Source: an uncultured delta proteobacterium
Lineage (GTDB): Bacteria; Desulfobacterota; Desulfuromonadia; Desulfuromonadales; BM103
NCBI GenBank assembly: GCA_963723355.1
Contig: CAVRQQ010000003.1
Location: forward strand, 6,992-70,991
Direction: 5' to 3'
DNA: 64,000 nt
Positions 1 to 64,000 of the stretch are shown in pieces (within the stretch, counting starts at the first letter, position 1; each line of letters starts with the position of its first letter). Below the pieces are notes generated by a model that was not told the DNA's origin, ran no database searches, and worked only from the letters and a program-made list of their open reading frames with translations. A program made the translations under genes and the position numbers.

Positions 1-279
1 CTCCAGAAAGTGTCCGGGAATTCAGGATAGATCAGAAGAATATTCATTTGTTTAAGTCCGTCTTTACCTAACAATATCAGAAATGTCAGAGGACTCAATT
101 GAGCGCTCGCTAAAAGCAAAGAACGCCCTTGGATCATCGAGGACTTAATGGTGTCATGTCCTGAAGATAGATGGTTGGTTTTCCAGGTTTTATCTGATGA
201 TGATTTGATCTACTGGAAAATGTCTGAAAGTGGCACAAAAAAGGCGTGACCCTAAAATAGAATCACACCTTTGTCTTTA

Positions 280-355
280 TGGCTCCCCGAGTTGGACTCG
301 AACCAACGACAAGCGGATTAACAGTCCGCTGCTCTACCAGCTGAGCTATCGGGGA
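280..355 (-). tRNA. tRNA-Asn (anticodon GTT)
   Basis: The reverse complement folds as a cloverleaf: acceptor TCCCCGA/TCGGGGA, anticodon loop CTGTTAA, T-arm GTTGG-TTCGAGT-CCAAC. CCA is encoded. Confidence 0.93.
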
Positions 356-376
356 TCAGTTGTGTAACGGAGGGGA

Positions 377-405
377 AATATACGGAATCGCCTCCCTTAT
401 GTCAA
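377..405 (-). promoter_or_regulatory. sigma70-like promoter for tRNA-Asn (TTGACA-17-TATATT)
   Basis: On the minus strand, TTGACA (405-400), a 17-nt spacer, then TATATT (382-377). This sits about 20 nt upstream of the tRNA 5' end. Confidence 0.55.
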
Positions 406-461
406 GAAAAAATGCCGGGGTTGCGGCTAGCGCAGTGCTATGGTAGCAGAGGCTTTAAAGC

Positions 462-671
462 TCACTTACTGCACGGCATCGTACCCTGGGCACAAGGCTC
501 CATTGTGCACGGTTTCTGGCAAGGGGTTTCCATTTTCTTGCAGCAGGGCTTTTCAACGGCACAGGGCCCATTCTGTCCAGGATCGCAAGGACCTCTCTTG
601 TGGAACATGCAACAGGCAGAGAGTGCGAAGGCCAGGGCCAGGATGATAGACACCAAAACCAGTTTTTTCAT
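462..671 (-). CDS. small Cys/Pro-rich putative lipoprotein (69 aa)
   Basis: GGAGAG RBS 5 nt upstream of the ATG. Signal peptide with lipobox LSA|C. The mature 50 aa hold 10 Cys, mostly in P-C dipeptides. The opposite-strand ORFs 412..687 and 440..646 lack such features. Confidence 0.6.
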   Translation of the reverse strand: MKKLVLVSIILALAFALSACCMFHKRGPCDPGQNGPCAVEKPCCKKMETPCQKPCTMEPCAQGTMPCSK

Positions 672-746
672 TATTCTCTCCGGATGATAAAGCCCGAGGA
701 CTCATGTCTCCGGGCTCCAAGTTGTCTTTGTCTTGCCAAGCCGTAC

Positions 747-1343
747 CTAAGCTCCGGCACCACCTTTTTTCAGCTCAAGGAGAATCAGTTTGGCCACCGC
801 CTTGAGGGTTTCAAAAACCCCCTCACCGGTTTGTGCACAGGCGGTAAATTCGGGAACGCCGCCCGGGTTCAGCAACTCACGCAGTTCTTCAATCGGTGTG
901 CAGTTAGGCAGGTCCTGCTTGTTGTACTGGATAACGAACGGCAATTTCTCCAGTTCATAGCCTTGCTCTTCCAGATTGACCTTGAGGTTCTCAAGGCTTT
1001 CAATGTTGGCGTCGAAGCGCTCTTCCTGTGAGTCCGCAACGAACACCACGCCGTCAACCCCTTTCAGAATCAGCTTACGCGATGCATCGTAAAAGACCTG
1101 GCCGGGAACCGTGTAAAGGTGAAAACGGGTTTTGAAGCCACGGATTTCACCGAGGGCCAGGGGCAGGAAGTCGAAAAACAGGGTCCGCTCAGTTTCCGTC
1201 GCCAGGGAAATCATCTTGCCCTTGGCGTCGGGGGCGGTTTTCTGATAGACAAACTGCAGATTGGTTGTCTTGCCGCACAGACCCGGACCGTAATAAACGA
1301 TTTTACAGTTGATTTCGCGGGAGGCGTAGTTGATGAAAGACAT
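747..1343 (-). CDS. mglA: Ras-like GTPase MglA (mutual gliding motility protein A)
   Basis: Near full-length similarity to Myxococcus MglA as I recall it ([62 protein letters not shown]). Confidence 0.93.
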
Positions 1344-1355
1344 GGTCCGGTATCC

Positions 1356-1856
1356 TTAGCTGAACAGGTTGTCTATGTCGTCGTCAGTGATTTCGGCAAA
1401 CGGGCTGTCGACATTGCCGGTTTTTTCCATCTCTGTGGCTTTCTCCGAGAGGTCTTCGAATATGGTCGCCAGTTCGTCACTGGCTTTTTTAACCCTCAGC
1501 CTGACCAGGCCGAGCGAACTGCGATGGTCGAAGATGACAACCAGGATAACGCGTTGGGCAACGATTGAAATGTGTATGTTGTCCTTTTCCCCCTCGTGGA
1601 ACAGAATCGAGAATTCCTTCTCCCCGATCAGTTTGGCCAGGCCACCCGTTGCGGCGATATTACCTGCAGTCAGAGACGCCAGGCTGGTGGTGTCAAGGTG
1701 TTCTGTCTCGCCACAGCCGGCGATCAACTGGCCGTTCTTATCGACCAGGAAGATGACTTTGGCATTGGATTCGCGCAACAGTTTTTCAATAACTGCGCTG
1801 ATCCGCTGAAATTCCTCGTCATACATGACAAAGGAAGATTGCTGTGGACCGAGCAT
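1356..1856 (-). CDS. mglB: MglB, Roadblock/LC7-domain GAP partner of MglA
   Basis: A 166-aa Roadblock-like protein immediately upstream of mglA on the same strand. AGGAGA RBS 7 nt before the ATG. Confidence 0.8.
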   Translation of the reverse strand: MLGPQQSSFVMYDEEFQRISAVIEKLLRESNAKVIFLVDKNGQLIAGCGETEHLDTTSLASLTAGNIAATGGLAKLIGEKEFSILFHEGEKDNIHISIVAQRVILVVIFDHRSSLGLVRLRVKKASDELATIFEDLSEKATEMEKTGNVDSPFAEITDDDIDNLFS

Positions 1857-1992
1857 GCTGAATTCTCCTAATGGGGGTTAATACGCCAATAGCCCTTATA
1901 TCATTTCGTCCTGCCATATATCAAGGCTTTTTGCCGGTTTAAAGCCATCTTGGAGAGGTGGGCAAGTCCCCCCGAAGCGATACGGGCCAAAA

Positions 1993-2031
1993 TAAAAAAG
2001 CTCCCGGCACCAATGCCGGGAGCTTTTTTTC
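1993..2031. terminator. bidirectional rho-independent terminator downstream of nifJ
   Basis: Perfect 10-bp stem GCTCCCGGCA/TGCCGGGAGC (2000-2023) with a 4-nt loop. It is flanked by an A-run and a T-run. Confidence 0.8.
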
Positions 2032-2046
2032 TGAAACAGGGTGGAA

Positions 2047-6308
<4,262 letters not shown>

Positions 6309-6514
6309 AATTTATTGCAGAAATTCAACAGTTTATGGGATTTCAGAGATATTTTAAGTGGGCCAAATTTTTTTCGTATCACTGAAAAAATCCCCGAACA
6401 TATTTTTTATTATTGGTAAAAAAATTTATTTTAATTTAAAAAAACATGCAAATGCAAGCTTTTCCGTAAACGTCGAAATTCCAAGGGCGTACATTTGAGC
6501 GTATATTGGTCATA

Positions 6515-6562
6515 CCAATTATTGGCCAGCCCAATTATTGGATAAAAATGACCTCTTGTCAA
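6515..6562 (-). promoter_or_regulatory. candidate internal promoter (TTGACA-17-AATAAT) overlapped by tandem CCAATNATTGG palindromes
   Basis: Minus-strand TTGACA at 6562-6557 and AATAAT at 6539-6534. The palindrome CCAATTATTGG occurs at 6515-6525 and 6531-6541, with a further half-site within 6502-6509. Confidence 0.4.
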
Positions 6563-6591
6563 TTTTTTACTTACGAACGATTTTCCACCGT

Positions 6592-6909
6592 TTATGTGAG
6601 TCCAGGGATGTTCATGCCGCCGGTGATTTTACTCATCTCTTCCGAGGCCATCTGCTGACTCTGCTTGATTGCTTCATTGACCGCTGCAGTGACCAGGTCC
6701 TGCAGCATCTCGACATCCTCCGGGTCAACGGCCGCCGGGTCGATCTTCAGGTCGAGCAGTTGCTGCTTGCCGCTCACGACAGCAGTGACCATGCCGCCGC
6801 CGGCCGAAGCCTCGACCTGCTTCTTGCCAAGCTCCTCCTGCAGTTCAGCCATGCGGCGCTGCATCTGCTGCGCCTGCTTCATGATGTTGCCAATTCCACC
6901 TCGTGACAT
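6592..6909 (-). CDS. ybaB: nucleoid-associated protein YbaB/EbfC
   Basis: Family motif MSRGGIGNIMKQAQQMQ...KIDP. Start chosen at 6909 (AAGGAG RBS 8 nt upstream) rather than the track start at 6963. Confidence 0.88.
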   Translation of the reverse strand: MSRGGIGNIMKQAQQMQRRMAELQEELGKKQVEASAGGGMVTAVVSGKQQLLDLKIDPAAVDPEDVEMLQDLVTAAVNEAIKQSQQMASEEMSKITGGMNIPGLT

Positions 6910-7083
6910 AGGTATTGCTCCTTGCAGTAAAAATCTTTGGGAATGTCGCCACCAAGGCTCCAAGACACCAAGAGAACCTGTTTTTGTGTAAATTCTTCTT
7001 GGTGGCTTCGTGCCTTCGTGGCAAAAGCTTTTATTGTGTATGCCTTTTCGCGCTACGCGTCTCGCGCCTCGAGCTACCTGGTT

Positions 7084-8743
7084 TTAAACAAACCCCTTAT
7101 CGATCGGAATAACTTTCTTGATCCTGCCGCCGAACACATCCTGCACGGCTTTGAGGGCCGGGTGCTCCACGGCGTCCTCGCGCAGGCGGCGCATGCGGTC
7201 GGTCTCTTCTTCCTGGCGGGTTTCCACCAGCGACTTGGGCGCGTCCTGCGTTTCGGCGTCAACCATGGAGACCTTCAGCTTGATGGTCGTGCCGAAGTAC
7301 TCTGTCGCCAGGGCTTCGAGGTCGTGCCGGATATCATCCTCCTGGAGCTGGCCGATCATGAACGACCCTTTCGGGTAGCCGACGTCCAGTATCGGAGCTT
7401 CCAGTTTCAGCGGGCGGCCATGTTCCAGTACCGAGCCAAGCATCGGTCGACTCTGTTTGACCATGTCTACCAGCCCCTGCCACCCCTTGCTGTCGGTCGT
7501 TGTGGCGACGGGAGCTTCAGGCTTTTTTGGCGGTGGCGGCTCCGCTGCCGGGGCTTTCGGTACGGCCTGTGGCCGGGACGTCGGCAAGGGGGCTGAGGCC
7601 AGTCGGCGTTCGAGACTTTCGATGTGGCTGATCAGTTTGCCCAGGTCCTGGGTCGGGGCAAGCGTGGCCAGCCGCACCAGACTCATTTCCAGGGCCAGCA
7701 GGGGGGCGTTGCTGTTGACCAGCTCCAGCTGGGTCTTCATCAGCAGGGTGACGATCCGCTGCAGGTCTTCCAGGGAAGCATCCTCGGCGAGGAGCTTGAG
7801 TTCTTTCAGCTCGTCGCCGACCATGTCCAGCAGCTCGGCGGGCTCGTCGACAACCTTGCAGATGACCATGCCACGGAACATCTCGAGCAGGTCCTGGGTA
7901 AAACGCCGCAGGGCCAGGCCGAGCTGGTCGACGCGATGGGCCGATTCGAGGGCCCGCCGGCTGTCACGCTGCAGGATCGCCTCGACCGTGTCGAGCAACA
8001 GACGGCGATCGACCATGCCGAGCAGGGTCTGCACAGCCTCGTCTTCGACCTGGTCGCCGGAGAATGCCAGCACCTGGTCGAAGGTGGAGAGTGCGTCACG
8101 CATGCTGCCTTCACCCTGGCGGGCAATCAGCCCGAGGCTGCGGTCGGAGATCAGTCAGCTCCTCCGCGGTAGAGATTTCACGCAACCGCTCGGCAACCTT
8201 GGCCAGGGGTATCTTGCGAAAATCGAAACGCTGGCAGCGCGACAGGATGGTGATCGGGATTTTGTGCGGTTCGGTGGTGGCGAAGATAAACTTGGCGTGC
8301 TCCGGCGGTTCCTCGAGGGTTTTCAGCAGGGCGTTGAACGCGTTGGTCGAGAGCATGTGCACTTCATCGATGATGAAGATCTTGAAACGCGAGCGGCTTG
8401 GCATGTAGCGGATATTCTCACGCAGTTCGCGGACATCGTCGACGCCGGTGTTCGAGGCGCCGTCAATCTCGATAACATCCATCCCTTGGCCGGAGGTGAT
8501 CTCCGTACAGGAGGAACAGGTGTTGCAGGGCTGGTCGGTGAGGCCTGTTTCGCAGTTCAGGGCTTTGGCAAGAATCCGTGCTGCCGAGGTTTTGCCGACG
8601 CCGCGGGCGCCGGTGAAGAGGAAGGCATGGTGAATCCGGCCCGAGCGGATGGCGTTCGCCAGGGTCTGGCTGACATGCTCCTGGCCGATCAGGTCGGCGA
8701 AGTTTTGTGGCCGCCACTTACGGGCGAGTACCAGGTAGGCCAT
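7084..8743 (-). pseudogene. dnaX: DNA polymerase III subunit gamma/tau DnaX, interrupted by one frameshift
   Basis: ORF 8111..8743 holds the AAA+ N-terminus (GARGVGKTS Walker A). ORF 7084..8103 continues with SMRDALS... Removing one base near 8155 restores [25 protein letters not shown]. Confidence 0.9.
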
Positions 8744-8792
8744 GGTCTCTCAGTTCGGCTTCAGGTTAGGAGCAAACCGCAACCGGCGACTT

Positions 8793-8918
8793 GCCGGCAC
8801 AAGTGACAGCCAGGCACCCCCGCGGCACACGGCTGAGGCCGCTGCCGCTGCTCCCTTCCGGGCCTGACGGAGTTCACGGCCGTCCGTTGCGCGGGACCCG
8901 GCTGTCACTTCTGACGGC
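8793..8918 (-). ncRNA. ffs: signal recognition particle RNA (small/4.5S type); ends approximate
   Basis: The minus strand contains CAGGCCCGGAAGGGAGCAGC, matching the conserved domain IV motif of E. coli 4.5S RNA (CAGGUCCGGAAGGAAGCAGC). It is closed by a long terminal stem GCCGTCAGAAGTGACAGCC/GGCTGTCACTTGTGCCGGC. The position upstream of dnaX is typical. Confidence 0.85.
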
Positions 8919-9046
8919 AAATATACGCCATGGCCGGAGAACCAAAAACGTTTAACGCAAATAATCAGTCAAGTCTATCAGGAAAAAGGCCTGAGCACTG
9001 CGCCTTGATTGCATTTTTGCGTTGATTTGTAATCAGTTTGAAAAGA

Positions 9047-9136
<90 letters not shown>

Positions 9137-9292
9137 GCAGAACAGGCAAAATACACCAAAGAACGTTTGACTGTAAAGGGTTTTTCTCGGCAGCCAGATG
9201 CACGATTAAGGTAAACCAGGTCCCCGAAAGAATGATTCTCAGGGGCGTTTCAACTGTCGTGAACGGGTTGGGTTGGCTGGTCCGGTGGCGAC

Positions 9293-11176
9293 CTAGTTGA
9301 TTTGAACGATCACACCTTTCTGGATCTGCAGCAGAAAGAGGATCTTGTCGGCTTCGCCGACCAGGTCAAAGCGTGTGGCGCCGGTCACCCCGGGGAAGTT
9401 CTGCAGTTGCGACAGGGCACGGCGAAGGTCCTCGCGGCTGGCGATCCCGGGGTCGTTGAGCAGGGTCAGCATGATCCCGGCGATATCGTAGCCCTGGGCT
9501 TCGAGAATGGTCGGCTCTTCGCCAAAGCGGTTGAAATAATCTGCCACGAACTCCTGTACGAAGGGGTAGCGGCTGTGCAGGAAGAAGCTGTCGGTGAACA
9601 CGGCGCCTTCGACAAATTGTTTGGCCAGGCGCGGTAGCTCGGTATCGTTCCAGCCGTTGGTGCCGAGCAGTTGAATATCTTCCAGCCCGTAGAAGGCGAT
9701 TTGAGGTGCAATCAGGCTGATCCTGTCGGAGTAGTCCGGGACGAACAGCGCTTCGAAGGGTGGCGGGGTTTTTTCCTCTTCTCCGGCATCGCCGGAGCTT
9801 TCCGAATCGACAGGATCCTCTTCCTCGTCGGACGCATCGGGGTCGAGTCCCTGCAACAGGCGGACCTGGTAGCGGAAGTCGGTCTGGTCCGTCTGGTAAC
9901 TCTGCACGGCGACGATCTCACCACCGCGGCGCCAGACTTCGTCCTGGAAGAGCACGGCGAAATTTTCTCCCTGGCGAGTTTGCGGGTACATGATACCAAA
10001 GGTCGAAAGTCCGCGCTCTTCCATGGCGTAGTCTAGCAGAGCCCGGACCTGCAACTCCGCGGTCAGGGAATTGCGGAAGACGTAGAGGCTCGCGGCCGCC
10101 AGCCCTTCTCGCTGGGACATGGTCAGCAGGGGGATGCGTTCCTGGTTGGCCCGGACGGTGGCACCCTGGGCGGCATTGCCGACCAGCGGGCCGACAATGC
10201 CCATGACCCGGTCACTGATCGCCAGCTCGGCAACCTGCTGGGCGGCGATCGTCTCATCCCCGGCCGTGTCGCGGAAGATCAGGCGCACCGGAATATTCGG
10301 GCGGAAGGTCTCCATCGCCAACTCCATCCCCTTCTTCACTCGTTCGCCGAAGGCGGCGTAGCGGCCGCTTAACGGCAGCAGGACGCCGATGGCTCGTTGC
10401 AGTTGAGTGGGGTCGCTGAGCTGCGATTGCAGCGCCAGGGCTTCTTCACGATAGGCGAAGCCGATCGGCGCTTGCATTGCGGACGCGGCCCATTGCCGGG
10501 CGCGCTCTTTCTGATCTGCTGCCAGGGCGCGCCAGCCGAGCTGCAGCATAGCCAGGTAGGCCACCGGGCTGTCGTTATACATGAACGCTGCTTCGGCGAG
10601 GTCTGCCTCGTTGAAACGATCACTAAGCAGCTTATAGATACGTGCCAGGACGTCACGTGGAGAAACGGCACCCTCAACGAGCATCGCCTGCTGGTAGAAG
10701 TAGAGGGCCTTGTGCGGTTCGTCCAGGGCCAGAAATCCCTCGGCGAGGGCAAGGGCGTGTTGCTGGCGCTGCTGTAGCGGCCAGGTCTCCGTGTTGATTT
10801 GCCGCAAGTTGTAGACGACCCGGGCGGCATCACCCATCTTCAGGAGCAACTCGGCCTGCAGCAGGGTACTGGCCGGACTGGTGGAGGTCGGGTCGATCCG
10901 GTCCAGGTAATCCAGGGCTATCGAAGCTTCATCGAGGTCGCGATGGACGAGGGCCAGGTAATAGTAGGCTTGATTGATCCGGTCTGAATCGGACTGGCTG
11001 ACGACAAAGCCGCGCAGCAGACCGGCGGCCTCATTAAGCTTGCCGGCGTGATAATGGTCCAGCGCCCTCTGCATGGCAATGTCAGCCTGTGACGATACTG
11101 TCGGTTGAGCGAGAGCAGTGCAGACACCGAAGCTCAGCAACAGCAGCAAACAGACCGTCGCAGTTCTAAAGCGCAT
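9293..11176 (-). CDS. secreted TPR plus type-1 periplasmic-binding-fold protein (LpoA/LppC-like penicillin-binding protein activator)
   Basis: 627 aa with an N-terminal signal peptide, TPR-like repeats and a C-terminal LivK-like binding fold interrupted by an acidic stretch. The start overlaps the dnaJ stop (TGATG). Confidence 0.6.
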   Translation of the reverse strand: MRFRTATVCLLLLLSFGVCTALAQPTVSSQADIAMQRALDHYHAGKLNEAAGLLRGFVVSQSDSDRINQAYYYLALVHRDLDEASIALDYLDRIDPTSTSPASTLLQAELLLKMGDAARVVYNLRQINTETWPLQQRQQHALALAEGFLALDEPHKALYFYQQAMLVEGAVSPRDVLARIYKLLSDRFNEADLAEAAFMYNDSPVAYLAMLQLGWRALAADQKERARQWAASAMQAPIGFAYREEALALQSQLSDPTQLQRAIGVLLPLSGRYAAFGERVKKGMELAMETFRPNIPVRLIFRDTAGDETIAAQQVAELAISDRVMGIVGPLVGNAAQGATVRANQERIPLLTMSQREGLAAASLYVFRNSLTAELQVRALLDYAMEERGLSTFGIMYPQTRQGENFAVLFQDEVWRRGGEIVAVQSYQTDQTDFRYQVRLLQGLDPDASDEEEDPVDSESSGDAGEEEKTPPPFEALFVPDYSDRISLIAPQIAFYGLEDIQLLGTNGWNDTELPRLAKQFVEGAVFTDSFFLHSRYPFVQEFVADYFNRFGEEPTILEAQGYDIAGIMLTLLNDPGIASREDLRRALSQLQNFPGVTGATRFDLVGEADKILFLLQIQKGVIVQIN

Positions 11177-12291
11177 CAGTCGAACAGCTCCTTGACTTTG
11201 TCGAAAAAGCTTTTTCCCATCGGGTGGATATCCTCACCGGCTTCCCTGGCAAATTCATCGAGCAGCTCCTTTTGGCGGGAGGTCAGCTTGGTCGGTGTCT
11301 CCACCCGCACGATGACCAGCTCGTCACCGCGACCGTAACCCTGTAAAACCGGTATCCCCTTGCCGTTCAGTTTAAATATCTTGCCGCTTTGGGTGCCGGC
11401 CGGAACCTTCAGCTTGACCTTGCCTTCGAGGGTCGGAACGTCAAGTTCGCAGCCGAGAGCCGCCTGGGGAAAGGAGACCGGAATCTCGCAGATGAGGTCG
11501 TTCCCCTCACGCTGAAAGATCGAATGCTCCTTGACGGTGATCACCACGTAAAGGTCGCCTGGCGGGCCGCCCTTGGAGCCAGGCTCGCCTTCACCGTTCA
11601 TCTTCAGCCGGTTCCCCGATTCTACCCCAGCAGGGATTTTCAGGGAAAGGGTCTTTTGGCCGCGGGTCAGGCCGGTGCCCCGGCAGTCGCCGCATGGGTC
11701 GGCAATCTTTTTGCCTTCACCGTTGCAATCCGGGCAGGGGCGGGTCAGGGAGAAGAAGCCCTGCTGAAAGCGCACCTGGCCATTGCCGGAACAGGTCCGG
11801 CAGGTCTCGGCGCTGGTTCCCGGCCTGGCGCCACTGCCCTTGCAGGTTTCGCAGGTGTGGTGCCGGGGAACCTTGATCTTGGTTTCCAGGCCGAAAGCGG
11901 CTTCCTCAAAGGTGATGGACAGGTTGTAGCGCAGGTCATCGCCGCGCCGCCCACCGCCGCGCCGGCTGGTCCCGCCGCCGAAGATGTCGCCGAAGATGTC
12001 GCCGAAGATATCCTCGAAAGGAGTGCCGCCAAAACCGCCTGAGGAGAAACCGAAGCCACCCTGCTGATCGATGCCGGCATGGCCGTACTGATCATAGAGG
12101 GCGCGTTTCTGCCCGTCTGAGAGAACGGCGTAGGCTTCGGAGAGTTCCTTGAAACGTTCCTCGGCCGCTTTGTCACCGGGGTTCTTGTCGGGGTGACACT
12201 TCAGCGCCAGCTTGCGGTAGGCCTTTTTGATCTCTGTTTCGCTGGCGTTGCGGTTGACCTCGAGAATTTCATAATAATCGCGTTTGGCCAA
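11176..12291 (-). CDS. dnaJ: molecular chaperone DnaJ
   Basis: J domain with HPD, a G/F-rich region and four CxxCxGxG zinc motifs. Confidence 0.96.
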
Positions 12292-12320
12292 AACATAGTC
12301 CTTGCGGCAGAAAGGGTAAA

Positions 12321-12367
12321 GGCCAAGGGTGAGCGGGGCGATAGATCATCGCCCTGCACCCTTGGCC
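12321..12367 (-). other. long intercistronic stem-loop between dnaK and dnaJ
   Basis: Outer stem of 11 bp GGCCAAGGGTG/CACCCTTGGCC enclosing an inner GGGCGA/TCGCCC helix. No clear U-tract follows. Confidence 0.5.
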
Positions 12368-12384
12368 CTGTATCCCTTACCGGG

Positions 12385-14295
<1,911 letters not shown>

Positions 14296-14361
14296 GATAA
14301 GAATCCTCCTTAACGATTCGGTATGTTGTGTGTTTGAGCGGACAGTCCTGCTGCCCGTTGA

Positions 14362-14988
14362 TTATTCTCCGGTGGCCTCAGCGTCCTGGTCTTCAGTCGC
14401 TCCGTTCGGAGCCCTGGCAACCATGACCAGCGACGGACGCAGCAGGCGGTCATTGAGCAGGTAGCCCTTCTGGAATTCACTGATGACCGTGTTCGGTGCC
14501 TGGTCCGTTGTCTCAACCTGCCCCATGGCCTGGTGCAGGTTCGGGTCGAAATCCTCGCCGAGGGCATTGATCGGCTTGACGCCGAAATCCTCCAGCACCT
14601 TGCGGAACTGGTTGATCGTCATGTTGACACCTTCCAGGAGACCCTGGTTGTCGTCGTCGCCCTGCTCGGCATGCCCGACTGCGCGCTCGAGGTTGTCGAG
14701 GACCGGGATCATCTCCCTGAGCAGACGGTCGTTGGCAAAGCGGATCGCCTCTTCGCGGTCGCGCTGATGGCGCTTGCGGGCATTTTCCAGGTCAGCCCGC
14801 TCGCGCAGGTACAAATCCCAGTTCTTGCCAGCTTCTTCCTTGGCCACTACGATTTCCTGCATGAGCTTTTGCAGGGGATCAGTCTCTTCTTCGGTCTCCG
14901 CGACAATTGCTTCGTCAGGGTTTCCCTGCTCCTGCTCGGTAATTATTTCCGGCTCCTCTGCAGCCGGCTGATTCTTTTTCTTCGCCAA
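14362..14988 (-). CDS. grpE: nucleotide exchange factor GrpE
   Basis: 208 aa. GrpE family C-terminus, placed between hrcA and dnaK. Confidence 0.93.
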   Translation of the reverse strand: MAKKKNQPAAEEPEIITEQEQGNPDEAIVAETEEETDPLQKLMQEIVVAKEEAGKNWDLYLRERADLENARKRHQRDREEAIRFANDRLLREMIPVLDNLERAVGHAEQGDDDNQGLLEGVNMTINQFRKVLEDFGVKPINALGEDFDPNLHQAMGQVETTDQAPNTVISEFQKGYLLNDRLLRPSLVMVARAPNGATEDQDAEATGE

Positions 14989-15001
14989 TGCTTTAAGTCT
15001 C

Positions 15002-16042
15002 CTAATCGTTTTCTGTATCCAGCAGGCGACTGATCAAATTCGCCGTGTAATCGACAATCGGAATAATCGTTGAGTAGGGCATGCGGTTCGGACCGATGAC
15101 GCCGAGGGTGCCAAGGCTGCCGCGTTTGCCGGAATAGGCTGCGGTAATCAGGCTGCAGCCGGAAAGTTCATGGTATTGCGTTTCGCTGCCGATGATGACC
15201 TGCACGCCTACGGCGTCTGTGCCACGGTCGAGCAGGTCGACCAGCATGCTCTTCTGTTCGAAAGCCTGAACGATATTTTTCATCTGCCGCAGGTCGGAAA
15301 ATTCAGGCTGCTCGAGGAAGTAGCTGGTCCCGTCGATGATCACGTCTCCGTCGGTTTCATCACCGAGGGCAGCGCTGGAGAGCGCGAAAGCACGCCGCAG
15401 CAGATGGTCGTACAGGGCTTTTTCTTCGGCCATTTCAGCAATAATCCTGGCCCGTACTTCCTGGATGCTCATACCGCTCATGGTCCGGTTCAGGTAATTC
15501 GTGATCTGTTCCAGCTCACTGGGCGAGAGTTCCTCGTCGACCTCCACCAGCTTGTTCTGGACCATGCCGGACTGGGTGACGAAGACCACCAGTACCTGGC
15601 GGGAAGAGAGCTTGACGAACTCGATATGCCGGAAAACCGTGACTTTCAGGCGCGGGATCATCACCAGCCCGGTGTGATGTGAGAAGGAAGACAGGGTGCG
15701 GCTGGCTTCACGCAGCATGTCGGCCATCTGCAGACCGTGCCGTCGGTACTTCATTTCGATCTGGTCCTTCTGTCGGGTGTCCAGGTCGCTGACCCGCAGC
15801 AGGGTGTCCACATAGAAACGATAACCCTTCTCCGTAGGGATGCGTCCGGCCGAGGTGTGGGGTGATGCGAGGTAGCCGAGATCTTCCAGCTCTGCCATGA
15901 CATTGCGCACCGACGCCGGCGAAAGACTGATGCCGTGGTTCTGCGTCAAAGCCTTGGAGCCGACCGGCTGGGCGGTCGCTATGTATTCTTCAATGATCGC
16001 TTCCAGGATTTGCTGGCAGCGATCGGTCAGGGCCTTTGCCAT
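15002..16042 (-). CDS. hrcA: heat-inducible transcription repressor HrcA
   Basis: 346 aa with a winged-helix N-terminus. A CIRCE operator lies upstream. Confidence 0.93.
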   Translation of the reverse strand: MAKALTDRCQQILEAIIEEYIATAQPVGSKALTQNHGISLSPASVRNVMAELEDLGYLASPHTSAGRIPTEKGYRFYVDTLLRVSDLDTRQKDQIEMKYRRHGLQMADMLREASRTLSSFSHHTGLVMIPRLKVTVFRHIEFVKLSSRQVLVVFVTQSGMVQNKLVEVDEELSPSELEQITNYLNRTMSGMSIQEVRARIIAEMAEEKALYDHLLRRAFALSSAALGDETDGDVIIDGTSYFLEQPEFSDLRQMKNIVQAFEQKSMLVDLLDRGTDAVGVQVIIGSETQYHELSGCSLITAAYSGKRGSLGTLGVIGPNRMPYSTIIPIVDYTANLISRLLDTEND

Positions 16043-16094
16043 AATATGCTCCGTGCAAAAAACTCAAGCCGGTTAAACCGGCCCGCGAATTGAC

Positions 16095-16121
16095 TTAGCA
16101 CTCGCTTTGCCTGAGTGCCAA
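16095..16121. promoter_or_regulatory. CIRCE operator (HrcA binding site)
   Basis: TTAGCACTC-N9-GAGTGCCAA, compared with the consensus TTAGCACTC-N9-GAGTGCTAA. It lies 53 bp upstream of the hrcA start. Confidence 0.9.
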
Positions 16122-16131
16122 AAGCACGGTC

Positions 16132-16160
16132 AAGATAACAACGCATATGGGCTTTGTCAA
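16132..16160 (-). promoter_or_regulatory. sigma70-like promoter of the hrcA-grpE-dnaK-dnaJ operon (TTGACA-17-TATCTT)
   Basis: Minus-strand TTGACA (16160-16155), a 17-nt spacer, then TATCTT (16137-16132), immediately upstream of CIRCE. Confidence 0.6.
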
Positions 16161-16179
16161 GGTAAGCAAAGCGTTTTTA

Positions 16180-17330
16180 TCAGAGCTTTGATTTTAAAGA
16201 AAATTCTGGACCAGGTGGTCGAAAAGGAGCCAGCCGGACGGGGCCAGAGACCAGCGGCCGGCGTGCATTCTCCAGCGATTGTCCGCAGGCTTCGATCGCC
16301 TCCGGGAAACGGTCTGCCAGGGTGCAGCCGAAGCGCTGCCGGAGCTCGTCATCGGCGACGCCCCGCCGGGTGCGTAACGCCAGGTAGATGGTTTCGCGTA
16401 AAGCGGATTCACGATCGAAGGTTTCCAGGCAGGTCATCGGTTCCGTACCGGTCTGCAGCGCCTGGCGGTAACCCGGCAGGTCTGCTGCAATGTCCCAGCG
16501 GCTGCCCCAGCCGTCGTCCAGAAAAGAGTGCGCCCCGGCGCCGATGCCCAGGTAGGGAAGGCGCTGCCAGTAGCCGATGATTGTGCCGACAGTCGAAGCC
16601 GTCGCGGGCATAATTGGCAATCTCGTAATGCGTATAGCCCGCTGCGTTCAGCCGGTCATGAAGCAGCATGAAGCTGTCGGCATACTGGTCTTCGTCCGGC
16701 AGGGACAACGCTCCGGAAGCGACGCTTGCGTGCAGTGGTGTGCCCGGTTCGGCGGTCAGCCCGTAGCAGGAGAAATGTTCCGGGGCCAGGTCGAGATAGA
16801 TCTGCAGCTCTTCTTCGAGATCGTCACGGGATCTGGCCCGGCAAGGCAAACATCAGGTCCAGGGAGATGTTGTCAAAACCGGCCTGTCGTGCCCATGCGA
16901 AGCTCTGCAGCCCCTGGCGACGGTCATGCAACCGCCCTAGCCCTTTCAGCAGCCGGTCATTGCAGCTCTGCAGTCCCAGCGAGAGACGGTTGATGCCGGC
17001 CGAGCGATAGCCGGTCAGGCTGTCGATGGTGACTGTCCCCGGATTTGCTTCCAGGGAGATTTCGATATCGCTTGCCAGGGAGTAATGGCGGCCGATTGCC
17101 TGCAGGATTGCATCGATCGATTGCGGGGAAAGTAGTGACGGGGTTCCGCCGCCAAAATAGATGGTGTCGAAGGGGCGTTGCCAGCGGCCTTGTCCGGCGA
17201 CCCGCTCAAGGTGCCTGATGAGCAGGTCGGGATAGCTCTGCAGTTCTGCCGTGGCGGCTTCGACCGAATAGAAATCGCAGTACACGCACTTGCGATGACA
17301 AAAAGGGATATGCAGATAAAGACCGACCAT
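16180..17330 (-). pseudogene. hemW: radical SAM heme chaperone HemW (HemN-like), interrupted by two frameshifts
   Basis: Three successive ORFs: 16824..17330 (CHRKCVYCDF radical SAM motif), 16409..16849 and 16180..16620. Together they cover one HemW. Extra bases lie near 16832 (GGC CAG-A-TCC) and near 16579 (CAC AAT-C-ATC GGC TAC TGG). Confidence 0.85.
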
Positions 17331-17373
17331 GCAAGCCTGCCGTCGTTGTGGCAGGGGCAGCCGGTGAGGTGCC

Positions 17374-19152
17374 CTAGCGCAGGTAAAGGAACGTGGATAC
17401 CAGGGTCAGGATGACGACGGCCAGCAGGACGCTCACGCCGACCGGATAGGTCGCACTGCGGCTGCGCCGATCAATGTCCTGGTCGACCTTTTCGTGATGA
17501 TCCGCAATTCCGCTGGATTCGACCCAGAGCCGGTAGCCGTAGCGCTGCAGATTGCCGCCCGGCTCTTCGAAGAAATGGGCCAGCAGCTTCGGGAGCTGCT
17601 GGGCGAAGATGCGGTTCGCCCACTCGTTGATGCCGTCGAAAGCCCACCTGCAGAAGCGGTAAATCTGGCGACCGCCTTTGCGGTAAATCCAGTCGGCGTC
17701 GACATTGACAGAACGAATCTCGGCCGGGTAGATGCCTGCAAGCAGCAGCAGGGTGAAAGCCAGGGCCGAGAAGATCAGTAACTGAGACTGTGCCAGCACA
17801 TGGCTGATCGAGTAGGGCTGGTAATCAGTGGCGTAAGGCAGCATGCTGTAAAGGTATTGCGGGAAGCAACCGATCAGAATGCAGAGTAATGCCGAGATGC
17901 CCATTGCCAGCAGCATATGTTTCGGTGCTTCTTTGCAGCGGATGCCTGAGTCATGTGAATAGAAGGCGAAGAAGGGGATCTTGATGCCGGCATGGTGAAA
18001 GACCCCGGCCGAAGCAAACAGCAGGATGAACCAGAGCCAGCGCATATCGCCGTGGGCCGCAGCCTCCATGACCATTGATTTACTGACGAAACCGGAAAAC
18101 AGCGGGAAGGCCGAGATTGAGGCTGCGCCGACAATGCAGAAACCGCAGGTCCAGGGCATTGATTTGTAAAGGCCGCCAAGGTCGGTGGCGTTGATTTTGC
18201 CAGTGCGGTACATGACCGCGCCCATAGTCATAAAAAGCAGTCCCTTGAAGAGAAGGTCGTTGAAGGCATGAGCAACGGCGCCGTTAATGGAGAGGGCGGT
18301 GCCGATACCGATGCCGACCACCATGAAGCCGACCTGGTTGATCAGGCTGTAGGCCAGGACTCGCCGGAGATCATTTTCGATGACCGCGTAGAAGATCGGG
18401 AAAGCCGCCATGGCTCCGCCAATGAAGATCAATTCCTCGGTGCCGGGGAAGGCCCGGGCCAGGGCATAGATCGCTGTCTTGGTGGTGAACGCCGAAAGAA
18501 AGATGGTGCCGGTGATGGTCGCCTCGGGGTAGGCATCGGTCAGCCAGGGGTGCAGAAACGGCCAGGCACAGTTAACGCCGATACCGACGAAGATAAACCA
18601 CGAGGCGGTTGTCCCCAGACCAATCAGGTCAAAGGCCGCTGAACCGGTCTGGGAAACGTGCATGATGATCCCGGCCAGCAGGCAGAGCCCCCCCGCGACG
18701 TGGACCATGAAGTAGCGGAAACCGGCCCCGAGGGCCCGCTCGGTACGGCGTGCCAGGATCAGGAAAGTAGCACTGATCGTGAGCATCTCCCAGAACACAA
18801 AGAGGGTGAACATGTCACCGGCGAAGATCGCGCCAATCGCTGCTCCAGCGTAAACGGTCCCGGCAACATTCTGCACGGCGTCATCAACATGCAGGGCATA
18901 GAGTGCCGAGAGGAAGGCGACCAGATGGAAGATGTAACCGAAGATCAGGCTCAGTTTGTCAACCCTGGCCAGAATGATCTGGTCACTTAAAAACGGATAG
19001 ATCCAGTAACTGCCGTGTGCTAGCTGCAGCAGGTTGATAAAGCTGATCACCGGCAGCAGCAGTAGCAACGCCTGCCGGGTGCGTCCCTTGAAAAGCGGGA
19101 CCAGTAGCCCACCAAGAATCAGTATCGTTGCTGGCGGCAAGGCATTAATCAT
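17374..19152 (-). CDS. Mrp antiporter NuoL/MrpA-like subunit with a C-terminal lateral-helix extension
   Basis: 592-aa proton-conducting antiporter fold. It ends in a long amphipathic segment plus a final TM helix, as in NuoL/MrpA. Confidence 0.8.
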   Translation of the reverse strand: MINALPPATILILGGLLVPLFKGRTRQALLLLLPVISFINLLQLAHGSYWIYPFLSDQIILARVDKLSLIFGYIFHLVAFLSALYALHVDDAVQNVAGTVYAGAAIGAIFAGDMFTLFVFWEMLTISATFLILARRTERALGAGFRYFMVHVAGGLCLLAGIIMHVSQTGSAAFDLIGLGTTASWFIFVGIGVNCAWPFLHPWLTDAYPEATITGTIFLSAFTTKTAIYALARAFPGTEELIFIGGAMAAFPIFYAVIENDLRRVLAYSLINQVGFMVVGIGIGTALSINGAVAHAFNDLLFKGLLFMTMGAVMYRTGKINATDLGGLYKSMPWTCGFCIVGAASISAFPLFSGFVSKSMVMEAAAHGDMRWLWFILLFASAGVFHHAGIKIPFFAFYSHDSGIRCKEAPKHMLLAMGISALLCILIGCFPQYLYSMLPYATDYQPYSISHVLAQSQLLIFSALAFTLLLLAGIYPAEIRSVNVDADWIYRKGGRQIYRFCRWAFDGINEWANRIFAQQLPKLLAHFFEEPGGNLQRYGYRLWVESSGIADHHEKVDQDIDRRSRSATYPVGVSVLLAVVILTLVSTFLYLR

Positions 19153-19414
19153 TATAATAACCCTCTTTACGCATGACTAAAGGCCGCAATATATATTTGG
19201 CTACGATCACCAGAATGACACAAGCGACAAAACCGTAGGCCGAGTAGAAACCGAAGAAGCTTTCCCAGGTGAAGATGCCGTGCTTGTGATAGAAGATGTC
19301 AATCGCCAGAGACACGACTACGCAGGCATAGAAAATTTTCAGCAGGCGTTTGACGTTTTCGGGCTTGTCAAACATCCTCAGTTCTTCGTCCATGTTAATC
19401 GGTTGTTTGGACAT
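19145..19414 (-). CDS. small membrane protein (89 aa) within the Mrp cluster
   Basis: GGAG RBS (GGAGCAAACGGATG). Two predicted TM helices. Translationally coupled to its neighbours. Confidence 0.6.
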   Translation of the reverse strand: MSKQPINMDEELRMFDKPENVKRLLKIFYACVVVSLAIDIFYHKHGIFTWESFFGFYSAYGFVACVILVIVAKYILRPLVMRKEGYYND

Positions 19415-19425
19415 CCGTTTGCTCC

Positions 19426-19584
19426 TTACAAGGTCTGCCAGAATACAAAGGCCAGGTAGAGGATGCCGATGGTAATGCAGATGTAAAAGATGGTCCGGTA
19501 GCCTTCGACTGGCTCATGGGCCAGGATCATCGGACCGTCTTCTGCGTGGTCTTGATGGTCGTCTTGTTCGTGTATATCCGTCAT
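19426..19584 (-). CDS. very small membrane protein (52 aa), below the ORF-track cutoff
   Basis: Hand translation gives MTDIHEQDDHQDHAEDGPMILAHEPVEGYRTIFYICITIGILYLAFVFWQTL. It has an acidic/His-rich N-terminus and one TM helix. Its TAA stop overlaps the RBS of the next gene. Confidence 0.45.
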   Translation of the reverse strand: MTDIHEQDDHQDHAEDGPMILAHEPVEGYRTIFYICITIGILYLAFVFWQTL

Positions 19585-19645
19585 ATGCTCTCCCAAACTT
19601 CAGGAACCGGTTTGCTTTACATCGGCCCCGCTCAGATTCCAGAGA

Positions 19646-21115
19646 TTACCAGGTTCCAAGGGCCATACGCGCCAATTGCACCAGGGTGTCGGGGAAGAAG
19701 AACAAGGCCAGTGAAACAAGGGCCGTCACCGACAGTGGAATCAGGCAGAAGAGTGGCGCCTCCTTGATCCGGTCCCCTTCACCATCCGTTGCTGGCGCGA
19801 AGAAACCGCGGTAGACAATCGGGAAGAAATAGGCAGCGTTGAGCAGGGAGCTGACCAGCAGCACCACGATCAAAACCAGCTGTTCTCCTTCTACGGCACC
19901 GATCAGCATATTCCATTTGCTGATAAAGCCCCCCAGCGGCGGCATGCCGATAATACTCAGAGAACCCAGGAAAAAGGCCAGGTAGGTGATCGGCATACGC
20001 TTCCCCAACCCGTTCATCTGGCTGATATTTTTCTTCTTGCTGGCGACATAGATCGCACCTGCGCAGAAGAAAAGTGTGATCTTGCCGAAGGCGTGCATCG
20101 CAAGGTGCATGACTCCGCCGAGCATGCCGGTCGCCGAGAGCATGCCGGCGCCGAGCACCATGTAGGCAAGTTGACCGATGGTAGAGTAGGCCAATCGGCG
20201 TTTCATGCTGTCCTGAGTCAGCGCGATCAGGGAGGCAACCAGTATGGTCACAGCAGCGATATAGGTGATCAGGGAACCGAGATGGGCCAACTGCAGCGTC
20301 TCAGGGCCAAGAATATGAAAAATGATACGGAAGATCGCAAAGACACCGGCCTTGACCACGGCCACGCCATGCAGGAACGAACTGACCGGGGTCGGCGCCA
20401 CCATTGCTGCCGGTAGCCAACCATGAAACGGCATCAAGCCGGCTTTGGCAAAACCGAACAGGAACAGTACCAGCAGCAGGGCCAGAAGCTCCGGCGAGGC
20501 TTTGCCGGCCAGAATTCCGCCCTGGGTAAAGTCGAGGGTGCCGGCTGCGGCATAAGTCATAATCATGGCCGGCAGGGCCAGCCCGATCGATGTGCCGAGG
20601 ATGTAGGTCAGATACTTGCGGCCTGAGGCTCTGGCTTCAGCGTCTTGATGATGTGTGACCAGAGGGTAGGTCGAGAGCGACAGCATCTCGTAGAAGAGGT
20701 ACATGGTCAGCAGGTTGGCGGAAAACGCAATGCCGATGGTTGCTGAAATAGCCACGGCGAAGGAGGCGAAGTAGCGAGTCTGGGCATGCTCGTCGAGAGC
20801 CCGCATGTAACCGATCGAATAGATCGAGGTGAACAGCCAGAGGAAGGAGGCGACCAGGGCAAAAATCATCCCCAGCGCATCGACGCGCAACTCGATCGGC
20901 ACCCCTGGCAGGACCTGTGCAATGGTGAATACGTAGCTGCCGCCTTTGAGAACTCCCGGGAGCAGTGAGGCGACAATACTCAGTTTGACCAGCGCGATCA
21001 GGATCGTCCAGCTTTCACGCAGGTTCGGCTGGCGGGCGGAGAGCATGATCGGCAGGGCTCCCAGCAGGGAGACCAGGATTGCGATCAGCGGCCATATGGA
21101 TAGTGTCGGCGTCAT
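19646..21115 (-). CDS. mrpD: Mrp antiporter subunit D-like (NuoM/N family)
   Basis: 489-aa polytopic protein of the proton-conducting membrane transporter family. Confidence 0.85.
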   Translation of the reverse strand: MTPTLSIWPLIAILVSLLGALPIMLSARQPNLRESWTILIALVKLSIVASLLPGVLKGGSYVFTIAQVLPGVPIELRVDALGMIFALVASFLWLFTSIYSIGYMRALDEHAQTRYFASFAVAISATIGIAFSANLLTMYLFYEMLSLSTYPLVTHHQDAEARASGRKYLTYILGTSIGLALPAMIMTYAAAGTLDFTQGGILAGKASPELLALLLVLFLFGFAKAGLMPFHGWLPAAMVAPTPVSSFLHGVAVVKAGVFAIFRIIFHILGPETLQLAHLGSLITYIAAVTILVASLIALTQDSMKRRLAYSTIGQLAYMVLGAGMLSATGMLGGVMHLAMHAFGKITLFFCAGAIYVASKKKNISQMNGLGKRMPITYLAFFLGSLSIIGMPPLGGFISKWNMLIGAVEGEQLVLIVVLLVSSLLNAAYFFPIVYRGFFAPATDGEGDRIKEAPLFCLIPLSVTALVSLALFFFPDTLVQLARMALGTW

Positions 21116-21133
21116 ATCAATCTCAGAACGTCC

Positions 21134-22624
21134 TCAAAAACCAGCCGGGATAATCAGGCTGATGACGTTATTTATCAGGGGCCCGGTGCTGAAGCCGACA
21201 ACGATCAGGAGTACGGCTGTGATGACCAGCGGCTTGAGCATCCACCAGGGAGCTTCGTGGCGCTCTGTGCTGCCATGCTCGTGATGTTCGCCATCGGCCA
21301 GGGAACCGAAATAGGCCAGCTCTATAATCCTGAAGAAGAGGATCACGTTAATCAGGCTGCTGACCACCAGGGCGATGACGAATTCCCAGTGACCACCATC
21401 GATACCGCCGAGGATCAGGTACCACTTGCTGAAGAAGCCGCAGGTCGGAGGTACGCCGATCATGGCAAAGGCCCCCAGGGTGAAGGCTGCCATGGTGATC
21501 GGCATGCGGCGGAAGATCCCCTGCAGTGAATCCAGCGAGACCGTGCCCTGTCGGTAAATAATCGCCGCAACCACCAGGAACAGGCAGAGGGTCATCAGGG
21601 AATCATTGACGATGTGCAGGATCGCGCCGGTGAGGCCATTGCTGTTGGCCAGGAAGACTCCGCCAACCATATAGCCGACTTCTGCGATGATGATATAGGT
21701 CAACATACGTCGCAGGTCTTTTTGGCCAAGTGCCAGCGCCGAGCCGCAGACTATAGCGATGGCGGCCGCCCACATGACGCCGTTGGTGACCCAGTCGTGC
21801 GTGAAGACCAGCGCCGGGGTATAGACGTTCAGGATGACCCGGATCATCAGGTAGACGGTGACCTTGGTCATCAGCGGTGCCACCATGGTGCCGGCCCCGG
21901 TCGGCGCGTGGCTGTAGGCGTTGGGGAGCCAGGCGTGTAATGGGAAGAACGCCATCTTGACCCACAGCCCGACCAGGACGAAAGCGATCGCCGTGGTTGT
22001 GGCGACCGGAGCGTTCAGGGTTGGCAGGATGCGAGCGATATCGGCCATGTTCAGGGTGCCGGTGAGAATGTAGATGTAGCCGACGCCGAGCAGATAGAAG
22101 CAGGCACCGATCGTACCCATGATGATGTAGTTGAAGCTGGAAAGTGCCGCCCGCCCGCGGCCCATGGCGATCAGGCCATAAGAGGTGATCGATGTGATCT
22201 CAAGCAGGACGTAGAGGTTGAAAGCATCACCGGTCAGGACCAGACCATGCAGCCCGGCGATGAGAATCAGGTAGAGGGTAAAGAAGAAAGCTTCCCTGCC
22301 GGGGAGCTCCTGTTCGGCACTTTTCAGGGACGAGAAGGAGGCGAGCAGGGCCACGACGGAAATCAGGACCATCATCATGGCGCTCAAAGGGTCGATAATC
22401 AGTTCGATGCCAAAGGGCGGCTGCCAGTTGCCAACCGTGTAGCTGATCGTGCCATGCCTGAGCACGTTGCCCATGACGACGATTGAACCGAGGACCGAGA
22501 AGGCCAGGGAACCGAGGACCAGTGGTGCAATCATCTGGCGGTTGTTCCGCCCCCAGAGGTTCACGGCCAGGGCCGAGAGTAGTGGCACGACCAGGACGAA
22601 GAGGTGTAGATTGGGAGTACTCAT
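21134..22624 (-). CDS. mrpD: Mrp antiporter subunit D-like (NuoM/N family)
   Basis: 496-aa polytopic protein of the same family. Its start overlaps the mrpC stop. Confidence 0.85.
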   Translation of the reverse strand: MSTPNLHLFVLVVPLLSALAVNLWGRNNRQMIAPLVLGSLAFSVLGSIVVMGNVLRHGTISYTVGNWQPPFGIELIIDPLSAMMMVLISVVALLASFSSLKSAEQELPGREAFFFTLYLILIAGLHGLVLTGDAFNLYVLLEITSITSYGLIAMGRGRAALSSFNYIIMGTIGACFYLLGVGYIYILTGTLNMADIARILPTLNAPVATTTAIAFVLVGLWVKMAFFPLHAWLPNAYSHAPTGAGTMVAPLMTKVTVYLMIRVILNVYTPALVFTHDWVTNGVMWAAAIAIVCGSALALGQKDLRRMLTYIIIAEVGYMVGGVFLANSNGLTGAILHIVNDSLMTLCLFLVVAAIIYRQGTVSLDSLQGIFRRMPITMAAFTLGAFAMIGVPPTCGFFSKWYLILGGIDGGHWEFVIALVVSSLINVILFFRIIELAYFGSLADGEHHEHGSTERHEAPWWMLKPLVITAVLLIVVGFSTGPLINNVISLIIPAGF

Positions 22625-23025
22625 TGCCGCAGCTTCTCCAGGATCTCGTCTTCTTCCAGGGTGCCGAACTCTTCATGGATACGGATCAGAACGGCCAAGG
22701 CCACGCCGGTGACGCTTACCCCGACAACGATAGCCGTCAGCATCAGGACGTGCGGCAACGGATTGACCACGGTGGCCGCGTCAACGCCACCTGCGAGGGC
22801 CTGATACTTGTCGACGATGGGGATGCCACCGCCCTTCTTGACGCCGATAGAAACAAAGAAGAGGATGATGGCCGTCTGGAAGATGTTCATGCCAAGCAGT
22901 TTCTTGACCAGGTTGCGCTTGCCGATCATGGCGTAGAAGCCGATCATCATCAGCACGACGTAAATCCAGTAATTATATTTGGCGACGATTTCGCCGATGA
23001 CCGCTTCCATACTACAATCCCTCAT
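22621..23025 (-). CDS. mrpC: Mrp antiporter subunit C (NuoK-like)
   Basis: 134 aa. NuoK/MnhC-like, with three TM helices. Confidence 0.8.
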   Translation of the reverse strand: MRDCSMEAVIGEIVAKYNYWIYVVLMMIGFYAMIGKRNLVKKLLGMNIFQTAIILFFVSIGVKKGGGIPIVDKYQALAGGVDAATVVNPLPHVLMLTAIVVGVSVTGVALAVLIRIHEEFGTLEEDEILEKLRQ

Positions 23026-23479
23026 CCATCGCTCCGCCGGAACTGAGATTCCAGTAGAGCAGGACCATAATACTCATGACCGTGAAGCCGACGCCGACTT
23101 CAACCAGGAAAATACCGAACGAGCGCCATTCGACCGGTCCCATCGGGATCAGCTTGTCGAGTGCACTGTAATCGAGAAACAGTCCGCCGAAAATGGCACA
23201 AAGGGCGCCGACTCCGACAAAAATCGCCGCGCCAAGGTTGTTGAAAACCGTATTGACCCTGATGGTCATGTATTGCTGGGAAGTCTTTATGTCAAAAGCC
23301 AGAGCGAGCATGATGAATGCAGCACCGAGGATGACGCCACCCTGGAAACCGCCCCCCGGGCTGTAGTGACCGTGAACGATAACGTAGAGGCCGAACAGTT
23401 GGGCAAAGGGAACCATCAGCCGCACTGCGGTTTTGATGATCAGGTCCTCACCGGGAGTATGTTCGTTGATGTCTCTCAC
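23012..23479 (-). CDS. mrpB: Mrp antiporter subunit B
   Basis: 155 aa carrying the MnhB signature HGH.SPGGGFQGG. Confidence 0.8.
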   Translation of the reverse strand: MRDINEHTPGEDLIIKTAVRLMVPFAQLFGLYVIVHGHYSPGGGFQGGVILGAAFIMLALAFDIKTSQQYMTIRVNTVFNNLGAAIFVGVGALCAIFGGLFLDYSALDKLIPMGPVEWRSFGIFLVEVGVGFTVMSIMVLLYWNLSSGGAMDEGL

Positions 23480-23757
23480 TCTTCATCTTCCCTGTTTCTG
23501 CGCAGGACGCTGAGCACAGCCATGCCGGCACAGTAGATAACCACGGTTTCGAACATGGTGTCGTAGCCCCGATAATCGCCGAGAATCGCAGTGACGATAT
23601 TCGGCACGTGAGTCTGTTCGACGGCCTTCTCAATATAGACCGGAGAGAGATAGGTGCTGGCCGGGTCCTGGGGATCTCCCCAAGGTGGAAAATCTCCGGT
23701 CCCGTACAGCAGCAGGGCCCCGGTAACCAGGGTTGCGAGCAATGCCAGGCCTTTCAA
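23476..23757 (-). CDS. MbhE-like small membrane subunit (MnhB-related)
   Basis: TTG start with an AAGGAG RBS 6 nt upstream, overlapping the upstream stop (TTGA). 93 aa (MKGLALLATLVTGALLLYGTGDFPPWG...). Confidence 0.6.
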   Translation of the reverse strand: MKGLALLATLVTGALLLYGTGDFPPWGDPQDPASTYLSPVYIEKAVEQTHVPNIVTAILGDYRGYDTMFETVVIYCAGMAVLSVLRRNREDEE

Positions 23758-23999
23758 TCTTTGCTCCTTCTGGTGGTTTTGAAGATAGCTGAGATAAAGA
23801 AGATGGTGCTGACGCCGGCACCAACGGTTGCCTCGGTGAAGGCGACGTCGACGGCGCCCATCTCGGCCCACAACAGGCACATCATGAAGGAGTAGATGCC
23901 GAATACGACCGACGCGCCGAGCAGGTCCTTGATGTTGATCGTCACCAGGGCACACGCCACGACCAGGGTCAGAATCATGAGGTCAAGTTGCCAGATCAT
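23754..23999 (-). CDS. MbhD-like / DUF4040 membrane subunit (equivalent to the MrpA C-terminal region)
   Basis: The internal ATG at 23999 overlaps the mrpG stop (ATGA). 81 aa (MIWQLDLMILTLVVACALV...). Confidence 0.6.
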   Translation of the reverse strand: MIWQLDLMILTLVVACALVTINIKDLLGASVVFGIYSFMMCLLWAEMGAVDVAFTEATVGAGVSTIFFISAIFKTTRRSKD

Positions 24000-24331
24000 G
24001 GTCTTTTCTTCTCCGTCCGTTTCCACGGTTTGACGCCCAGGACCAGTGCTGCCTCGGTGATCGCATGAGTCGCCGTCGGGTTGGCGATGAAGACAAACGC
24101 AGCCACCAGGAACAGCTTGAGGCTGATCAGAAGTGCAGCAAAACTGAACGGCTGCAGGTTGTATATCGCTATCCCGCAAATCATCAGCATCGCCGCCAGG
24201 GAGTCACATTTTCCGGCAGCGTGCAGGCGGGTGTAGAAGTCAGGCAGACGCAGGATGCCGACGGTCCCGGCAAAGAAAAAGAATAGCCCCAGCAGGATCA
24301 GGATAGCGGCGAGAATTGACAGGATCGTCAT
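23996..24331 (-). CDS. mrpG: Mrp antiporter subunit G
   Basis: 111 aa with the MnhG motif GILRLPDFYTRLHAAGK. Confidence 0.85.
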   Translation of the reverse strand: MTILSILAAILILLGLFFFFAGTVGILRLPDFYTRLHAAGKCDSLAAMLMICGIAIYNLQPFSFAALLISLKLFLVAAFVFIANPTATHAITEAALVLGVKPWKRTEKKRP

Positions 24332-24630
24332 GAACTCTCCTCCTGTTCCTGTTTCTCCATGAAGATGTCGAGGCGCCGCAGGAAGAATTTGGTGGCACCA
24401 AGCGTGGCGATAAAGTTGAGCAGGGCGTAGGCAATGGAGATGTCAACGAACATACCCAGGTCGTCATAGAGCAGACCGATCAGCAAGAGCAGCACTGTGG
24501 TTTTGGTGCCGATCACGTTGCCGCCAAGAATCCGGTCGAGGATAGTCGGGCCGATCAATGCGCGCAGCAGGCTCAGGATCATCAGGACGACCAGTGCGAT
24601 CGCCGTGGCGAGAAAGAACGAGTGCATCAC
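24328..24630 (-). CDS. mrpF: Mrp antiporter subunit F
   Basis: 100 aa with the MnhF motif LIGPTILDRILG. Confidence 0.8.
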   Translation of the reverse strand: MMHSFFLATAIALVVLMILSLLRALIGPTILDRILGGNVIGTKTTVLLLLIGLLYDDLGMFVDISIAYALLNFIATLGATKFFLRRLDIFMEKQEQEESS

Positions 24631-25112
24631 TTTCCGGACTCCAGTGCGCGGGCCACACGCTCTTCCATTTCGCCGGGCAAGGCATCACTGGCCCTGCGGG
24701 TCAGAGCGTAAACGGAAAATTTGTCGTCATGGATGCTGACCGTTATGGTGCCGGGAGTCAGGGTGATCGACTGGGCAAAGGTCACTTTGGATATCGGACG
24801 CTTGAGTTTGGTCTTGAAGCGGATGACGTGGGGGTCGATCTTGTCGAGCATCCGAGGATGAAGGACCACGTATGCCACCTCGAGGTTGGCCAGAATGATC
24901 TGGTAGAAGAGCCACGGCAGGTAAGTGATTACACCAAGAAGGCCCCGCCCCCAGGTCGACTTGGCGTCACCGTAAAAGAGCAGATCATGGCTGAAATGGG
25001 CGACCAGCATGCAGCAGATCACGCCAAGGGTCAGGTGAAAGGCGTCGAACATGCCTGACAAGACGACCCAGAAGATCAACATTATTACAAATGTGGCGAC
25101 TTTGGTTTTCAT
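24627..25112 (-). CDS. mrpE: Mrp antiporter subunit E
   Basis: MnhE motif SITLTPGTITV. The start is uncertain: ATG at 25112 or TTG at 25130. Confidence 0.8.
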   Translation of the reverse strand: MKTKVATFVIMLIFWVVLSGMFDAFHLTLGVICCMLVAHFSHDLLFYGDAKSTWGRGLLGVITYLPWLFYQIILANLEVAYVVLHPRMLDKIDPHVIRFKTKLKRPISKVTFAQSITLTPGTITVSIHDDKFSVYALTRRASDALPGEMEERVARALESGK

Positions 25113-25273
25113 CTCTCTCGGCTGGCCCAACTGGTGTCAAACATAAAAGCTGCATGCGGAACATGGCATTAAATTGCAGGCAACTAGAACATCAGTCTAG
25201 CTACCAAAATGCCACACGTCATAGCATGATTTCTGAGTTCCGGTCAAGATAAACCCGATACATCATGGAGTTC

Positions 25274-25302
25274 TTGTGTGTCTTTTGCGACTCGCATATA
25301 AT
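25274..25302 (+). promoter_or_regulatory. sigma70-like promoter (TTGTGT-17-TATAAT) upstream of the C-N hydrolase gene
   Basis: Hexamers at 25274-25279 and 25297-25302 with a 17-nt spacer. Confidence 0.45.
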
Positions 25303-25391
25303 CACCTGTCAAGCTCCTTGCAGAGGTTATGCAGGGTTACGCTAAGTTACGCAGAGTTTTTGTAAAACCTTGTTTTATATGCGGAGGTTTC

Positions 25392-26207
25392 ATGGATAAG
25401 AGACTGTGTGCGGCAGCTGTCCAGTTCAATATCGCGCTTGGTGATGTTGATCGGAACCTGTCCAAAGCCGTAGCCGGACTCGAGCGTGCGGCAAAACAGA
25501 ATGTGCAGCTGGCGGTCCTGCCGGAGATGTGGAGTGCAGGATACGATTACAAGCGGCTTGCAAAACATGCCGAAGAAACGCCAAGAGTTCTGGATGCGAT
25601 TTCCGCCAGATCTGCACAGCTCGGTATGGTTGTGGTCGGCAGCCTGCCGGAGAAGGTTGATGACCGGATTTATAATACCGCCTATGTAATTGACCGGGGT
25701 GAGATTGTAGACAGTTACCGTAAGCTGCACATGTTCTCGACCATGGGAGAGGACCGCTTCCTCTCTCCCGGGGACAGGACGCTGGTCGTTTCGACTTCGG
25801 TCGGTCGGCTCGGCATCGCCATCTGCTACGACCTGCGCTTCCCCGAGCTGTTTCGCAAGATGGCCCTGGAAGGAGCCGAGATTATCTGTCTGCCGGCCGA
25901 GTGGCCCAGGCCCCGCCAGGAGCACTGGCGGACTTTGCTGCGGGCCAGGGCGATGGAGAACCAACTGTTTGTTGTGGCCGCGAACTGTTGCGGCATCCAG
26001 GGCAAGCTCGATTTCTTCGGTATGAGCCTGCTGCTGTCAGCGCGTGGCGAGGTGCTCGCCGAGGGTGGTGATACCGACACCGAGCTGGTGGCAACTTTCG
26101 ATTATCAGGAGATGCTGGATTACCGCGCACAGATTCGCTGTTACGATGATCGTCGGCCGGAGGTTTACGGGAAACTGCCTGTGAAGCGAGTAGCGCGTGG
26201 CGCGTGA
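25392..26207 (+). CDS. carbon-nitrogen hydrolase family protein (nitrilase/amidase superfamily)
   Basis: Glu-Lys-Cys catalytic triad context (LPEMW, RKLHMF, AICYDLRFPE). Start at 25392 with a GGAGG RBS. Confidence 0.85.
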   Translation: MDKRLCAAAVQFNIALGDVDRNLSKAVAGLERAAKQNVQLAVLPEMWSAGYDYKRLAKHAEETPRVLDAISARSAQLGMVVVGSLPEKVDDRIYNTAYVIDRGEIVDSYRKLHMFSTMGEDRFLSPGDRTLVVSTSVGRLGIAICYDLRFPELFRKMALEGAEIICLPAEWPRPRQEHWRTLLRARAMENQLFVVAANCCGIQGKLDFFGMSLLLSARGEVLAEGGDTDTELVATFDYQEMLDYRAQIRCYDDRRPEVYGKLPVKRVARGA

Positions 26208-26244
26208 GCGGGAAAAAGCTAAAAATCAATTCTTGAAATTAAAA

Positions 26245-26282
26245 AGGGTGACAGACTTGAATCTGCCACCCTTTATCCTTTT
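26245..26282 (+). terminator. rho-independent terminator after the C-N hydrolase gene
   Basis: Stem AGGGTGACAG/CTGCCACCCT (one mismatch) followed by a T-rich tail. Confidence 0.6.
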
Positions 26283-26283
26283 C

Positions 26284-26328
26284 GCCTCCAGCCTCCAGCC
26301 TCCAGCCTCCAGCGCTCCAGCCTCCAGC
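26284..26328. repeat. heptamer microsatellite (GCCTCCA)n; (GGAGGCT)n on the minus strand
   Basis: Four perfect tandem 7-mers plus two degenerate units, lying between two convergent genes. Confidence 0.85.
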
Positions 26329-26339
26329 GTCAGCCCCTG

Positions 26340-26744
26340 TTATTCCCCCATAGGTTGTGCCTGCCCGCGGTATTTGTCCGGCACCTCTTCGAGCGAATCG
26401 GCAAAGTGCAGCTCGCCCTTGCCGTCGGAGTAGATGTAGCGTTGTGATTTTGCAGGTGAGTTGCTCTTGGCCGGTGTGGCCGGTTTTTTGTCAGTCGTCC
26501 CGGCTGTTGGGGCCTTTTTCTCTGCCGCCTGTTGTTTTTCGATGACGGCTTCGACGGATTCCGGCTCAGCTTTCCTGGCACCGAACGTCAGGTCGATCAG
26601 GCGGCCGCGGAAGTCTTTGTAGAAGTTGCTGACGGCTTCGTGGGCAGGATGGACCGGGGGCACCTGGACAAAGAACTGGTCGATGACCAGCAACATGACC
26701 AGGAACAGGAAGGTCCAGAAAATCGGTTTGATCAAACGGCGCAT
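26340..26744 (-). CDS. membrane-anchored DUF4124-like protein
   Basis: N-terminal TM helix. The C-terminus YIYSDGKGELHFADSLEEVP resembles the DUF4124 motif. The start at 26744 avoids overlap with the upstream gene. Confidence 0.5.
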   Translation of the reverse strand: MRRLIKPIFWTFLFLVMLLVIDQFFVQVPPVHPAHEAVSNFYKDFRGRLIDLTFGARKAEPESVEAVIEKQQAAEKKAPTAGTTDKKPATPAKSNSPAKSQRYIYSDGKGELHFADSLEEVPDKYRGQAQPMGE

Positions 26745-26751
26745 GGAATCT

Positions 26752-27753
26752 CTAGTGTGGATGATGGATGTGATGATCGTCATGGGCCGATTTGCGCGGC
26801 CTGTGCTTGAGCTGCTGGATCACCGGCCCGGTCGTGCATTTCGAGCATTCGCCCTGCAGCGTCGTATGGGTGATGTGAAACTCGTGGTCGAGCAGCTCCT
26901 CGAGATTACCGATAATTTCACTCTGGCGCAAGCGATAGTCCGGTTCGACATCGATATGTGCCGACAGCGCCGTGATGTGTGAACAGATCGACCAGACGTG
27001 CAGGTGGTGAACATTGCTGACACCCGTGACGGCCTTCATCCTGGCAACCAGTTCGTTGATGTCGATGTGCGACGGTACGCCCTCCAGCAGGATATGCCCG
27101 GCTTCACGAAGGATGCGGATCGCACCCCAGCTGATGATCAGGACGATCGCTACGGAAATCAGGGCATCGATGATGAACCAGCCGGTGTAAAGCATGATGA
27201 TGCCGCCGATGATGACGCCGACCGAGGCAATCGCATCGCCGAGGACGTGCAGGAAGGCGCTGCGCACGTTGAGGTCGTCGTGGGAGTGGCCGTGCAGGCG
27301 GCTGGCGGCAACCAGGTTCATGACCAGGCCGATCGTTGCGATGATGAACATCTCCTTGCTCTTGACCGCTTCGGGGTGGATCAGGCGGCCCCAGGCCTCA
27401 CCGAGAATGCCGAAAGCGATCAGCAGCAGGGTCGAACCATTGATCAGCGAGGCGAATATCTCGGCGCGATGCCAGCCGTAGGTGCGGGTATCGCTGGCCG
27501 GGAACCTGGCCAGATGGATCGCCGTCAGTGACAGGACCAGGGCAAACAGGTCCATGAAGACATGGGCGGCGTCGGAGAGCAGGGCCAGGGAGTTGGTCCA
27601 GAAGCCACCGACCAGCTCGGCGATCAGGGTAATCGCGGTCAGGCCGATCGCGATAATGAAGCCGCGCGTGATGCCGCGGTCCAGCAGCCCATGGTCGTGA
27701 TGCCCGTGGTCATGGTCCTGGTGGTCAGGGGGTGATGTGGTCTGTTCGGTCAT
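26752..27753 (-). CDS. cation diffusion facilitator family Zn/Co/Cd efflux transporter (CzcD/ZitB-like)
   Basis: 333 aa with six TM helices, a CDF signature and His-rich N- and C-termini. Confidence 0.88.
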   Translation of the reverse strand: MTEQTTSPPDHQDHDHGHHDHGLLDRGITRGFIIAIGLTAITLIAELVGGFWTNSLALLSDAAHVFMDLFALVLSLTAIHLARFPASDTRTYGWHRAEIFASLINGSTLLLIAFGILGEAWGRLIHPEAVKSKEMFIIATIGLVMNLVAASRLHGHSHDDLNVRSAFLHVLGDAIASVGVIIGGIIMLYTGWFIIDALISVAIVLIISWGAIRILREAGHILLEGVPSHIDINELVARMKAVTGVSNVHHLHVWSICSHITALSAHIDVEPDYRLRQSEIIGNLEELLDHEFHITHTTLQGECSKCTTGPVIQQLKHRPRKSAHDDHHIHHPH

Positions 27754-27901
27754 GATTTCGGCTTTATCCTGTTGTCACCATTCTAGGCTCCCGATCACCG
27801 GTAAAGCAAGTATGATGGCGATTCCATTTTCGCAGGAGCTGTGTTAAGGTGACCGGCAATTTTCGGCAGCTATTTCACAGAAGGACACAGGACGAAGACA
27901 A

Positions 27902-28841
27902 ATGAGTGAAACCCTTTATGATGTACTGATTATCGGTGGTGGCCCGGCCGGGCTGACTGCTGGTCTTTATACCTCTCGCGCCAAACTCAAAACCCTGCTG
28001 GTGGAACGCATGATCCTCGGCGGCCAGGTGATGACAACCACCAAAGTTGAGAACTATCCGGGTTTCCCGGGAGGCATCGATGGTCCTGACCTGATGATGC
28101 GTTTCCAGGAGCACTGCCAGGAGTTCGGCCTGGAAACGATCACCGGCGAAGTCACCGGCCTGGTTGATCACGGCAAGGAAAAACTGGTCACAGTCGATGA
28201 TCAAAGAGGTTCGTACCCGCGCCGTGATTATCACGACCGGCGCCGAGCCGAGCAAACTCGGGATTCCCGGTGAAATCGAATTTACCGGTCGCGGTGTCTC
28301 GTATTGTGCCACCTGCGACGGCGCTTTTTTCCGGGATGTGCCGGTCGCGATTATCGGTGGTGGCGACACGGCTGCCGAAGAGGCCCTGTTCCTGAGCCGG
28401 TTTGCCAGCAAGGTTTACCTGGTGCACCGGCGTGATGAGCTGCGGGCCACCAAGGTCCTGCAGGATCGAATCTTTGCCAACGACAAGATCGAACCGGTCT
28501 GGAATTGCGTCGTCGAAGAAGCTGTCGGCGACAACAGCGGGGTCACCAGCCTGATGCTGCGTAACCGTCAGGACGATTCCCGGCAGACCCTTGAGGTGGT
28601 CGGCATGTTCGTCGCCATCGGCGTGACGCCCAAGGCACATTTTCTGGCAGAGATTCTTGAACTCGACAAGGATGGCTACATTCTGACCGACGCGGATTGC
28701 CGGACTTCGATCCCGGGCGTCTTCGCTGCCGGCGATGTCCGCAAGAAGATCCTCAAGCAGATCGCCACGGCAGTCGGTGACGGTGCGATTGCAGCGATCG
28801 TTGCGGAGAAATACCTGGATGATCTGGATCATTCAGGTTAA
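27902..28841 (+). pseudogene. trxB: thioredoxin-disulfide reductase TrxB, interrupted by one frameshift
   Basis: ORF 27902..28273 (GGGPAG FAD motif) and ORF 28164..28841 (CATCDG redox centre). One extra base near 28199-28206 (GAT CAA-A-GAG GTT) shifts the frame. Confidence 0.88.
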
Positions 28842-28974
28842 GGCGGAGGCTGGTTGTTGGGGGCTGAAGGCTGGTAAGGTCAAAACATGCGGCCAAGGGC
28901 CTGGACAAGCAGTTCCATAGTAATTTGATATGACGACCCCACTGGGGTCATGTAATGACAAAATGGAGGGACAT

Positions 28975-30504
28975 ATGCTCGCCAAGGTTTTATCCGGGGC
29001 GCTGCTCGGTATCGACGCCTACCCGGTCGAGGTGGAGGTCGATATAGCCCAGGGACTGCCGCAGTTTGCCACGGTCGGTCTCCCCGAGGGTGCGGTCAAG
29101 GAAAGCAAGGACCGCGTCAAGTCCGCAATCAAGAATTCCGGTTACGAATTTCCCACCCGTCGCATCACGATCAACCTGGCTCCTGCGGATATCCGCAAGG
29201 AAGGTACCGCGTTCGACCTGCCGATGGCGGTCGGTCTGCTGACGGCGACCGGCCTGGTCCCTTTGGAGCGGTCCTCGCGGTTTCTCCTGATGGGAGAATT
29301 GTCCCTCGATGGTTGCATCAAGCCGGTCCGCGGGGTGCTGCCGGTTGCTGCAGCAGCCCGGCGCTGGGACCTGGACGGCCTGATCCTGCCGGCCGCCAAT
29401 GCCGAGGAGGGTGCGCTGGTTGACGGGTTGCCGGTCTACCCGGTCGAGACCCTCGGGGAAGTGGTGGATTTCCTCACCGGCAACCGGCCACTGGAGCCGT
29501 GTCAGGTCGATATCTCGACGATGTTCGGTCAGGCGGTACAGGATGATGTCGATTTCTCCGAAGTGCGTGGGCAGGACCATGTCAAGCGTGCCCTGGAGGT
29601 TGCCGCCGCCGGCGGGCACAACATCCTGATGGTCGGACCACCAGGCAGCGGCAAGACCATGCTCGCCCGGCGCATTGCGACGATTCTGCCGGAGCAGACC
29701 TTTGAAGAAGCCCTTGAGATCACCAAGATCCATTCGATCCTCGGCCTCTTGCCGACCGACCAGGCCCTGGTTGCCAGGCGCGTTTTCCGGGCGCCACACC
29801 ATACGATCTCCGATGCCGGCTTGATCGGCGGCGGCACCCACCCTCGCCCCGGGGAAGTCTCCCTGGCGCACAATGGCGTACTGTTCCTCGATGAATTGCC
29901 GGAGTTCAAAAAGAATATCCTGGAAATGTTGCGCCAGCCCCTCGAAGATGGCCAGGTCTGTATCAGCCGGGCGGCACAGAGCCTGACCTACCCGGCGTCC
30001 TTCATGATGGTCGCCGCGATGAACCCCTGCCCCTGCGGGTTTCTCGGTGATTCACAGCACAGCTGTACCTGCACGCCGGCGTTGATGCAGCGCTATCGGA
30101 CCAGGCTCTCGGGGCCGTTGCTTGATCGTATCGACCTTCAGGTCGAGGTGCCGCGCCTGCCGCACAAGGACCTTGCCGATACCCGGCCAGTGGAAGCCAG
30201 TGAAACGGTCCGCTGCAGGGTGGAACAGGCGCGGCAGGTCCAGCAGGAGCGGTTTGCCGGTTCACCCGTCCACTGCAACGCTCGCATGGGGCCCCGACAG
30301 CTGCAGAAATTCTGTCGGACCGACCAGGCCGGGCAGGAACTTCTGCAACAGGTCACGGACCGGCTCGGGCTGTCGGCCCGAAGCTATACGCGTCTGCTCA
30401 AGGTCGGCCGTACGATTGCCGACCTTGCCGGAAGCGCGGAGATCGGTCCCGATCACCTGGCTGAGGCGATCCAGTATCGGGGGTTGGACCGGAAAACCAG
30501 CTAA
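28975..30504 (+). CDS. comM: YifB/ComM family Mg-chelatase-like ATPase
   Basis: Lon-like N-domain, AAA+ core (GPPGSGKT) and a C-terminal chelatase domain. GGAGGG RBS before the ATG at 28975. Confidence 0.9.
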   Translation: MLAKVLSGALLGIDAYPVEVEVDIAQGLPQFATVGLPEGAVKESKDRVKSAIKNSGYEFPTRRITINLAPADIRKEGTAFDLPMAVGLLTATGLVPLERSSRFLLMGELSLDGCIKPVRGVLPVAAAARRWDLDGLILPAANAEEGALVDGLPVYPVETLGEVVDFLTGNRPLEPCQVDISTMFGQAVQDDVDFSEVRGQDHVKRALEVAAAGGHNILMVGPPGSGKTMLARRIATILPEQTFEEALEITKIHSILGLLPTDQALVARRVFRAPHHTISDAGLIGGGTHPRPGEVSLAHNGVLFLDELPEFKKNILEMLRQPLEDGQVCISRAAQSLTYPASFMMVAAMNPCPCGFLGDSQHSCTCTPALMQRYRTRLSGPLLDRIDLQVEVPRLPHKDLADTRPVEASETVRCRVEQARQVQQERFAGSPVHCNARMGPRQLQKFCRTDQAGQELLQQVTDRLGLSARSYTRLLKVGRTIADLAGSAEIGPDHLAEAIQYRGLDRKTS

Positions 30505-30676
30505 TGAGGAAAGGGTCTCGGACAACGTCAGTGTCGGACAATTGTCTTTTCGAAAGTCCTGTTGGTTATGCTATATATATCCTTCTTGGTACTTGACCAG
30601 TCTGCTGATTGGTGGCTGAGAATCGGGGCCGTACACACTAAAAGTTTGATAGGCATTTGACCCGCGAGAGATCAAG

Positions 30677-32770
30677 ATGGCGCTTCCTAGAACACACGTC
30701 CGTTTGAAAAAAGAACTGCGACTGATTGATGTCTATGCCATCGCCACTGGCGCGACCCTGAGCGCCGGCTTTTTCCTGCTTCCCGGCATCGCGGCCATCA
30801 ACGCTGGCCCGGGCCTGATCCTTGCGTACCTGCTGGCCGCCTTGCCGATGATTCCCGCCACGTTCAGTATCATAGAGCTGGCGACAGCCATGCCACGTGC
30901 CGGCGGGGTCTACTATTTCCTGGACCGCTCCCTGGGGCCTTTTTTTGGTACGATCGGCGGCATAGGCACCTGGCTGGCCCTCGTGCTCAAGGTCTCCTTC
31001 GCGCTGGTCGGGATGGGGGCCTATATTGCCCTGTTCTTTCCGGTCCTGCAGATCGTGCCGATCGCGGTGACGATTGCAGTTGTACTCGGCGTGATCAACC
31101 TCCTGGGCGCCAAAAAGAGCGGTGGTCTCCAGGTCGCACTGGTGTTCGGACTTCTCAGCCTGCTGCTGGTCTTTGTTACGAGCGGGGCGTTCTCCATGCA
31201 ACCGCTTCATTTCGAGGGCTTCCTGGCGGCCGGTTTCGATAACATTCTCTCCACTGCCGGCCTGGTCTACATCAGCTATGTCGGAGTGACCAAGGTTGCG
31301 AGCCTGTCGGAGGAGGTCAAGGATCCGGAGCGGAACCTGCCGCGGGCAGTGTTCCTTGCCCTCGCCAGCGCCATCCTGGTCTACGGTCTGGGAACCACCG
31401 TGATCGTCGGCCTGGTCCCACCCGACGAGCTGCGCGGCAACCTGACTCCGGTCGCGACGGCGGCCGGCTATGCCCTGGGCTTTCCCGGCGTTGTGCTGCT
31501 GTCTCTGGCCGCGCTGCTGGCATTTGTGTCGGTCGCCAACGCGGGGATGCTCAGTGCTTCGCGCTACCCCCTGGCGATGAGCCGTGACCACCTGTTGCCG
31601 GACCTGTTCCGCAAGCTGAGCCGGTTCGGAACCCCGTTCCATGCCATTTCGGCGACCTCGGCCACAATTATCCTTATCATCGTCCTGTTTGACCCGGTTG
31701 GCATCGCCAAGCTGGCCAGCTCCTTTCAGCTGCTGATGTTCGCTCTGGTTTGTGTAGCGGTGATCGTCATGCGCGAGAGCCAGATTCAGTCTTACGACCC
31801 GGGTTATCGTTCTCCGTTATACCCCTGGATGCAGTTGGCCGGTGTTGTCTTGCCGCTTTTCCTGATCTTCGAGATGGGGGTCATCCCGATGCTCTTTTCT
31901 GCCGCGCTGGTTCTGGCTTCGAGTGGATGGTACCTGTACTATGGCCGTCACCGTGTGGTTCGTGCGGGGGCCATCTACCACGTATTCGAACGTCTTGGAC
32001 GTCACAAACATGTCGATCTGGACAGCGAGTTGCGTGGGATCCTGCGAGAGAAGGGACTGCGCGAGGAGGACCCCTTTGATGAGATTGTTATGCGCAGCCG
32101 GGTTGTTGAAATTGATGCTGCCAGCCAATTCAAAGATGTGGTGGCGCAGGTTGCGGCGGAGCTGTGCACCATTATCCCTATGACCGAAGAGGATATCTGC
32201 AGGCAGGTTATGGACGGCAACAAGATCGGGGCGACTCCGGTGACACGTGGAGTAGCGCTCCCTCATTTCCGCTCGGACAAGATCGCGCACGCAGAGATGA
32301 TCCTGGTCAGGGCGAAGCAGGGTGTGCGAATCCCGATTTACAACCCGCTGAACTACCAGGAAGAGGGTGACGAGGTCGTTTATGCACTTTTCTTTCTCGT
32401 CAGTCCGGATCACAACCCGACCCAGCACCTGAGGATTCTGGCAAGAATCGCCGAACGTATCGACGAAGAAAGTTTCTTCAAGGAGTGGCATCAGGCTGAT
32501 AACGAACAAAGCCTGCGCCAGAGCCTGCTCCACGATGATCATTTCCTGATCCTGAATATCTACGCCAAGAGCCCCACGGACAGTCTGGTCGGGCAGACCC
32601 TGAAAGACCTGTCGATTCCCAAGGGTTGCCTGGTGGCAATGCTGACGCGTGCTGACCAATCCTTCGTACCGGACGGCGGTGTCGTCCTCAAGGAAGGGGA
32701 CCGACTTCTGATTATAGGTGAAAAAAAAGGGCTGGCCTCTCTAGAGGAGATTTACGCCGGCGACACGTAA
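30677..32770 (+). CDS. APC-family amino acid permease fused to PTS EIIA(Ntr/Fru)-like and TrkA-C domains
   Basis: About 430 aa of polytopic permease. This is followed by an EIIA type-2-like segment (VALPHFRSDK...) and a TrkA-C-like end (GDRLLIIGEKK). Confidence 0.75.
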   Translation: MALPRTHVRLKKELRLIDVYAIATGATLSAGFFLLPGIAAINAGPGLILAYLLAALPMIPATFSIIELATAMPRAGGVYYFLDRSLGPFFGTIGGIGTWLALVLKVSFALVGMGAYIALFFPVLQIVPIAVTIAVVLGVINLLGAKKSGGLQVALVFGLLSLLLVFVTSGAFSMQPLHFEGFLAAGFDNILSTAGLVYISYVGVTKVASLSEEVKDPERNLPRAVFLALASAILVYGLGTTVIVGLVPPDELRGNLTPVATAAGYALGFPGVVLLSLAALLAFVSVANAGMLSASRYPLAMSRDHLLPDLFRKLSRFGTPFHAISATSATIILIIVLFDPVGIAKLASSFQLLMFALVCVAVIVMRESQIQSYDPGYRSPLYPWMQLAGVVLPLFLIFEMGVIPMLFSAALVLASSGWYLYYGRHRVVRAGAIYHVFERLGRHKHVDLDSELRGILREKGLREEDPFDEIVMRSRVVEIDAASQFKDVVAQVAAELCTIIPMTEEDICRQVMDGNKIGATPVTRGVALPHFRSDKIAHAEMILVRAKQGVRIPIYNPLNYQEEGDEVVYALFFLVSPDHNPTQHLRILARIAERIDEESFFKEWHQADNEQSLRQSLLHDDHFLILNIYAKSPTDSLVGQTLKDLSIPKGCLVAMLTRADQSFVPDGGVVLKEGDRLLIIGEKKGLASLEEIYAGDT

Positions 32771-32859
32771 CGAATCCCGGACTGGTGGTTTCCTTGCCCC
32801 ATCGGGTACGGAGACGTCTTGTCAAAACTAAAGGGTGCGGGCAGGTCTGATATAAAGCT

Positions 32860-34596
32860 ATGGACTCTTTTTTGTTCCAAATACTGATTGCACTTGCCGC
32901 GATTTTCATCGGCGCCCTGCTGGGTGGCAGGCTTGCTTCTCTCTGCCGTATCCCGCGAGTCACAGGCTACCTGGTGGTCGGCCTGCTGCTAGGTCCGTCT
33001 CTTGCCGGCCTGGTCAACCTGCCGACCTTCCTCCCCGTCGAAGTTCTCGGAGAGCTCCGCCTGGTCTCCGACCTGGCCCTGGCCCTGATCCTGATGCATA
33101 TCGGCGGCTTGTTCGAAATCCGCCACCTTGACCGCTGGCGTCATCGGGTCCTGCTCTTTTCCGGCAGTGAGATGCTTTTGACTTTTGCCTTGGTGGCGGC
33201 CTCTACGCTGGGGGTCAATCTGGCTGTGCTGCAGAAAGTGCTCCCGGGCCTGACCCTCTGGCAGACATCGCTGGCGTTCGCCATGTTTCTGGGGATCATT
33301 GCCGTGGCCACAGCCCCTGCGGCCACCCTGATGGTCATCCGCGAGTATGAGGCGGAAGGGCCGGTGACCAGCCTTGTTCTGACCCTGGTCGGATTCAACA
33401 ACCTGGTGTCGGTTCTCGGCTTCGCAGTCATCGCCCACATCTTCATCTTTCCCGACGAAGGGGTTGCGGTATTGATGATGCGCATGGGCGGGCCAGTTTT
33501 GGTCGGCGCCATCATCGGTCTTTTCATGTCGGTGTGGGCCCAGCGCCTCGAACTGCCGAGCGAGAACAAGATTCTCATGCTGGGCGGGATTGCCGTCAAT
33601 GTGGCCGTCTGCCGTGGGCTGGAGATTGACCCTCTGCTCGCCAGCCTGGTCCTCGGCATGGTCCTCGCCAACAGCTGCTCGCGCTGGAATCGTCTGCAGC
33701 AGGACATCCGCCAGGTTGACTATCTCCTTTACGTTATCTTCTTCGTCCTTGCCGGCGCTAATCTACACATCGAGACCCTGGCGCATATCGGGCTGCTAGG
33801 CGTTGCCTATATCTTCGCGCGCACCCTCGGCAAGTGGCTTGGGGCTGCCATCGGCGCTCGCCTCGGGGCCTTCGGCGACTCGGAGAAGGCCTACATTGGT
33901 CTAACCCTGATGGCTCAGGCTGGTGTCGCCATCGGCCTGGCCAGTCAACTGGCGCACCATTGGCCGGCAGGCGGTAAATTGCTGGAAACGATTGTACTCG
34001 GGGCGGTGGTTGTCTTTGAACTGGTTGGCCCGCTTGCCGTAAGACACGGACTGGTGCGTTCCGGTGAAGTGCCGATTCTTGCGTTGCTGCAGAAGAAAGC
34101 ACCGGTGGGGGCCCTGGAGGGACTGCACAACGTGGTCCACCACTTCCGCAGCTCGCTCGGCGTGCCGATCGGCCATGACCTTAAGGACCCGGGAGATATC
34201 CTGGTGCGGCACATCATGCGCCAGAACGTGGATACCGTTTCCCACAGCACCCCTTACTATGCGCTGCTCAAACACATTGCCCACAGCCGCTACGACCGGT
34301 TCCCGGTGGTTGACGATAACAACCGGTTTATCGGGGTCATCGATTATACGGAAATCCGCAATCTGCTCTTCGAACCGACACTGGTACCGCTGGTCGTCGC
34401 CGGCGACCTGACGATAACGGCATCCTACTGTCTGAAGCCTGACCAGCCCTTGCGCGAGGCTCTGAAAATCCTGCAGCTGCATCGCAACGTCAGCTATTTC
34501 CCGGTGGTCGATTCGGATGATGAGCAGAAACTGGTCGGGATTCTCAACCAGAACGATGTGCTGGCGGCCTTCCGGCGTCTCGGGCAGGATGCGTAG
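32860..34596 (+). CDS. cation:proton antiporter (CPA2/Kef-like) with a C-terminal CBS domain pair
   Basis: About 400 aa of Na+/H+ exchanger fold, then two CBS-like repeats (RFPVVDDNNRFIGVI and YFPVVDSDDEQKLVGIL). Confidence 0.8.
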   Translation: MDSFLFQILIALAAIFIGALLGGRLASLCRIPRVTGYLVVGLLLGPSLAGLVNLPTFLPVEVLGELRLVSDLALALILMHIGGLFEIRHLDRWRHRVLLFSGSEMLLTFALVAASTLGVNLAVLQKVLPGLTLWQTSLAFAMFLGIIAVATAPAATLMVIREYEAEGPVTSLVLTLVGFNNLVSVLGFAVIAHIFIFPDEGVAVLMMRMGGPVLVGAIIGLFMSVWAQRLELPSENKILMLGGIAVNVAVCRGLEIDPLLASLVLGMVLANSCSRWNRLQQDIRQVDYLLYVIFFVLAGANLHIETLAHIGLLGVAYIFARTLGKWLGAAIGARLGAFGDSEKAYIGLTLMAQAGVAIGLASQLAHHWPAGGKLLETIVLGAVVVFELVGPLAVRHGLVRSGEVPILALLQKKAPVGALEGLHNVVHHFRSSLGVPIGHDLKDPGDILVRHIMRQNVDTVSHSTPYYALLKHIAHSRYDRFPVVDDNNRFIGVIDYTEIRNLLFEPTLVPLVVAGDLTITASYCLKPDQPLREALKILQLHRNVSYFPVVDSDDEQKLVGILNQNDVLAAFRRLGQDA

Positions 34597-34702
34597 CGCG
34601 GGACAACCCTCTCGCTTGCCGGGCGGTTTTTCAAAATGTCTAGACCTCCTGGCTTTTCCGTAGTAAAAAACGAGACAAATTTCAAATCTACCGGAGGATG
34701 TT

Positions 34703-35143
34703 TTGATACCGAAGCAATTACGTATTCACGCTGTTCTGATTGTTGCCGCGCTGTTTATGATTCTGATCCCGCTCTACAACCAGAGCCCGGACAGTGAGAA
34801 GGTTGAACAGGCCAAACCGGCTGCTGTTGAGTTCCTGGGATTAATCGATGGCGCGAAATATGCCGAGAGCTGGGAGTCCTCGGCGGGCCTGATGCGGGAC
34901 AAGGTCACGAGAAATGACTGGATAGACAAGCTCAACAAGGCACGTAATCTCTCCGGGGATCTGGTCCAGCGGGTCCAGAAAAGTGCGAGTTATGCAACCG
35001 AGGCGAAAGACAGTCCTGAGGGTGAATATATCATGTTGATCTATGAGTCCGATTTTCAGCGGGCTGAGGATGTGTCGGAGTATGTGACGGTGATGCTCGA
35101 AGGGGATGAATGGAAGGTTGCGGGTTATTTCATGCAGCAGTAG
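34703..35143 (+). CDS. DUF4019 domain-containing protein
   Basis: TTG start after a GGAGG RBS. N-terminal TM helix. The family-like pattern ends in EGDEWKVAGYF. Confidence 0.65.
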   Translation: MIPKQLRIHAVLIVAALFMILIPLYNQSPDSEKVEQAKPAAVEFLGLIDGAKYAESWESSAGLMRDKVTRNDWIDKLNKARNLSGDLVQRVQKSASYATEAKDSPEGEYIMLIYESDFQRAEDVSEYVTVMLEGDEWKVAGYFMQQ

Positions 35144-35175
35144 AGGTTGGTTGAAATTTCACTTTAGATGTTTAG

Positions 35176-35210
35176 AAGGGCAACAGAGGGTTAATCTGTT
35201 GCCCTTTTTT
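35176..35210 (+). terminator. hairpin plus T-run after the DUF4019 gene (also the outer end of repeat copy A)
   Basis: AAGGGCAACAG-N9-CTGTTGCCCTT followed by TTTT. Confidence 0.6.
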
Positions 35211-35672
35211 GTTGTGCTATGGATTTAAGATAAAATCAAAATCCGGGGGTTGCGCCCCCCGACTGCGCCTTACTCTTTTGCTGGCCCAAAAGAGTAAGCA
35301 GAAAAGGGCCTGCGCTGCGCTGGGCACTTCTTACACGTCAGGGCGGTAACTTCAATTCAGTGAGTTCTACCGATTAAGAGTCTACGTTTCCCCCGCAGGA
35401 TCCGAGGCTCTTGAGAGCCTCTTCTTTTGTGGAGGGTTGCGTCTACTGCGGCAGTCTTTTTTTTACGCTTTTCCCTTGTAAGTCACAGAGAAAGGTCAGG
35501 CCCTTTGACACAGGGCCGGATTCCCATCAGGTAGGGTTCTTGACGTCATGGAAATCCGGCAAAGGAGATGCCCTCCGCAAGGAGAAGGCATTTTTGCATA
35601 CTTTTGTTGCCGGACAAAAGTATGGCGTCTGGCGGGACGCAACCCGCCGGTTTTGTTGTTAAGAAAATAGAA

Positions 35673-35702
35673 AAGGGCAACAGATTTAAACCTGTTGCCC
35701 TT
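35673..35702 (-). terminator. hairpin downstream of purA (also the outer end of repeat copy A)
   Basis: On the minus strand, AAGGGCAACAG-N8-CTGTTGCCCTT followed by TTCTATTTTC. Confidence 0.5.
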
Positions 35703-35729
35703 TGACAATAGCCATATTTTTGCAAACAA

Positions 35730-37028
<1,299 letters not shown>

Positions 37029-38306
37029 CTAAATCCGGAATTGTCCGGATTCGATCGCTGCGCTTGTCACGCAGGTATTTTCACCGTCCGCAGTGCGGAT
37101 CAGGATCATTTCTTCTCCTGCCGGGTCAATCACCAGCAGGTAACGGTAATGCATGCGCCGGGCGTAGTCGAGACTGGCCGCCTGGTCACGCTCGATAATG
37201 TCACGGGCCACCGAGTAACCCTGCTTGCGCAGAACCGCGGCCAGGTGCTGGGCCGGGGCCTTGTCCTGTCCTGATGAGAAGAGCAGGATATCGGTGCCCT
37301 CTTCGGCGCGCTCGTCGAGAACCCTGTCGAGGGCGAAGAGCAGGTTGTACAGGTTAAAGGCAAAGCCGGTTGCCGGAGCAGCGAACCCGTACCGCTCGGT
37401 CAGCCCGTCGTAACGGCCGCCGGCACAGACCGCCCTGCCGAAACCGGACAGGAAGCCCTGGAATATCAGCCCGCTATGGTAATCGAAACCGCGCATTTCA
37501 CCAAGGTCTAAAGTGATGTGTTCTTCGATACCGTAAACCGTAAGCACCTCCAGGATTCTTTCGAGGTTGTCCAGAGCCTTCTGTGATGCGGGATTGGTGA
37601 TCACCTGCCGGGCCTGGTCAAGGGTCTCGCGGCCACCGTAGAGCCTGGGCAGGGCAAGCAGCTCGACGCGCTGCCGGTCGGTCAGCGGCAGGTCCTTGAG
37701 CTTCTGCTGCAGGCCGGAGATGTCCTTGGCGGCGATCGCAGTTCTCACGTCACGGGATTGTGCAGCATCGAGCGGCAGGTCGTCGAGGACTCCGCGCAGA
37801 AATTCAACCTGGCCGATATCGATGGTGAACCCGGTCGCGCCGACGGCCTGCAGGCACATGACCGCCATGGCGATCATTTCTGCGTCGGCTTCGGGCCCGT
37901 TCAGGCCGATCAGTTCGACCCCGGATTGATAAATCTGCCGGTCCTTGCCGAGTTGCTGTTCGGTATGGCGCAGTACGCGCCCATTGTAGCAGAGACGGAA
38001 AGGCAGCGGCATGTCACGCATGCGGGTTGCGGCAATCCTCGCTACCTGAGGAGTGATGTCGGGGGGGAAGGCGACCAGACGACCGGTCTGGCGGTCGTCG
38101 AAACGAAAGGTCTTTTCGCGCAGATCGGTGCCCAGTCCGAGCTCGAGGACCGAAAGGTCCTCCAGGATGGCCGGAGCAACCGGGCGAAAACCCCAGGAAC
38201 GGTAGATGCTGCGCAGGGTGTTTTGCAGGTAGTCAAGCTTGGCTGCTTTAACCGGCAGAAAATCTTTCACACCGGTTGGCAGGCGCGTTTCCATGATGTT
38301 TGACAC
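37029..38306 (-). CDS. hisZ: ATP phosphoribosyltransferase regulatory subunit HisZ
   Basis: 425-aa HisRS-like paralog without an anticodon-binding domain, adjacent to purA. Confidence 0.8.
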   Translation of the reverse strand: MSNIMETRLPTGVKDFLPVKAAKLDYLQNTLRSIYRSWGFRPVAPAILEDLSVLELGLGTDLREKTFRFDDRQTGRLVAFPPDITPQVARIAATRMRDMPLPFRLCYNGRVLRHTEQQLGKDRQIYQSGVELIGLNGPEADAEMIAMAVMCLQAVGATGFTIDIGQVEFLRGVLDDLPLDAAQSRDVRTAIAAKDISGLQQKLKDLPLTDRQRVELLALPRLYGGRETLDQARQVITNPASQKALDNLERILEVLTVYGIEEHITLDLGEMRGFDYHSGLIFQGFLSGFGRAVCAGGRYDGLTERYGFAAPATGFAFNLYNLLFALDRVLDERAEEGTDILLFSSGQDKAPAQHLAAVLRKQGYSVARDIIERDQAASLDYARRMHYRYLLVIDPAGEEMILIRTADGENTCVTSAAIESGQFRI

Positions 38307-38318
38307 GATCGAGTCTTT

Positions 38319-39902
38319 CTATAATACGATCTGGTTTGCCGCCACGATGTGCGGGTGGGCGCGCAATTTTTCCAGAGTTTTGTCTGGAATGCAACTGTCA
38401 ACATTGATCAGGGAAACGGCTTGCCCGTCGATTGATTGTCGCGTCAGGTTCATGCCGGCAATGTTGATTTCCGCTTCACCAAGCACCTGTCCGATGAAGC
38501 CGATAATGCCGGGGCGGTCCTCGTTGAACAACACCAGGAGATGGCCGCTGGGGATCGCTTCGACGTTGCAGCCGTTGACGCGCACGATGCGGTAATCTCC
38601 TTCGCCGAACATCGCACCGCACACGGAGTGTTCTCCGTCCGCGCCGACAACGGTCAGGCGGATCATGCTGGAGAATCCCCGGGTTGACTGGCTGCGGGTT
38701 TCGGTGACCCGGATGCGGCGTTCCCTGGCCAGGTGAGGGGCGTTGATATAGTTGGCTTCGGAGCCGATCATCGGCGTCAGAATGCCTTTTAACGCCGCCA
38801 TGGTCAAGGGTTCGGTCGGGTTGTTGGTGACGGTTCCGGCATACTCCAGGCGGACCTCTTCGAGACCCTTGCCGTACAGCTGGGCCTGGAATGAACCCAG
38901 CCGTTCGGCCAGGTCCAGATGCGGTCGCAGAGTGGCCAGAAGGTCGGCGCTGATCGACGGGACGTTCACCGCGTTGACGATGATCCCTCTCAGCAGAAAC
39001 TCAACGACCTGGGAGGCGATCTGCACCGTTACGTTTACCTGGGCATCACGGGTGGCGGTGCGCAGGTGAGGGGTGCAGATAACCTGGTCGAGGCTTAGCA
39101 GCGGATTGTCCTTGGCCGGAGGCTCTTTGTCAAAGACATCGATTGCCGCCCCTGCAATGTGCCCGTCACGAATCGCTTCAGCCAGGGCGTTCTCGTCGAT
39201 CAAGCCTCCCGTTGCGCAGTTGATAATGTGGCATCCCGGCTTGGTCCTGGCGAGGGTTTCCCGATCCAGGATGTTGGCAGTTTCCGCGTTGCGTGGCGTG
39301 TGCAGGGTCAGGAAGTCGGAACGGCTCAGCAACTCTTCAAAGTCAACCTGTTCTGCTCCCAGCAGGCGGACCGTATCTTCTGTCAGGTAGGGGTCGTAAA
39401 CAATCGCCTTCATTTTCAGTGCAATGGCCCGTTCAACGACCAGTCGGCCGATTTTGCCAGCACCCAGGACTCCGAGGGTCTTGCCGGCCACTTCGATGCC
39501 GAGAAATTTCTCTGCCTCCCAGTGGCCGTTTTTGGTTGATTGGCTGGCGCTGGGAATCTGCCTGGCCAGGGAGAAAATCATCGCTATGGTATGTTCAGCG
39601 GTTGTGGTTGTGCTGCCGAAGGGGGTATGCATAATGACCACACCCTTGCGGTTTGCTGCATCCAGATCGAGGTTGCTGGTGCCGACACCGGCGCGACCGA
39701 CGACCTTGAGGCGCGTGGCCGCCTGGAACACCTGTTCAGTGACCAGGGTGCCGCTGCGGACGATCAGTGCATCTGCATCGGTTACCGCCTGCAGCAACTG
39801 CTCGGTAGACAGTCCCGGCTGATAATCCAGCTCGATACCTTCTGCCTGTTCCAGTATCTGGAGTCCCTCGGTGGGAAATTTGTCAGAAACAAGTACCTTC
39901 AT
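38319..39902 (-). CDS. serA: D-3-phosphoglycerate dehydrogenase
   Basis: Long-form SerA with an ACT domain. Start set at MKVLVSDKF (39902), because the track start at 40025 would run up to the pepA stop. Confidence 0.9.
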   Translation of the reverse strand: MKVLVSDKFPTEGLQILEQAEGIELDYQPGLSTEQLLQAVTDADALIVRSGTLVTEQVFQAATRLKVVGRAGVGTSNLDLDAANRKGVVIMHTPFGSTTTTAEHTIAMIFSLARQIPSASQSTKNGHWEAEKFLGIEVAGKTLGVLGAGKIGRLVVERAIALKMKAIVYDPYLTEDTVRLLGAEQVDFEELLSRSDFLTLHTPRNAETANILDRETLARTKPGCHIINCATGGLIDENALAEAIRDGHIAGAAIDVFDKEPPAKDNPLLSLDQVICTPHLRTATRDAQVNVTVQIASQVVEFLLRGIIVNAVNVPSISADLLATLRPHLDLAERLGSFQAQLYGKGLEEVRLEYAGTVTNNPTEPLTMAALKGILTPMIGSEANYINAPHLARERRIRVTETRSQSTRGFSSMIRLTVVGADGEHSVCGAMFGEGDYRIVRVNGCNVEAIPSGHLLVLFNEDRPGIIGFIGQVLGEAEINIAGMNLTRQSIDGQAVSLINVDSCIPDKTLEKLRAHPHIVAANQIVL

Positions 39903-39973
39903 GATGGGGCCCGTCACAGAATAGAAAATGTGCCACCAGTATTTATTTATACCCGAACTCAATAACCTAGCAA

Positions 39974-40005
39974 CCGGCCTTTCACCTGTCAAGACGAAAG
40001 GCCGG
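39974..40005 (-). terminator. stem-loop downstream of pepA
   Basis: 10-bp stem CCGGCCTTTC/GAAAGGCCGG. The downstream tail is only weakly U-rich. Confidence 0.4.
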
Positions 40006-40028
40006 CACATACGGCCGTTGAACAACGG

Positions 40029-41534
40029 TTATTCTGCGGCAGGCAGATTGTGCAAAAATTCAATCAGCAGCCGGACGCCTACGCCGGTCCCACCTTTCGG
40101 TATGTAAGGCTGATCCTGGTCGCGCCAGGCCGTCCCGGCGATGTCCAGATGGGCCCAGCGGAAATCATTGGCAAACTTCTTCAGAAAGGCTGCTGCGGTG
40201 ATCGTGCCGGCCGGCCGGCCACCGGTGTTCTTGACGTCGGCAACGCTGCTCTTGATCAGCTGGTCATACTCATCCCAAAGCGGCAGTTGCCAGAGGCGTT
40301 CACCGCTTTTCTCTCCGGCGTCCAACAGCGACTGGACAAGGCCCTGGTCGTTGCCGAGGACGGCCGTGGCCTGGTGTCCCAGGGCAATGATGCAGGCTCC
40401 GGTCAGGGTTGCCAGGTCGATAACCAGCTTTGGCTGGTAACGTTTCGCATAAGTCAGGGCGTCGGCGAGGATCAGGCGGCCTTCGGCATCGGTGTTGAGG
40501 ACTTCGATCGTCTGGCCGGAGAGGCTGGTCAATATGTCGCCGGGCCGATAGGCTGTTCCTGACGGCATGTTCTCGGCCGCAGGGATGATGCCGACCAGAT
40601 TGACCGGCAACTCGAGCAGTGAGGCTGCCAGCATGGTGCCAATGACCGCTGCGCCACCACCCATATCCATCTTCATCTCGTCCATCTTGTCGGCCGATTT
40701 CAACGATATGCCGCCGGAGTCAAAAGTGACGCCCTTGCCGACCAGGGCGACCGGCGCCTCATCTTTTCTGCCGCCATGATGTTCCAGGATAATCAGCCGG
40801 GGCTCTCGTACGCTGCCCTGGGCTACGCCGAGCAGGGCGCCGCAGCCTTCCTTGGCCAATTCTTTCTGGCCGAGGATCTTGCACTTCAGTCTGCTTTCGT
40901 TCGCTGCAGCACGGGCCTGTTCAGCGAGGAAGGCAGGTGACTTTATATTCCCTGGCGCATTGACGAGATCACGTGTCAAGACCACGGCCCGGCAGAGTTT
41001 TTGTGCCTTTTCGACGGCAACCTCGCAGCCTTTCTTGTTTTGTTGCGCTTCAATCGCCAGAGTTACGGATTTTGGCAGTTTGCGTGAGCCCCTGGCTTTT
41101 TCGTCGAGGAACAGGTCATAACGGTAGCTGGCCAGGAGAAGCCCTTCCGCTGCAGCCTGAATTTGTGCGGTATAATCGCTTTCGCCGGCATCGAGCGGTA
41201 AGGCAAAGGCCATCTGGCCGAACTTTTTCTCTGCAATCAGCTGTATCGCCTGGCCGGCGGCGCGGCGGATCTTCTCGGCGGTGGTCTGTTCTGCAGGGCC
41301 GAGGCCGACGAGAAGGACGCGTTCTGCCGGAAGGTGCCCGGCGGGCTGGAAAAGAATCTGCTCGTCCGCTTTGGCGGAAAATTCACCATTGCGCTGCGCC
41401 TTGCGAAGCAGACCGCCGAGCTTCTGATCAAGTTCTTTAAACAGAGGGTTTGAAAAATCCTTCTCGCAGGCACAGATGACCATGCAGGAAGTCTTTATTT
41501 GCAGCGGGGATGCTTTGCGGATTTTGATGTCCAT
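40029..41534 (-). CDS. pepA: leucyl aminopeptidase
   Basis: 501 aa with the M17 signature NTDAEGRLILAD. Confidence 0.95.
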   Translation of the reverse strand: MDIKIRKASPLQIKTSCMVICACEKDFSNPLFKELDQKLGGLLRKAQRNGEFSAKADEQILFQPAGHLPAERVLLVGLGPAEQTTAEKIRRAAGQAIQLIAEKKFGQMAFALPLDAGESDYTAQIQAAAEGLLLASYRYDLFLDEKARGSRKLPKSVTLAIEAQQNKKGCEVAVEKAQKLCRAVVLTRDLVNAPGNIKSPAFLAEQARAAANESRLKCKILGQKELAKEGCGALLGVAQGSVREPRLIILEHHGGRKDEAPVALVGKGVTFDSGGISLKSADKMDEMKMDMGGGAAVIGTMLAASLLELPVNLVGIIPAAENMPSGTAYRPGDILTSLSGQTIEVLNTDAEGRLILADALTYAKRYQPKLVIDLATLTGACIIALGHQATAVLGNDQGLVQSLLDAGEKSGERLWQLPLWDEYDQLIKSSVADVKNTGGRPAGTITAAAFLKKFANDFRWAHLDIAGTAWRDQDQPYIPKGGTGVGVRLLIEFLHNLPAAE

Positions 41535-41711
41535 CGATCGGTTCTCCTTGGGTTGACGAGGTGCTCAGCCGGTTATGCTACATTATTAATAATAGGACTG
41601 TTTGTGTGTTTTGGCCAGAGGTGAGGTCTTCCAGGGAGTACCGCTTGCGTAAATCAAGTTTAGCGAACTCCTTGCGGTTGAAATGCTGGTGCCTGACCGG
41701 ATTCGGCTTGC

Positions 41712-42249
41712 AAGGGCAACAGGCTAACCACCTGTTGCCCTTGTCCTTATTAAAACAAAACCGGCGGGTCGCGTCCCGCCAGACGCCTTACTTTTTTCCA
41801 GGCGGCGACAAAAAGTAAGCAAAAAGCGCCTTTCTCCTTGCGGAGGGCATCTCCTTTGCCAGGTTTCTGTGACGTCAAGAACTTGCTGTGATGGGGACCG
41901 GCCCTGTGTCCGAAGGGCCTGACGTTTCTGTGTGAGCCTCTCCTTTTGGGAAAAGCTGCAACGAACAAGACAACTTTTGCAAGCTCTTCCACAACAGGAG
42001 GGACTCACAAGAGCCCCGGCTCCTGCGGGGGAAGTGTAGACTCCTGGTCAATTAGAACAATCCGAATTGATGTCGCTGAAATCGGCAAAGGACATGCCCT
42101 CCGCAAGGAGCAGGCATTTTTGCATACTTTTTTGCCAGCAAAAAGTATGGCGCGTCGGGCGGGCGCGACCCCCGGGTTCTGGCTTTTTTTAGTCTTTGAA
42201 GTCCAAAACACAAGCAACAAGGGCAACAGATTAACGATCTGTTGCCCTT
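41712..42249 (-). repeat. ~530-bp structured intergenic repeat element, copy B (inverted relative to copy A)
   Basis: Outer hairpins at 41712-41742 and 42219-42249. The arms and core align with copy A when reverse-complemented. Confidence 0.8.
42219..42249 (-). terminator. hairpin downstream of hemL (also the outer end of repeat copy B)
   Basis: On the minus strand, AAGGGCAACAG-N9-CTGTTGCCCTT followed by a G/T-rich tail. Confidence 0.45.
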
Positions 42250-42280
42250 GTTGTTCACTGTAAATAATTTGATACTTATC

Positions 42281-43564
42281 TTAAAGCGCCCTGAACGCCT
42301 TGCGAGCCGCCTCAATTGTCCGGTCGAGATCGTCCTGCGAGTGGGCGATGCTCATAAAGCCCGCTTCATACTGTGAAGGCGCCAGGTTGATCCCCTCTTC
42401 GAGCATGCTGCGGAAGAATTTGGCGAAGACCTGTGGGGTCTCCGGTTTGACGTCGCTGAAACAGAATACCTCTTCCGGCTGGAAGTAGGTGCAGAACATG
42501 CCGCCGACCCGTTGCAGGGAAGTCGGGATCTTTGCTTCAGCCGCGGCTTCCTGCAGCCCCTTGCAGAGGTAAGCGCTTTTTTCTTCAATCGCCTCGTAGA
42601 AGCCATCTTCCTGGAGTAACTCCAGGGTGGCAATGCCGGCACTCATGGCCAGCGGGTTGCCGGAGAGGGTTCCGGCCTGGTAGACACCGCCCTCGGGTGA
42701 GAGGGACTCCATGATCTCCCGTTTGCCGCCGAAAGCGCCGACCGGCAGGCCGCCGCCGATGATCTTGCCGAGGCAGACCAGGTCTCCGCGGACGCCAAAC
42801 CGCTCCTGGGCGCCGCCGTAGGCGACCCGGAAGCCGGTCATGACTTCGTCGATAATCAGGATGATTCCTTCGGCGTCACAGAGCTGGCGCAACCCCTCAA
42901 GGAAGCCAGGTCTGGGCGCGACACAGCCCATGTTGCCGGCAATCGGCTCAAGGATGATGCAGGCGACTTCGCCCTGGTTGGCCGCAACCATCTCCCTGAC
43001 TTCTTCCAGGTTGTTGTAGGTGGCGGTGAGGGTATGCTTGGCAAAATCAGCCGGTACGCCGGGGGAGGTCGGCACGCCAAAAGTTGCCAGGCCGCTGCCG
43101 GCCTTGACCAGAAGCGAGTCGGCGTGACCATGGTAGCAGCCGTCAAACTTGATGATTTTGTCGCGCCCGGTATAGCCGCGTGCCAGGCGAATGGCGCTCA
43201 TGGTCGCTTCGGTGCCTGAGGAGACCATGCGGACCTTTTCAATATTCGGGTAGGCCGCGCAGACCATCTCGGCCAGTTGGGTTTCACGAGCGGTCGGGGC
43301 GCCGAAGGAGGCTCCGGTTGCTGCCGTCTGCTGAATAGCTTCAACGACCTTGGGGTGACAATGGCCGAGGATCATCGGGCCCCAGGAGCCGACGTAATCG
43401 ATATAGCTGTTGCCGTCCGCGTCGAAGATCTTCGATCCTGCGGCGCGAGCGATGAAGATCGGGTCGCAACCGACGGATTTGAATGCACGGACCGGGCTGT
43501 TGACGCCACCCGGAATAACCTGTTTGGCTTTGATAAAAAGTTCGGCAGACTGCTGGTGATTCAT
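42281..43564 (-). CDS. hemL: glutamate-1-semialdehyde 2,1-aminomutase
   Basis: Start at [10 protein letters not shown] (AAGGAG RBS). Carries the motif [10 protein letters not shown]. Confidence 0.95.
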
Positions 43565-43889
43565 AGTGTCTCCTTGGAGTGGTTTCCGGCTGCGCATCGC
43601 ATCTTGTGCTTGAGTCGTTGCGGCCTGATGAAAATTTGTATGAATTTGCTGTCCGTCTGTTAACATAGCGGCACGAGCCTGTCAAGAAGCTGTATGGCCG
43701 GCAAACAGCTCCGCGATAGGGGCATTTATTTGTGTTTTATTTTAGCCGCGCTAAAAATTTTAGTGTATTTTTACTCCGCCTTTTATAAATTAAGTCTTGA
43801 TAGCGATGAGGTTTTCATCTCCCCAGTGCGGCGAGCTGGGCGCTGGTATCTTTTTGAAGTAAAGCTAAAAAATTTTCATTCTATAGCGT

Positions 43890-43918
43890 TTGACTTTGGT
43901 CGGCATCTGATTTATAAC
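43890..43918 (+). promoter_or_regulatory. sigma70-like promoter of the rnf operon (TTGACT-17-TATAAC)
   Basis: Hexamers at 43890-43895 and 43913-43918, about 33 nt upstream of the rnfA ATG, within an AT-rich region. Confidence 0.5.
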
Positions 43919-43950
43919 CACTGGTCTGACCAATTTACAAGGTGGGGTGC

Positions 43951-44532
43951 ATGGCTGATCTGCTTGTCATTCTGGTAAGCGCCATTTTTGTCAATAACTT
44001 TGTCCTGGCGCGTTTCCTTGGGATATGCCCGTTTCTCGGGGTCTCCAAGAAAGTTGAAACGGCTCTCGGCATGGGGATGGCGGTGACTTTCGTCATGACC
44101 GTGGCTACGGTTGTGACCTGGTTTGTCCAATACTTCATCCTGATTCCTTTCGGCATAGAGTATCTGCAGACGATCGCTTTTATCCTGATCATCGCCTCAC
44201 TGGTACAGCTTGTGGAAATGGTGATACAAAAGGTCAGCCCGGTGCTCTACCAGTCGCTCGGGATATTTCTGCCGCTGATTACGACCAACTGTGCGGTCCT
44301 CGGCCTCGCTGTCCTCAATATCCAGAAGGATTATACGTTTTTAGAAGGGATCGTATTCGCCATCGGTGCGGCCCTCGGTTTTACCCTGGCACTGGTCCTG
44401 TTTGCCGGTTTGCGCGAACGCCTTGAACTCTGTGCTGTGCCCAAAAGCTTTCGCGGGACAGCCATTGCCCTGGTGACCGCCGGGCTGCTGTCACTGGCTT
44501 TTATGGGTTTTGCCGGGCTGGTTAAGGGTTGA
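43951..44532 (+). CDS. rnfA: Rnf complex subunit A
   Basis: Collinear with E. coli RsxA as I recall it ([25 protein letters not shown]). Confidence 0.95.
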
Positions 44533-44536
44533 TGAG

Positions 44537-45379
44537 ATGCTTGCAGCGATATTGAGTCTCGGATGCATCGGTATGGTCGCCGCCATTGCGCTCGGCATTG
44601 CAGCAAAGAAATTCGCTGTTGAGGTCGATCCGCGCGAGCTGGCTGCAATGGAAGTTTTGCCCGGGATCAACTGCGGCGCCTGTGGGTTTCCCGGCTGTGC
44701 TGGATATGCCAAAGCCCTGGTCACTGGAAAAGCTGAGCCCAACCTGTGTCCCCCGGGAGGCGCGGAGCTGGTGACAAAACTGGCCCGAATTCTGGGTGTT
44801 GAAGCAATAGTTATGGCCCGGCAAACAGCGGTTGTCCTGTGTCAGGGCGATAACAGAAAAGCACAACTCAAGTTTCGTTACCTGGGGTTGGAAGACTGTA
44901 ATGCGGCGCAACGCATCGCCGGTGGGCCAAAGGCCTGCCCAGGAGGGTGTATCGGCCTTGCCTCGTGTCAACGGGCCTGTCCCTTCGATGCTATTGAAAT
45001 AACAGCTGATGGTTTGGCGGTGATCAGCCGGGAAAAATGCACCGGCTGCCGAAAGTGTGTTGCTGTCTGTCCGCGTGATGTGATTCGCATGACCCCTTAC
45101 GAATCGAGTGTTCACGTGATGTGCAACAGCCATGACAAGGGCGCTGCGGTGCGCAAGTATTGCCAGGTCGGCTGTATCGGTTGTCACATCTGCCACAAGA
45201 CGGTCCCGGAAGCATACAAGGTAGAAGACTTTCTGGCGACCGTTGTTTATGAACAGGATGCGCAAGCGTTTGAGGCGATTGCCAAGTGTCCGACCAAGTG
45301 TATTCGTGATTTTAACGAGGGTTACCCGGAGGGCAGCACCTTTTTGCCCATCAATAATGAAAAGTCGGATGCGGCCTGA
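44537..45379 (+). CDS. rnfB: Rnf complex subunit B
   Basis: N-terminal TM helix, a CGACGFPGC motif and several 4Fe-4S ferredoxin motifs. Confidence 0.93.
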   Translation: MLAAILSLGCIGMVAAIALGIAAKKFAVEVDPRELAAMEVLPGINCGACGFPGCAGYAKALVTGKAEPNLCPPGGAELVTKLARILGVEAIVMARQTAVVLCQGDNRKAQLKFRYLGLEDCNAAQRIAGGPKACPGGCIGLASCQRACPFDAIEITADGLAVISREKCTGCRKCVAVCPRDVIRMTPYESSVHVMCNSHDKGAAVRKYCQVGCIGCHICHKTVPEAYKVEDFLATVVYEQDAQAFEAIAKCPTKCIRDFNEGYPEGSTFLPINNEKSDAA

Positions 45380-45408
45380 TAGGGCTGCTGATTAGGTAAC
45401 GGTTGGTA

Positions 45409-46731
45409 ATGAAGCTGAGAACCTTCAAAGGCGGGATTCACCCCCCGGATAACAAACACTGGACGTCGCACAAGGCCATCGAGGATTGCCCGCTGCCGGA
45501 CGAACTGGTTGTGCCTTTGTCGCAGCATATTGGTGCTCCGTCAGTTGCCTGCGTGGAGGTTGGCCAGCATGTGGCCAAAGGGCAGGAGATCGGCTCTGCC
45601 AAAGGTTTCGTCTCGGTCCCCGTACATGCCTCGACGTCCGGTGAAGTCGTTGCGATCGAGAATCGTCCGCATCCTTTCGGAACGTCTCTGCCTGCCGTGG
45701 TCATCAAGCCCGACGGTGAAGACAGCTGGTCGTACAATTTGCAGTTTACCGACCCCGGATCTCTTACCTCGGACGAGGTGATTGAAAAGGTTCGTCAGGC
45801 TGGTGTGGTCGGCATGGGAGGCGCGGCTTTCCCGGCTCATGTCAAGATGTCACCGCCACCTGAAAAACCAATCCGCACGCTGCTTTTTAACGGCGTTGAG
45901 TGCGAGCCCTATCTGACCTCAGATCATCGCATGATGCTTGAGGAGTCGGAGCGGGTGTTGCAAGGCGTCGCTCTGCTTCAGTATGTGTACGGTGCGGAGC
46001 GTGTGGTGATCGGCATTGAGGCCAACAAACCGGACGCTATTGCGCTACTGAAGAAACAATGTGCCGATGCTCCGGTTGAGATTCTGCCGTTGCAGGTCAA
46101 GTACCCGCAAGGTGCTGAGAAACAATTGATCGCCGCAGCCACCGGAAGAGAAGTCCCTTCGGGAGGCTTGCCTATGGATGTCGGCGTTGCCGTGCATAAT
46201 GTTTCGACCGCAGCCGCTGTGACCGATGCCGTCATGTTGGGGCGGCCACTGATTGAACGGGTCTGCACGGTAACCGGTCCGGCGATCAAGGAACCGAAGA
46301 ACTTACGTATCCGCATCGGTATGCCTCTTTCGCACCTGGTAGAGGTTTGTGGCGGTTTAGTTGAAGAACCGGGCAAAATTATCCTCGGCGGCCCGATGAT
46401 GGGGTTTACCCAGGTAGGGTTTGATGTCCCGGTCATTCGCGGCAGCTCAGGACTGTTGTTGTTGCGTGAAGAAGATATTGCGAAAAGCCCTGAAGGGCCG
46501 TGTATAAGGTGTGCGCGCTGTGTGCAGGCTTGTCCAATGAATTTACTGCCAACCACAATTGCCGCTTATGCGCGGCGGGACCTGGTCGTAGAAACAGAAG
46601 AGTATTGCGCCATGGATTGTATCGAATGCGGTAGCTGCAGTTATGTCTGTCCGGCAAGTATTCCGCTGGTACAGTCGATCCGACACGGCAAGGCTGCCGT
46701 GCTCGCCAAGAAGAGAAACGCATTGTTATAA
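45409..46731 (+). CDS. rnfC: Rnf complex subunit C
   Basis: NADH/FMN-binding fold plus a C-terminal 2x[4Fe-4S] (CIRCARCVQACP, CIECGSCSYVCP). Confidence 0.95.
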   Translation: MKLRTFKGGIHPPDNKHWTSHKAIEDCPLPDELVVPLSQHIGAPSVACVEVGQHVAKGQEIGSAKGFVSVPVHASTSGEVVAIENRPHPFGTSLPAVVIKPDGEDSWSYNLQFTDPGSLTSDEVIEKVRQAGVVGMGGAAFPAHVKMSPPPEKPIRTLLFNGVECEPYLTSDHRMMLEESERVLQGVALLQYVYGAERVVIGIEANKPDAIALLKKQCADAPVEILPLQVKYPQGAEKQLIAAATGREVPSGGLPMDVGVAVHNVSTAAAVTDAVMLGRPLIERVCTVTGPAIKEPKNLRIRIGMPLSHLVEVCGGLVEEPGKIILGGPMMGFTQVGFDVPVIRGSSGLLLLREEDIAKSPEGPCIRCARCVQACPMNLLPTTIAAYARRDLVVETEEYCAMDCIECGSCSYVCPASIPLVQSIRHGKAAVLAKKRNALL

Positions 46732-47726
46732 TGAGCCAGCAACTTTATCTGTCATCATCGCCTCACGTTCATTCCGGGGAGACTACCCCCAGTGTGATGC
46801 GTGCTGTGCTGTATAGTCTGGTGCCGGCCTGTCTGGTTGCGATCTACTTCTTTGGCCCGTCCGCCCTGAGCGTTTTGCTGATTGCAACGCTTGGCTGTCT
46901 GGCGACAGAAGTTGTCTGCCAGCGTCTGATGAGTCAGCCGGTAACGATTGCTGATGGCAGCGCTGCTATTACCGGGGTGCTTCTGGCTCTCAACCTGCCG
47001 CCGACCAGCCCGTGGTGGTTGACCTTGCTGGGTGCGGTGATCGCGATTGCTGTTGGCAAGCAGGTCTATGGAGGCCTTGGCTCCAATCCTTTCAATCCTG
47101 CCCTGGTCGCCCGGGTCGTACTGCTGATCTCCTTTCCGGTACAGATGACCACCTGGTCTGCACCGGCGCCGCTGGGCTCGGGGCTTGACCTGGTGACAAC
47201 GGCAACCCCTCTGGGTGAATGGAAAAATGCCGTCATGCTCACCGGCGAAATGCCCGCAGCGATGCAGGGCAGCATGGCCGGTTATTTCCTGGGGAATATG
47301 CCCGGTTGTATCGGCGAGGTGTCGGCGTTGGCCCTGCTGCTTGGTGCCGGCTATTTGTTTTATCGTCGGATCCTGACCTGGCATATCCCGGCGACCTACG
47401 TCGGCACGGTGGTCCTTCTTTCCGGGGCCTTCTGGTTGATCAATCCCGCCAAGTACCCCAACCCGGTCTTCCATCTGGTGACCGGCGGTCTGGTTCTGGG
47501 GGCTTTTTATATGGCCACGGACATGGTGACCACGCCGGTATCGATTCGGGGCATGCTGATTTTCGGCGTGGGCTGCGGTGTGTTGACTGTCCTGATCCGT
47601 TTGTTCGGCGGCTACCCCGAGGGGGTCTCGTTTGCGATCCTTCTGATGAATGCTGCGACCCCGTTGATTGACCGCTATACGAAACCGCGAACCTTTGGCA
47701 CGGCACGGCAGGGGGGCAGCGTATGA
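46731..47726 (+). CDS. rnfD: Rnf complex subunit D
   Basis: 331-aa NqrB/RnfD family membrane protein. Confidence 0.93.
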   Translation: MSQQLYLSSSPHVHSGETTPSVMRAVLYSLVPACLVAIYFFGPSALSVLLIATLGCLATEVVCQRLMSQPVTIADGSAAITGVLLALNLPPTSPWWLTLLGAVIAIAVGKQVYGGLGSNPFNPALVARVVLLISFPVQMTTWSAPAPLGSGLDLVTTATPLGEWKNAVMLTGEMPAAMQGSMAGYFLGNMPGCIGEVSALALLLGAGYLFYRRILTWHIPATYVGTVVLLSGAFWLINPAKYPNPVFHLVTGGLVLGAFYMATDMVTTPVSIRGMLIFGVGCGVLTVLIRLFGGYPEGVSFAILLMNAATPLIDRYTKPRTFGTARQGGSV

Positions 47727-48331
47727 ACAGTATGCCGCGTCTGATCCTGGTCCTGACGTTGATTACGGCCGGTGCCGGCCTGATCCTTTCCCTGGTCGAG
47801 CTCGTGACCCGTGAGCCGATTGCCGAGCAGCGGCGCCTGGAAACACTGCGTGCCCTGAAGGCGGTCCTGCCTCAGGCCAACAATTCACCGGACGAGGACA
47901 CGGTGCAGCTGGTCACAGGCAAGGACAAGCGCGGCCGGGATGTCCAGCGGACTTTTTTTCGTGGCAAGCAGGACGGCGCGCTGAGTGGGGTCGCGTTCAA
48001 GGTTGTCGCTCCCGATGGTTACAGCGGCAATATTGACATAATGGTCGGCATTGACCCGGACGGTACGGTTGCCGGGATCGAAATCCTCAGCCATGCTGAA
48101 ACCCCCGGTCTGGGCGACAAGATTGCCTTTTCGCCATTCAAGGCGATTTTCGTCGGCAAAAACCTGGAGAATGCTGATTGGCGGGTGAAAAAGGACGGTG
48201 GTGAGTTTGATCAGATTACCGGAGCGACTATCTCGCCCCGAGCCGTAGTCGGGGCTGTGCGCAAGGGGTTGGAGTTCTATCGTGATCATCGTGATGAGGT
48301 CCTCGCCGAAAACCAGGGAGACAAGCCATGA
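47723..48331 (+). CDS. rnfG: Rnf complex subunit G
   Basis: FMN-binding domain with the motif TGATISPRAV. Confidence 0.92.
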   Translation: MNSMPRLILVLTLITAGAGLILSLVELVTREPIAEQRRLETLRALKAVLPQANNSPDEDTVQLVTGKDKRGRDVQRTFFRGKQDGALSGVAFKVVAPDGYSGNIDIMVGIDPDGTVAGIEILSHAETPGLGDKIAFSPFKAIFVGKNLENADWRVKKDGGEFDQITGATISPRAVVGAVRKGLEFYRDHRDEVLAENQGDKP

Positions 48332-48921
48332 CCCTCGGTCGCGAATTTCTTAAGGCCTTATGGCAAAACAATGCCGTATTCCGTCTGCTGCTCGGCCTCT
48401 GTCCGGCCCTGGCGGTTACGACCAGCGCCGAGAACGGCCTCGGTATGGGGCTTGCCACGACCTTCGTCCTGGTTTGCTCGAATATTGTCGTATCGTCCCT
48501 GCGTAAGGTTATCCCTGCAAAGGTACGGATTCCGTCCTTTATCGTTGTGATCGCTTCCTTTGTTACTGTTGTACAGCTGTGCATGGAAGCTTACTTTTAT
48601 GATCTGTATAAGGCGCTGGGGATTTTCATCCCATTGATTGTTGTAAACTGCCTGATTCTCGGTCGCGCTGAAGCCTTTGCATCGAAGAATCGGCTGTTCC
48701 CTGCGGTCGTCGACGGAGTGGGGATGGGGCTCGGCTTCACTCTCGCGCTGTTTGCCCTCGGATCGGTCCGTGAACTCTTCGGTTCGGGCGCCCTGCTCGG
48801 TTATTCTGTGTTCGGTCCGGATTACCAGCCGCTGTTGTTGATGATTCTGCCTCCCGGCGCCTTCATCGCCATGGGCCTTTTGCTGGCGGTAATGAATAAG
48901 TTTGACGCACGTCACAAGTAA
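48328..48921 (+). CDS. rnfE: Rnf complex subunit E
   Basis: 197-aa NqrD/RnfE family protein. Confidence 0.93.
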   Translation: MTLGREFLKALWQNNAVFRLLLGLCPALAVTTSAENGLGMGLATTFVLVCSNIVVSSLRKVIPAKVRIPSFIVVIASFVTVVQLCMEAYFYDLYKALGIFIPLIVVNCLILGRAEAFASKNRLFPAVVDGVGMGLGFTLALFALGSVRELFGSGALLGYSVFGPDYQPLLLMILPPGAFIAMGLLLAVMNKFDARHK

Positions 48922-49079
48922 ACAATCTCGTCATTTTTAATCCTTTATCCTGCACACCAAACTAGGGGATTAACCTGTTCTAAGACAGCAAATTCCCACA
49001 GCTTTTTTGTCTTTTATAGTTCCTGACCAAAATAATCATAAAGTACCGAAAGCAGGGCGTTTGCAGGCCTTCGGATTGC

Positions 49080-49095
49080 ATACAGTATACTGTAT
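49080..49095. promoter_or_regulatory. perfect 16-bp palindrome ATACAGTATACTGTAT abutting the nuo promoter (candidate operator)
   Basis: The sequence is exactly self-complementary and ends 7 nt upstream of the -35 hexamer. Confidence 0.4.
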
Positions 49096-49102
49096 TTTTC
49101 GC

Positions 49103-49131
49103 TTGACAAAGCCCCGTATTTATCCTAACTT
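49103..49131 (+). promoter_or_regulatory. sigma70-like promoter of the nuo operon (TTGACA-17-TAACTT)
   Basis: Hexamers at 49103-49108 and 49126-49131, about 80 nt upstream of nuoA. Confidence 0.45.
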
Positions 49132-49210
49132 GCAGTCGGCCAAAATGCCGTTTCGCTATAGTTGCGGCCATTGAAATTGTTTGTACTCACCTGGCAGGAG
49201 GACCATACCA

Positions 49211-49567
49211 ATGCTGGATAAATATCTCCCGATTCTCACTTTGATCATCATCGCTGTCTGTTTTTCGTTTGGAGCGGCGATTCTTTCCCGGCTGGTCGGG
49301 GAGAAGAAACCGTCAGCTGTCAAGCTGGCCCCTTACGAGTGCGGCATGCCGCCCGTCGGTTCGGCCCGCGAGCGATTCTCCATCAAATTCTACATCATCG
49401 CCATGCTCTTTATCGTCTTCGATATCGAGGTGGTTTTCATGTACCCCTGGGCCGTCATGTTCAAGAGTCTCGGTTTGTTCGGCTTTATTGAAATGGGGGT
49501 CTTTATTCTGATTCTTCTCGTCGGTTACGCATACGTTTGGAAAAAAGGAGCTCTGGAATGGGAGTAG
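49211..49567 (+). CDS. nuoA: NADH-quinone oxidoreductase subunit A
   Basis: Start at MLDKYL after an AGGAGG RBS. Motif PYECG. Confidence 0.93.
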
Positions 49568-50064
49568 AGGAAACTCTGGGTAATAACATTATTACCACGT
49601 CGCTTGACAAGGTCGTCAACTGGTCTCGCTCTAAGTCTCTCTGGCCGCTGACCTTCGGTCTGGCCTGCTGTGCTATTGAGATGATGGCGACCGGTGCCGC
49701 CCGTTTTGACCTGGACCGCTTTGGTGTGCTTTTCCGCGCCTCACCCCGCCAGGCTGACCTTATCGTTATCGCCGGTACCGTAACCAAGAAGATGCTGCCG
49801 GTCATCGAAACCGTTTACGAGCAGATGCCGGAACCGCGTTACGTGATCGCCATGGGGGCCTGTGCCTGCTCCGGCGGGATCTTCGACACCTACAGCACTG
49901 TTCAGGGGGTCGACGAGTCGCTGCCGGTTGACGTTTATATCCCCGGTTGCCCGCCTCGCCCGGAAGGCCTGCTGTATGGCCTGATGAAGCTGCAGGAAAA
50001 GATCATGAAGGAGCAGAATTCCTTCGGCGCCAGCATCGGCGTTGGCGAGCGGATCAACGGTTGA
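49558..50064 (+). CDS. nuoB: NADH-quinone oxidoreductase subunit B
   Basis: Motifs [10 protein letters not shown] and GCPPRPE. AAGGAG RBS before the ATG at 49558. Confidence 0.95.
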
Positions 50065-50107
50065 TTTCGATCAACAACTTTAACCCAGATAGACAGGATA
50101 CAACCTT

Positions 50108-50587
50108 ATGAGTGTACAGGCTGCTGACAAGCTGAAGGACAAGTTCGGCGATACGGTGCTCGAAACCATCGAATTTCGTGGCGAGACCACCGTGGTTGTC
50201 AAGAAAGAGGATATTGTCGCTGTTTGCGCTTTCCTGAAGGAAGAGCTTGGTTTTAACTTCCTGACCGATCTCTGTGGTGTCGATTACATGGGGCAGGCCC
50301 CACGCTTCATGGTGGTTTATCACCTCTATAACATCGGCACGCACACGCGTTTGCGCATCAAGGCCCCGGTCGAAGAAAGTGATACCCGGATTGATACCGT
50401 GAGCGGTGTTTGGGCCACGGCAAACTGGATGGAGCGCGAGACCTGGGACCTGATGGGGATTACCTTCAACAACCATCCTGACCCCCGACGCATCCTGATG
50501 CCTGATGACTGGGAGGGCCACCCGCTGCGCAAGGATTACCCGGTGCAGGGCCCCGACCGTGAGCCCTACCAGGGTCGGCTGGAATAA
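50108..50587 (+). CDS. nuoC: NADH-quinone oxidoreductase subunit C
   Basis: 159 aa with the motif ERE.WD..G; a separate gene from nuoD. Confidence 0.93.
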   Translation: MSVQAADKLKDKFGDTVLETIEFRGETTVVVKKEDIVAVCAFLKEELGFNFLTDLCGVDYMGQAPRFMVVYHLYNIGTHTRLRIKAPVEESDTRIDTVSGVWATANWMERETWDLMGITFNNHPDPRRILMPDDWEGHPLRKDYPVQGPDREPYQGRLE

Positions 50588-50642
50588 ACAACCCTGATTT
50601 TTACAAACTCAAGTATATCCTGAACATAGACGAGGCAGAAAT

Positions 50643-51821
50643 ATGGCGAATTTTGAAACCATGACCATCAACATGGGCCCCCAGCATCCTTCGACGCACG
50701 GGGTGTTGCGGCTGGTTCTGGAGCTGGACGGCGAAATTGTTCGCAAGGCGACCCCTCACATCGGTTACCTGCACCGTGGGATTGAGAAGCTTTCCGAGCA
50801 CAGGACCTACCACCAGATCCTGCCGCTGACCGACCGGCTCGACTATCTGGCCCCGATGCACAACAACCTCGGCTATGTGCTGGCCGTGGAGAAGCTGCTC
50901 GGGATCACCGATCAGATTCCCGAGCGTGCCCAGGTGGTGCGTGTTCTGCTCGCCGAATTGACGCGACTCAAGAGCCACCTGGTGTGGCTGGCATGTCACG
51001 CTCTTGATATCGGCGCCATGACCGTGTTCATTTACTGCTTCCGCGAGCGTGAGCACATCATGAACATCTATGAGAAGATTTCCGGTGCCCGCATGACCTC
51101 CAACTATTTCCGCGTTGGCGGTCTTTCAGATGACCTCCCCGCCGGACTGGAGCAGGAGATCCGTGATTTTGTCAACACCATGCCTGGACATATCGCTACC
51201 TATGAGGGCCTGTTGACCGGCAACAAGATCTGGCAGAAGCGTATCATGGATGTTGGTGTGATCAGCGCGGAAGATGCCATCGACCTGGGCGTCACCGGGC
51301 CCTGCCTGCGTGCCTCGGGCGTGGATTGGGATCTGCGTCGCGACCAGCCCTACTCGGGTTATGAAGACTATGACTTCAATGTAATTGTCGATGACGGCTG
51401 CGATACCTGGGCCCGTTACCACTGCCGCCTCAAGGAGATGCATGAAGCCTGCAAGATCATCCACCAGGCGCTGGACAAGCTCAAGCCCGGCCCGATCCTG
51501 GCTGACGTGCCGAAAGTTGTCCTGCCGCCCAAGCAGGATACCGTCAACTCCATCGAAGGCCTGATTCATCACTTCAAGATTATCAGTGAGGGTTTCAAGC
51601 CCGATGCCGGTGAAATTTATGTCGGTGTCGAAAACCCCAAAGGCGAAGTCGGCTTTTACCTGGTTTCCGACGGATCGCCCCGGCCGTATCGCATGAAGAT
51701 CCGCCCGGCCTCATTCATTAACCTCCAGGCCTTGCCCAAGATGGTCGAAGGTTCGATGATCGCAGACGTTGTCGCGGTGATCGGAACGCTCGATATCGTT
51801 CTGGGTGAGATCGACCGCTAA
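50643..51821 (+). CDS. nuoD: NADH-quinone oxidoreductase subunit D
   Basis: 392 aa with the motif GPQHPSTHGVLRL. Confidence 0.96.
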   Translation: MANFETMTINMGPQHPSTHGVLRLVLELDGEIVRKATPHIGYLHRGIEKLSEHRTYHQILPLTDRLDYLAPMHNNLGYVLAVEKLLGITDQIPERAQVVRVLLAELTRLKSHLVWLACHALDIGAMTVFIYCFREREHIMNIYEKISGARMTSNYFRVGGLSDDLPAGLEQEIRDFVNTMPGHIATYEGLLTGNKIWQKRIMDVGVISAEDAIDLGVTGPCLRASGVDWDLRRDQPYSGYEDYDFNVIVDDGCDTWARYHCRLKEMHEACKIIHQALDKLKPGPILADVPKVVLPPKQDTVNSIEGLIHHFKIISEGFKPDAGEIYVGVENPKGEVGFYLVSDGSPRPYRMKIRPASFINLQALPKMVEGSMIADVVAVIGTLDIVLGEIDR

Positions 51822-51848
51822 TCTGCCGCGAGGATAAGGAATCAGCTT

Positions 51849-52349
51849 ATGAGTGAAGCAGTCGAAACCACAGTAGAAGAGCAGGACGTCGACCTGACCG
51901 GAGCAAACCAGATTCTCGACAAGTACGTCGATTTCCCTGGTGCCCTGATGCCGGCGCTGCAGGAGATTCAGGAGTTTTACGGCTACATCCCGGAGCCGAC
52001 GGTCCATCTTACCGCTGAGCGTCTGAATATCTACGCAAGCCAGATTTATGGCGTACTGACCTTTTACGCGCAGTTCCACATGGAGCCGCGCGGCAAATAT
52101 ATCATCCGCGTCTGCATGGGAACCGCCTGTCACGTCAAGGGTGCCGGCCGGATCGCCGATGTCATCAAGGAGCGTCTGGGCGTCGGTCATGCCGAAACCA
52201 CGGAAGATCTCAAGTTTACTGCCGAATACGTGGCCTGCATCGGTGCCTGCGGTATGGCGCCGGTCATTATGGTCAACGACGGAACTTACGGTTCATTGAC
52301 CGTCCAGAAAACGGAAGAGGTCGTTAAAAAATACCAGCAGATGGATTGA
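51849..52349 (+). CDS. nuoE: NADH-quinone oxidoreductase subunit E
   Basis: 166 aa with a thioredoxin-like 2Fe-2S fold (CMGTACH...CIGACG). Confidence 0.93.
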   Translation: MSEAVETTVEEQDVDLTGANQILDKYVDFPGALMPALQEIQEFYGYIPEPTVHLTAERLNIYASQIYGVLTFYAQFHMEPRGKYIIRVCMGTACHVKGAGRIADVIKERLGVGHAETTEDLKFTAEYVACIGACGMAPVIMVNDGTYGSLTVQKTEEVVKKYQQMD

Positions 52350-52367
52350 TAACTGATCGAGGATTTT

Positions 52368-54149
52368 ATGGCCGAAACAGCTGAAAATATCCAAGTACTT
52401 GTCTGTACCGGAACCGGTGGCTTCGCCTCCGGAGCCCAGGGCGTCATCGATGCCTTTGAGGCGGAATTTGAGAAGCAGGGTCTCGAAGCCAAAATTGGCA
52501 AACGCTGCGATATCAAGAAGACCGGTTGCCGAGGACTGTGTGCCAATGACGTATTGGTTGATGTCATTTTACCCGGCCAGGAGGCTGTGACCTACGATTT
52601 CGTGACTGCCGAGCTGGTGCCGCAGATCGTTGAAGAGCACATGCTCAAGAACGAGGCCGTCGAAAAGAAGGTCGCCGGAAAATATTACAACCAATTCCTG
52701 GAAAAACAGCAACGCATCATCTTCTCCCGCTGCGGCACCATCGACGCGGAAAGCCTTGACGATTTCCTGAGCCACAAGGGGTTCGAAGGCATCAAGAAGG
52801 CCGTGACCATGACGCCCGATGAGGTTATCGAGGAAGTCAAGAAGTCCGGCCTGCGTGGTCGTGGCGGCGGCGGTTTCCCGACCGGAGTCAAGTGGTCCTT
52901 CTGCAAAGCCACCCCGGGCGACCACAAATACCTGATCTGCAATGCTGACGAAGGCGACCCCGGGGCGTTCATGGACCGCTCGATCCTTGAAGGCGACCCC
53001 TACGGCGTTATCGAGGGGATGATGATTGCCGCTTACGCAATCGGCTGCGATTTCGGTTACGTCTATTGTCGTGCCGAGTATCCGCTGGCCATCAAGCGAC
53101 TGCAGCTCGCTATCGACACCTGCCATGAAAAGGGCTTCCTCGGCGATAACTGCATGGGCCTCGGTTTCAAGTTCGATATGCGGATCAAGGCCGGTGCGGG
53201 TGCTTTCGTCTGCGGTGAAGAGACCGCGTTGATGGCTTCGATCGAAGGTGAGCGCGGCATGTCCCGCCCCCGTCCGCCGTTCCCGGCAGTCCGGGGCCTC
53301 TGGGCCAAGCCGACCAACATCAACAACGTTGAGACCTTCGCCAACGTTTCCTACATCTTCTACAACGGCGCCGACTGGTTCAACTCGATCGGTACCGAAG
53401 GCACCAAGGGCACCAAGATCTTCGCCCTGACCGGCAAGGTCAAGCATACCGGTCTGGTTGAAGTCCCTGCCGGAACCACCATGAAGGAAGTCATCTACGA
53501 CGTCTGTGGCGGCATTCTGAATAACCGCAAGTTCAAGGCGGTTCAGGCCGGTGGCCCGTCGGGTGGTTGTCTGCCGGCAGAGGCCCTGGACGCCGAAGTC
53601 GATTACGACTCCCTGATCAAGGCTGGCGCCATGATGGGCTCCGGTGGCCTGGTGGTCATGGACGAGACGACCTGCATGGTCGATATCGCCCGCTTCTTCC
53701 TCAACTTCACCCGCGTGGAATCGTGCGGCAAATGTATCCCCTGCCGGATCGGCCTGAAGATCATGCTCGAAATCCTCGAGCGGATTACTGAAGGTAAGGG
53801 TCAGGAAGGTGACATCGAGCTGCTTGAGGACATGGCCTACGACATCAAGAAGAGTTCCCTCTGTGGTCTCGGCCAGACGGCCCCGAACCCGGTGCTCTCG
53901 ACGATCCGTTATTTCCGCCATGAGTACGAAACGCATATCAAGGAGCAGGAGTGCCCATCGCACAGCTGCAAGTCGCTGTTGCATTTCAAGGTTATCGAAG
54001 AGAAATGCAAGAAGTGCGGTATCTGTCCGAGGGTCTGCCCGGTTGACTGCATCACGTGGGAAAAGGGCCAGGTGGCCGTTATCGACCGCGAGGCATGCAC
54101 CGAGTGTACTTCCTGTTACGACGCCTGCCGTTTTATGGCAATTGAATAG
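52368..54149 (+). CDS. nuoF: NADH-quinone oxidoreductase subunit F, long form with extra N- and C-terminal domains
   Basis: 593 aa. The core has GRGGGGFPTG, and the SLCGLGQ motif marks N3. About 100 extra N-terminal aa are present, plus a C-terminal 2x[4Fe-4S] ferredoxin (CKKCGICPRVCP, CTECTSCYDAC). Confidence 0.92.
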   Translation: MAETAENIQVLVCTGTGGFASGAQGVIDAFEAEFEKQGLEAKIGKRCDIKKTGCRGLCANDVLVDVILPGQEAVTYDFVTAELVPQIVEEHMLKNEAVEKKVAGKYYNQFLEKQQRIIFSRCGTIDAESLDDFLSHKGFEGIKKAVTMTPDEVIEEVKKSGLRGRGGGGFPTGVKWSFCKATPGDHKYLICNADEGDPGAFMDRSILEGDPYGVIEGMMIAAYAIGCDFGYVYCRAEYPLAIKRLQLAIDTCHEKGFLGDNCMGLGFKFDMRIKAGAGAFVCGEETALMASIEGERGMSRPRPPFPAVRGLWAKPTNINNVETFANVSYIFYNGADWFNSIGTEGTKGTKIFALTGKVKHTGLVEVPAGTTMKEVIYDVCGGILNNRKFKAVQAGGPSGGCLPAEALDAEVDYDSLIKAGAMMGSGGLVVMDETTCMVDIARFFLNFTRVESCGKCIPCRIGLKIMLEILERITEGKGQEGDIELLEDMAYDIKKSSLCGLGQTAPNPVLSTIRYFRHEYETHIKEQECPSHSCKSLLHFKVIEEKCKKCGICPRVCPVDCITWEKGQVAVIDREACTECTSCYDACRFMAIE

Positions 54150-54186
54150 TACTTACCAAGATATTCACTGACGATACGAGGACACG

Positions 54187-56669
54187 ATGGTTAACCTGAC
54201 AATCGACGGTACACAGGTCACAGTCAGCAAGACGGCCACAATCTACGAAGCGGCCAAGGAAATCGGGATCAAAATCCCGGTGCTCTGCTACGCCAAGAAG
54301 TTGATGCCCTACGGCGCCTGCCGGTTCTGTCTGGTGCAGGTCGAGCAGATGAAGGGCCGCCTCATCCCGGCCTGCACCACCCCGGTCAGCGAAGGGATGG
54401 TCGTGACGACCACCTCTGAAGAGATTGAGAAAGTTCGCAAGACGGTCATGGAATTCCTGCTGGTCAATCACGTGCTCGACTGCCCGGTCTGCGACAAGGG
54501 CGGCGAATGTGATCTGCAGGACCTGGCCTATGAGTTCGGTTCGACCAGCAATCGTTTCGAAGGTGAGAAATTTGATCTGCCGACCGACGAGGTCAACCCC
54601 CTGATCGAGCGCAACATGAACCGCTGCGTGCTTTGCGGCCGCTGCGTAAGGGTCTGCGACGAGGTGGTCGGTTACGGCTCCTACTCGTTCATCAACCGTG
54701 GTTTCGAGACCAAGATCGCGACGGCCTATGACCGTGGCTTAAGCTGTGAGTTCTGCGGCCAGTGCGTGTCGTTGTGCCCGGTAGGGGCGATCCTGCCGCG
54801 GCCGTTCAAGTTCAAGGCGCGGCCATGGCAGATCAAGGAAGTCGATTCCGTCTGCGGTTACTGCGGTAACGGTTGCACCGTGACCCTTGGCGTCAAGGAC
54901 AACAAGGTTGAAACCATCCGCTTCAACGATGAGATCGGTGTCAATGACGGCAACCTCTGCATTCGCGGGCGCTTCGGTTATTCCTATGTCAACCATGAGG
55001 ATCGCCTGACCAAGCCTCTGGTGCGTAAAGACGGCCAGCTGGTTGAAGTTGAGTGGGATGAAGCCCTGCAGGTTGCAGCAGATGGTCTTGCCAAGGCTCA
55101 GCAGGGACAAGGCGCAGGCATCCTTTCCGGCGCCCGTTTGACCAACGAAGAACTTTTCATGCTCAAGCAGCTTGCCAAAACCCTGGGCACCGAAAACCTC
55201 GATAACTCGGGTGGCGAGTGCTACAAGGGCGTCACTGAAGGACTCAAGGAGACCCTCGGTGTTGCTGCCTCCACGGGCACCTTCCCGCAGATCGAGCATG
55301 CTGACGTCATCCTGGCGATCCGCTCCGACTTCTATGAGACACATCCGGTCGTCGGTATGGTGGTCAACCAGGCGATTCGCCGCAACGAAGCACAACTCCT
55401 GGTTGTTGCTGATAAAAAAGGCAAGCTGGACAAGCTGCCACGGGCGAAAACCCTCCTGAGCCAGCCCGGCCTGGAGCTGGATGTTATCAACGCGATGTGC
55501 AAGGTCCTGCTTGATGAAGGCCTGGCCAAAACCGACGGTGTTGACGGTGTCGAGGAATTGCAGGCTGCGCTTGCCGACTTTGATCCTGCCGAGGTTGCCA
55601 AGCGGACCGGTGTTGATGCTGCAGGCCCTGCAGGCTGCCGCCAAACAGCTGGCCGGTGCGGGTAATGCCGCCATCCTGCTGGCGTACGGCATGCCCTACC
55701 AGGGACTGAACAAGGAACTGGCAACCGCAGCAGCCAACCTGGCGATGCTGACCGGGATTGCCGGCAGAGAAGGCAGCGGCCTGTATCTCTGCGGCGAAAA
55801 GGCCAACAGCCAGGGCGCTATCGACCTTGGGATCCTGCCGCAGGGGAACGGGTTGGGTGCCCAGGCGATGCTCGCAGCTGCCGCCGATGGCAAGCTGGAC
55901 GCCCTGTACGTGGTTGCTGAAGATCCGTTGAGCAGCTACCCGGACCGTGACAGTATCGCCAAGTCGCTTGAAAATGTCCCGTTCCTGGTTGTGCAGGACC
56001 TGTTCCTGTCACCGACCGCCGAACAGGCAGACGTGGTCCTTCCTGCAGCGTCTTTCGCCGAGAAGGATGGCACTTTCACGAATGCCGAGCGCCGTATCCA
56101 GAGAGTTCGCCACGGGATCAAGAGCCCCGGCGAAGCTCGCAGCGACGGTGCGATTTTGACGTCCCTGGCTGGCAAGCTGGGCAGCAGCCTGGCCTTTACC
56201 GGCCCGGCAGCTATCTTCGCCGAAATCGGCAAGGAAGTCCCGGCTTACGCGGAATTCAATTACAACGAAATCGGTCCCCAGGGAGTCGTCTGGGGCGGTG
56301 AAACCCTGCAGCCGGCCAGCCGTAAACTGGTTGCCGTCGCCGGCGGGGTTGCTGCCGATGGAGACTTCAAGCTGGTCACCGGCAGCGCGCTGTACCACAG
56401 CGGCACGGTCTCCACCAGGGCCAAGGGCCCGATGGCGGTTCTGTCCGAAGCCTATCGTAGAGCTATGCCGCGAAGATGCTGCAGAACTCAAGGTTGCGGA
56501 CGGTGACCTGGTCAAGGTGAGCGGTAACGGCACCGAGTTGAAGCTGAAAGTGAAGATTGGCAACCGTTTGCCCAAGGGTGTGGTTTTTGCCCCCTACCAC
56601 TTTGCCGAGGCGCAGGTGAATCGCCTCTACAAGGGCGAAGCGGTTATCCCGGTCAAATTGACCAAGTAA
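54187..56669 (+). pseudogene. nuoG: NADH-quinone oxidoreductase subunit G, interrupted by two frameshifts
   Basis: ORFs 54187..55665, 55481..56506 and 56298..56669 together form one NuoG. Extra bases lie near 55624 (GCT GCA-G-GCC CTG) and near 56456 (GCC TAT-C-GTA GAG). Confidence 0.9.
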
Positions 56670-56762
56670 TATTCGAACAACATCGCGAGAGATTAGGTTC
56701 TGCTCGTGGCATGAATAAATTTCGAAGAGCAAGATAAATCTGATAAGAGGAAGAGGAAGATC

Positions 56763-57830
56763 ATGACGCCTGAAATGTTGAGCCTCTCAAACAGTCCCGG
56801 GATTTTTATCGGGGTCATGTTGGTGAAAATCCTGGTGGTCTTTACGGTCGTGATGCTGTCAGTTGCCTACGCAACCTGGTGGGAGCGCAAGATCATCGGC
56901 CACATGCAGACTCGCCTTGGCCCGATGCGCACCGGCTGGCACGGTCTCTTGCAGCCGTTTGCCGATGGCATCAAGCTGTTTTTCAAGGAAGAGATTATTC
57001 CGACCCAAGCGACAATCGTGCCGTTCCTGTTGGCGCCAGCGATGATTCTGGTCCCGGCGCTGATTACGGTTGCAGTGATTCCGTTCGGCCCCGACCTGCA
57101 GATTGGTAACTTCCTGATTCCCCAGCAGATCACCGATCTCAATATCGGGGTCCTCTACATCCTGGCGTTCGCCGGCCTCGGCATCTACGGCATCGTACTG
57201 GCCGGATGGGCATCGAACAGCAAGTACTCCCTGCTTGGCGGTGTGCGCGCTTCGGCCCAGATGATCTCTTACGAACTGGCCGCCGGTCTGACGATCATCG
57301 CCGTGTTCATGCTCTCGGAAACCTTGAGCCTGCGCGAAATCGTTGCTCTGCAGCAGGAGCCTCTCTGGGGTGTCTGCTCCTTTGTCCCCAACTGGTACGT
57401 GTTCACCCAGCCGCTGGCTTTCGGGCTTTTCGTCATAACCGGACTGGCCGAGATCAACCGGACTCCCTTCGATATGCCTGAAGCGGAGAGCGAGCTGGTT
57501 TCCGGTTTCTGTACCGAATATTCCTCGATGAAGTATGCACTCTTCTTCATGGCGGAATACGCCAACATGATCGTCATCGCGGCGATTACCGCTACGCTGT
57601 TCCTCGGTGGCTGGAGCGCGCCGCTCAACTGGGGACTCTTCAACATGATCCCCGGTTTCGTCTGGCTGCTGGCGAAGATTTATTTCCTGATGTTCTGTTT
57701 CATGTGGCTGCGTGCGACCTTCCCCCGCGTCCGCTATGACCAGCTGATGCGCATGGGATGGAAAGTTCTCATGCCCCTGGCCCTGGCCAACGTCGTGATT
57801 ACCGGCCTCGTGGTCGTGGTCCTGCAATAA
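56763..57830 (+). CDS. nuoH: NADH-quinone oxidoreductase subunit H
   Basis: 355-aa NuoH/ND1 family protein. Confidence 0.95.
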   Translation: MTPEMLSLSNSPGIFIGVMLVKILVVFTVVMLSVAYATWWERKIIGHMQTRLGPMRTGWHGLLQPFADGIKLFFKEEIIPTQATIVPFLLAPAMILVPALITVAVIPFGPDLQIGNFLIPQQITDLNIGVLYILAFAGLGIYGIVLAGWASNSKYSLLGGVRASAQMISYELAAGLTIIAVFMLSETLSLREIVALQQEPLWGVCSFVPNWYVFTQPLAFGLFVITGLAEINRTPFDMPEAESELVSGFCTEYSSMKYALFFMAEYANMIVIAAITATLFLGGWSAPLNWGLFNMIPGFVWLLAKIYFLMFCFMWLRATFPRVRYDQLMRMGWKVLMPLALANVVITGLVVVVLQ

Positions 57831-57864
57831 CCCGTTACCTTTGAGTCTTTAAGAGGTCTAGATC

Positions 57865-58260
57865 ATGTTCAAAGAATTTGCCAAAGGGCTGAGCATCACC
57901 TTCAAACACCTGCTGCCGGGTCATTCGACGACCGTGCAGTACCCGAAAGTCAAGCTCACGCCGTCCGATCGTTTCCGTGGACTGCATCGCCTGGTCCCTG
58001 CCCAGGACCGAGAAAAGTGCGTTGCCTGCTATCTCTGCCCGACTGTCTGTCCTGCCAAGTGCATCACAGTTGAGTCGGCCGAGAACGAAAAGGGTGAGAA
58101 GTACCCGAAAGTTTACACGATAGATCTGCTGCGCTGTATCTTCTGCGGTTATTGCGTGGAAGCCTGCCCGGTTGAGGCCATTGAAATGACAGGGGCCTAC
58201 GAACTGGCCAATTACGAGCGTGAAGATTTTGAATTCACCAAGCAGCGGCTGCTGAAGTAA
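57865..58260 (+). CDS. nuoI: NADH-quinone oxidoreductase subunit I
   Basis: Two 4Fe-4S motifs (CVACYLCPTVCP, CIFCGYCVEACP). Confidence 0.95.
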   Translation: MFKEFAKGLSITFKHLLPGHSTTVQYPKVKLTPSDRFRGLHRLVPAQDREKCVACYLCPTVCPAKCITVESAENEKGEKYPKVYTIDLLRCIFCGYCVEACPVEAIEMTGAYELANYEREDFEFTKQRLLK

Positions 58261-58281
58261 GCCAAGAGGAGCGTAGAACTC

Positions 58282-58785
58282 ATGGAGATTTTGTTATTTT
58301 ATTCGGTCGCACTGGTTGCCGTACTCTCGGGTTTCCTGGTGATTCGCTGCCAAAGCCCGGTCAACAGTGCTCTGGGCCTGGTCAACACCTTCTTCTGCCT
58401 GGCAATATTCTATGTCATGCTGCACGCTCCTTTCATGGCAGCGATCCAGATCATGGTTTATGCCGGCGCGATTATGGTGCTGATCCTGTTCGTCATCATG
58501 CTGCTCAATCTTGGTACGGAAGCGCGCAAGCGTTACACCCACGGGATTGTATGGTCAGCCCTTGCCAGCCTGTTGGTGCTCTTCAACGTGATGTACTTCA
58601 TCAAGCGTGGCCGGGTGACCGGTGCCGAGGGAGATCTCACGGCTTTCCAGATTGAAAGCGTTGGCCATGTAGAGCTGATTGGCAAGTCGATGTTCACCGA
58701 GTTCCTCCTGCCCTTTGAAATTGCATCCATCCTCCTGCTGGTGGCAATTGTCGGGGCGGTCGTACTCGCCAAAAAAGAAGTTTAA
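58282..58785 (+). CDS. nuoJ: NADH-quinone oxidoreductase subunit J
   Basis: 167-aa ND6-like protein, in the expected operon position. Confidence 0.9.
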   Translation: MEILLFYSVALVAVLSGFLVIRCQSPVNSALGLVNTFFCLAIFYVMLHAPFMAAIQIMVYAGAIMVLILFVIMLLNLGTEARKRYTHGIVWSALASLLVLFNVMYFIKRGRVTGAEGDLTAFQIESVGHVELIGKSMFTEFLLPFEIASILLLVAIVGAVVLAKKEV

Positions 58786-58812
58786 GCGTAGAGGACTACG
58801 GGAGACATAATA

Positions 58813-59115
58813 ATGATTAGCGTTTACCACTACATGAGCGTTGCCGCGATTCTCTTTGCCATGGGCACTTATGGTGTTTTGACCCGACGGAATGCAATTG
58901 TCATCTTCATGTGCATCGAACTGATGCTTAACTCGGTCAACCTGACTTTTATTTCACTGTCGAGTCACTTACAAAATATTGACGGCCAGATCTTCGTCTT
59001 CTTTGTAATGGCGGTCGCCGCTGCCGAGGCAGCCGTTGGTCTGGCACTGATGATTGCCTTTTACAGGAATCGTGAGTCGATCGACGTCGAAAATATCAAT
59101 ATGCTGAAATGGTGA
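58813..59115 (+). CDS. nuoK: NADH-quinone oxidoreductase subunit K
   Basis: 100-aa ND4L-like protein. Confidence 0.93.
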   Translation: MISVYHYMSVAAILFAMGTYGVLTRRNAIVIFMCIELMLNSVNLTFISLSSHLQNIDGQIFVFFVMAVAAAEAAVGLALMIAFYRNRESIDVENINMLKW

Positions 59116-59168
59116 GCGCTCTACGCCCACTTTTCCTAAGAAGCTTACTTCGTTCGGAGGAGAGATAG

Positions 59169-61160
59169 ATGTACGATAAACTGTGGCTTATACCCTTCTT
59201 CCCGTTGGTTGGTTCAATTATTAACGGGTTGCTTGGCAAGCGGTTCATCAAGAACGAAAAGATCATTGGTGCCATCGGCACCGGCGCTATTTTCCTTTCG
59301 TTCCTGGTCTCCTGCAAGTTCTTTTACCAACTGGTCAACGACTCGGTAAAGATTCACGAGACAGTCGTGGCGTCGTGGATGTCGGTTGGCAACCTGCAGG
59401 TCGACTGGGGGTTCCTGCTTGACCCGCTCTCAGCAGTCATGCTCATGGTGGTCTGCGGGGTTGGCTCCCTGATCCATCTCTACTCCATCGGCTATATGCA
59501 TGGTGAGGAGGGCTTCTATCGCTTCTTCTGTTACATGAACCTGTTCGCCTTCTCCATGCTCATGTTGGTGCTGGGCAACAACGCCCTGGTCATGTTCGTC
59601 GGCTGGGAAGGTGTTGGCCTCTGCTCCTACCTGCTGATCGGCTACTACTTCGAAAAGCAGAGTGCCGGCGACGCCGCCAAAAAGGCGTTCGTCATGAACC
59701 GGGTCGGCGACTTCGGTTTCCTACTCGGCCTGTTTACCATCTTCTGGACACTTGGCAGCAAGCACGGTGTCTGGACGATCAATTTTGTTGAAATCAGTGA
59801 GAAGGCCCACCTGCTCTCCGGCGACATGATCCTCGGTGCCGGCGTAACGACGGTTGCGACCCTCTGCTTCTTCCTCGGCGCGACCGGCAAGTCGGCCCAA
59901 CTGCCGCTCTTTACCTGGCTGCCTGACGCCATGGAAGGCCCGACCCCGGTCTCGGCCCTGATCCATGCGGCGACCATGGTCACCGCCGGCGTCTACATGA
60001 TCGGCCGCATGAATGTGCTCTTCGCGATGAGCCCGACGACCATGATGGTGGTTGCCGTGGTCGGTGCCCTGACGGCGATCTTTGCCGCCACGATCGGCTT
60101 TGCCCAGAACGACATCAAGCGTGTCCTGGCCTACTCAACCGTCTCCCAGCTTGGCTTCATGTTTGTCGCCATGGGCGTTGGCGCTTTTACCGCCGGCATC
60201 TTCCACCTGATGACCCACGCCTTCTTCAAGGCCTGTCTGTTCCTCGGTTCCGGTTCGGTAATCCATGCCATGCACCATGCTCTGCATCATGCCCATCTGA
60301 ATGATGACGCGCAGGATATGCGCAACATGGGTGGTCTGCGCAAGAAGATGCCGATTACCTGGGCAACCTTCGGCATCTCCTGTCTGGCGATCTCCGGTCT
60401 GCCATTCTTCTCCGGTTTCTTCTCCAAGGACGAGATCCTCTGGTGGACGTTTGCCTCGACCCGCGGCAGCAAAGTGGTCTGGGTCATCGTGGTGGTCGCA
60501 GCCTTCATGACGGCATTCTACATGTTCCGCTGCCTCTACATGACCTTCTATGGTGAACAGAAAACCAACCCGAAAGCTAAGGACCACGTGCACGAGTCGC
60601 CCTGGGTGATCACCCTGCCCCTGGTTGTCCTGGCGGGTCTCGCAACGGTTGGCGGTTTCGTCGGCATCCCGCATGCGATCGACGTTGCCCATATCGGCAA
60701 TAAGCTGGACCAGTTCCTGGCCCCGGTCTTCCACCATTCCCAACAGCTGCACAACATCGAAGCGCACGGTACGGCCAGCACCGAAATCATCTTGATGATC
60801 TTCTCGGTTGTCGTGGCGCTGGTCGGGATCGGGGTCGCGACGATGATGTACCTGAAGAATCCGGATATGCCGGCGAAGTTTACGGCAAAATTCAGTAAGC
60901 TGCATCGCTGGGTTTTCAACAAGTGGTATGTCGATGAGGCCTATGATGTCCTGTTCGTCAACACCACCAAGAAGCTCGGCATCTTCTGCTGGAGAGGCTT
61001 CGACGTCAATGTGATCGACGGCATTGTTAACGGCCTCGCCAAGCTGATCGGCGCAATTTCCACGGCACTGCGCCACACCCAAACCGGACAATTCCATAAT
61101 TACGCCCTGACAATGGTTTTCGGCACGGTGGTCATGTTGGCCATTTTCATCCTCAACTAA
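59169..61160 (+). CDS. nuoL: NADH-quinone oxidoreductase subunit L
   Basis: 663 aa: antiporter-like fold plus a C-terminal lateral helix. Confidence 0.95.
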   Translation: MYDKLWLIPFFPLVGSIINGLLGKRFIKNEKIIGAIGTGAIFLSFLVSCKFFYQLVNDSVKIHETVVASWMSVGNLQVDWGFLLDPLSAVMLMVVCGVGSLIHLYSIGYMHGEEGFYRFFCYMNLFAFSMLMLVLGNNALVMFVGWEGVGLCSYLLIGYYFEKQSAGDAAKKAFVMNRVGDFGFLLGLFTIFWTLGSKHGVWTINFVEISEKAHLLSGDMILGAGVTTVATLCFFLGATGKSAQLPLFTWLPDAMEGPTPVSALIHAATMVTAGVYMIGRMNVLFAMSPTTMMVVAVVGALTAIFAATIGFAQNDIKRVLAYSTVSQLGFMFVAMGVGAFTAGIFHLMTHAFFKACLFLGSGSVIHAMHHALHHAHLNDDAQDMRNMGGLRKKMPITWATFGISCLAISGLPFFSGFFSKDEILWWTFASTRGSKVVWVIVVVAAFMTAFYMFRCLYMTFYGEQKTNPKAKDHVHESPWVITLPLVVLAGLATVGGFVGIPHAIDVAHIGNKLDQFLAPVFHHSQQLHNIEAHGTASTEIILMIFSVVVALVGIGVATMMYLKNPDMPAKFTAKFSKLHRWVFNKWYVDEAYDVLFVNTTKKLGIFCWRGFDVNVIDGIVNGLAKLIGAISTALRHTQTGQFHNYALTMVFGTVVMLAIFILN

Positions 61161-61197
61161 GTAGACGTTCAAGCGTTGATATAAGGAGCAAGGATCC

Positions 61198-62766
61198 ATG
61201 ACAGACCATCTTCTTAGCCTGATGACCTTTTTTCCGCTGGTAGGAATGCTGGTAGTTCTTTTCCTGCCTCGGGAGGCCGACCGCCTGATCAAGTCAGTTA
61301 CGTTGATCTTTACGATCATCATTTTCCTGATCAGCCTGCCGCTCGGCTTTGACGACGCCTTCATCGGTTCGTCGGCCATGCATTACACTGAATTTGCCAA
61401 CTGGATCAGCATCGGCAAGTACTTCCAGATGAATTACCATGTCGGAATTGACGGTATCAGCCTCTGGCTGGTCCTTCTGACGACCTTCATCATGCCGATC
61501 ACCGTGCTGTCCACCTGGCACGCAGTGGAGCGCAACACAAAAGGCTTCATGGCACTGCTGCTGCTGCTGGAAACCGGTATGCTTGGGGCCTTCATCTCTC
61601 TGGACCTGTTCCTGTTCTACGTTTTCTGGGAATTGATGCTGGTGCCGATGTACTTCCTGATCGGTATCTGGGGCGGTAAGAACCGGGTTTATGCCGCGAT
61701 CAAGTTTTTCCTGTTCACTGCGGTCGGTTCGCTACTGATGCTGGTCGCGATCATCTACGTTTACTATTTCTCGATCAAAGCCGGCGTACCGTTCGAAAAC
61801 GGCTTCAGCGTGGCCCATTTCTCCCAGCTGGATATCCCGGCGCACCTGCAGACCTGGCTGTTCGCAGCGTTTGCCTTCAGCTTTGCCATCAAGGTGCCGA
61901 TGTTCCCGGTCCATACCTGGTTGCCCGATGCACATACCGAGGCACCGACGGCCGGCTCGGTTATCCTTGCTGCCATCCTGCTGAAAATGGGTACCTACGG
62001 CTTTATCCGTTTTGCCATCCCGCTGTTCCCGGTCGCGACAATGAAATTCACCCCGTTCCTGGCACTGTTGGCAGTGATCGGCATTATTTACGGGGCGCTG
62101 GTCGCCATGATGCAGGACGACGTCAAGAAGCTGGTCGCCTACTCATCGGTCTCCCACCTTGGCTTCGTCATGCTGGGAATCTTCGCCATGAACCTGCAGG
62201 GGATGTCCGGTGGCATGCTGCAAATGATCAACCACGGCATCTCGACCGGCGCGCTCTTCCTTATCGTCGGTTTCATCTACGAGCGTCGCCATACCCGTCT
62301 GATTGCGGACTTCGGCGGCCTGAGCAAAGTCATGCCGGTCTTCGCAACGATCTTCATGATCGTGACCTTCTCTTCAATCGGGCTGCCCGGGACAAACGGT
62401 TTTGTTGGTGAATTCCTGATCCTGGTCGGTGCCTTTGAAAGTGAACTGCGGGTCTTTACCGTGTTCGCGACAACCGGTGTCATCCTGGCAGCGGTCTACA
62501 TGCTCTGGATGTTCCAGCGCGTCATGATGGGCAAGGTTACCAATCCGAAAAACGAAAAGCTGAAAGACCTGTCAGCGCGAGAATTGGCCGTTATGCTGCC
62601 GCTGGTATTGTTCATCTTCTGGATCGGTTTTTACCCGAACACATTCCTTGAGAAGATGAACCCGTCTATTGACAACCTGATCAACCAGGTCAAAGAGAAG
62701 CAGCATGTTGCCATGATGGTTGAGAACCTGGATCAATCGGTCACAAAAGTTACCGTTAACGAATAA
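61198..62766 (+). CDS. nuoM: NADH-quinone oxidoreductase subunit M
   Basis: 522-aa ND4-like protein. Confidence 0.95.
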   Translation: MTDHLLSLMTFFPLVGMLVVLFLPREADRLIKSVTLIFTIIIFLISLPLGFDDAFIGSSAMHYTEFANWISIGKYFQMNYHVGIDGISLWLVLLTTFIMPITVLSTWHAVERNTKGFMALLLLLETGMLGAFISLDLFLFYVFWELMLVPMYFLIGIWGGKNRVYAAIKFFLFTAVGSLLMLVAIIYVYYFSIKAGVPFENGFSVAHFSQLDIPAHLQTWLFAAFAFSFAIKVPMFPVHTWLPDAHTEAPTAGSVILAAILLKMGTYGFIRFAIPLFPVATMKFTPFLALLAVIGIIYGALVAMMQDDVKKLVAYSSVSHLGFVMLGIFAMNLQGMSGGMLQMINHGISTGALFLIVGFIYERRHTRLIADFGGLSKVMPVFATIFMIVTFSSIGLPGTNGFVGEFLILVGAFESELRVFTVFATTGVILAAVYMLWMFQRVMMGKVTNPKNEKLKDLSARELAVMLPLVLFIFWIGFYPNTFLEKMNPSIDNLINQVKEKQHVAMMVENLDQSVTKVTVNE

Positions 62767-62798
62767 AATAGATTTCATAGCGTCTGAGGAGCCATTCA

Positions 62799-64000
62799 AT
62801 GGATAACAACCTGGTGCAAATTGCCCTGCAGAACGTCAATATGGCGGCCATATTGCCGTCTCTCATACTGACCTGCTTCGGCATGGGACTGCTGCTGATC
62901 AACGTATTCCTGCCTCGTGGCACCACGCGGCATGCGGTCTGGATCAGCCTGATCGGCCTGGTGGTCACGGGATTCTTTGTCATAACCGGTTGGGGGAATC
63001 CTCAATATGGGTTCAATGATGCTGTCGCGATGGACAATTACGCCGCGTTTTTCAGTATCACCTTCCTGTTCGCTGCGGGACTGACGATCCTGATGTCGGA
63101 TGACTACCTGACCCGTGAAGGGTACCCTGTCAGCGAATACTACCCGATGATCCTGTTCGCTACAGCGGGTGCCATGTGGATGGCCTCCGGCACTGACATG
63201 ATGACGATCTTCCTCGGTCTGGAAGTCATGTCAATCTGCCTGTATGTCCTGGCAGGCTTCTTCCGTGGCCAGGTTAAGTCCAACGAGGCCGGTCTGAAAT
63301 ATTTCCTGCTCGGTGCGTTCTCCACCGGTTTCCTGCTCTACGGCATGGCTCTGATCTACGGCGTCACCGGGTCCACCAAGCTGACCGAGATCGGCATCTA
63401 CCTCAACGCCCACGGTTCTCTGCTGGACAACCCGATGACTTTGGCAGGGATTGTGCTGCTTTCGATCGGTTTCCTCTTCAAGATTGCTGCTGCACCGTTC
63501 CATATGTGGACACCGGATGTTTACGAAGGCGCGCCGACTCCGATCACCGCGTTCATGAGTGCCGGTCCCAAGGCCGCTGCCTTTGCCGCTTTCCTGCGCA
63601 TCATGGAATACTGCTTCTTCAGCATGAAGCCGGAATGGACGGCGATGTTGTGGGTCCTCGCGGTACTGACCATGATCGTTGGTAACGTGATCGCAATCAG
63701 CCAGACCAACATCAAGCGCATGCTGGCCTACTCATCGATAGCACACGCCGGTTACGCCCTGGTCGGCATGGTTGCCGCGAACGAGATCGGCTACTCGGGC
63801 ATTCTTTTCTACATGCTCGCCTACACCTTCATGAACATCGGTGCTTTTGCGATCCTGGTTCTGGCCGGTAAAAAAGGCGAAGACAACCTGACCCTGGAAG
63901 GCTTCTCCGGTTTCGGCTACAAGCGGCCTTTCCTCGGCGTTGCCATGACGATCTTCCTCTTTTCGCTGATGGGGTTGCCGCCGACAGCCGGTTTTGCCGG
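62799..64000 (+). CDS. nuoN: NADH-quinone oxidoreductase subunit N (3' end beyond the window)
   Basis: ATG after a GAGGAG RBS. I hand-translated the frame from the start through about 63780 without a stop and did not check the final ~220 nt. ND2-like motifs are present (KIAAAPFHMWTPDVYEGAPTP). It is absent from the ORF track, presumably because it has no stop in the window. Confidence 0.88.
   Translation, partial: MDNNLVQIALQNVNMAAILPSLILTCFGMGLLLINVFLPRGTTRHAVWISLIGLVVTGFFVITGWGNPQYGFNDAVAMDNYAAFFSITFLFAAGLTILMSDDYLTREGYPVSEYYPMILFATAGAMWMASGTDMMTIFLGLEVMSICLYVLAGFFRGQVKSNEAGLKYFLLGAFSTGFLLYGMALIYGVTGSTKLTEIGIYLNAHGSLLDNPMTLAGIVLLSIGFLFKIAAAPFHMWTPDVYEGAPTPITAFMSAGPKAAAFAAFLRIMEYCFFSMKPEWTAMLWVLAVLTMIVGNVIAISQTNIKRMLAYSSIAHAGYALVGMVAANEIGYSGILFYMLAYTFMNIGAFAILVLAGKKGEDNLTLEGFSGFGYKRPFLGVAMTIFLFSLMGLPPTAGFA

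Follow-up and report, generated by a model that had tools for sequence, protein, structure and literature searches.

A probable NIME/BIME-like mosaic intergenic repeat bounded by terminator-like hairpins in uncultured Desulfuromonadales

The intergenic block described here, which will be referred to as copy A, is part of a 64,000-nucleotide stretch of DNA (the whole of which is called the window), where it is flanked by a DUF4019 gene and purA. We hold with moderate confidence that copy A is an ORF-less, multi-copy, NIME/BIME-like mosaic intergenic DNA repeat, and that its turnover takes place via recombination at T, a short palindromic hairpin that is found at both of its ends. Over evolutionary time, the cassettes that are bounded by T have been acquired and lost, inverted, and exchanged for others, with these changes falling exactly at this hairpin, and the occurrence of all of these changes at the same sites points to a mosaic intergenic repeat, not a new RNA gene. 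Copy A is probably not an independently transcribed RNA gene. The evidence for these conclusions comes from the structure of the block, from its homologs in related loci and from the occupancy of orthologous sites, and it is presented below together with the other explanations that were considered.

Results

Architecture of Copy A and its Terminal Hairpins

The coordinates of the different parts of copy A, and of a second copy that is present in the window, are given in Table 1. The name T is used here for a hairpin of the form AAGGGCAACAG-N8/9-CTGTTGCCCTT, for which three matches were observed in the window as compared to none in 100 shuffles. Both of the terminal hairpins of copy A have perfect 11-bp stems, which bears out their description in an earlier account that was made from the letters alone (referred to below as the sequence-only reading). 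Within the 64 kb, the 11-mer that forms the stem of T is confined to the T hairpins of copies A and B, and for this reason the possibility that it represents a DNA-uptake sequence was rejected. On the DUF4019 side, T is followed in the inward direction by TTTTTTG, and the stop codon of the DUF4019 gene ends at position 35143. On the purA side, T when read on the - strand is followed by TTTCTATTTTC, and the purA stop codon reaches down to position 35730. Judged by their sequence features, the first of these hairpins is terminator-like for the DUF4019 gene and the second for purA. More generally, the distance in the window from the stop codon of DUF4019, purA, or hemL to the T that comes after it is 27-33 nt, and in each case this T is followed by a T-run that is contributed by the edge of the cassette. 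In one related locus (L051), a T is found 9 nt past the 3' end of a tRNA. Copy A itself is placed between two convergent 3' ends.

The two arms of copy A, designated L and R-a, are inverted copies of each other (79% complementary for 35231-35258 vs. 35634-35661), as had been recognized earlier, and the local hairpins that had been reported in the right arm and in the core were all found to be present. However, the left arm, which the sequence-only reading took to be degenerate, is instead a conserved variant with three hairpins of its own, and it is the usual form of the left-end arm in most of the 24 copies that were aligned. As the hairpin H3' of this arm is followed by a T-run, it constitutes an outward-facing terminator-like site. 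T and H3 both fit the pattern of intrinsic terminators, ten such sites being observed in 900 nt where 1.2 are expected.

The predicted folding of copy A is much more stable than that of dinucleotide shuffles on both strands, with values of -230.6 vs. -171 kcal/mol (z = -8.1) for one strand and -213.7 vs. -155 kcal/mol (z = -7.9) for the other. Hence, the view that this block is repeated, highly structured and non-coding has held up: it is multi-copy, its fold z is about -8 for both strands, and no conserved ORF was detected in it. The clusters of ORFs that are seen track the nucleotide repeats on both strands, and their frames are broken at indels. Additionally, no conserved small ORF accompanied by a ribosome-binding site, of the sort that would indicate a type I toxin-antitoxin or a small-protein locus, was found.

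Table 1. Positions of the parts of copy A and copy B in the window.
Feature	Coordinates	Strand	Description
Copy A	35176-35702		527 bp
Terminal hairpin T, DUF4019 side	35176-35206	.	stems AAGGGCAACAG / CTGTTGCCCTT, loop AGGGTTAAT
Arm variant R-a	35243-35328	- (read outward)	hairpins H1', H2', H3'
H1' of R-a	~35298-35328		
H2' of R-a	35269-35298		
H3' of R-a	35243-35262		
Asymmetric core	35329-35567	.	conserved family-wide; no sigma-70 promoter and no conserved ORF found
Core hairpin	35404-35421		GAGGCTC-TTGA-GAGCCTC
Core hairpin	~35499-35517		GGCCCTTTGACACAGGGCC
Core hairpin	35515-35560		
Arm variant L	35568-35650	+ (read outward)	hairpins H1, H2, H3
H1 of L	35568-35591		GCAA loop
H2 of L	35597-35624		
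H3 of L	35629-35650		followed by T-run
Terminal hairpin T, purA side	35673-35702	.	loop ATTTAAAC
Copy B	41712-42249	opposite orientation to copy A	between the hemL 3' end and the pepA 5' end
T hairpins of copy B	41712-41742 and 42219-42249		
Arms of copy B	41755-41860 and 42084-42181		
IS110 target in copy B	41761-41780		intact, in H3

The Type-1 Family and Other Cassettes Bounded by T

The sequence-only reading had given this block the label of copy A, and a second copy (copy B) is indeed present in the window in the opposite orientation (Table 1). The mean column identity of the two copies is 83% in a MAFFT alignment, while blastn shows 75% identity over 558 nt, and the homology between them both starts and stops at the T hairpins. 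A scan with the T pattern, which covered the JGI metagenomes and a set of genomes with a single representative of each species, yielded about 90 loci that come from sediment metagenomes and from MAGs assigned to the Desulfuromonadales or labelled 'delta proteobacterium'; the related loci thus sampled are mostly MAGs and short metagenome contigs. As these loci were retrieved by an exact-stem pattern, the conservation of the stem among them is partly a result of ascertainment. The same scan also returned scattered terminators from other phyla, which are probably unrelated.

At least 26 of the segments bounded by T are homologous to copies A and B over their full length, with 69-92% identity, and these will be referred to as type 1. 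The number of loci with an exact T in individual MAGs is 9-10. Type-1 copies from the same genome are at most 92% identical, i.e., they differ by at least 8%, indicating that their turnover is slow. In the alignment of 24 copies, a third arm variant (R-b) substitutes for R-a in six copies, and copy B is atypical in that both of its arms are alike. The arms L, R-a, and R-b differ in sequence and share the same plan, in which H1 is accompanied by an H2 that is rich in A/T and by an H3 that is rich in G+C and has a T-run after it. The core, which had been described as unique, is instead conserved across the type-1 family. Within the family, the local hairpins are better kept than the pairing of one arm with the other, and the earlier suggestion that such pairing could close the core has thus lost ground. 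Besides type 1, no fewer than six further kinds of interior (among them types 2a, 2b, and S) are found between the same pair of T hairpins, and they consist of hairpin modules that are shared with type 1 and are present in a different order.

The loops of T differ between elements, and their orientation could be compared for the two ends of each cassette. In 23 of the 30 unique cassettes, the paired loops were closer to being inverted than direct. Exact reverse-complement loop pairs were observed in 8 cases, as compared to 2.2 expected when the partners were shuffled (maximum of 7 in 2000 trials). Directly oriented loops are present in six cassettes, including copy B. In two related loci (L051/L138), a Rap1a-like gene is found between two T hairpins; as the loops of these hairpins are directly oriented, this may merely be a gene between two independent terminators. 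Compensatory changes are seen in the outer part of the T stem (AAGTGCAACAG..CTGTTGCACTT; AGAGCAACAG..CTGTTGCTCT; AAGCGCAACAG..CTGTTGCGCTT), and the inner stem GCAACAG and the loop TTAAT persist among the T hairpins.

Occupancy of Orthologous Sites in Related Loci

Besides the type-1 copies noted above, an empty site is found between purA and DUF4019 in L160. This locus is syntenic with the window from 34.3 to 44.5 kb (9.8 kb, with 87-89% identity), and at the purA-DUF4019 site it contains one T alone, which is colinear with both flanks of the window. The same site is occupied by type 1 in the window and in L070 and L071; the contigs of these two loci stop inside or just beyond the copy-A-type element. 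In L069, where the flanks are 90-97% identical to those of the window and the purA protein is identical, the site contains a type-1 copy whose arms and core are inverted relative to the flanks. This copy has R-b in place of R-a and it is only about 72% identical. In L024, in which the flanks are 95% identical, the interior is 504 nt long and it contains a 51-aa ORF with a weak resemblance to RelB/PaaA2 that is under the family cutoffs, while in L056 and L155 the site is occupied by type 2b.

Similar variation was observed at other sites. At the hemL-pepA site, L160 contains a type-1 copy in which the core is inverted relative to copy B, and L106 and L136 have a solitary T. A solitary T is also seen at the orthologous 3' ends of metX, ptsP/valS, fba, and purA; this is the case for eight of nine orthologues of the metX site and for six of eight of the ptsP/valS site. 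Where a cassette is present at metX (L037), both of its T loops are of the cassette type and not of the local solitary type. The outer flanks of the two ends differ in all copies. Based upon these comparisons of orthologous sites, a filled site corresponds to an empty site plus an interior and a second T, which is usually inverted.

An IS110-Family Element Targets the Arm Hairpin H3

The ORFs of at least 120 codons in the related loci were screened with crude regular-expression motifs for IS110, tyrosine and serine recombinases. One IS110-family transposase (PF01548 and PF02371) was identified by this screen, in L072, where the insertion sequence splits the arm hairpin H3 within its loop (CCGGCGGGTCG^CGTCCCGCC). 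Homologs of this transposase led to nine more loci, and in all 10 of these independent loci the IS110-family element is present at the identical position of the H3 loop and in a single orientation. In most of them, H3 has a T-like hairpin beside it, and H2, H1, and the beginning of the core come after it. The target is intact in copy B, and the H3 loop of copy A shows one mismatch to it. H3 is a specific natural target of an IS110-family recombinase of the bridge-RNA type. Elements of the IS110 family are known to target REP units (PMC3184786), and the targeting of H3 is a REP-like trait. A recombinase of the IS110/Piv type also integrates filamentous phages of Neisseria into dRS3 (PMC1797815).

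Discussion

Proposed Mechanism of Turnover

The unit has the layout T - arm - core - arm' - T', in which T is a 31-nt palindromic terminator-like hairpin that, when it occurs singly, marks the 3' ends of housekeeping genes. We infer that turnover occurs by recombination that is templated on the palindromic T, and of the forms that this could take, we prefer one in which host functions carry out ectopic gene conversion, or a switch of template, from one T hairpin to another. Due to the palindromic nature of T, the outer halves of both T copies of any cassette, in either orientation, are homologous to a T that stands alone. As a consequence of this homology, X would be inserted together with both of the donor loops, again in either orientation, when an ectopic T-X-T' serves in gap repair or template switching. 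X would be deleted or flipped if this process ran backward or if the two T copies recombined with each other. Only rare events would be needed, which fits the 8-28% divergence that is seen among the copies. For conversion that depends on RecA, a homology of 11-31 bp is short.

The insertion of a cassette by such a process would be expected to rebuild T and a T-run beside each of the flanking genes, and it would also add two outward-facing H3 terminators. With T rebuilt and H3 added, the block could function as a redundant bidirectional terminator or insulator, and redundant termination in both directions would account for its being tolerated downstream of essential genes, at their 3' ends. As far as can be judged from the arrangement of these hairpins, insertion may be not only tolerated but useful.

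A model based upon duplication of TTAA, in which insertion takes place in the middle of a 34-nt perfect palindrome, was also considered. The consensus loops ATGG-TTAA-T / A-TTAA-CCAT agree with it, but the loops of L036 (ATGTTCAAT / ATTGAACAT), L024, and L042 are duplicated in inverted and not in direct orientation, and this model was rejected.

Alternative Explanations

The main alternative to conversion mediated by the host is a dedicated recombinase that binds T. In its fullest form, which we regard as unlikely, T would be the core site of a dedicated site-specific recombinase and the modules bounded by T would make up a chromosomal cassette-exchange system in the Desulfuromonadales, which could be likened to integrons, to the dif modules of Acinetobacter, or to dRS3/NIME of Neisseria. 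It is similarly doubtful that a T-specific recombinase acting in trans inserts, inverts and swaps modules at the terminators of housekeeping genes, and we would grant only a modest chance to the related proposal that type 1 is an 'empty' ORF-less terminator module, with the RelB-like ORF in L024 representing cargo. The size and symmetry of T (12-7-12 or 13-5-13) are those of a simple recombinase site such as lox, FRT, or dif. Further, GCAACAG and TTAAT are strictly conserved while the outer positions of the stem covary, which hints at sequence-specific recognition by a protein and speaks for an enzyme of its own more than for passive recombination by the host. The T sites at the two ends of a module are inversely oriented, modules are inverted or replaced exactly at T between close relatives, and one of them contains the weak RelB/PaaA2-like antitoxin ORF. 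Exchange of this kind has been reported for dif modules (PMC13141974), and for dRS3 it has been proposed (PMC1797815).

However, the lox-like integration of a circle predicts direct repeats of T, and this model was rejected as most of the pairs (23 of 30) are inverted. Within 4 kb of T, no recurring recombinase gene was found in 116 loci, and all of the ORF families in this interval are housekeeping orthologues. The ten ORFs of the window that were scanned were likewise housekeeping or without a Pfam match, and none of them was a recombinase. On inspection, T shows no resemblance to the dif consensus. The turnover of the cassettes is slow, with copies from the same genome differing by 8% or more, and searches of plasmids, phages and viral contigs revealed nothing similar, T itself being seen in no prophage or viral contig.

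The sequence-only reading had compared the block to both MITEs and large structured RNAs. The mobile-DNA part of this proposal is supported by the variable occupancy of sites, but it is improbable that type 1 is a classical MITE, i.e., a deletion derivative of an IS of the DDE-transposase kind that has T as its 31-bp TIRs and is moved by a transposase in trans. Like a MITE, the element is small, ORF-less and multi-copy with a strong fold, its ends are true inverted repeats including the loops (23 of 30 cassettes), and orthologous sites are found both empty and filled. However, when the empty purA site of L160 is compared with the filled site of the window, no target-site duplication is seen at the junctions and only T is doubled. 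Each insertion is at a pre-existing T site that is common to distant relatives, and no split halves of T were found flanking the element. Additionally, at least seven unrelated interiors are present between the same ends, and the copies are old, being no more than 92% identical within a genome. No IS with T ends was seen in 187 loci, and neither the T-T intervals of up to 3.5 kb nor the motif screen of the ORFs revealed a parent IS; the IS110-family element has ends that differ from T and sits inside the arm. The lack of a target-site duplication and of any IS with T ends among these loci argues that type 1 is not a classical MITE.

The other part of the earlier comparison leads to a reading in which the block is a large structured ncRNA gene or a divergent pair of sRNA genes with H3 as the terminator; this reading has received little support and we consider it quite improbable. 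It would account for the very strong z-score of the fold, for the survival of hairpins across arm variants that are divergent in sequence, and for the outward-facing H3 and T-run on both sides, an arrangement that fits transcription initiated within the core. The + strand of the window was also the more stable one in 21 of 26 copies, but this comparison is without a control for base composition and it is given no weight. Against this, no match to Rfam was obtained at the gathering threshold for either the element in the window or 10 related loci, in agreement with the sequence-only reading, which did not recognize it as any Rfam family; with permissive filters, the best score was 27 bits vs. 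a cutoff of 56, and it fell on the terminator-like hairpins. No promoter of the sigma-70 type was found inside copy A or copy B. The orientation relative to the flanking genes varies at orthologous sites, and the interior is dispensable, being absent in L160 and replaced by other cassettes elsewhere. For the full alignment, in which the divergent arm variants are misaligned, the covariation term from RNAalifold was -0.13 kcal/mol, i.e., close to zero. Lastly, the hairpins are equal on both strands, as DNA palindromes predict, and terminator-like hairpins shield both ends of the element. A non-sigma-70 promoter, or a processed RNA that results from read-through, may exist for this element.

Least probable of all is an inverton, in which a recombinase would flip the segment between inverted T sites and thereby change the expression of its neighbors: although inverted repeats surround a segment of about 470 bp and opposite orientations are seen at the same locus in relatives at both the purA and hemL sites, the copies in opposite orientation are different members of the family (72-75% identical vs. 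88-97% for the flanks), which looks like replacement and not flipping; near-identical loci from different samples have a single orientation (L070/L071/window; L154/L170; L103/L105), which together with the distinct family members in the inverted alleles makes a reversible switch unlikely; and the genes that flank copy A are convergent, with no internal sigma-70 promoter and no invertase gene detected nearby by the motif screen or among the ten window ORFs.

Significance and Comparison with Known Systems

If the above reading is correct, the regeneration of T on both sides upon insertion would enable cassettes to come and go without un-terminating either of the neighboring genes. The naturally occurring empty, filled, inverted and replaced alleles provide a means to test how palindromes recruit DNA and whether a dedicated recombinase is involved. 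These results also serve as a caution for annotation, as 'super-structured' blocks of 0.5 kb such as these are probably not RNA genes, and they are likely break points in short-read assemblies (cf. L070 and L071). A description of the type-1 family was not found in the literature that was searched, including by sequence. No match was obtained in the multicopy sequences that accompany the genome paper of Pelobacter carbinolicus as supplementary files, and the repeats that are described in the Geobacter genome papers are other ones.

Mosaic intergenic repeats with a short palindromic unit at their borders are best known from Neisseria (NIME/dRS3) and from enterobacteria (BIME/REP). Of the known systems, the bacterial MITEs (e.g., Chunjie of Geobacter uraniireducens, Correia and Nezha) resemble type 1 in being small, ORF-less and multi-copy with TIRs, in their strong predicted fold, and in the presence of both empty and filled orthologous sites. 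Chunjie, for example, is 178-235 bp in length, and its TIRs and direct repeats measure 21 bp and 9 bp, respectively (PMC3184786). In contrast, type 1 shows no target-site duplication and no parent IS was seen for it, and it is found only at a pre-existing palindromic hairpin, which is then present on both sides and can enclose several unrelated interiors. The dif modules of Acinetobacter are likewise discrete modules between inverse sites of about 30 bp, which are inverted or replaced in close relatives, some of them being ORF-less and others having toxin-antitoxin cargo (PMC13141974). However, T has identical arms and a 9-nt centre, whereas dif has distinct XerC and XerD arms and a 6-bp spacer, and the T system is chromosomal and not plasmid-borne, with no sign of a link to Xer.

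REP and BIME sequences are known from enterobacteria and pseudomonads. These are also extragenic palindromic units that are present downstream of genes, at their 3' ends, and in the intervals that separate convergent genes, where units and linker motifs in alternating orientation form mosaics whose composition varies at orthologous sites. REP sequences typically occur in hundreds of copies per genome and are associated with RAYT, a Y1 HUH transposase, whereas the copy number of T is far lower (9-10 exact-T loci per MAG). The type-1 linker is also a conserved sequence of 470 nt with an asymmetric core, as compared to tens of bases in BIMEs, and the T stem is a perfect palindrome of 11-13 bp. 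Type 1 and REP share the property of being targeted by the IS110 family, and REP units are targeted by IS621, ISPpu9/10, and the IS3-family element IS1397 (PMC3184786).

In the NIME arrays of Neisseria, RS units are flanked by dRS3, a 20-bp inverted repeat (PMC1797815), and such arrays were unseen outside of Neisseria according to the FAM18 genome paper of 2007. In both NIME and the T cassettes, many non-coding repeat families that are unrelated to each other have at their borders a short palindrome whose centre varies, the positions are intergenic and syntenic with a content that varies between strains or relatives, and the units have been proposed as substrates for recombination. A recombinase of the IS110/Piv type targets a hairpin in both cases, which is dRS3 in Neisseria and H3 here; thus, unlike in NIME, the target in the present system is an interior hairpin and not the bounding unit. 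The two systems also differ in that dRS3 (ATTCCCN8GGGAAT) and T (AAGGGCAACAG-N9-CTGTTGCCCTT) are unrelated in sequence and the hosts of T are Desulfuromonadales MAGs. Further, the RS units are 50-150 bp long whereas the interiors bounded by T are 250-800 bp and highly structured, and NIME units number in the hundreds per genome as compared to about 10-20 T sites, with arrays of at most two cassettes seen for T. T is, in addition, an intrinsic-terminator-like hairpin.

As the T system departs from NIME/dRS3, BIME/REP and dif modules in either sequence or enzyme, it is an analogue of these systems and not a member of any of them. The T cassettes would represent an independent and sequence-unrelated system that follows the logic of NIME and BIME in an uncultured lineage involved in metal and sulfur cycling, with the twist that its cassettes are bounded by what would be the terminator hairpin of housekeeping genes.

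Insertions in the arm hairpins

In the type 1 family of ORF-less segments, each bounded by the 31-nt terminator-like hairpin T, the third hairpin (H3) of the arm between T and the core is a natural and highly specific target for a recombinase of the bridge-RNA type. An IS110-family insertion sequence of ~1.4 kb, encoding a 339-aa DEDD transposase and carrying the subterminal sequences ATGGTCTCCCCCC and GGGGGGAGACCAT, is present in the loop of this hairpin (target CCGGCGGGTCG^CGTCCCGCC) at 10 independent loci, in one orientation throughout. At one of these loci (L072), the T-family element that harbours the insertion sequence also bears a 47-nt insert (ggtacggttcataaacatagttacctatgttcttgactcgtacatcc) in the loop of its arm hairpin H1.

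Coordinates of the features described (positions without a locus number refer to the window)
Feature	Location	Strand	Remark
IS110-family element	L072:929-2331; L179-L187, e.g. L179:1405-2802		in H3 loop
47-nt insert	L072:2390-2436		in H1 loop
Conservation outside T	L016:2440-2506 and 3038-3110; also L003, L004, L020, L032, L034, L046, L049, L051, L062, L066
Solitary P-T-Q unit	L051:750-915
Decayed Q-like stretch	35146-35175
Altered type 1 copy	L003:570-1129
Half-missing T	L066:4919-4950 and L080:2040-2070		fba site
Single T in unrelated phyla	L006-L008, L011-L014, L017-L019, L022, L025-L031 and others
51-aa ORF between T pair	L024:3388-3953		purA-DUF4019 site
Gene for 125-aa secreted protein	L051:6885-7563 and L138:474-1152
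Promoter-like match	35702-35730	+	antisense into purA 3' end
SRP RNA and two tRNA genes	8805-8903, 283-355, 9052-9136	-	Rfam gathering level

Sequences adjoining the T hairpins

In MFD MAGs, sequence conservation continues beyond the T hairpins as two modules. Each of them adjoins T. Module Q combines a GC hairpin of variable sequence with a subsequent CTCAGGCTGCTGACAAAGTTCAGC..TGATGTTTAGAA, and module P is made up of TTGTTGACA, a hairpin AAACCCCGCA..TGCGGGGTTT, a T-run and finally GCCTGGCAAGTGGAGTTTCTATGAAGCTTA, which abuts T. Module P includes an SD-like GGTGGAG and an ATG, from which a mini-ORF extends to a TAA in the T loop. Both modules also flank a solitary T, and a decayed Q-like stretch is found in the window. 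Immediately past the right T of copy A, the type 1 copy next to purA, lies a promoter-like match (TTGACA-17 nt-AACAAT, 10/12). Besides the SRP RNA and two tRNA genes, no Rfam match at gathering level was obtained across the window.

Altered copies and distribution of T

One type 1 copy has a fold of ~-406 to -422 kcal/mol, versus ~-180 to -300 kcal/mol in other copies, and its core looks largely palindromised, as though one half had been copied onto the other by template switching. Two orthologous loci at the fba site share a truncation in which one T lacks its outer half (AAGGGCAAC|TGACGCGGG..); it lies ~100 nt upstream of the start codon of fba. Single exact matches to the T pattern were also obtained from unrelated phyla (Bacteroidota, Bacillota, Chloroflexota) and from gut metagenomes; by our own estimate, ~0.3 matches are expected by chance in 596 Gb. 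These matches are probably independent terminator hairpins whose stem is coincidentally the same.

Genes between T pairs

The gene for a 125-aa secreted protein at two loci lies between two T hairpins with loops in direct orientation, one of these hairpins 9 nt past a tRNA 3' end; it is probably flanked by two independent terminators rather than forming a cassette. Its product weakly resembles Rap1a immunity proteins (Pfam E = 0.007, below cutoff). At the purA-DUF4019 site, which copy A occupies in the window, another genome with 95% identity to the window in its flanks has a T pair that encloses a 51-aa ORF, followed by a short ORF fragment. The 51-aa ORF shows a weak likeness to RelB/PaaA2 antitoxins (NCBIfam E = 4.5e-5, below cutoff; PDB PaaA2 E = 0.03).

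Follow-up and report, generated by a model that had tools for sequence, protein, structure and literature searches.

The DNA analysed here, a stretch of 64,000 nt from an uncultured delta proteobacterium that is referred to in full as the window, carries two inverted copies of a non-coding repeat, copy A (35176–35703) and copy B (41712–42249), belonging to a family that numbers at least ~170 copies among uncultured Desulfuromonadales of sediments. On a cautious reading of the comparisons below, the element is probably a mobile but non-autonomous repeat that has terminator regions as its targets and itself forms a double terminator cassette working in both directions. The two copies would then be old members of a non-coding family that has colonised the chromosomes of a clade of sediment Desulfuromonadales by inserting within, or right after, intrinsic terminators 3' of genes. 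Since the outer hairpins face inward and the G+C hairpins outward, a transcript from a flanking gene on either strand would first meet the near outer hairpin with its T-run and, after read-through, the G+C hairpin with GGTTTT in the far arm. Such a two-way double stop would make the element harmless, even useful, between genes and especially between convergent ones, and the paired substitutions in its stems would be the trace of selection for stem formation.

The two copies in the window and their family

The reverse complement of copy B was aligned with copy A from end to end, with several indels, by direct reading and with MAFFT. The identity is 77% (391/509) in the columns of the family model and 71% (396/558) in a wider pairwise alignment including the flanks, which bears out the inverted copy with about three quarters of matching positions and several indels that a previous reading, made from the sequence only, had described by eye. 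The position of the core hairpin given in that sequence-only reading and the pair changes noted there for copy B (A-U to G-C once and G-C to G.U once) were also correct, and all four versions of arm hairpin 2 were recovered where it had placed them. It had regarded the two as an element and its second copy; instead, copy B is one member of a dispersed family with well over 150 copies. Using nhmmer with a profile of 33 other copies, copy B was found with E = 6e-127, which excludes a chance likeness.

The element is built from an asymmetric core, an imperfect arm of ~190 nt on each side of it and an outer hairpin at either end (Table 1), the outer hairpins and the arms being inverted repeats. 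Each arm contains one G+C hairpin, one hairpin 2 and one hairpin with a GCAA loop. The outer palindrome AAGGGCAACAG-N8/9-CTGTTGCCCTT is present four times in the window, always at the ends of copies A and B; the N9 pattern accounts for three of these, against 0 expected from shuffles, and the fourth has an 8-nt loop (35672–35703). Copy B folds much more stably than shuffled sequences, with z = -14.2 and -14.1 on the two strands. The most conserved piece, a 27-mer, is 96–99% conserved across the family, and its hairpin folds better on the outward strand in 42/42 distinct versions. In copy B the match to the consensus across model positions 128–182 is only 0.55.

Table 1. Positions of the repeat elements in the window and of the hairpins and motifs within them
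Feature	Position	Strand	Sequence, basis or remark
Terminal module X, degenerate	35145–35175	+	GTTGGTTGAAATTTCACTTTAGATGTTTAGA; directly 3' of the DUF4019 stop codon; by-eye comparison with the X consensus CTGCTGACAAAGTTCAGCTTTGATGTTTAGA
Copy A, whole repeat unit	35176–35703	+	direct reading; nhmmer with the family profile, E = 1.6e-162
Copy A, outer hairpins	35176–35206 and 35672–35703		
Copy A, G+C hairpins	35243–35262 and 35629–35650	- and +	
Copy A, hairpin 2 of both arms	35269–35298 and 35597–35624		
Copy A, core hairpin	35404–35421		GAGGCTC-TTGA-GAGCCTC
Copy A, hp9	35499–35517		
Copy A, 27-mer	35558–35584		
Copy B, whole repeat unit	41712–42249	-	model positions 528 to 1 are 41713 to 42248; nhmmer and MAFFT alignment
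Copy B, outer hairpin OH-R	41712–41742	+	AAGGGCAACAG-N9-CTGTTGCCCTT; inward-reading on the + strand of the window; wobble asymmetry in the family
Copy B, G+C hairpin GC-R	41761–41782	-	followed by TTTTGTTTTA; terminator-like, outward-facing; terminator scan and compensated stem variants
Copy B, arm hairpin 2	41787–41819	.	CTTACTTTTT/AAAAAGTAAG; direct reading and covariation test
Copy B, invariant 27-mer	41834–41860	-	GGCAAAGGAGATGCCCTCCGCAAGGAG, a hairpin with a GCAA loop; the complement contains GGCA-N7-TTGC
Copy B, hp9	41900–41919	.	GGCCCT-loop-AGGGCC; direct reading and paired swaps in the family
Copy B, core hairpin	42000–42017	.	GGGGCTC-TTGT-GAGTCCC read on the minus strand; direct reading; nearly invariant in the family
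Copy B, second 27-mer (other arm)	42084–42110	+	family consensus here is a different motif, CTGCGCTGCGCTGGGCATGTCTGG, ~99% conserved
Copy B, hairpin 2 of the other arm	42123–42149	.	CATACTTTTT/AAAAAGTATG; direct reading and covariation test
Copy B, G+C hairpin GC-L of the other arm	42154–42186	+	degenerate; absent from the terminator-scan list
Copy B, outer hairpin OH-L with CTTGTGTTTT	42215–42253	-	terminator-like site for the aminotransferase gene ending at 42281 on the minus strand

The genes around the two copies are ordinary chromosomal genes in the order DUF4019 gene, copy A, purA, a hisS/hisZ-like gene, serA, pepA, copy B and an aminotransferase gene, the five from purA onwards all on the minus strand. 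Sediment-type metagenomes are the source of the contigs with an identical PurA protein. In a scan of one genome per species at least 103 stretches contained a 21-mer from the arm and the hosts, among the matches listed, are nearly all Desulfuromonadales or 'delta proteobacterium' MAGs together with the isolate IMCC39146. A search with nhmmer using a profile of full copies revealed at least 91 near-full copies covering at least 350 of the 528 positions. Near-duplicates of the window were dropped and 89 near-full copies analysed; among the matches listed these are spread over seven MAGs or isolates of Desulfuromonadales, two long-contig MAGs harbouring at least 38 and at least 33 near-full copies, and about 40 fragments of the family were seen besides. 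Scanning metagenomes with anchors beside the core hairpin gave 91 contigs with 76 further near-full copies. The repeat is the whole ~530-nt unit, outer hairpins included, and the conservation is 90–99% in the interior against 55–75% at the ends; sibling repeats were also found, having the right-arm module alone in common with the element.

No conserved ORF was identified, since no ORF in a six-frame search was common to more than 31 of 70 copies, and a small toxin gene or peptide, or a type I toxin-antitoxin locus, was rejected on this ground. Rfam 15 gave an SRP RNA and two tRNAs elsewhere in the window at the gathering threshold and no match to the element; at E ≤ 10 (cmscan) the best partial matches to the element were terminator-like look-alikes of at most 27 bits, far below threshold. 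There was no match in plasmid and phage collections ('distant' mode), and no description of the repeat family was found in the literature on Geobacter MITEs and terminator-targeting MITEs.

Stem conservation and terminator-like hairpins

To follow the stems through the family both arms were aligned for hairpin 2 (49 distinct versions). Pairing is kept in 88.6% of the cells and two-sided changes occur in 7 of the 12 pairs; the covariation score of 0.293 was compared with 0.139 ± 0.013 for shuffled alignments and 0.04–0.11 for slid partners, and was reached in 0/500 shuffles, the cells being sequences of related copies rather than independent events and scored without phylogenetic correction. 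The G+C hairpins have stems of four kinds, GGCGGG/CCCGCC, GGGGGG/CCCCCC, GTCGGG/CCCGAC and GGCAGT/ACTGCC. In hp9, a second hairpin of the core, paired swaps of U-A/A-U and U-A/C-G are found in the family, counted per pair from the profile alignment as the MAFFT rows of the hp9 versions are out of common register. In 35 copies a wholly different left arm still forms both of its hairpins with the same stability, and one copy has hairpin 2 replaced in place by an unrelated, longer hairpin. The core hairpin is nearly invariant; where it departs, in 179 copies, 4 compensated cells stand against 13 A.C, 3 G.T and 12 with some other mismatch, the sole fully compensated type in the metagenome variant list being that of copy B.

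There is good support for compensatory change in hairpin 2, in the G+C hairpins and in hp9. For these, the earlier proposal that stems kept despite changing sequence point to selection on structure stands, and the covariation of hairpin 2 held when the alignment was enlarged; the core hairpin, which had been offered as a case of compensation, is when changed mostly uncompensated. An arm-to-arm panhandle is predicted by single-sequence folding as well as by alifold but was rejected, as the arms are only 51–76% alike and in 35 copies the left arm is unrelated although the right one is unchanged. The identity between arms is 0.51–0.76 while the local folds hold at -27 to -30 kcal/mol, the 35 variant-left-arm copies included, and the arms differ mutually at paired positions with each arm remaining self-complementary. 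This divergence between arms together with the stable local folds argues that local hairpins are kept rather than arm-to-arm pairing. The local fold of the GC-L arm reaches -18.9 kcal/mol in copy B, the mean for the family being about -29.

A consensus scan for terminators gave 10 terminator-like sites in one element region, where 1.2 were expected, and 8 in the other, where 1.5 were expected. The outer hairpins carry their T-run on the inner side, so that they are inward-facing, and the G+C hairpins carry GGTTTT on the outer side for every stem variant and in both arms and are outward-facing. By these features the four hairpins are putative intrinsic terminators, each a G+C stem-loop followed by a T-run, and would be expected to terminate transcription.

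The strands were compared using 179 copies and counting distinct hairpin sequences. The left outer hairpin has 49 G.T against 7 A.C (p = 7e-9) and the right one 6 G.T against 28 A.C (p = 2e-4), an opposite excess showing that the outer hairpins tolerate wobble on the inward-reading strand only. This is also the strand of the T-run, and the folding energies agree. Such asymmetry is what an intrinsic terminator acting at the RNA level on incoming transcription would leave. There was no significant difference between G.T and A.C for GC-L (5 against 2), hairpin 2 in the left arm (16 against 11), the GCAA-loop hairpin (11 against 8), hairpin 2 in the right arm (5 against 7) or GC-R (5 against 6), while the core hairpin gave 3 against 13 (p = 0.02) and hp9 9 against 2 (p = 0.065). 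The inner hairpins, being without strand bias, may act on both strands or as DNA, and the suggestion in the sequence-only reading of a structure in 'RNA or single-stranded DNA' can therefore be narrowed by a strand-specific signature in the outer hairpins and in these only. In predicted folds the outward strand is the better one for the right-arm hairpins (42 to 0, 22 to 4 and 20 to 9) and the plus strand for positions 125–380 (69 to 20).

When searching for promoters no convincing σ70-like promoter was seen inside the element or module X (a terminal module, see below), with matches at the edge or outside in the two scanned regions. The complement of the 27-mer, GGGCATCTCCTTTGC, contains a correctly spaced σ54-type -24/-12 match (GGCA-N7-TTGC), a single match that was noticed post hoc and agrees at the core positions with the σ54 pattern of GG-N10-GC with TGGCAC-N5-TTGC-like bases; the left-arm homologue of the motif reads GG-N9-GC. 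The conserved interior (core hairpin, hp9 and 27-mer) may be required for the element to propagate or may specify an RNA. In a typical MITE the ends are better conserved than the interior; the opposite pattern here hints at a function beyond that of a cassette. RNAs made within the element could just as well have their 3' ends at the outward G+C terminators.

Gene context, terminal modules and turnover

Elements were found in 40 convergent, 51 tandem and 12 divergent gaps, compared with 91 convergent, 354 tandem and 112 divergent gaps without an element at the same loci, which with genes defined by crude longest-ORF calls corresponds to an enrichment in convergent gaps with an odds ratio of 3.25 (p = 1.3e-6). 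In tandem gaps the orientation of the element shows no bias (17 against 15).

In the long-contig MAGs, CAWGUB and CAVQRZ, the repeat continues for another 40–80 nt on either side into terminal modules of two related kinds, X and Y, giving a unit of about 650–700 nt. Module X, of the form ..CTGCTGACAAAGTTCAG..TTCATGATAGAG and with the consensus CTGCTGACAAAGTTCAGCTTTGATGTTTAGA, adjoins many copies, and module Y consists of X-like ends and an additional terminator hairpin. Both begin with (C/T)TG(C/T)TGACAAA and look homologous, their exact ends being undefined, and either can adjoin either arm. Within the 8-kb blocks around copies the modules were seen solely beside these elements; the X motif was found nowhere else there, nor was any transposase or autonomous partner, and a separate small X-hairpin-Y element that could have been the insertion target was not present in the 8-kb loci examined.

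Among the complete copies, 10/46 have a flank repeat above the 99th percentile of the control and a few more are just below. These repeats are locus-specific palindromic hairpins of ~19–36 nt situated just outside the terminal modules, and as they are palindromic their orientation is partly ambiguous. An example is AAAGCCCCGGTCATAAATGGCCGGGGCTTT, present twice at locus L098, and the duplicated hairpin is evidently the terminator of the host gene. At another locus (L091) a 627-nt insertion lies beside the terminator of the upstream gene and the same site is empty in L101, the sole empty site found. The copies of the window are without clean terminal modules and have no flanking duplication, so mobility, and with it a probable spread of the family by transposition, is argued from their relatives.

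A contig that is 97% identical to the window (L002) holds, at the site of copy A, an inverted variant of 72% identity, and the boundaries of the exchange are the outer hairpins. The site of copy B is occupied also in L009, a MAG with flanks 87% identical across 8 kb. Copies at the same locus are generally less alike (0.71–0.90) than those within a genome (0.875 in one MAG), and the left arm of copy B has been overwritten by the right-arm 27-mer, which is 96% complementary to that of the other arm. Turnover is thus under way, whether through insertion, through conversion between copies or through the two together. Plain in-situ inversion was rejected as the sole cause at L032/L062, L033/L046 and L002/window, where the flipped copies are just 72–82% identical.

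Alternative readings and relation to known repeats

The conserved interior could also be explained if the element were a multicopy gene, or a convergent gene pair, for a structured RNA of ~300–350 nt with an internal promoter and its end at a G+C terminator, the outer hairpins merely insulating the RNA from its neighbours; in a σ54 version the complement of the 27-mer points from the right arm towards the core and the RNA ends at the left G+C terminator. We consider this, the main alternative, rather unlikely. It would account for the 90–99% conservation of an interior whose most conserved piece is the 27-mer, while ends and spacers vary, for the GGTTTT-bearing G+C hairpins facing outward on both sides, for the better outward folds of the right-arm hairpins and for the right-arm module being all that sibling repeats have in common with the element, and the mismatches in the core, mainly A.C on the plus strand, would suit a minus-strand RNA. 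However, the element contains no σ70-like promoter, the eight fixed bases of the post hoc σ54 match are by our estimate expected by chance in ~1–2% of such elements, and the homologous motif in the left arm is wrongly spaced. The strand tests moreover conflict (plus for positions 125–380, minus for the core hairpin), the orientation relative to neighbour genes is random, about 70–130 copies per genome would be unusual for an RNA gene and there is no relative in Rfam. A reading that joins such an RNA with mobility, and which we regard as quite doubtful, is that an undiscovered enzyme recognises terminator hairpins when these are extruded or single-stranded and makes a cut on either side, so that insertion duplicates the entire hairpin; the outer hairpins would themselves be a target duplicated in this way and the interior would encode a structured ~300-nt RNA, possibly σ54 driven, with a part in propagation or control.

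It may also be asked if the stems are under selection at all, as compensations can arise by template switching in quasi-palindromes and by conversion between arms and between copies. Some paired changes may indeed stem from conversion, since copies at the same locus are not nearest relatives and the left arm of copy B holds the right-arm 27-mer where the consensus has another motif; a copy has been replaced at one locus, and the cells of the covariation test count sequences rather than independent events. Template switching gives perfect pairs, however, and cannot yield the opposite strand-specific G.T excess in the outer hairpins; the arms differ at paired positions with each of them self-complementary, the T-runs are on a fixed side of every hairpin, and the unrelated longer hairpin that replaces hairpin 2 in one copy is in the same place, so that a purely mutational origin is improbable. 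Far less probable still is a composite transposon, or a recent segmental rearrangement, with copies A and B as its ends and the 6-kb purA-hisZ-serA-pepA block carried between them. The inverted copies do bracket exactly four genes (35730–41534), but these are housekeeping genes, the copies are just 77% identical, copy B is shared at the same site with L009 and the family is dispersed, with well over 150 mostly single copies; a composite transposon around purA-pepA was for these reasons rejected.

Read as a mobile terminator cassette, the element resembles the bacterial MITEs (Correia elements of Neisseria, ERIC/IRU and RUP) in being a short, non-coding, high-copy intergenic repeat with long internal inverted symmetry giving strong hairpins and with presence or absence between relatives. 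Known cases of Correia elements serve their neighbours as terminators or promoters. Here, the repeat is short, non-coding and multicopy with inverted symmetry and one insertion polymorphism. It differs from MITEs in being far larger (530 nt, or about 650–700 nt with the end modules), in having an interior more conserved than the ends and four oriented terminator-like hairpins per copy, in that the flanking duplications, where present, comprise entire palindromic hairpins of the host (~19–36 nt) in place of 2–10 bp, and in that no matching insertion sequence was found. With REP/BIME (REPIN) of enterobacteria and pseudomonads and RIME of rhizobia it has in common modular palindromic units placed after genes, a composition at the same locus that varies between strains and concerted evolution within the genome. 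In contrast to REP/BIME, the outer 29–31-nt palindrome lies in elements in 123/126 occurrences, the other 3 looking like chance, there is no GTAG-type head and a long unique asymmetric core separates the arms. As the outer palindrome was not found as a standalone unit, a REP/BIME-type repeat was rejected.

Group IIC introns, retroelements inserting 3' of intrinsic terminators, likewise favour terminator stem-loops behind genes, and their ORF-less forms are of similar length. A group II intron was rejected, as the element has no domain V/VI and no Intron_gpII match at the gathering threshold or at E ≤ 10 (cmscan); the element is, unlike these introns, symmetric with inverted arms, and the host hairpins are duplicated, which is unlike group II insertion. 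In the duplication of CRISPR repeats by Cas1-Cas2, and in casposons, a palindromic target of ~20–36 nt ends up on both sides of the insert, and it is this footprint alone that is in common with the element, to which no cas1-like gene or other protein is linked. Its hairpins resemble Rho-independent terminators, with a G+C stem-loop followed by a T-run after genes and, in the outer hairpins, wobble tolerated on the transcribed strand only; the difference from lone terminators is that four of them, in a fixed mirror arrangement, move as a single repeated unit along with ~250 nt of conserved sequence outside the terminators.

If the element is a mobile terminator cassette, a clade of sediment Desulfuromonadales gives ~1% of the chromosome (extrapolated from the two copies per 64 kb and from a count of at least 38 for one MAG) to a repeat with two-way stops. 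Nature would here offer a clear example of a selfish element paying its way by transcription insulation, and the element could provide compact bidirectional terminator parts. Bacterial repeats do not usually show duplicated host hairpins, an exchange of copies at a fixed site or an interior better conserved than the ends, and these features point to an undescribed mechanism of propagation or an undescribed RNA, and the interest would rise if the hairpin-duplicating insertion or the interior RNA is real. Many of the strong 'structured RNA' signals met when annotating these genomes are explained by the family, as are the frequent contig breaks in sediment assemblies.

Replacement at fixed loci

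When comparing the window with a metagenome contig of 97% identity (L002), an inverted element variant (L002:3990-4530), ~72% identical to copy A (window 35176-35703), was found at the identical site, the gap between a DUF4019 gene and purA, and the outer hairpins are the limits of the exchange. The two long-contig MAGs also carry the element in opposite orientation at two pairs of orthologous loci (L032/L062 and L033/L046), and since these copies are only 78–82% identical this represents replacement and not a simple inversion.

Immediately beyond the terminal modules of complete copies, a locus-specific palindromic hairpin of ~19–36 nt is found on either side of the element (L098:940-1570; likewise in L057, L015, L035, L023, L076, L008 and L031), in L098 for example AAAGCCCCGGTCATAAATGGCCGGGGCTTT, present twice. 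This two-sided hairpin is evidently the terminator of the host gene, and its footprint beside the element is much longer than usual target-site duplications. Among metagenome contigs L107-L186 many short ones start or end within an element, which suggests that in these sediment communities the family fragments short-read assemblies.

Arm composition of copy B

The invariant 27-mer of the right arm occurs in both arms of copy B, the inverted window copy (42084-42110 and 41834-41860), while the left arm of the family consensus carries at its place a different motif, CTGCGCTGCGCTGGGCATGTCTGG, ~99% conserved, a pattern suggestive of conversion from one arm to the other. On the complementary strand the 27-mer reads CTCCTTGCGGAGGGCATCTCCTTTGCC (minus strand at window 35558-35584, plus strand at 41834-41860), a match to the sigma-54 -24/-12 core (GG-N10-GC, GGCA..TTGC) and a candidate promoter directed toward the element core. 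At the position of the palindrome TGACGTCA the family consensus is TTGAAGTCA, and the palindrome is thus not conserved.

Sibling repeats and other features

Sibling repeats, some of them in tandem with full element copies, have only the right-hand module in common with the element (hp9-like hairpin, GCAA hairpin, hairpin 2, G+C terminator and outer hairpin), and their left parts differ. The G+C terminator, GGCGGGACGCGACCCGCC, is found in further short modules too. In orthologous element copies of two MAGs (L063:1-609 and L071:3823-4421), ~165 nt of unrelated sequence stands in place of model positions ~155–255, core hairpin included.

Positions of sibling repeats and of further features of the window
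Feature	Position	Strand	Remark
Sibling repeats	L029:5887-6102, L045:2302-2517, L064:5769-5950, L006:4908-5073, L021:1755-2064, L052:1511-2218		
Palindrome TGACGTCA	window 35541-35549, 41870-41877		inner edge of right-type arm, both window copies
Bacterial small SRP RNA	window 8805-8903	-	75 bits
tRNA-Asn(GTT)	window 280-355	-	
tRNA-Ser(GGA)	window 9049-9136	-	
Short direct repeat 1	window 5913-5940 / 24816-24843		
Short direct repeat 2	window 9581-9605 / 28515-28539		

The SRP RNA and the two tRNAs are ordinary genes with no relation to the element. Both short direct repeats (79–84% identity) have a spacing of ~18.9 kb and may reflect genes paralogous between two window regions.
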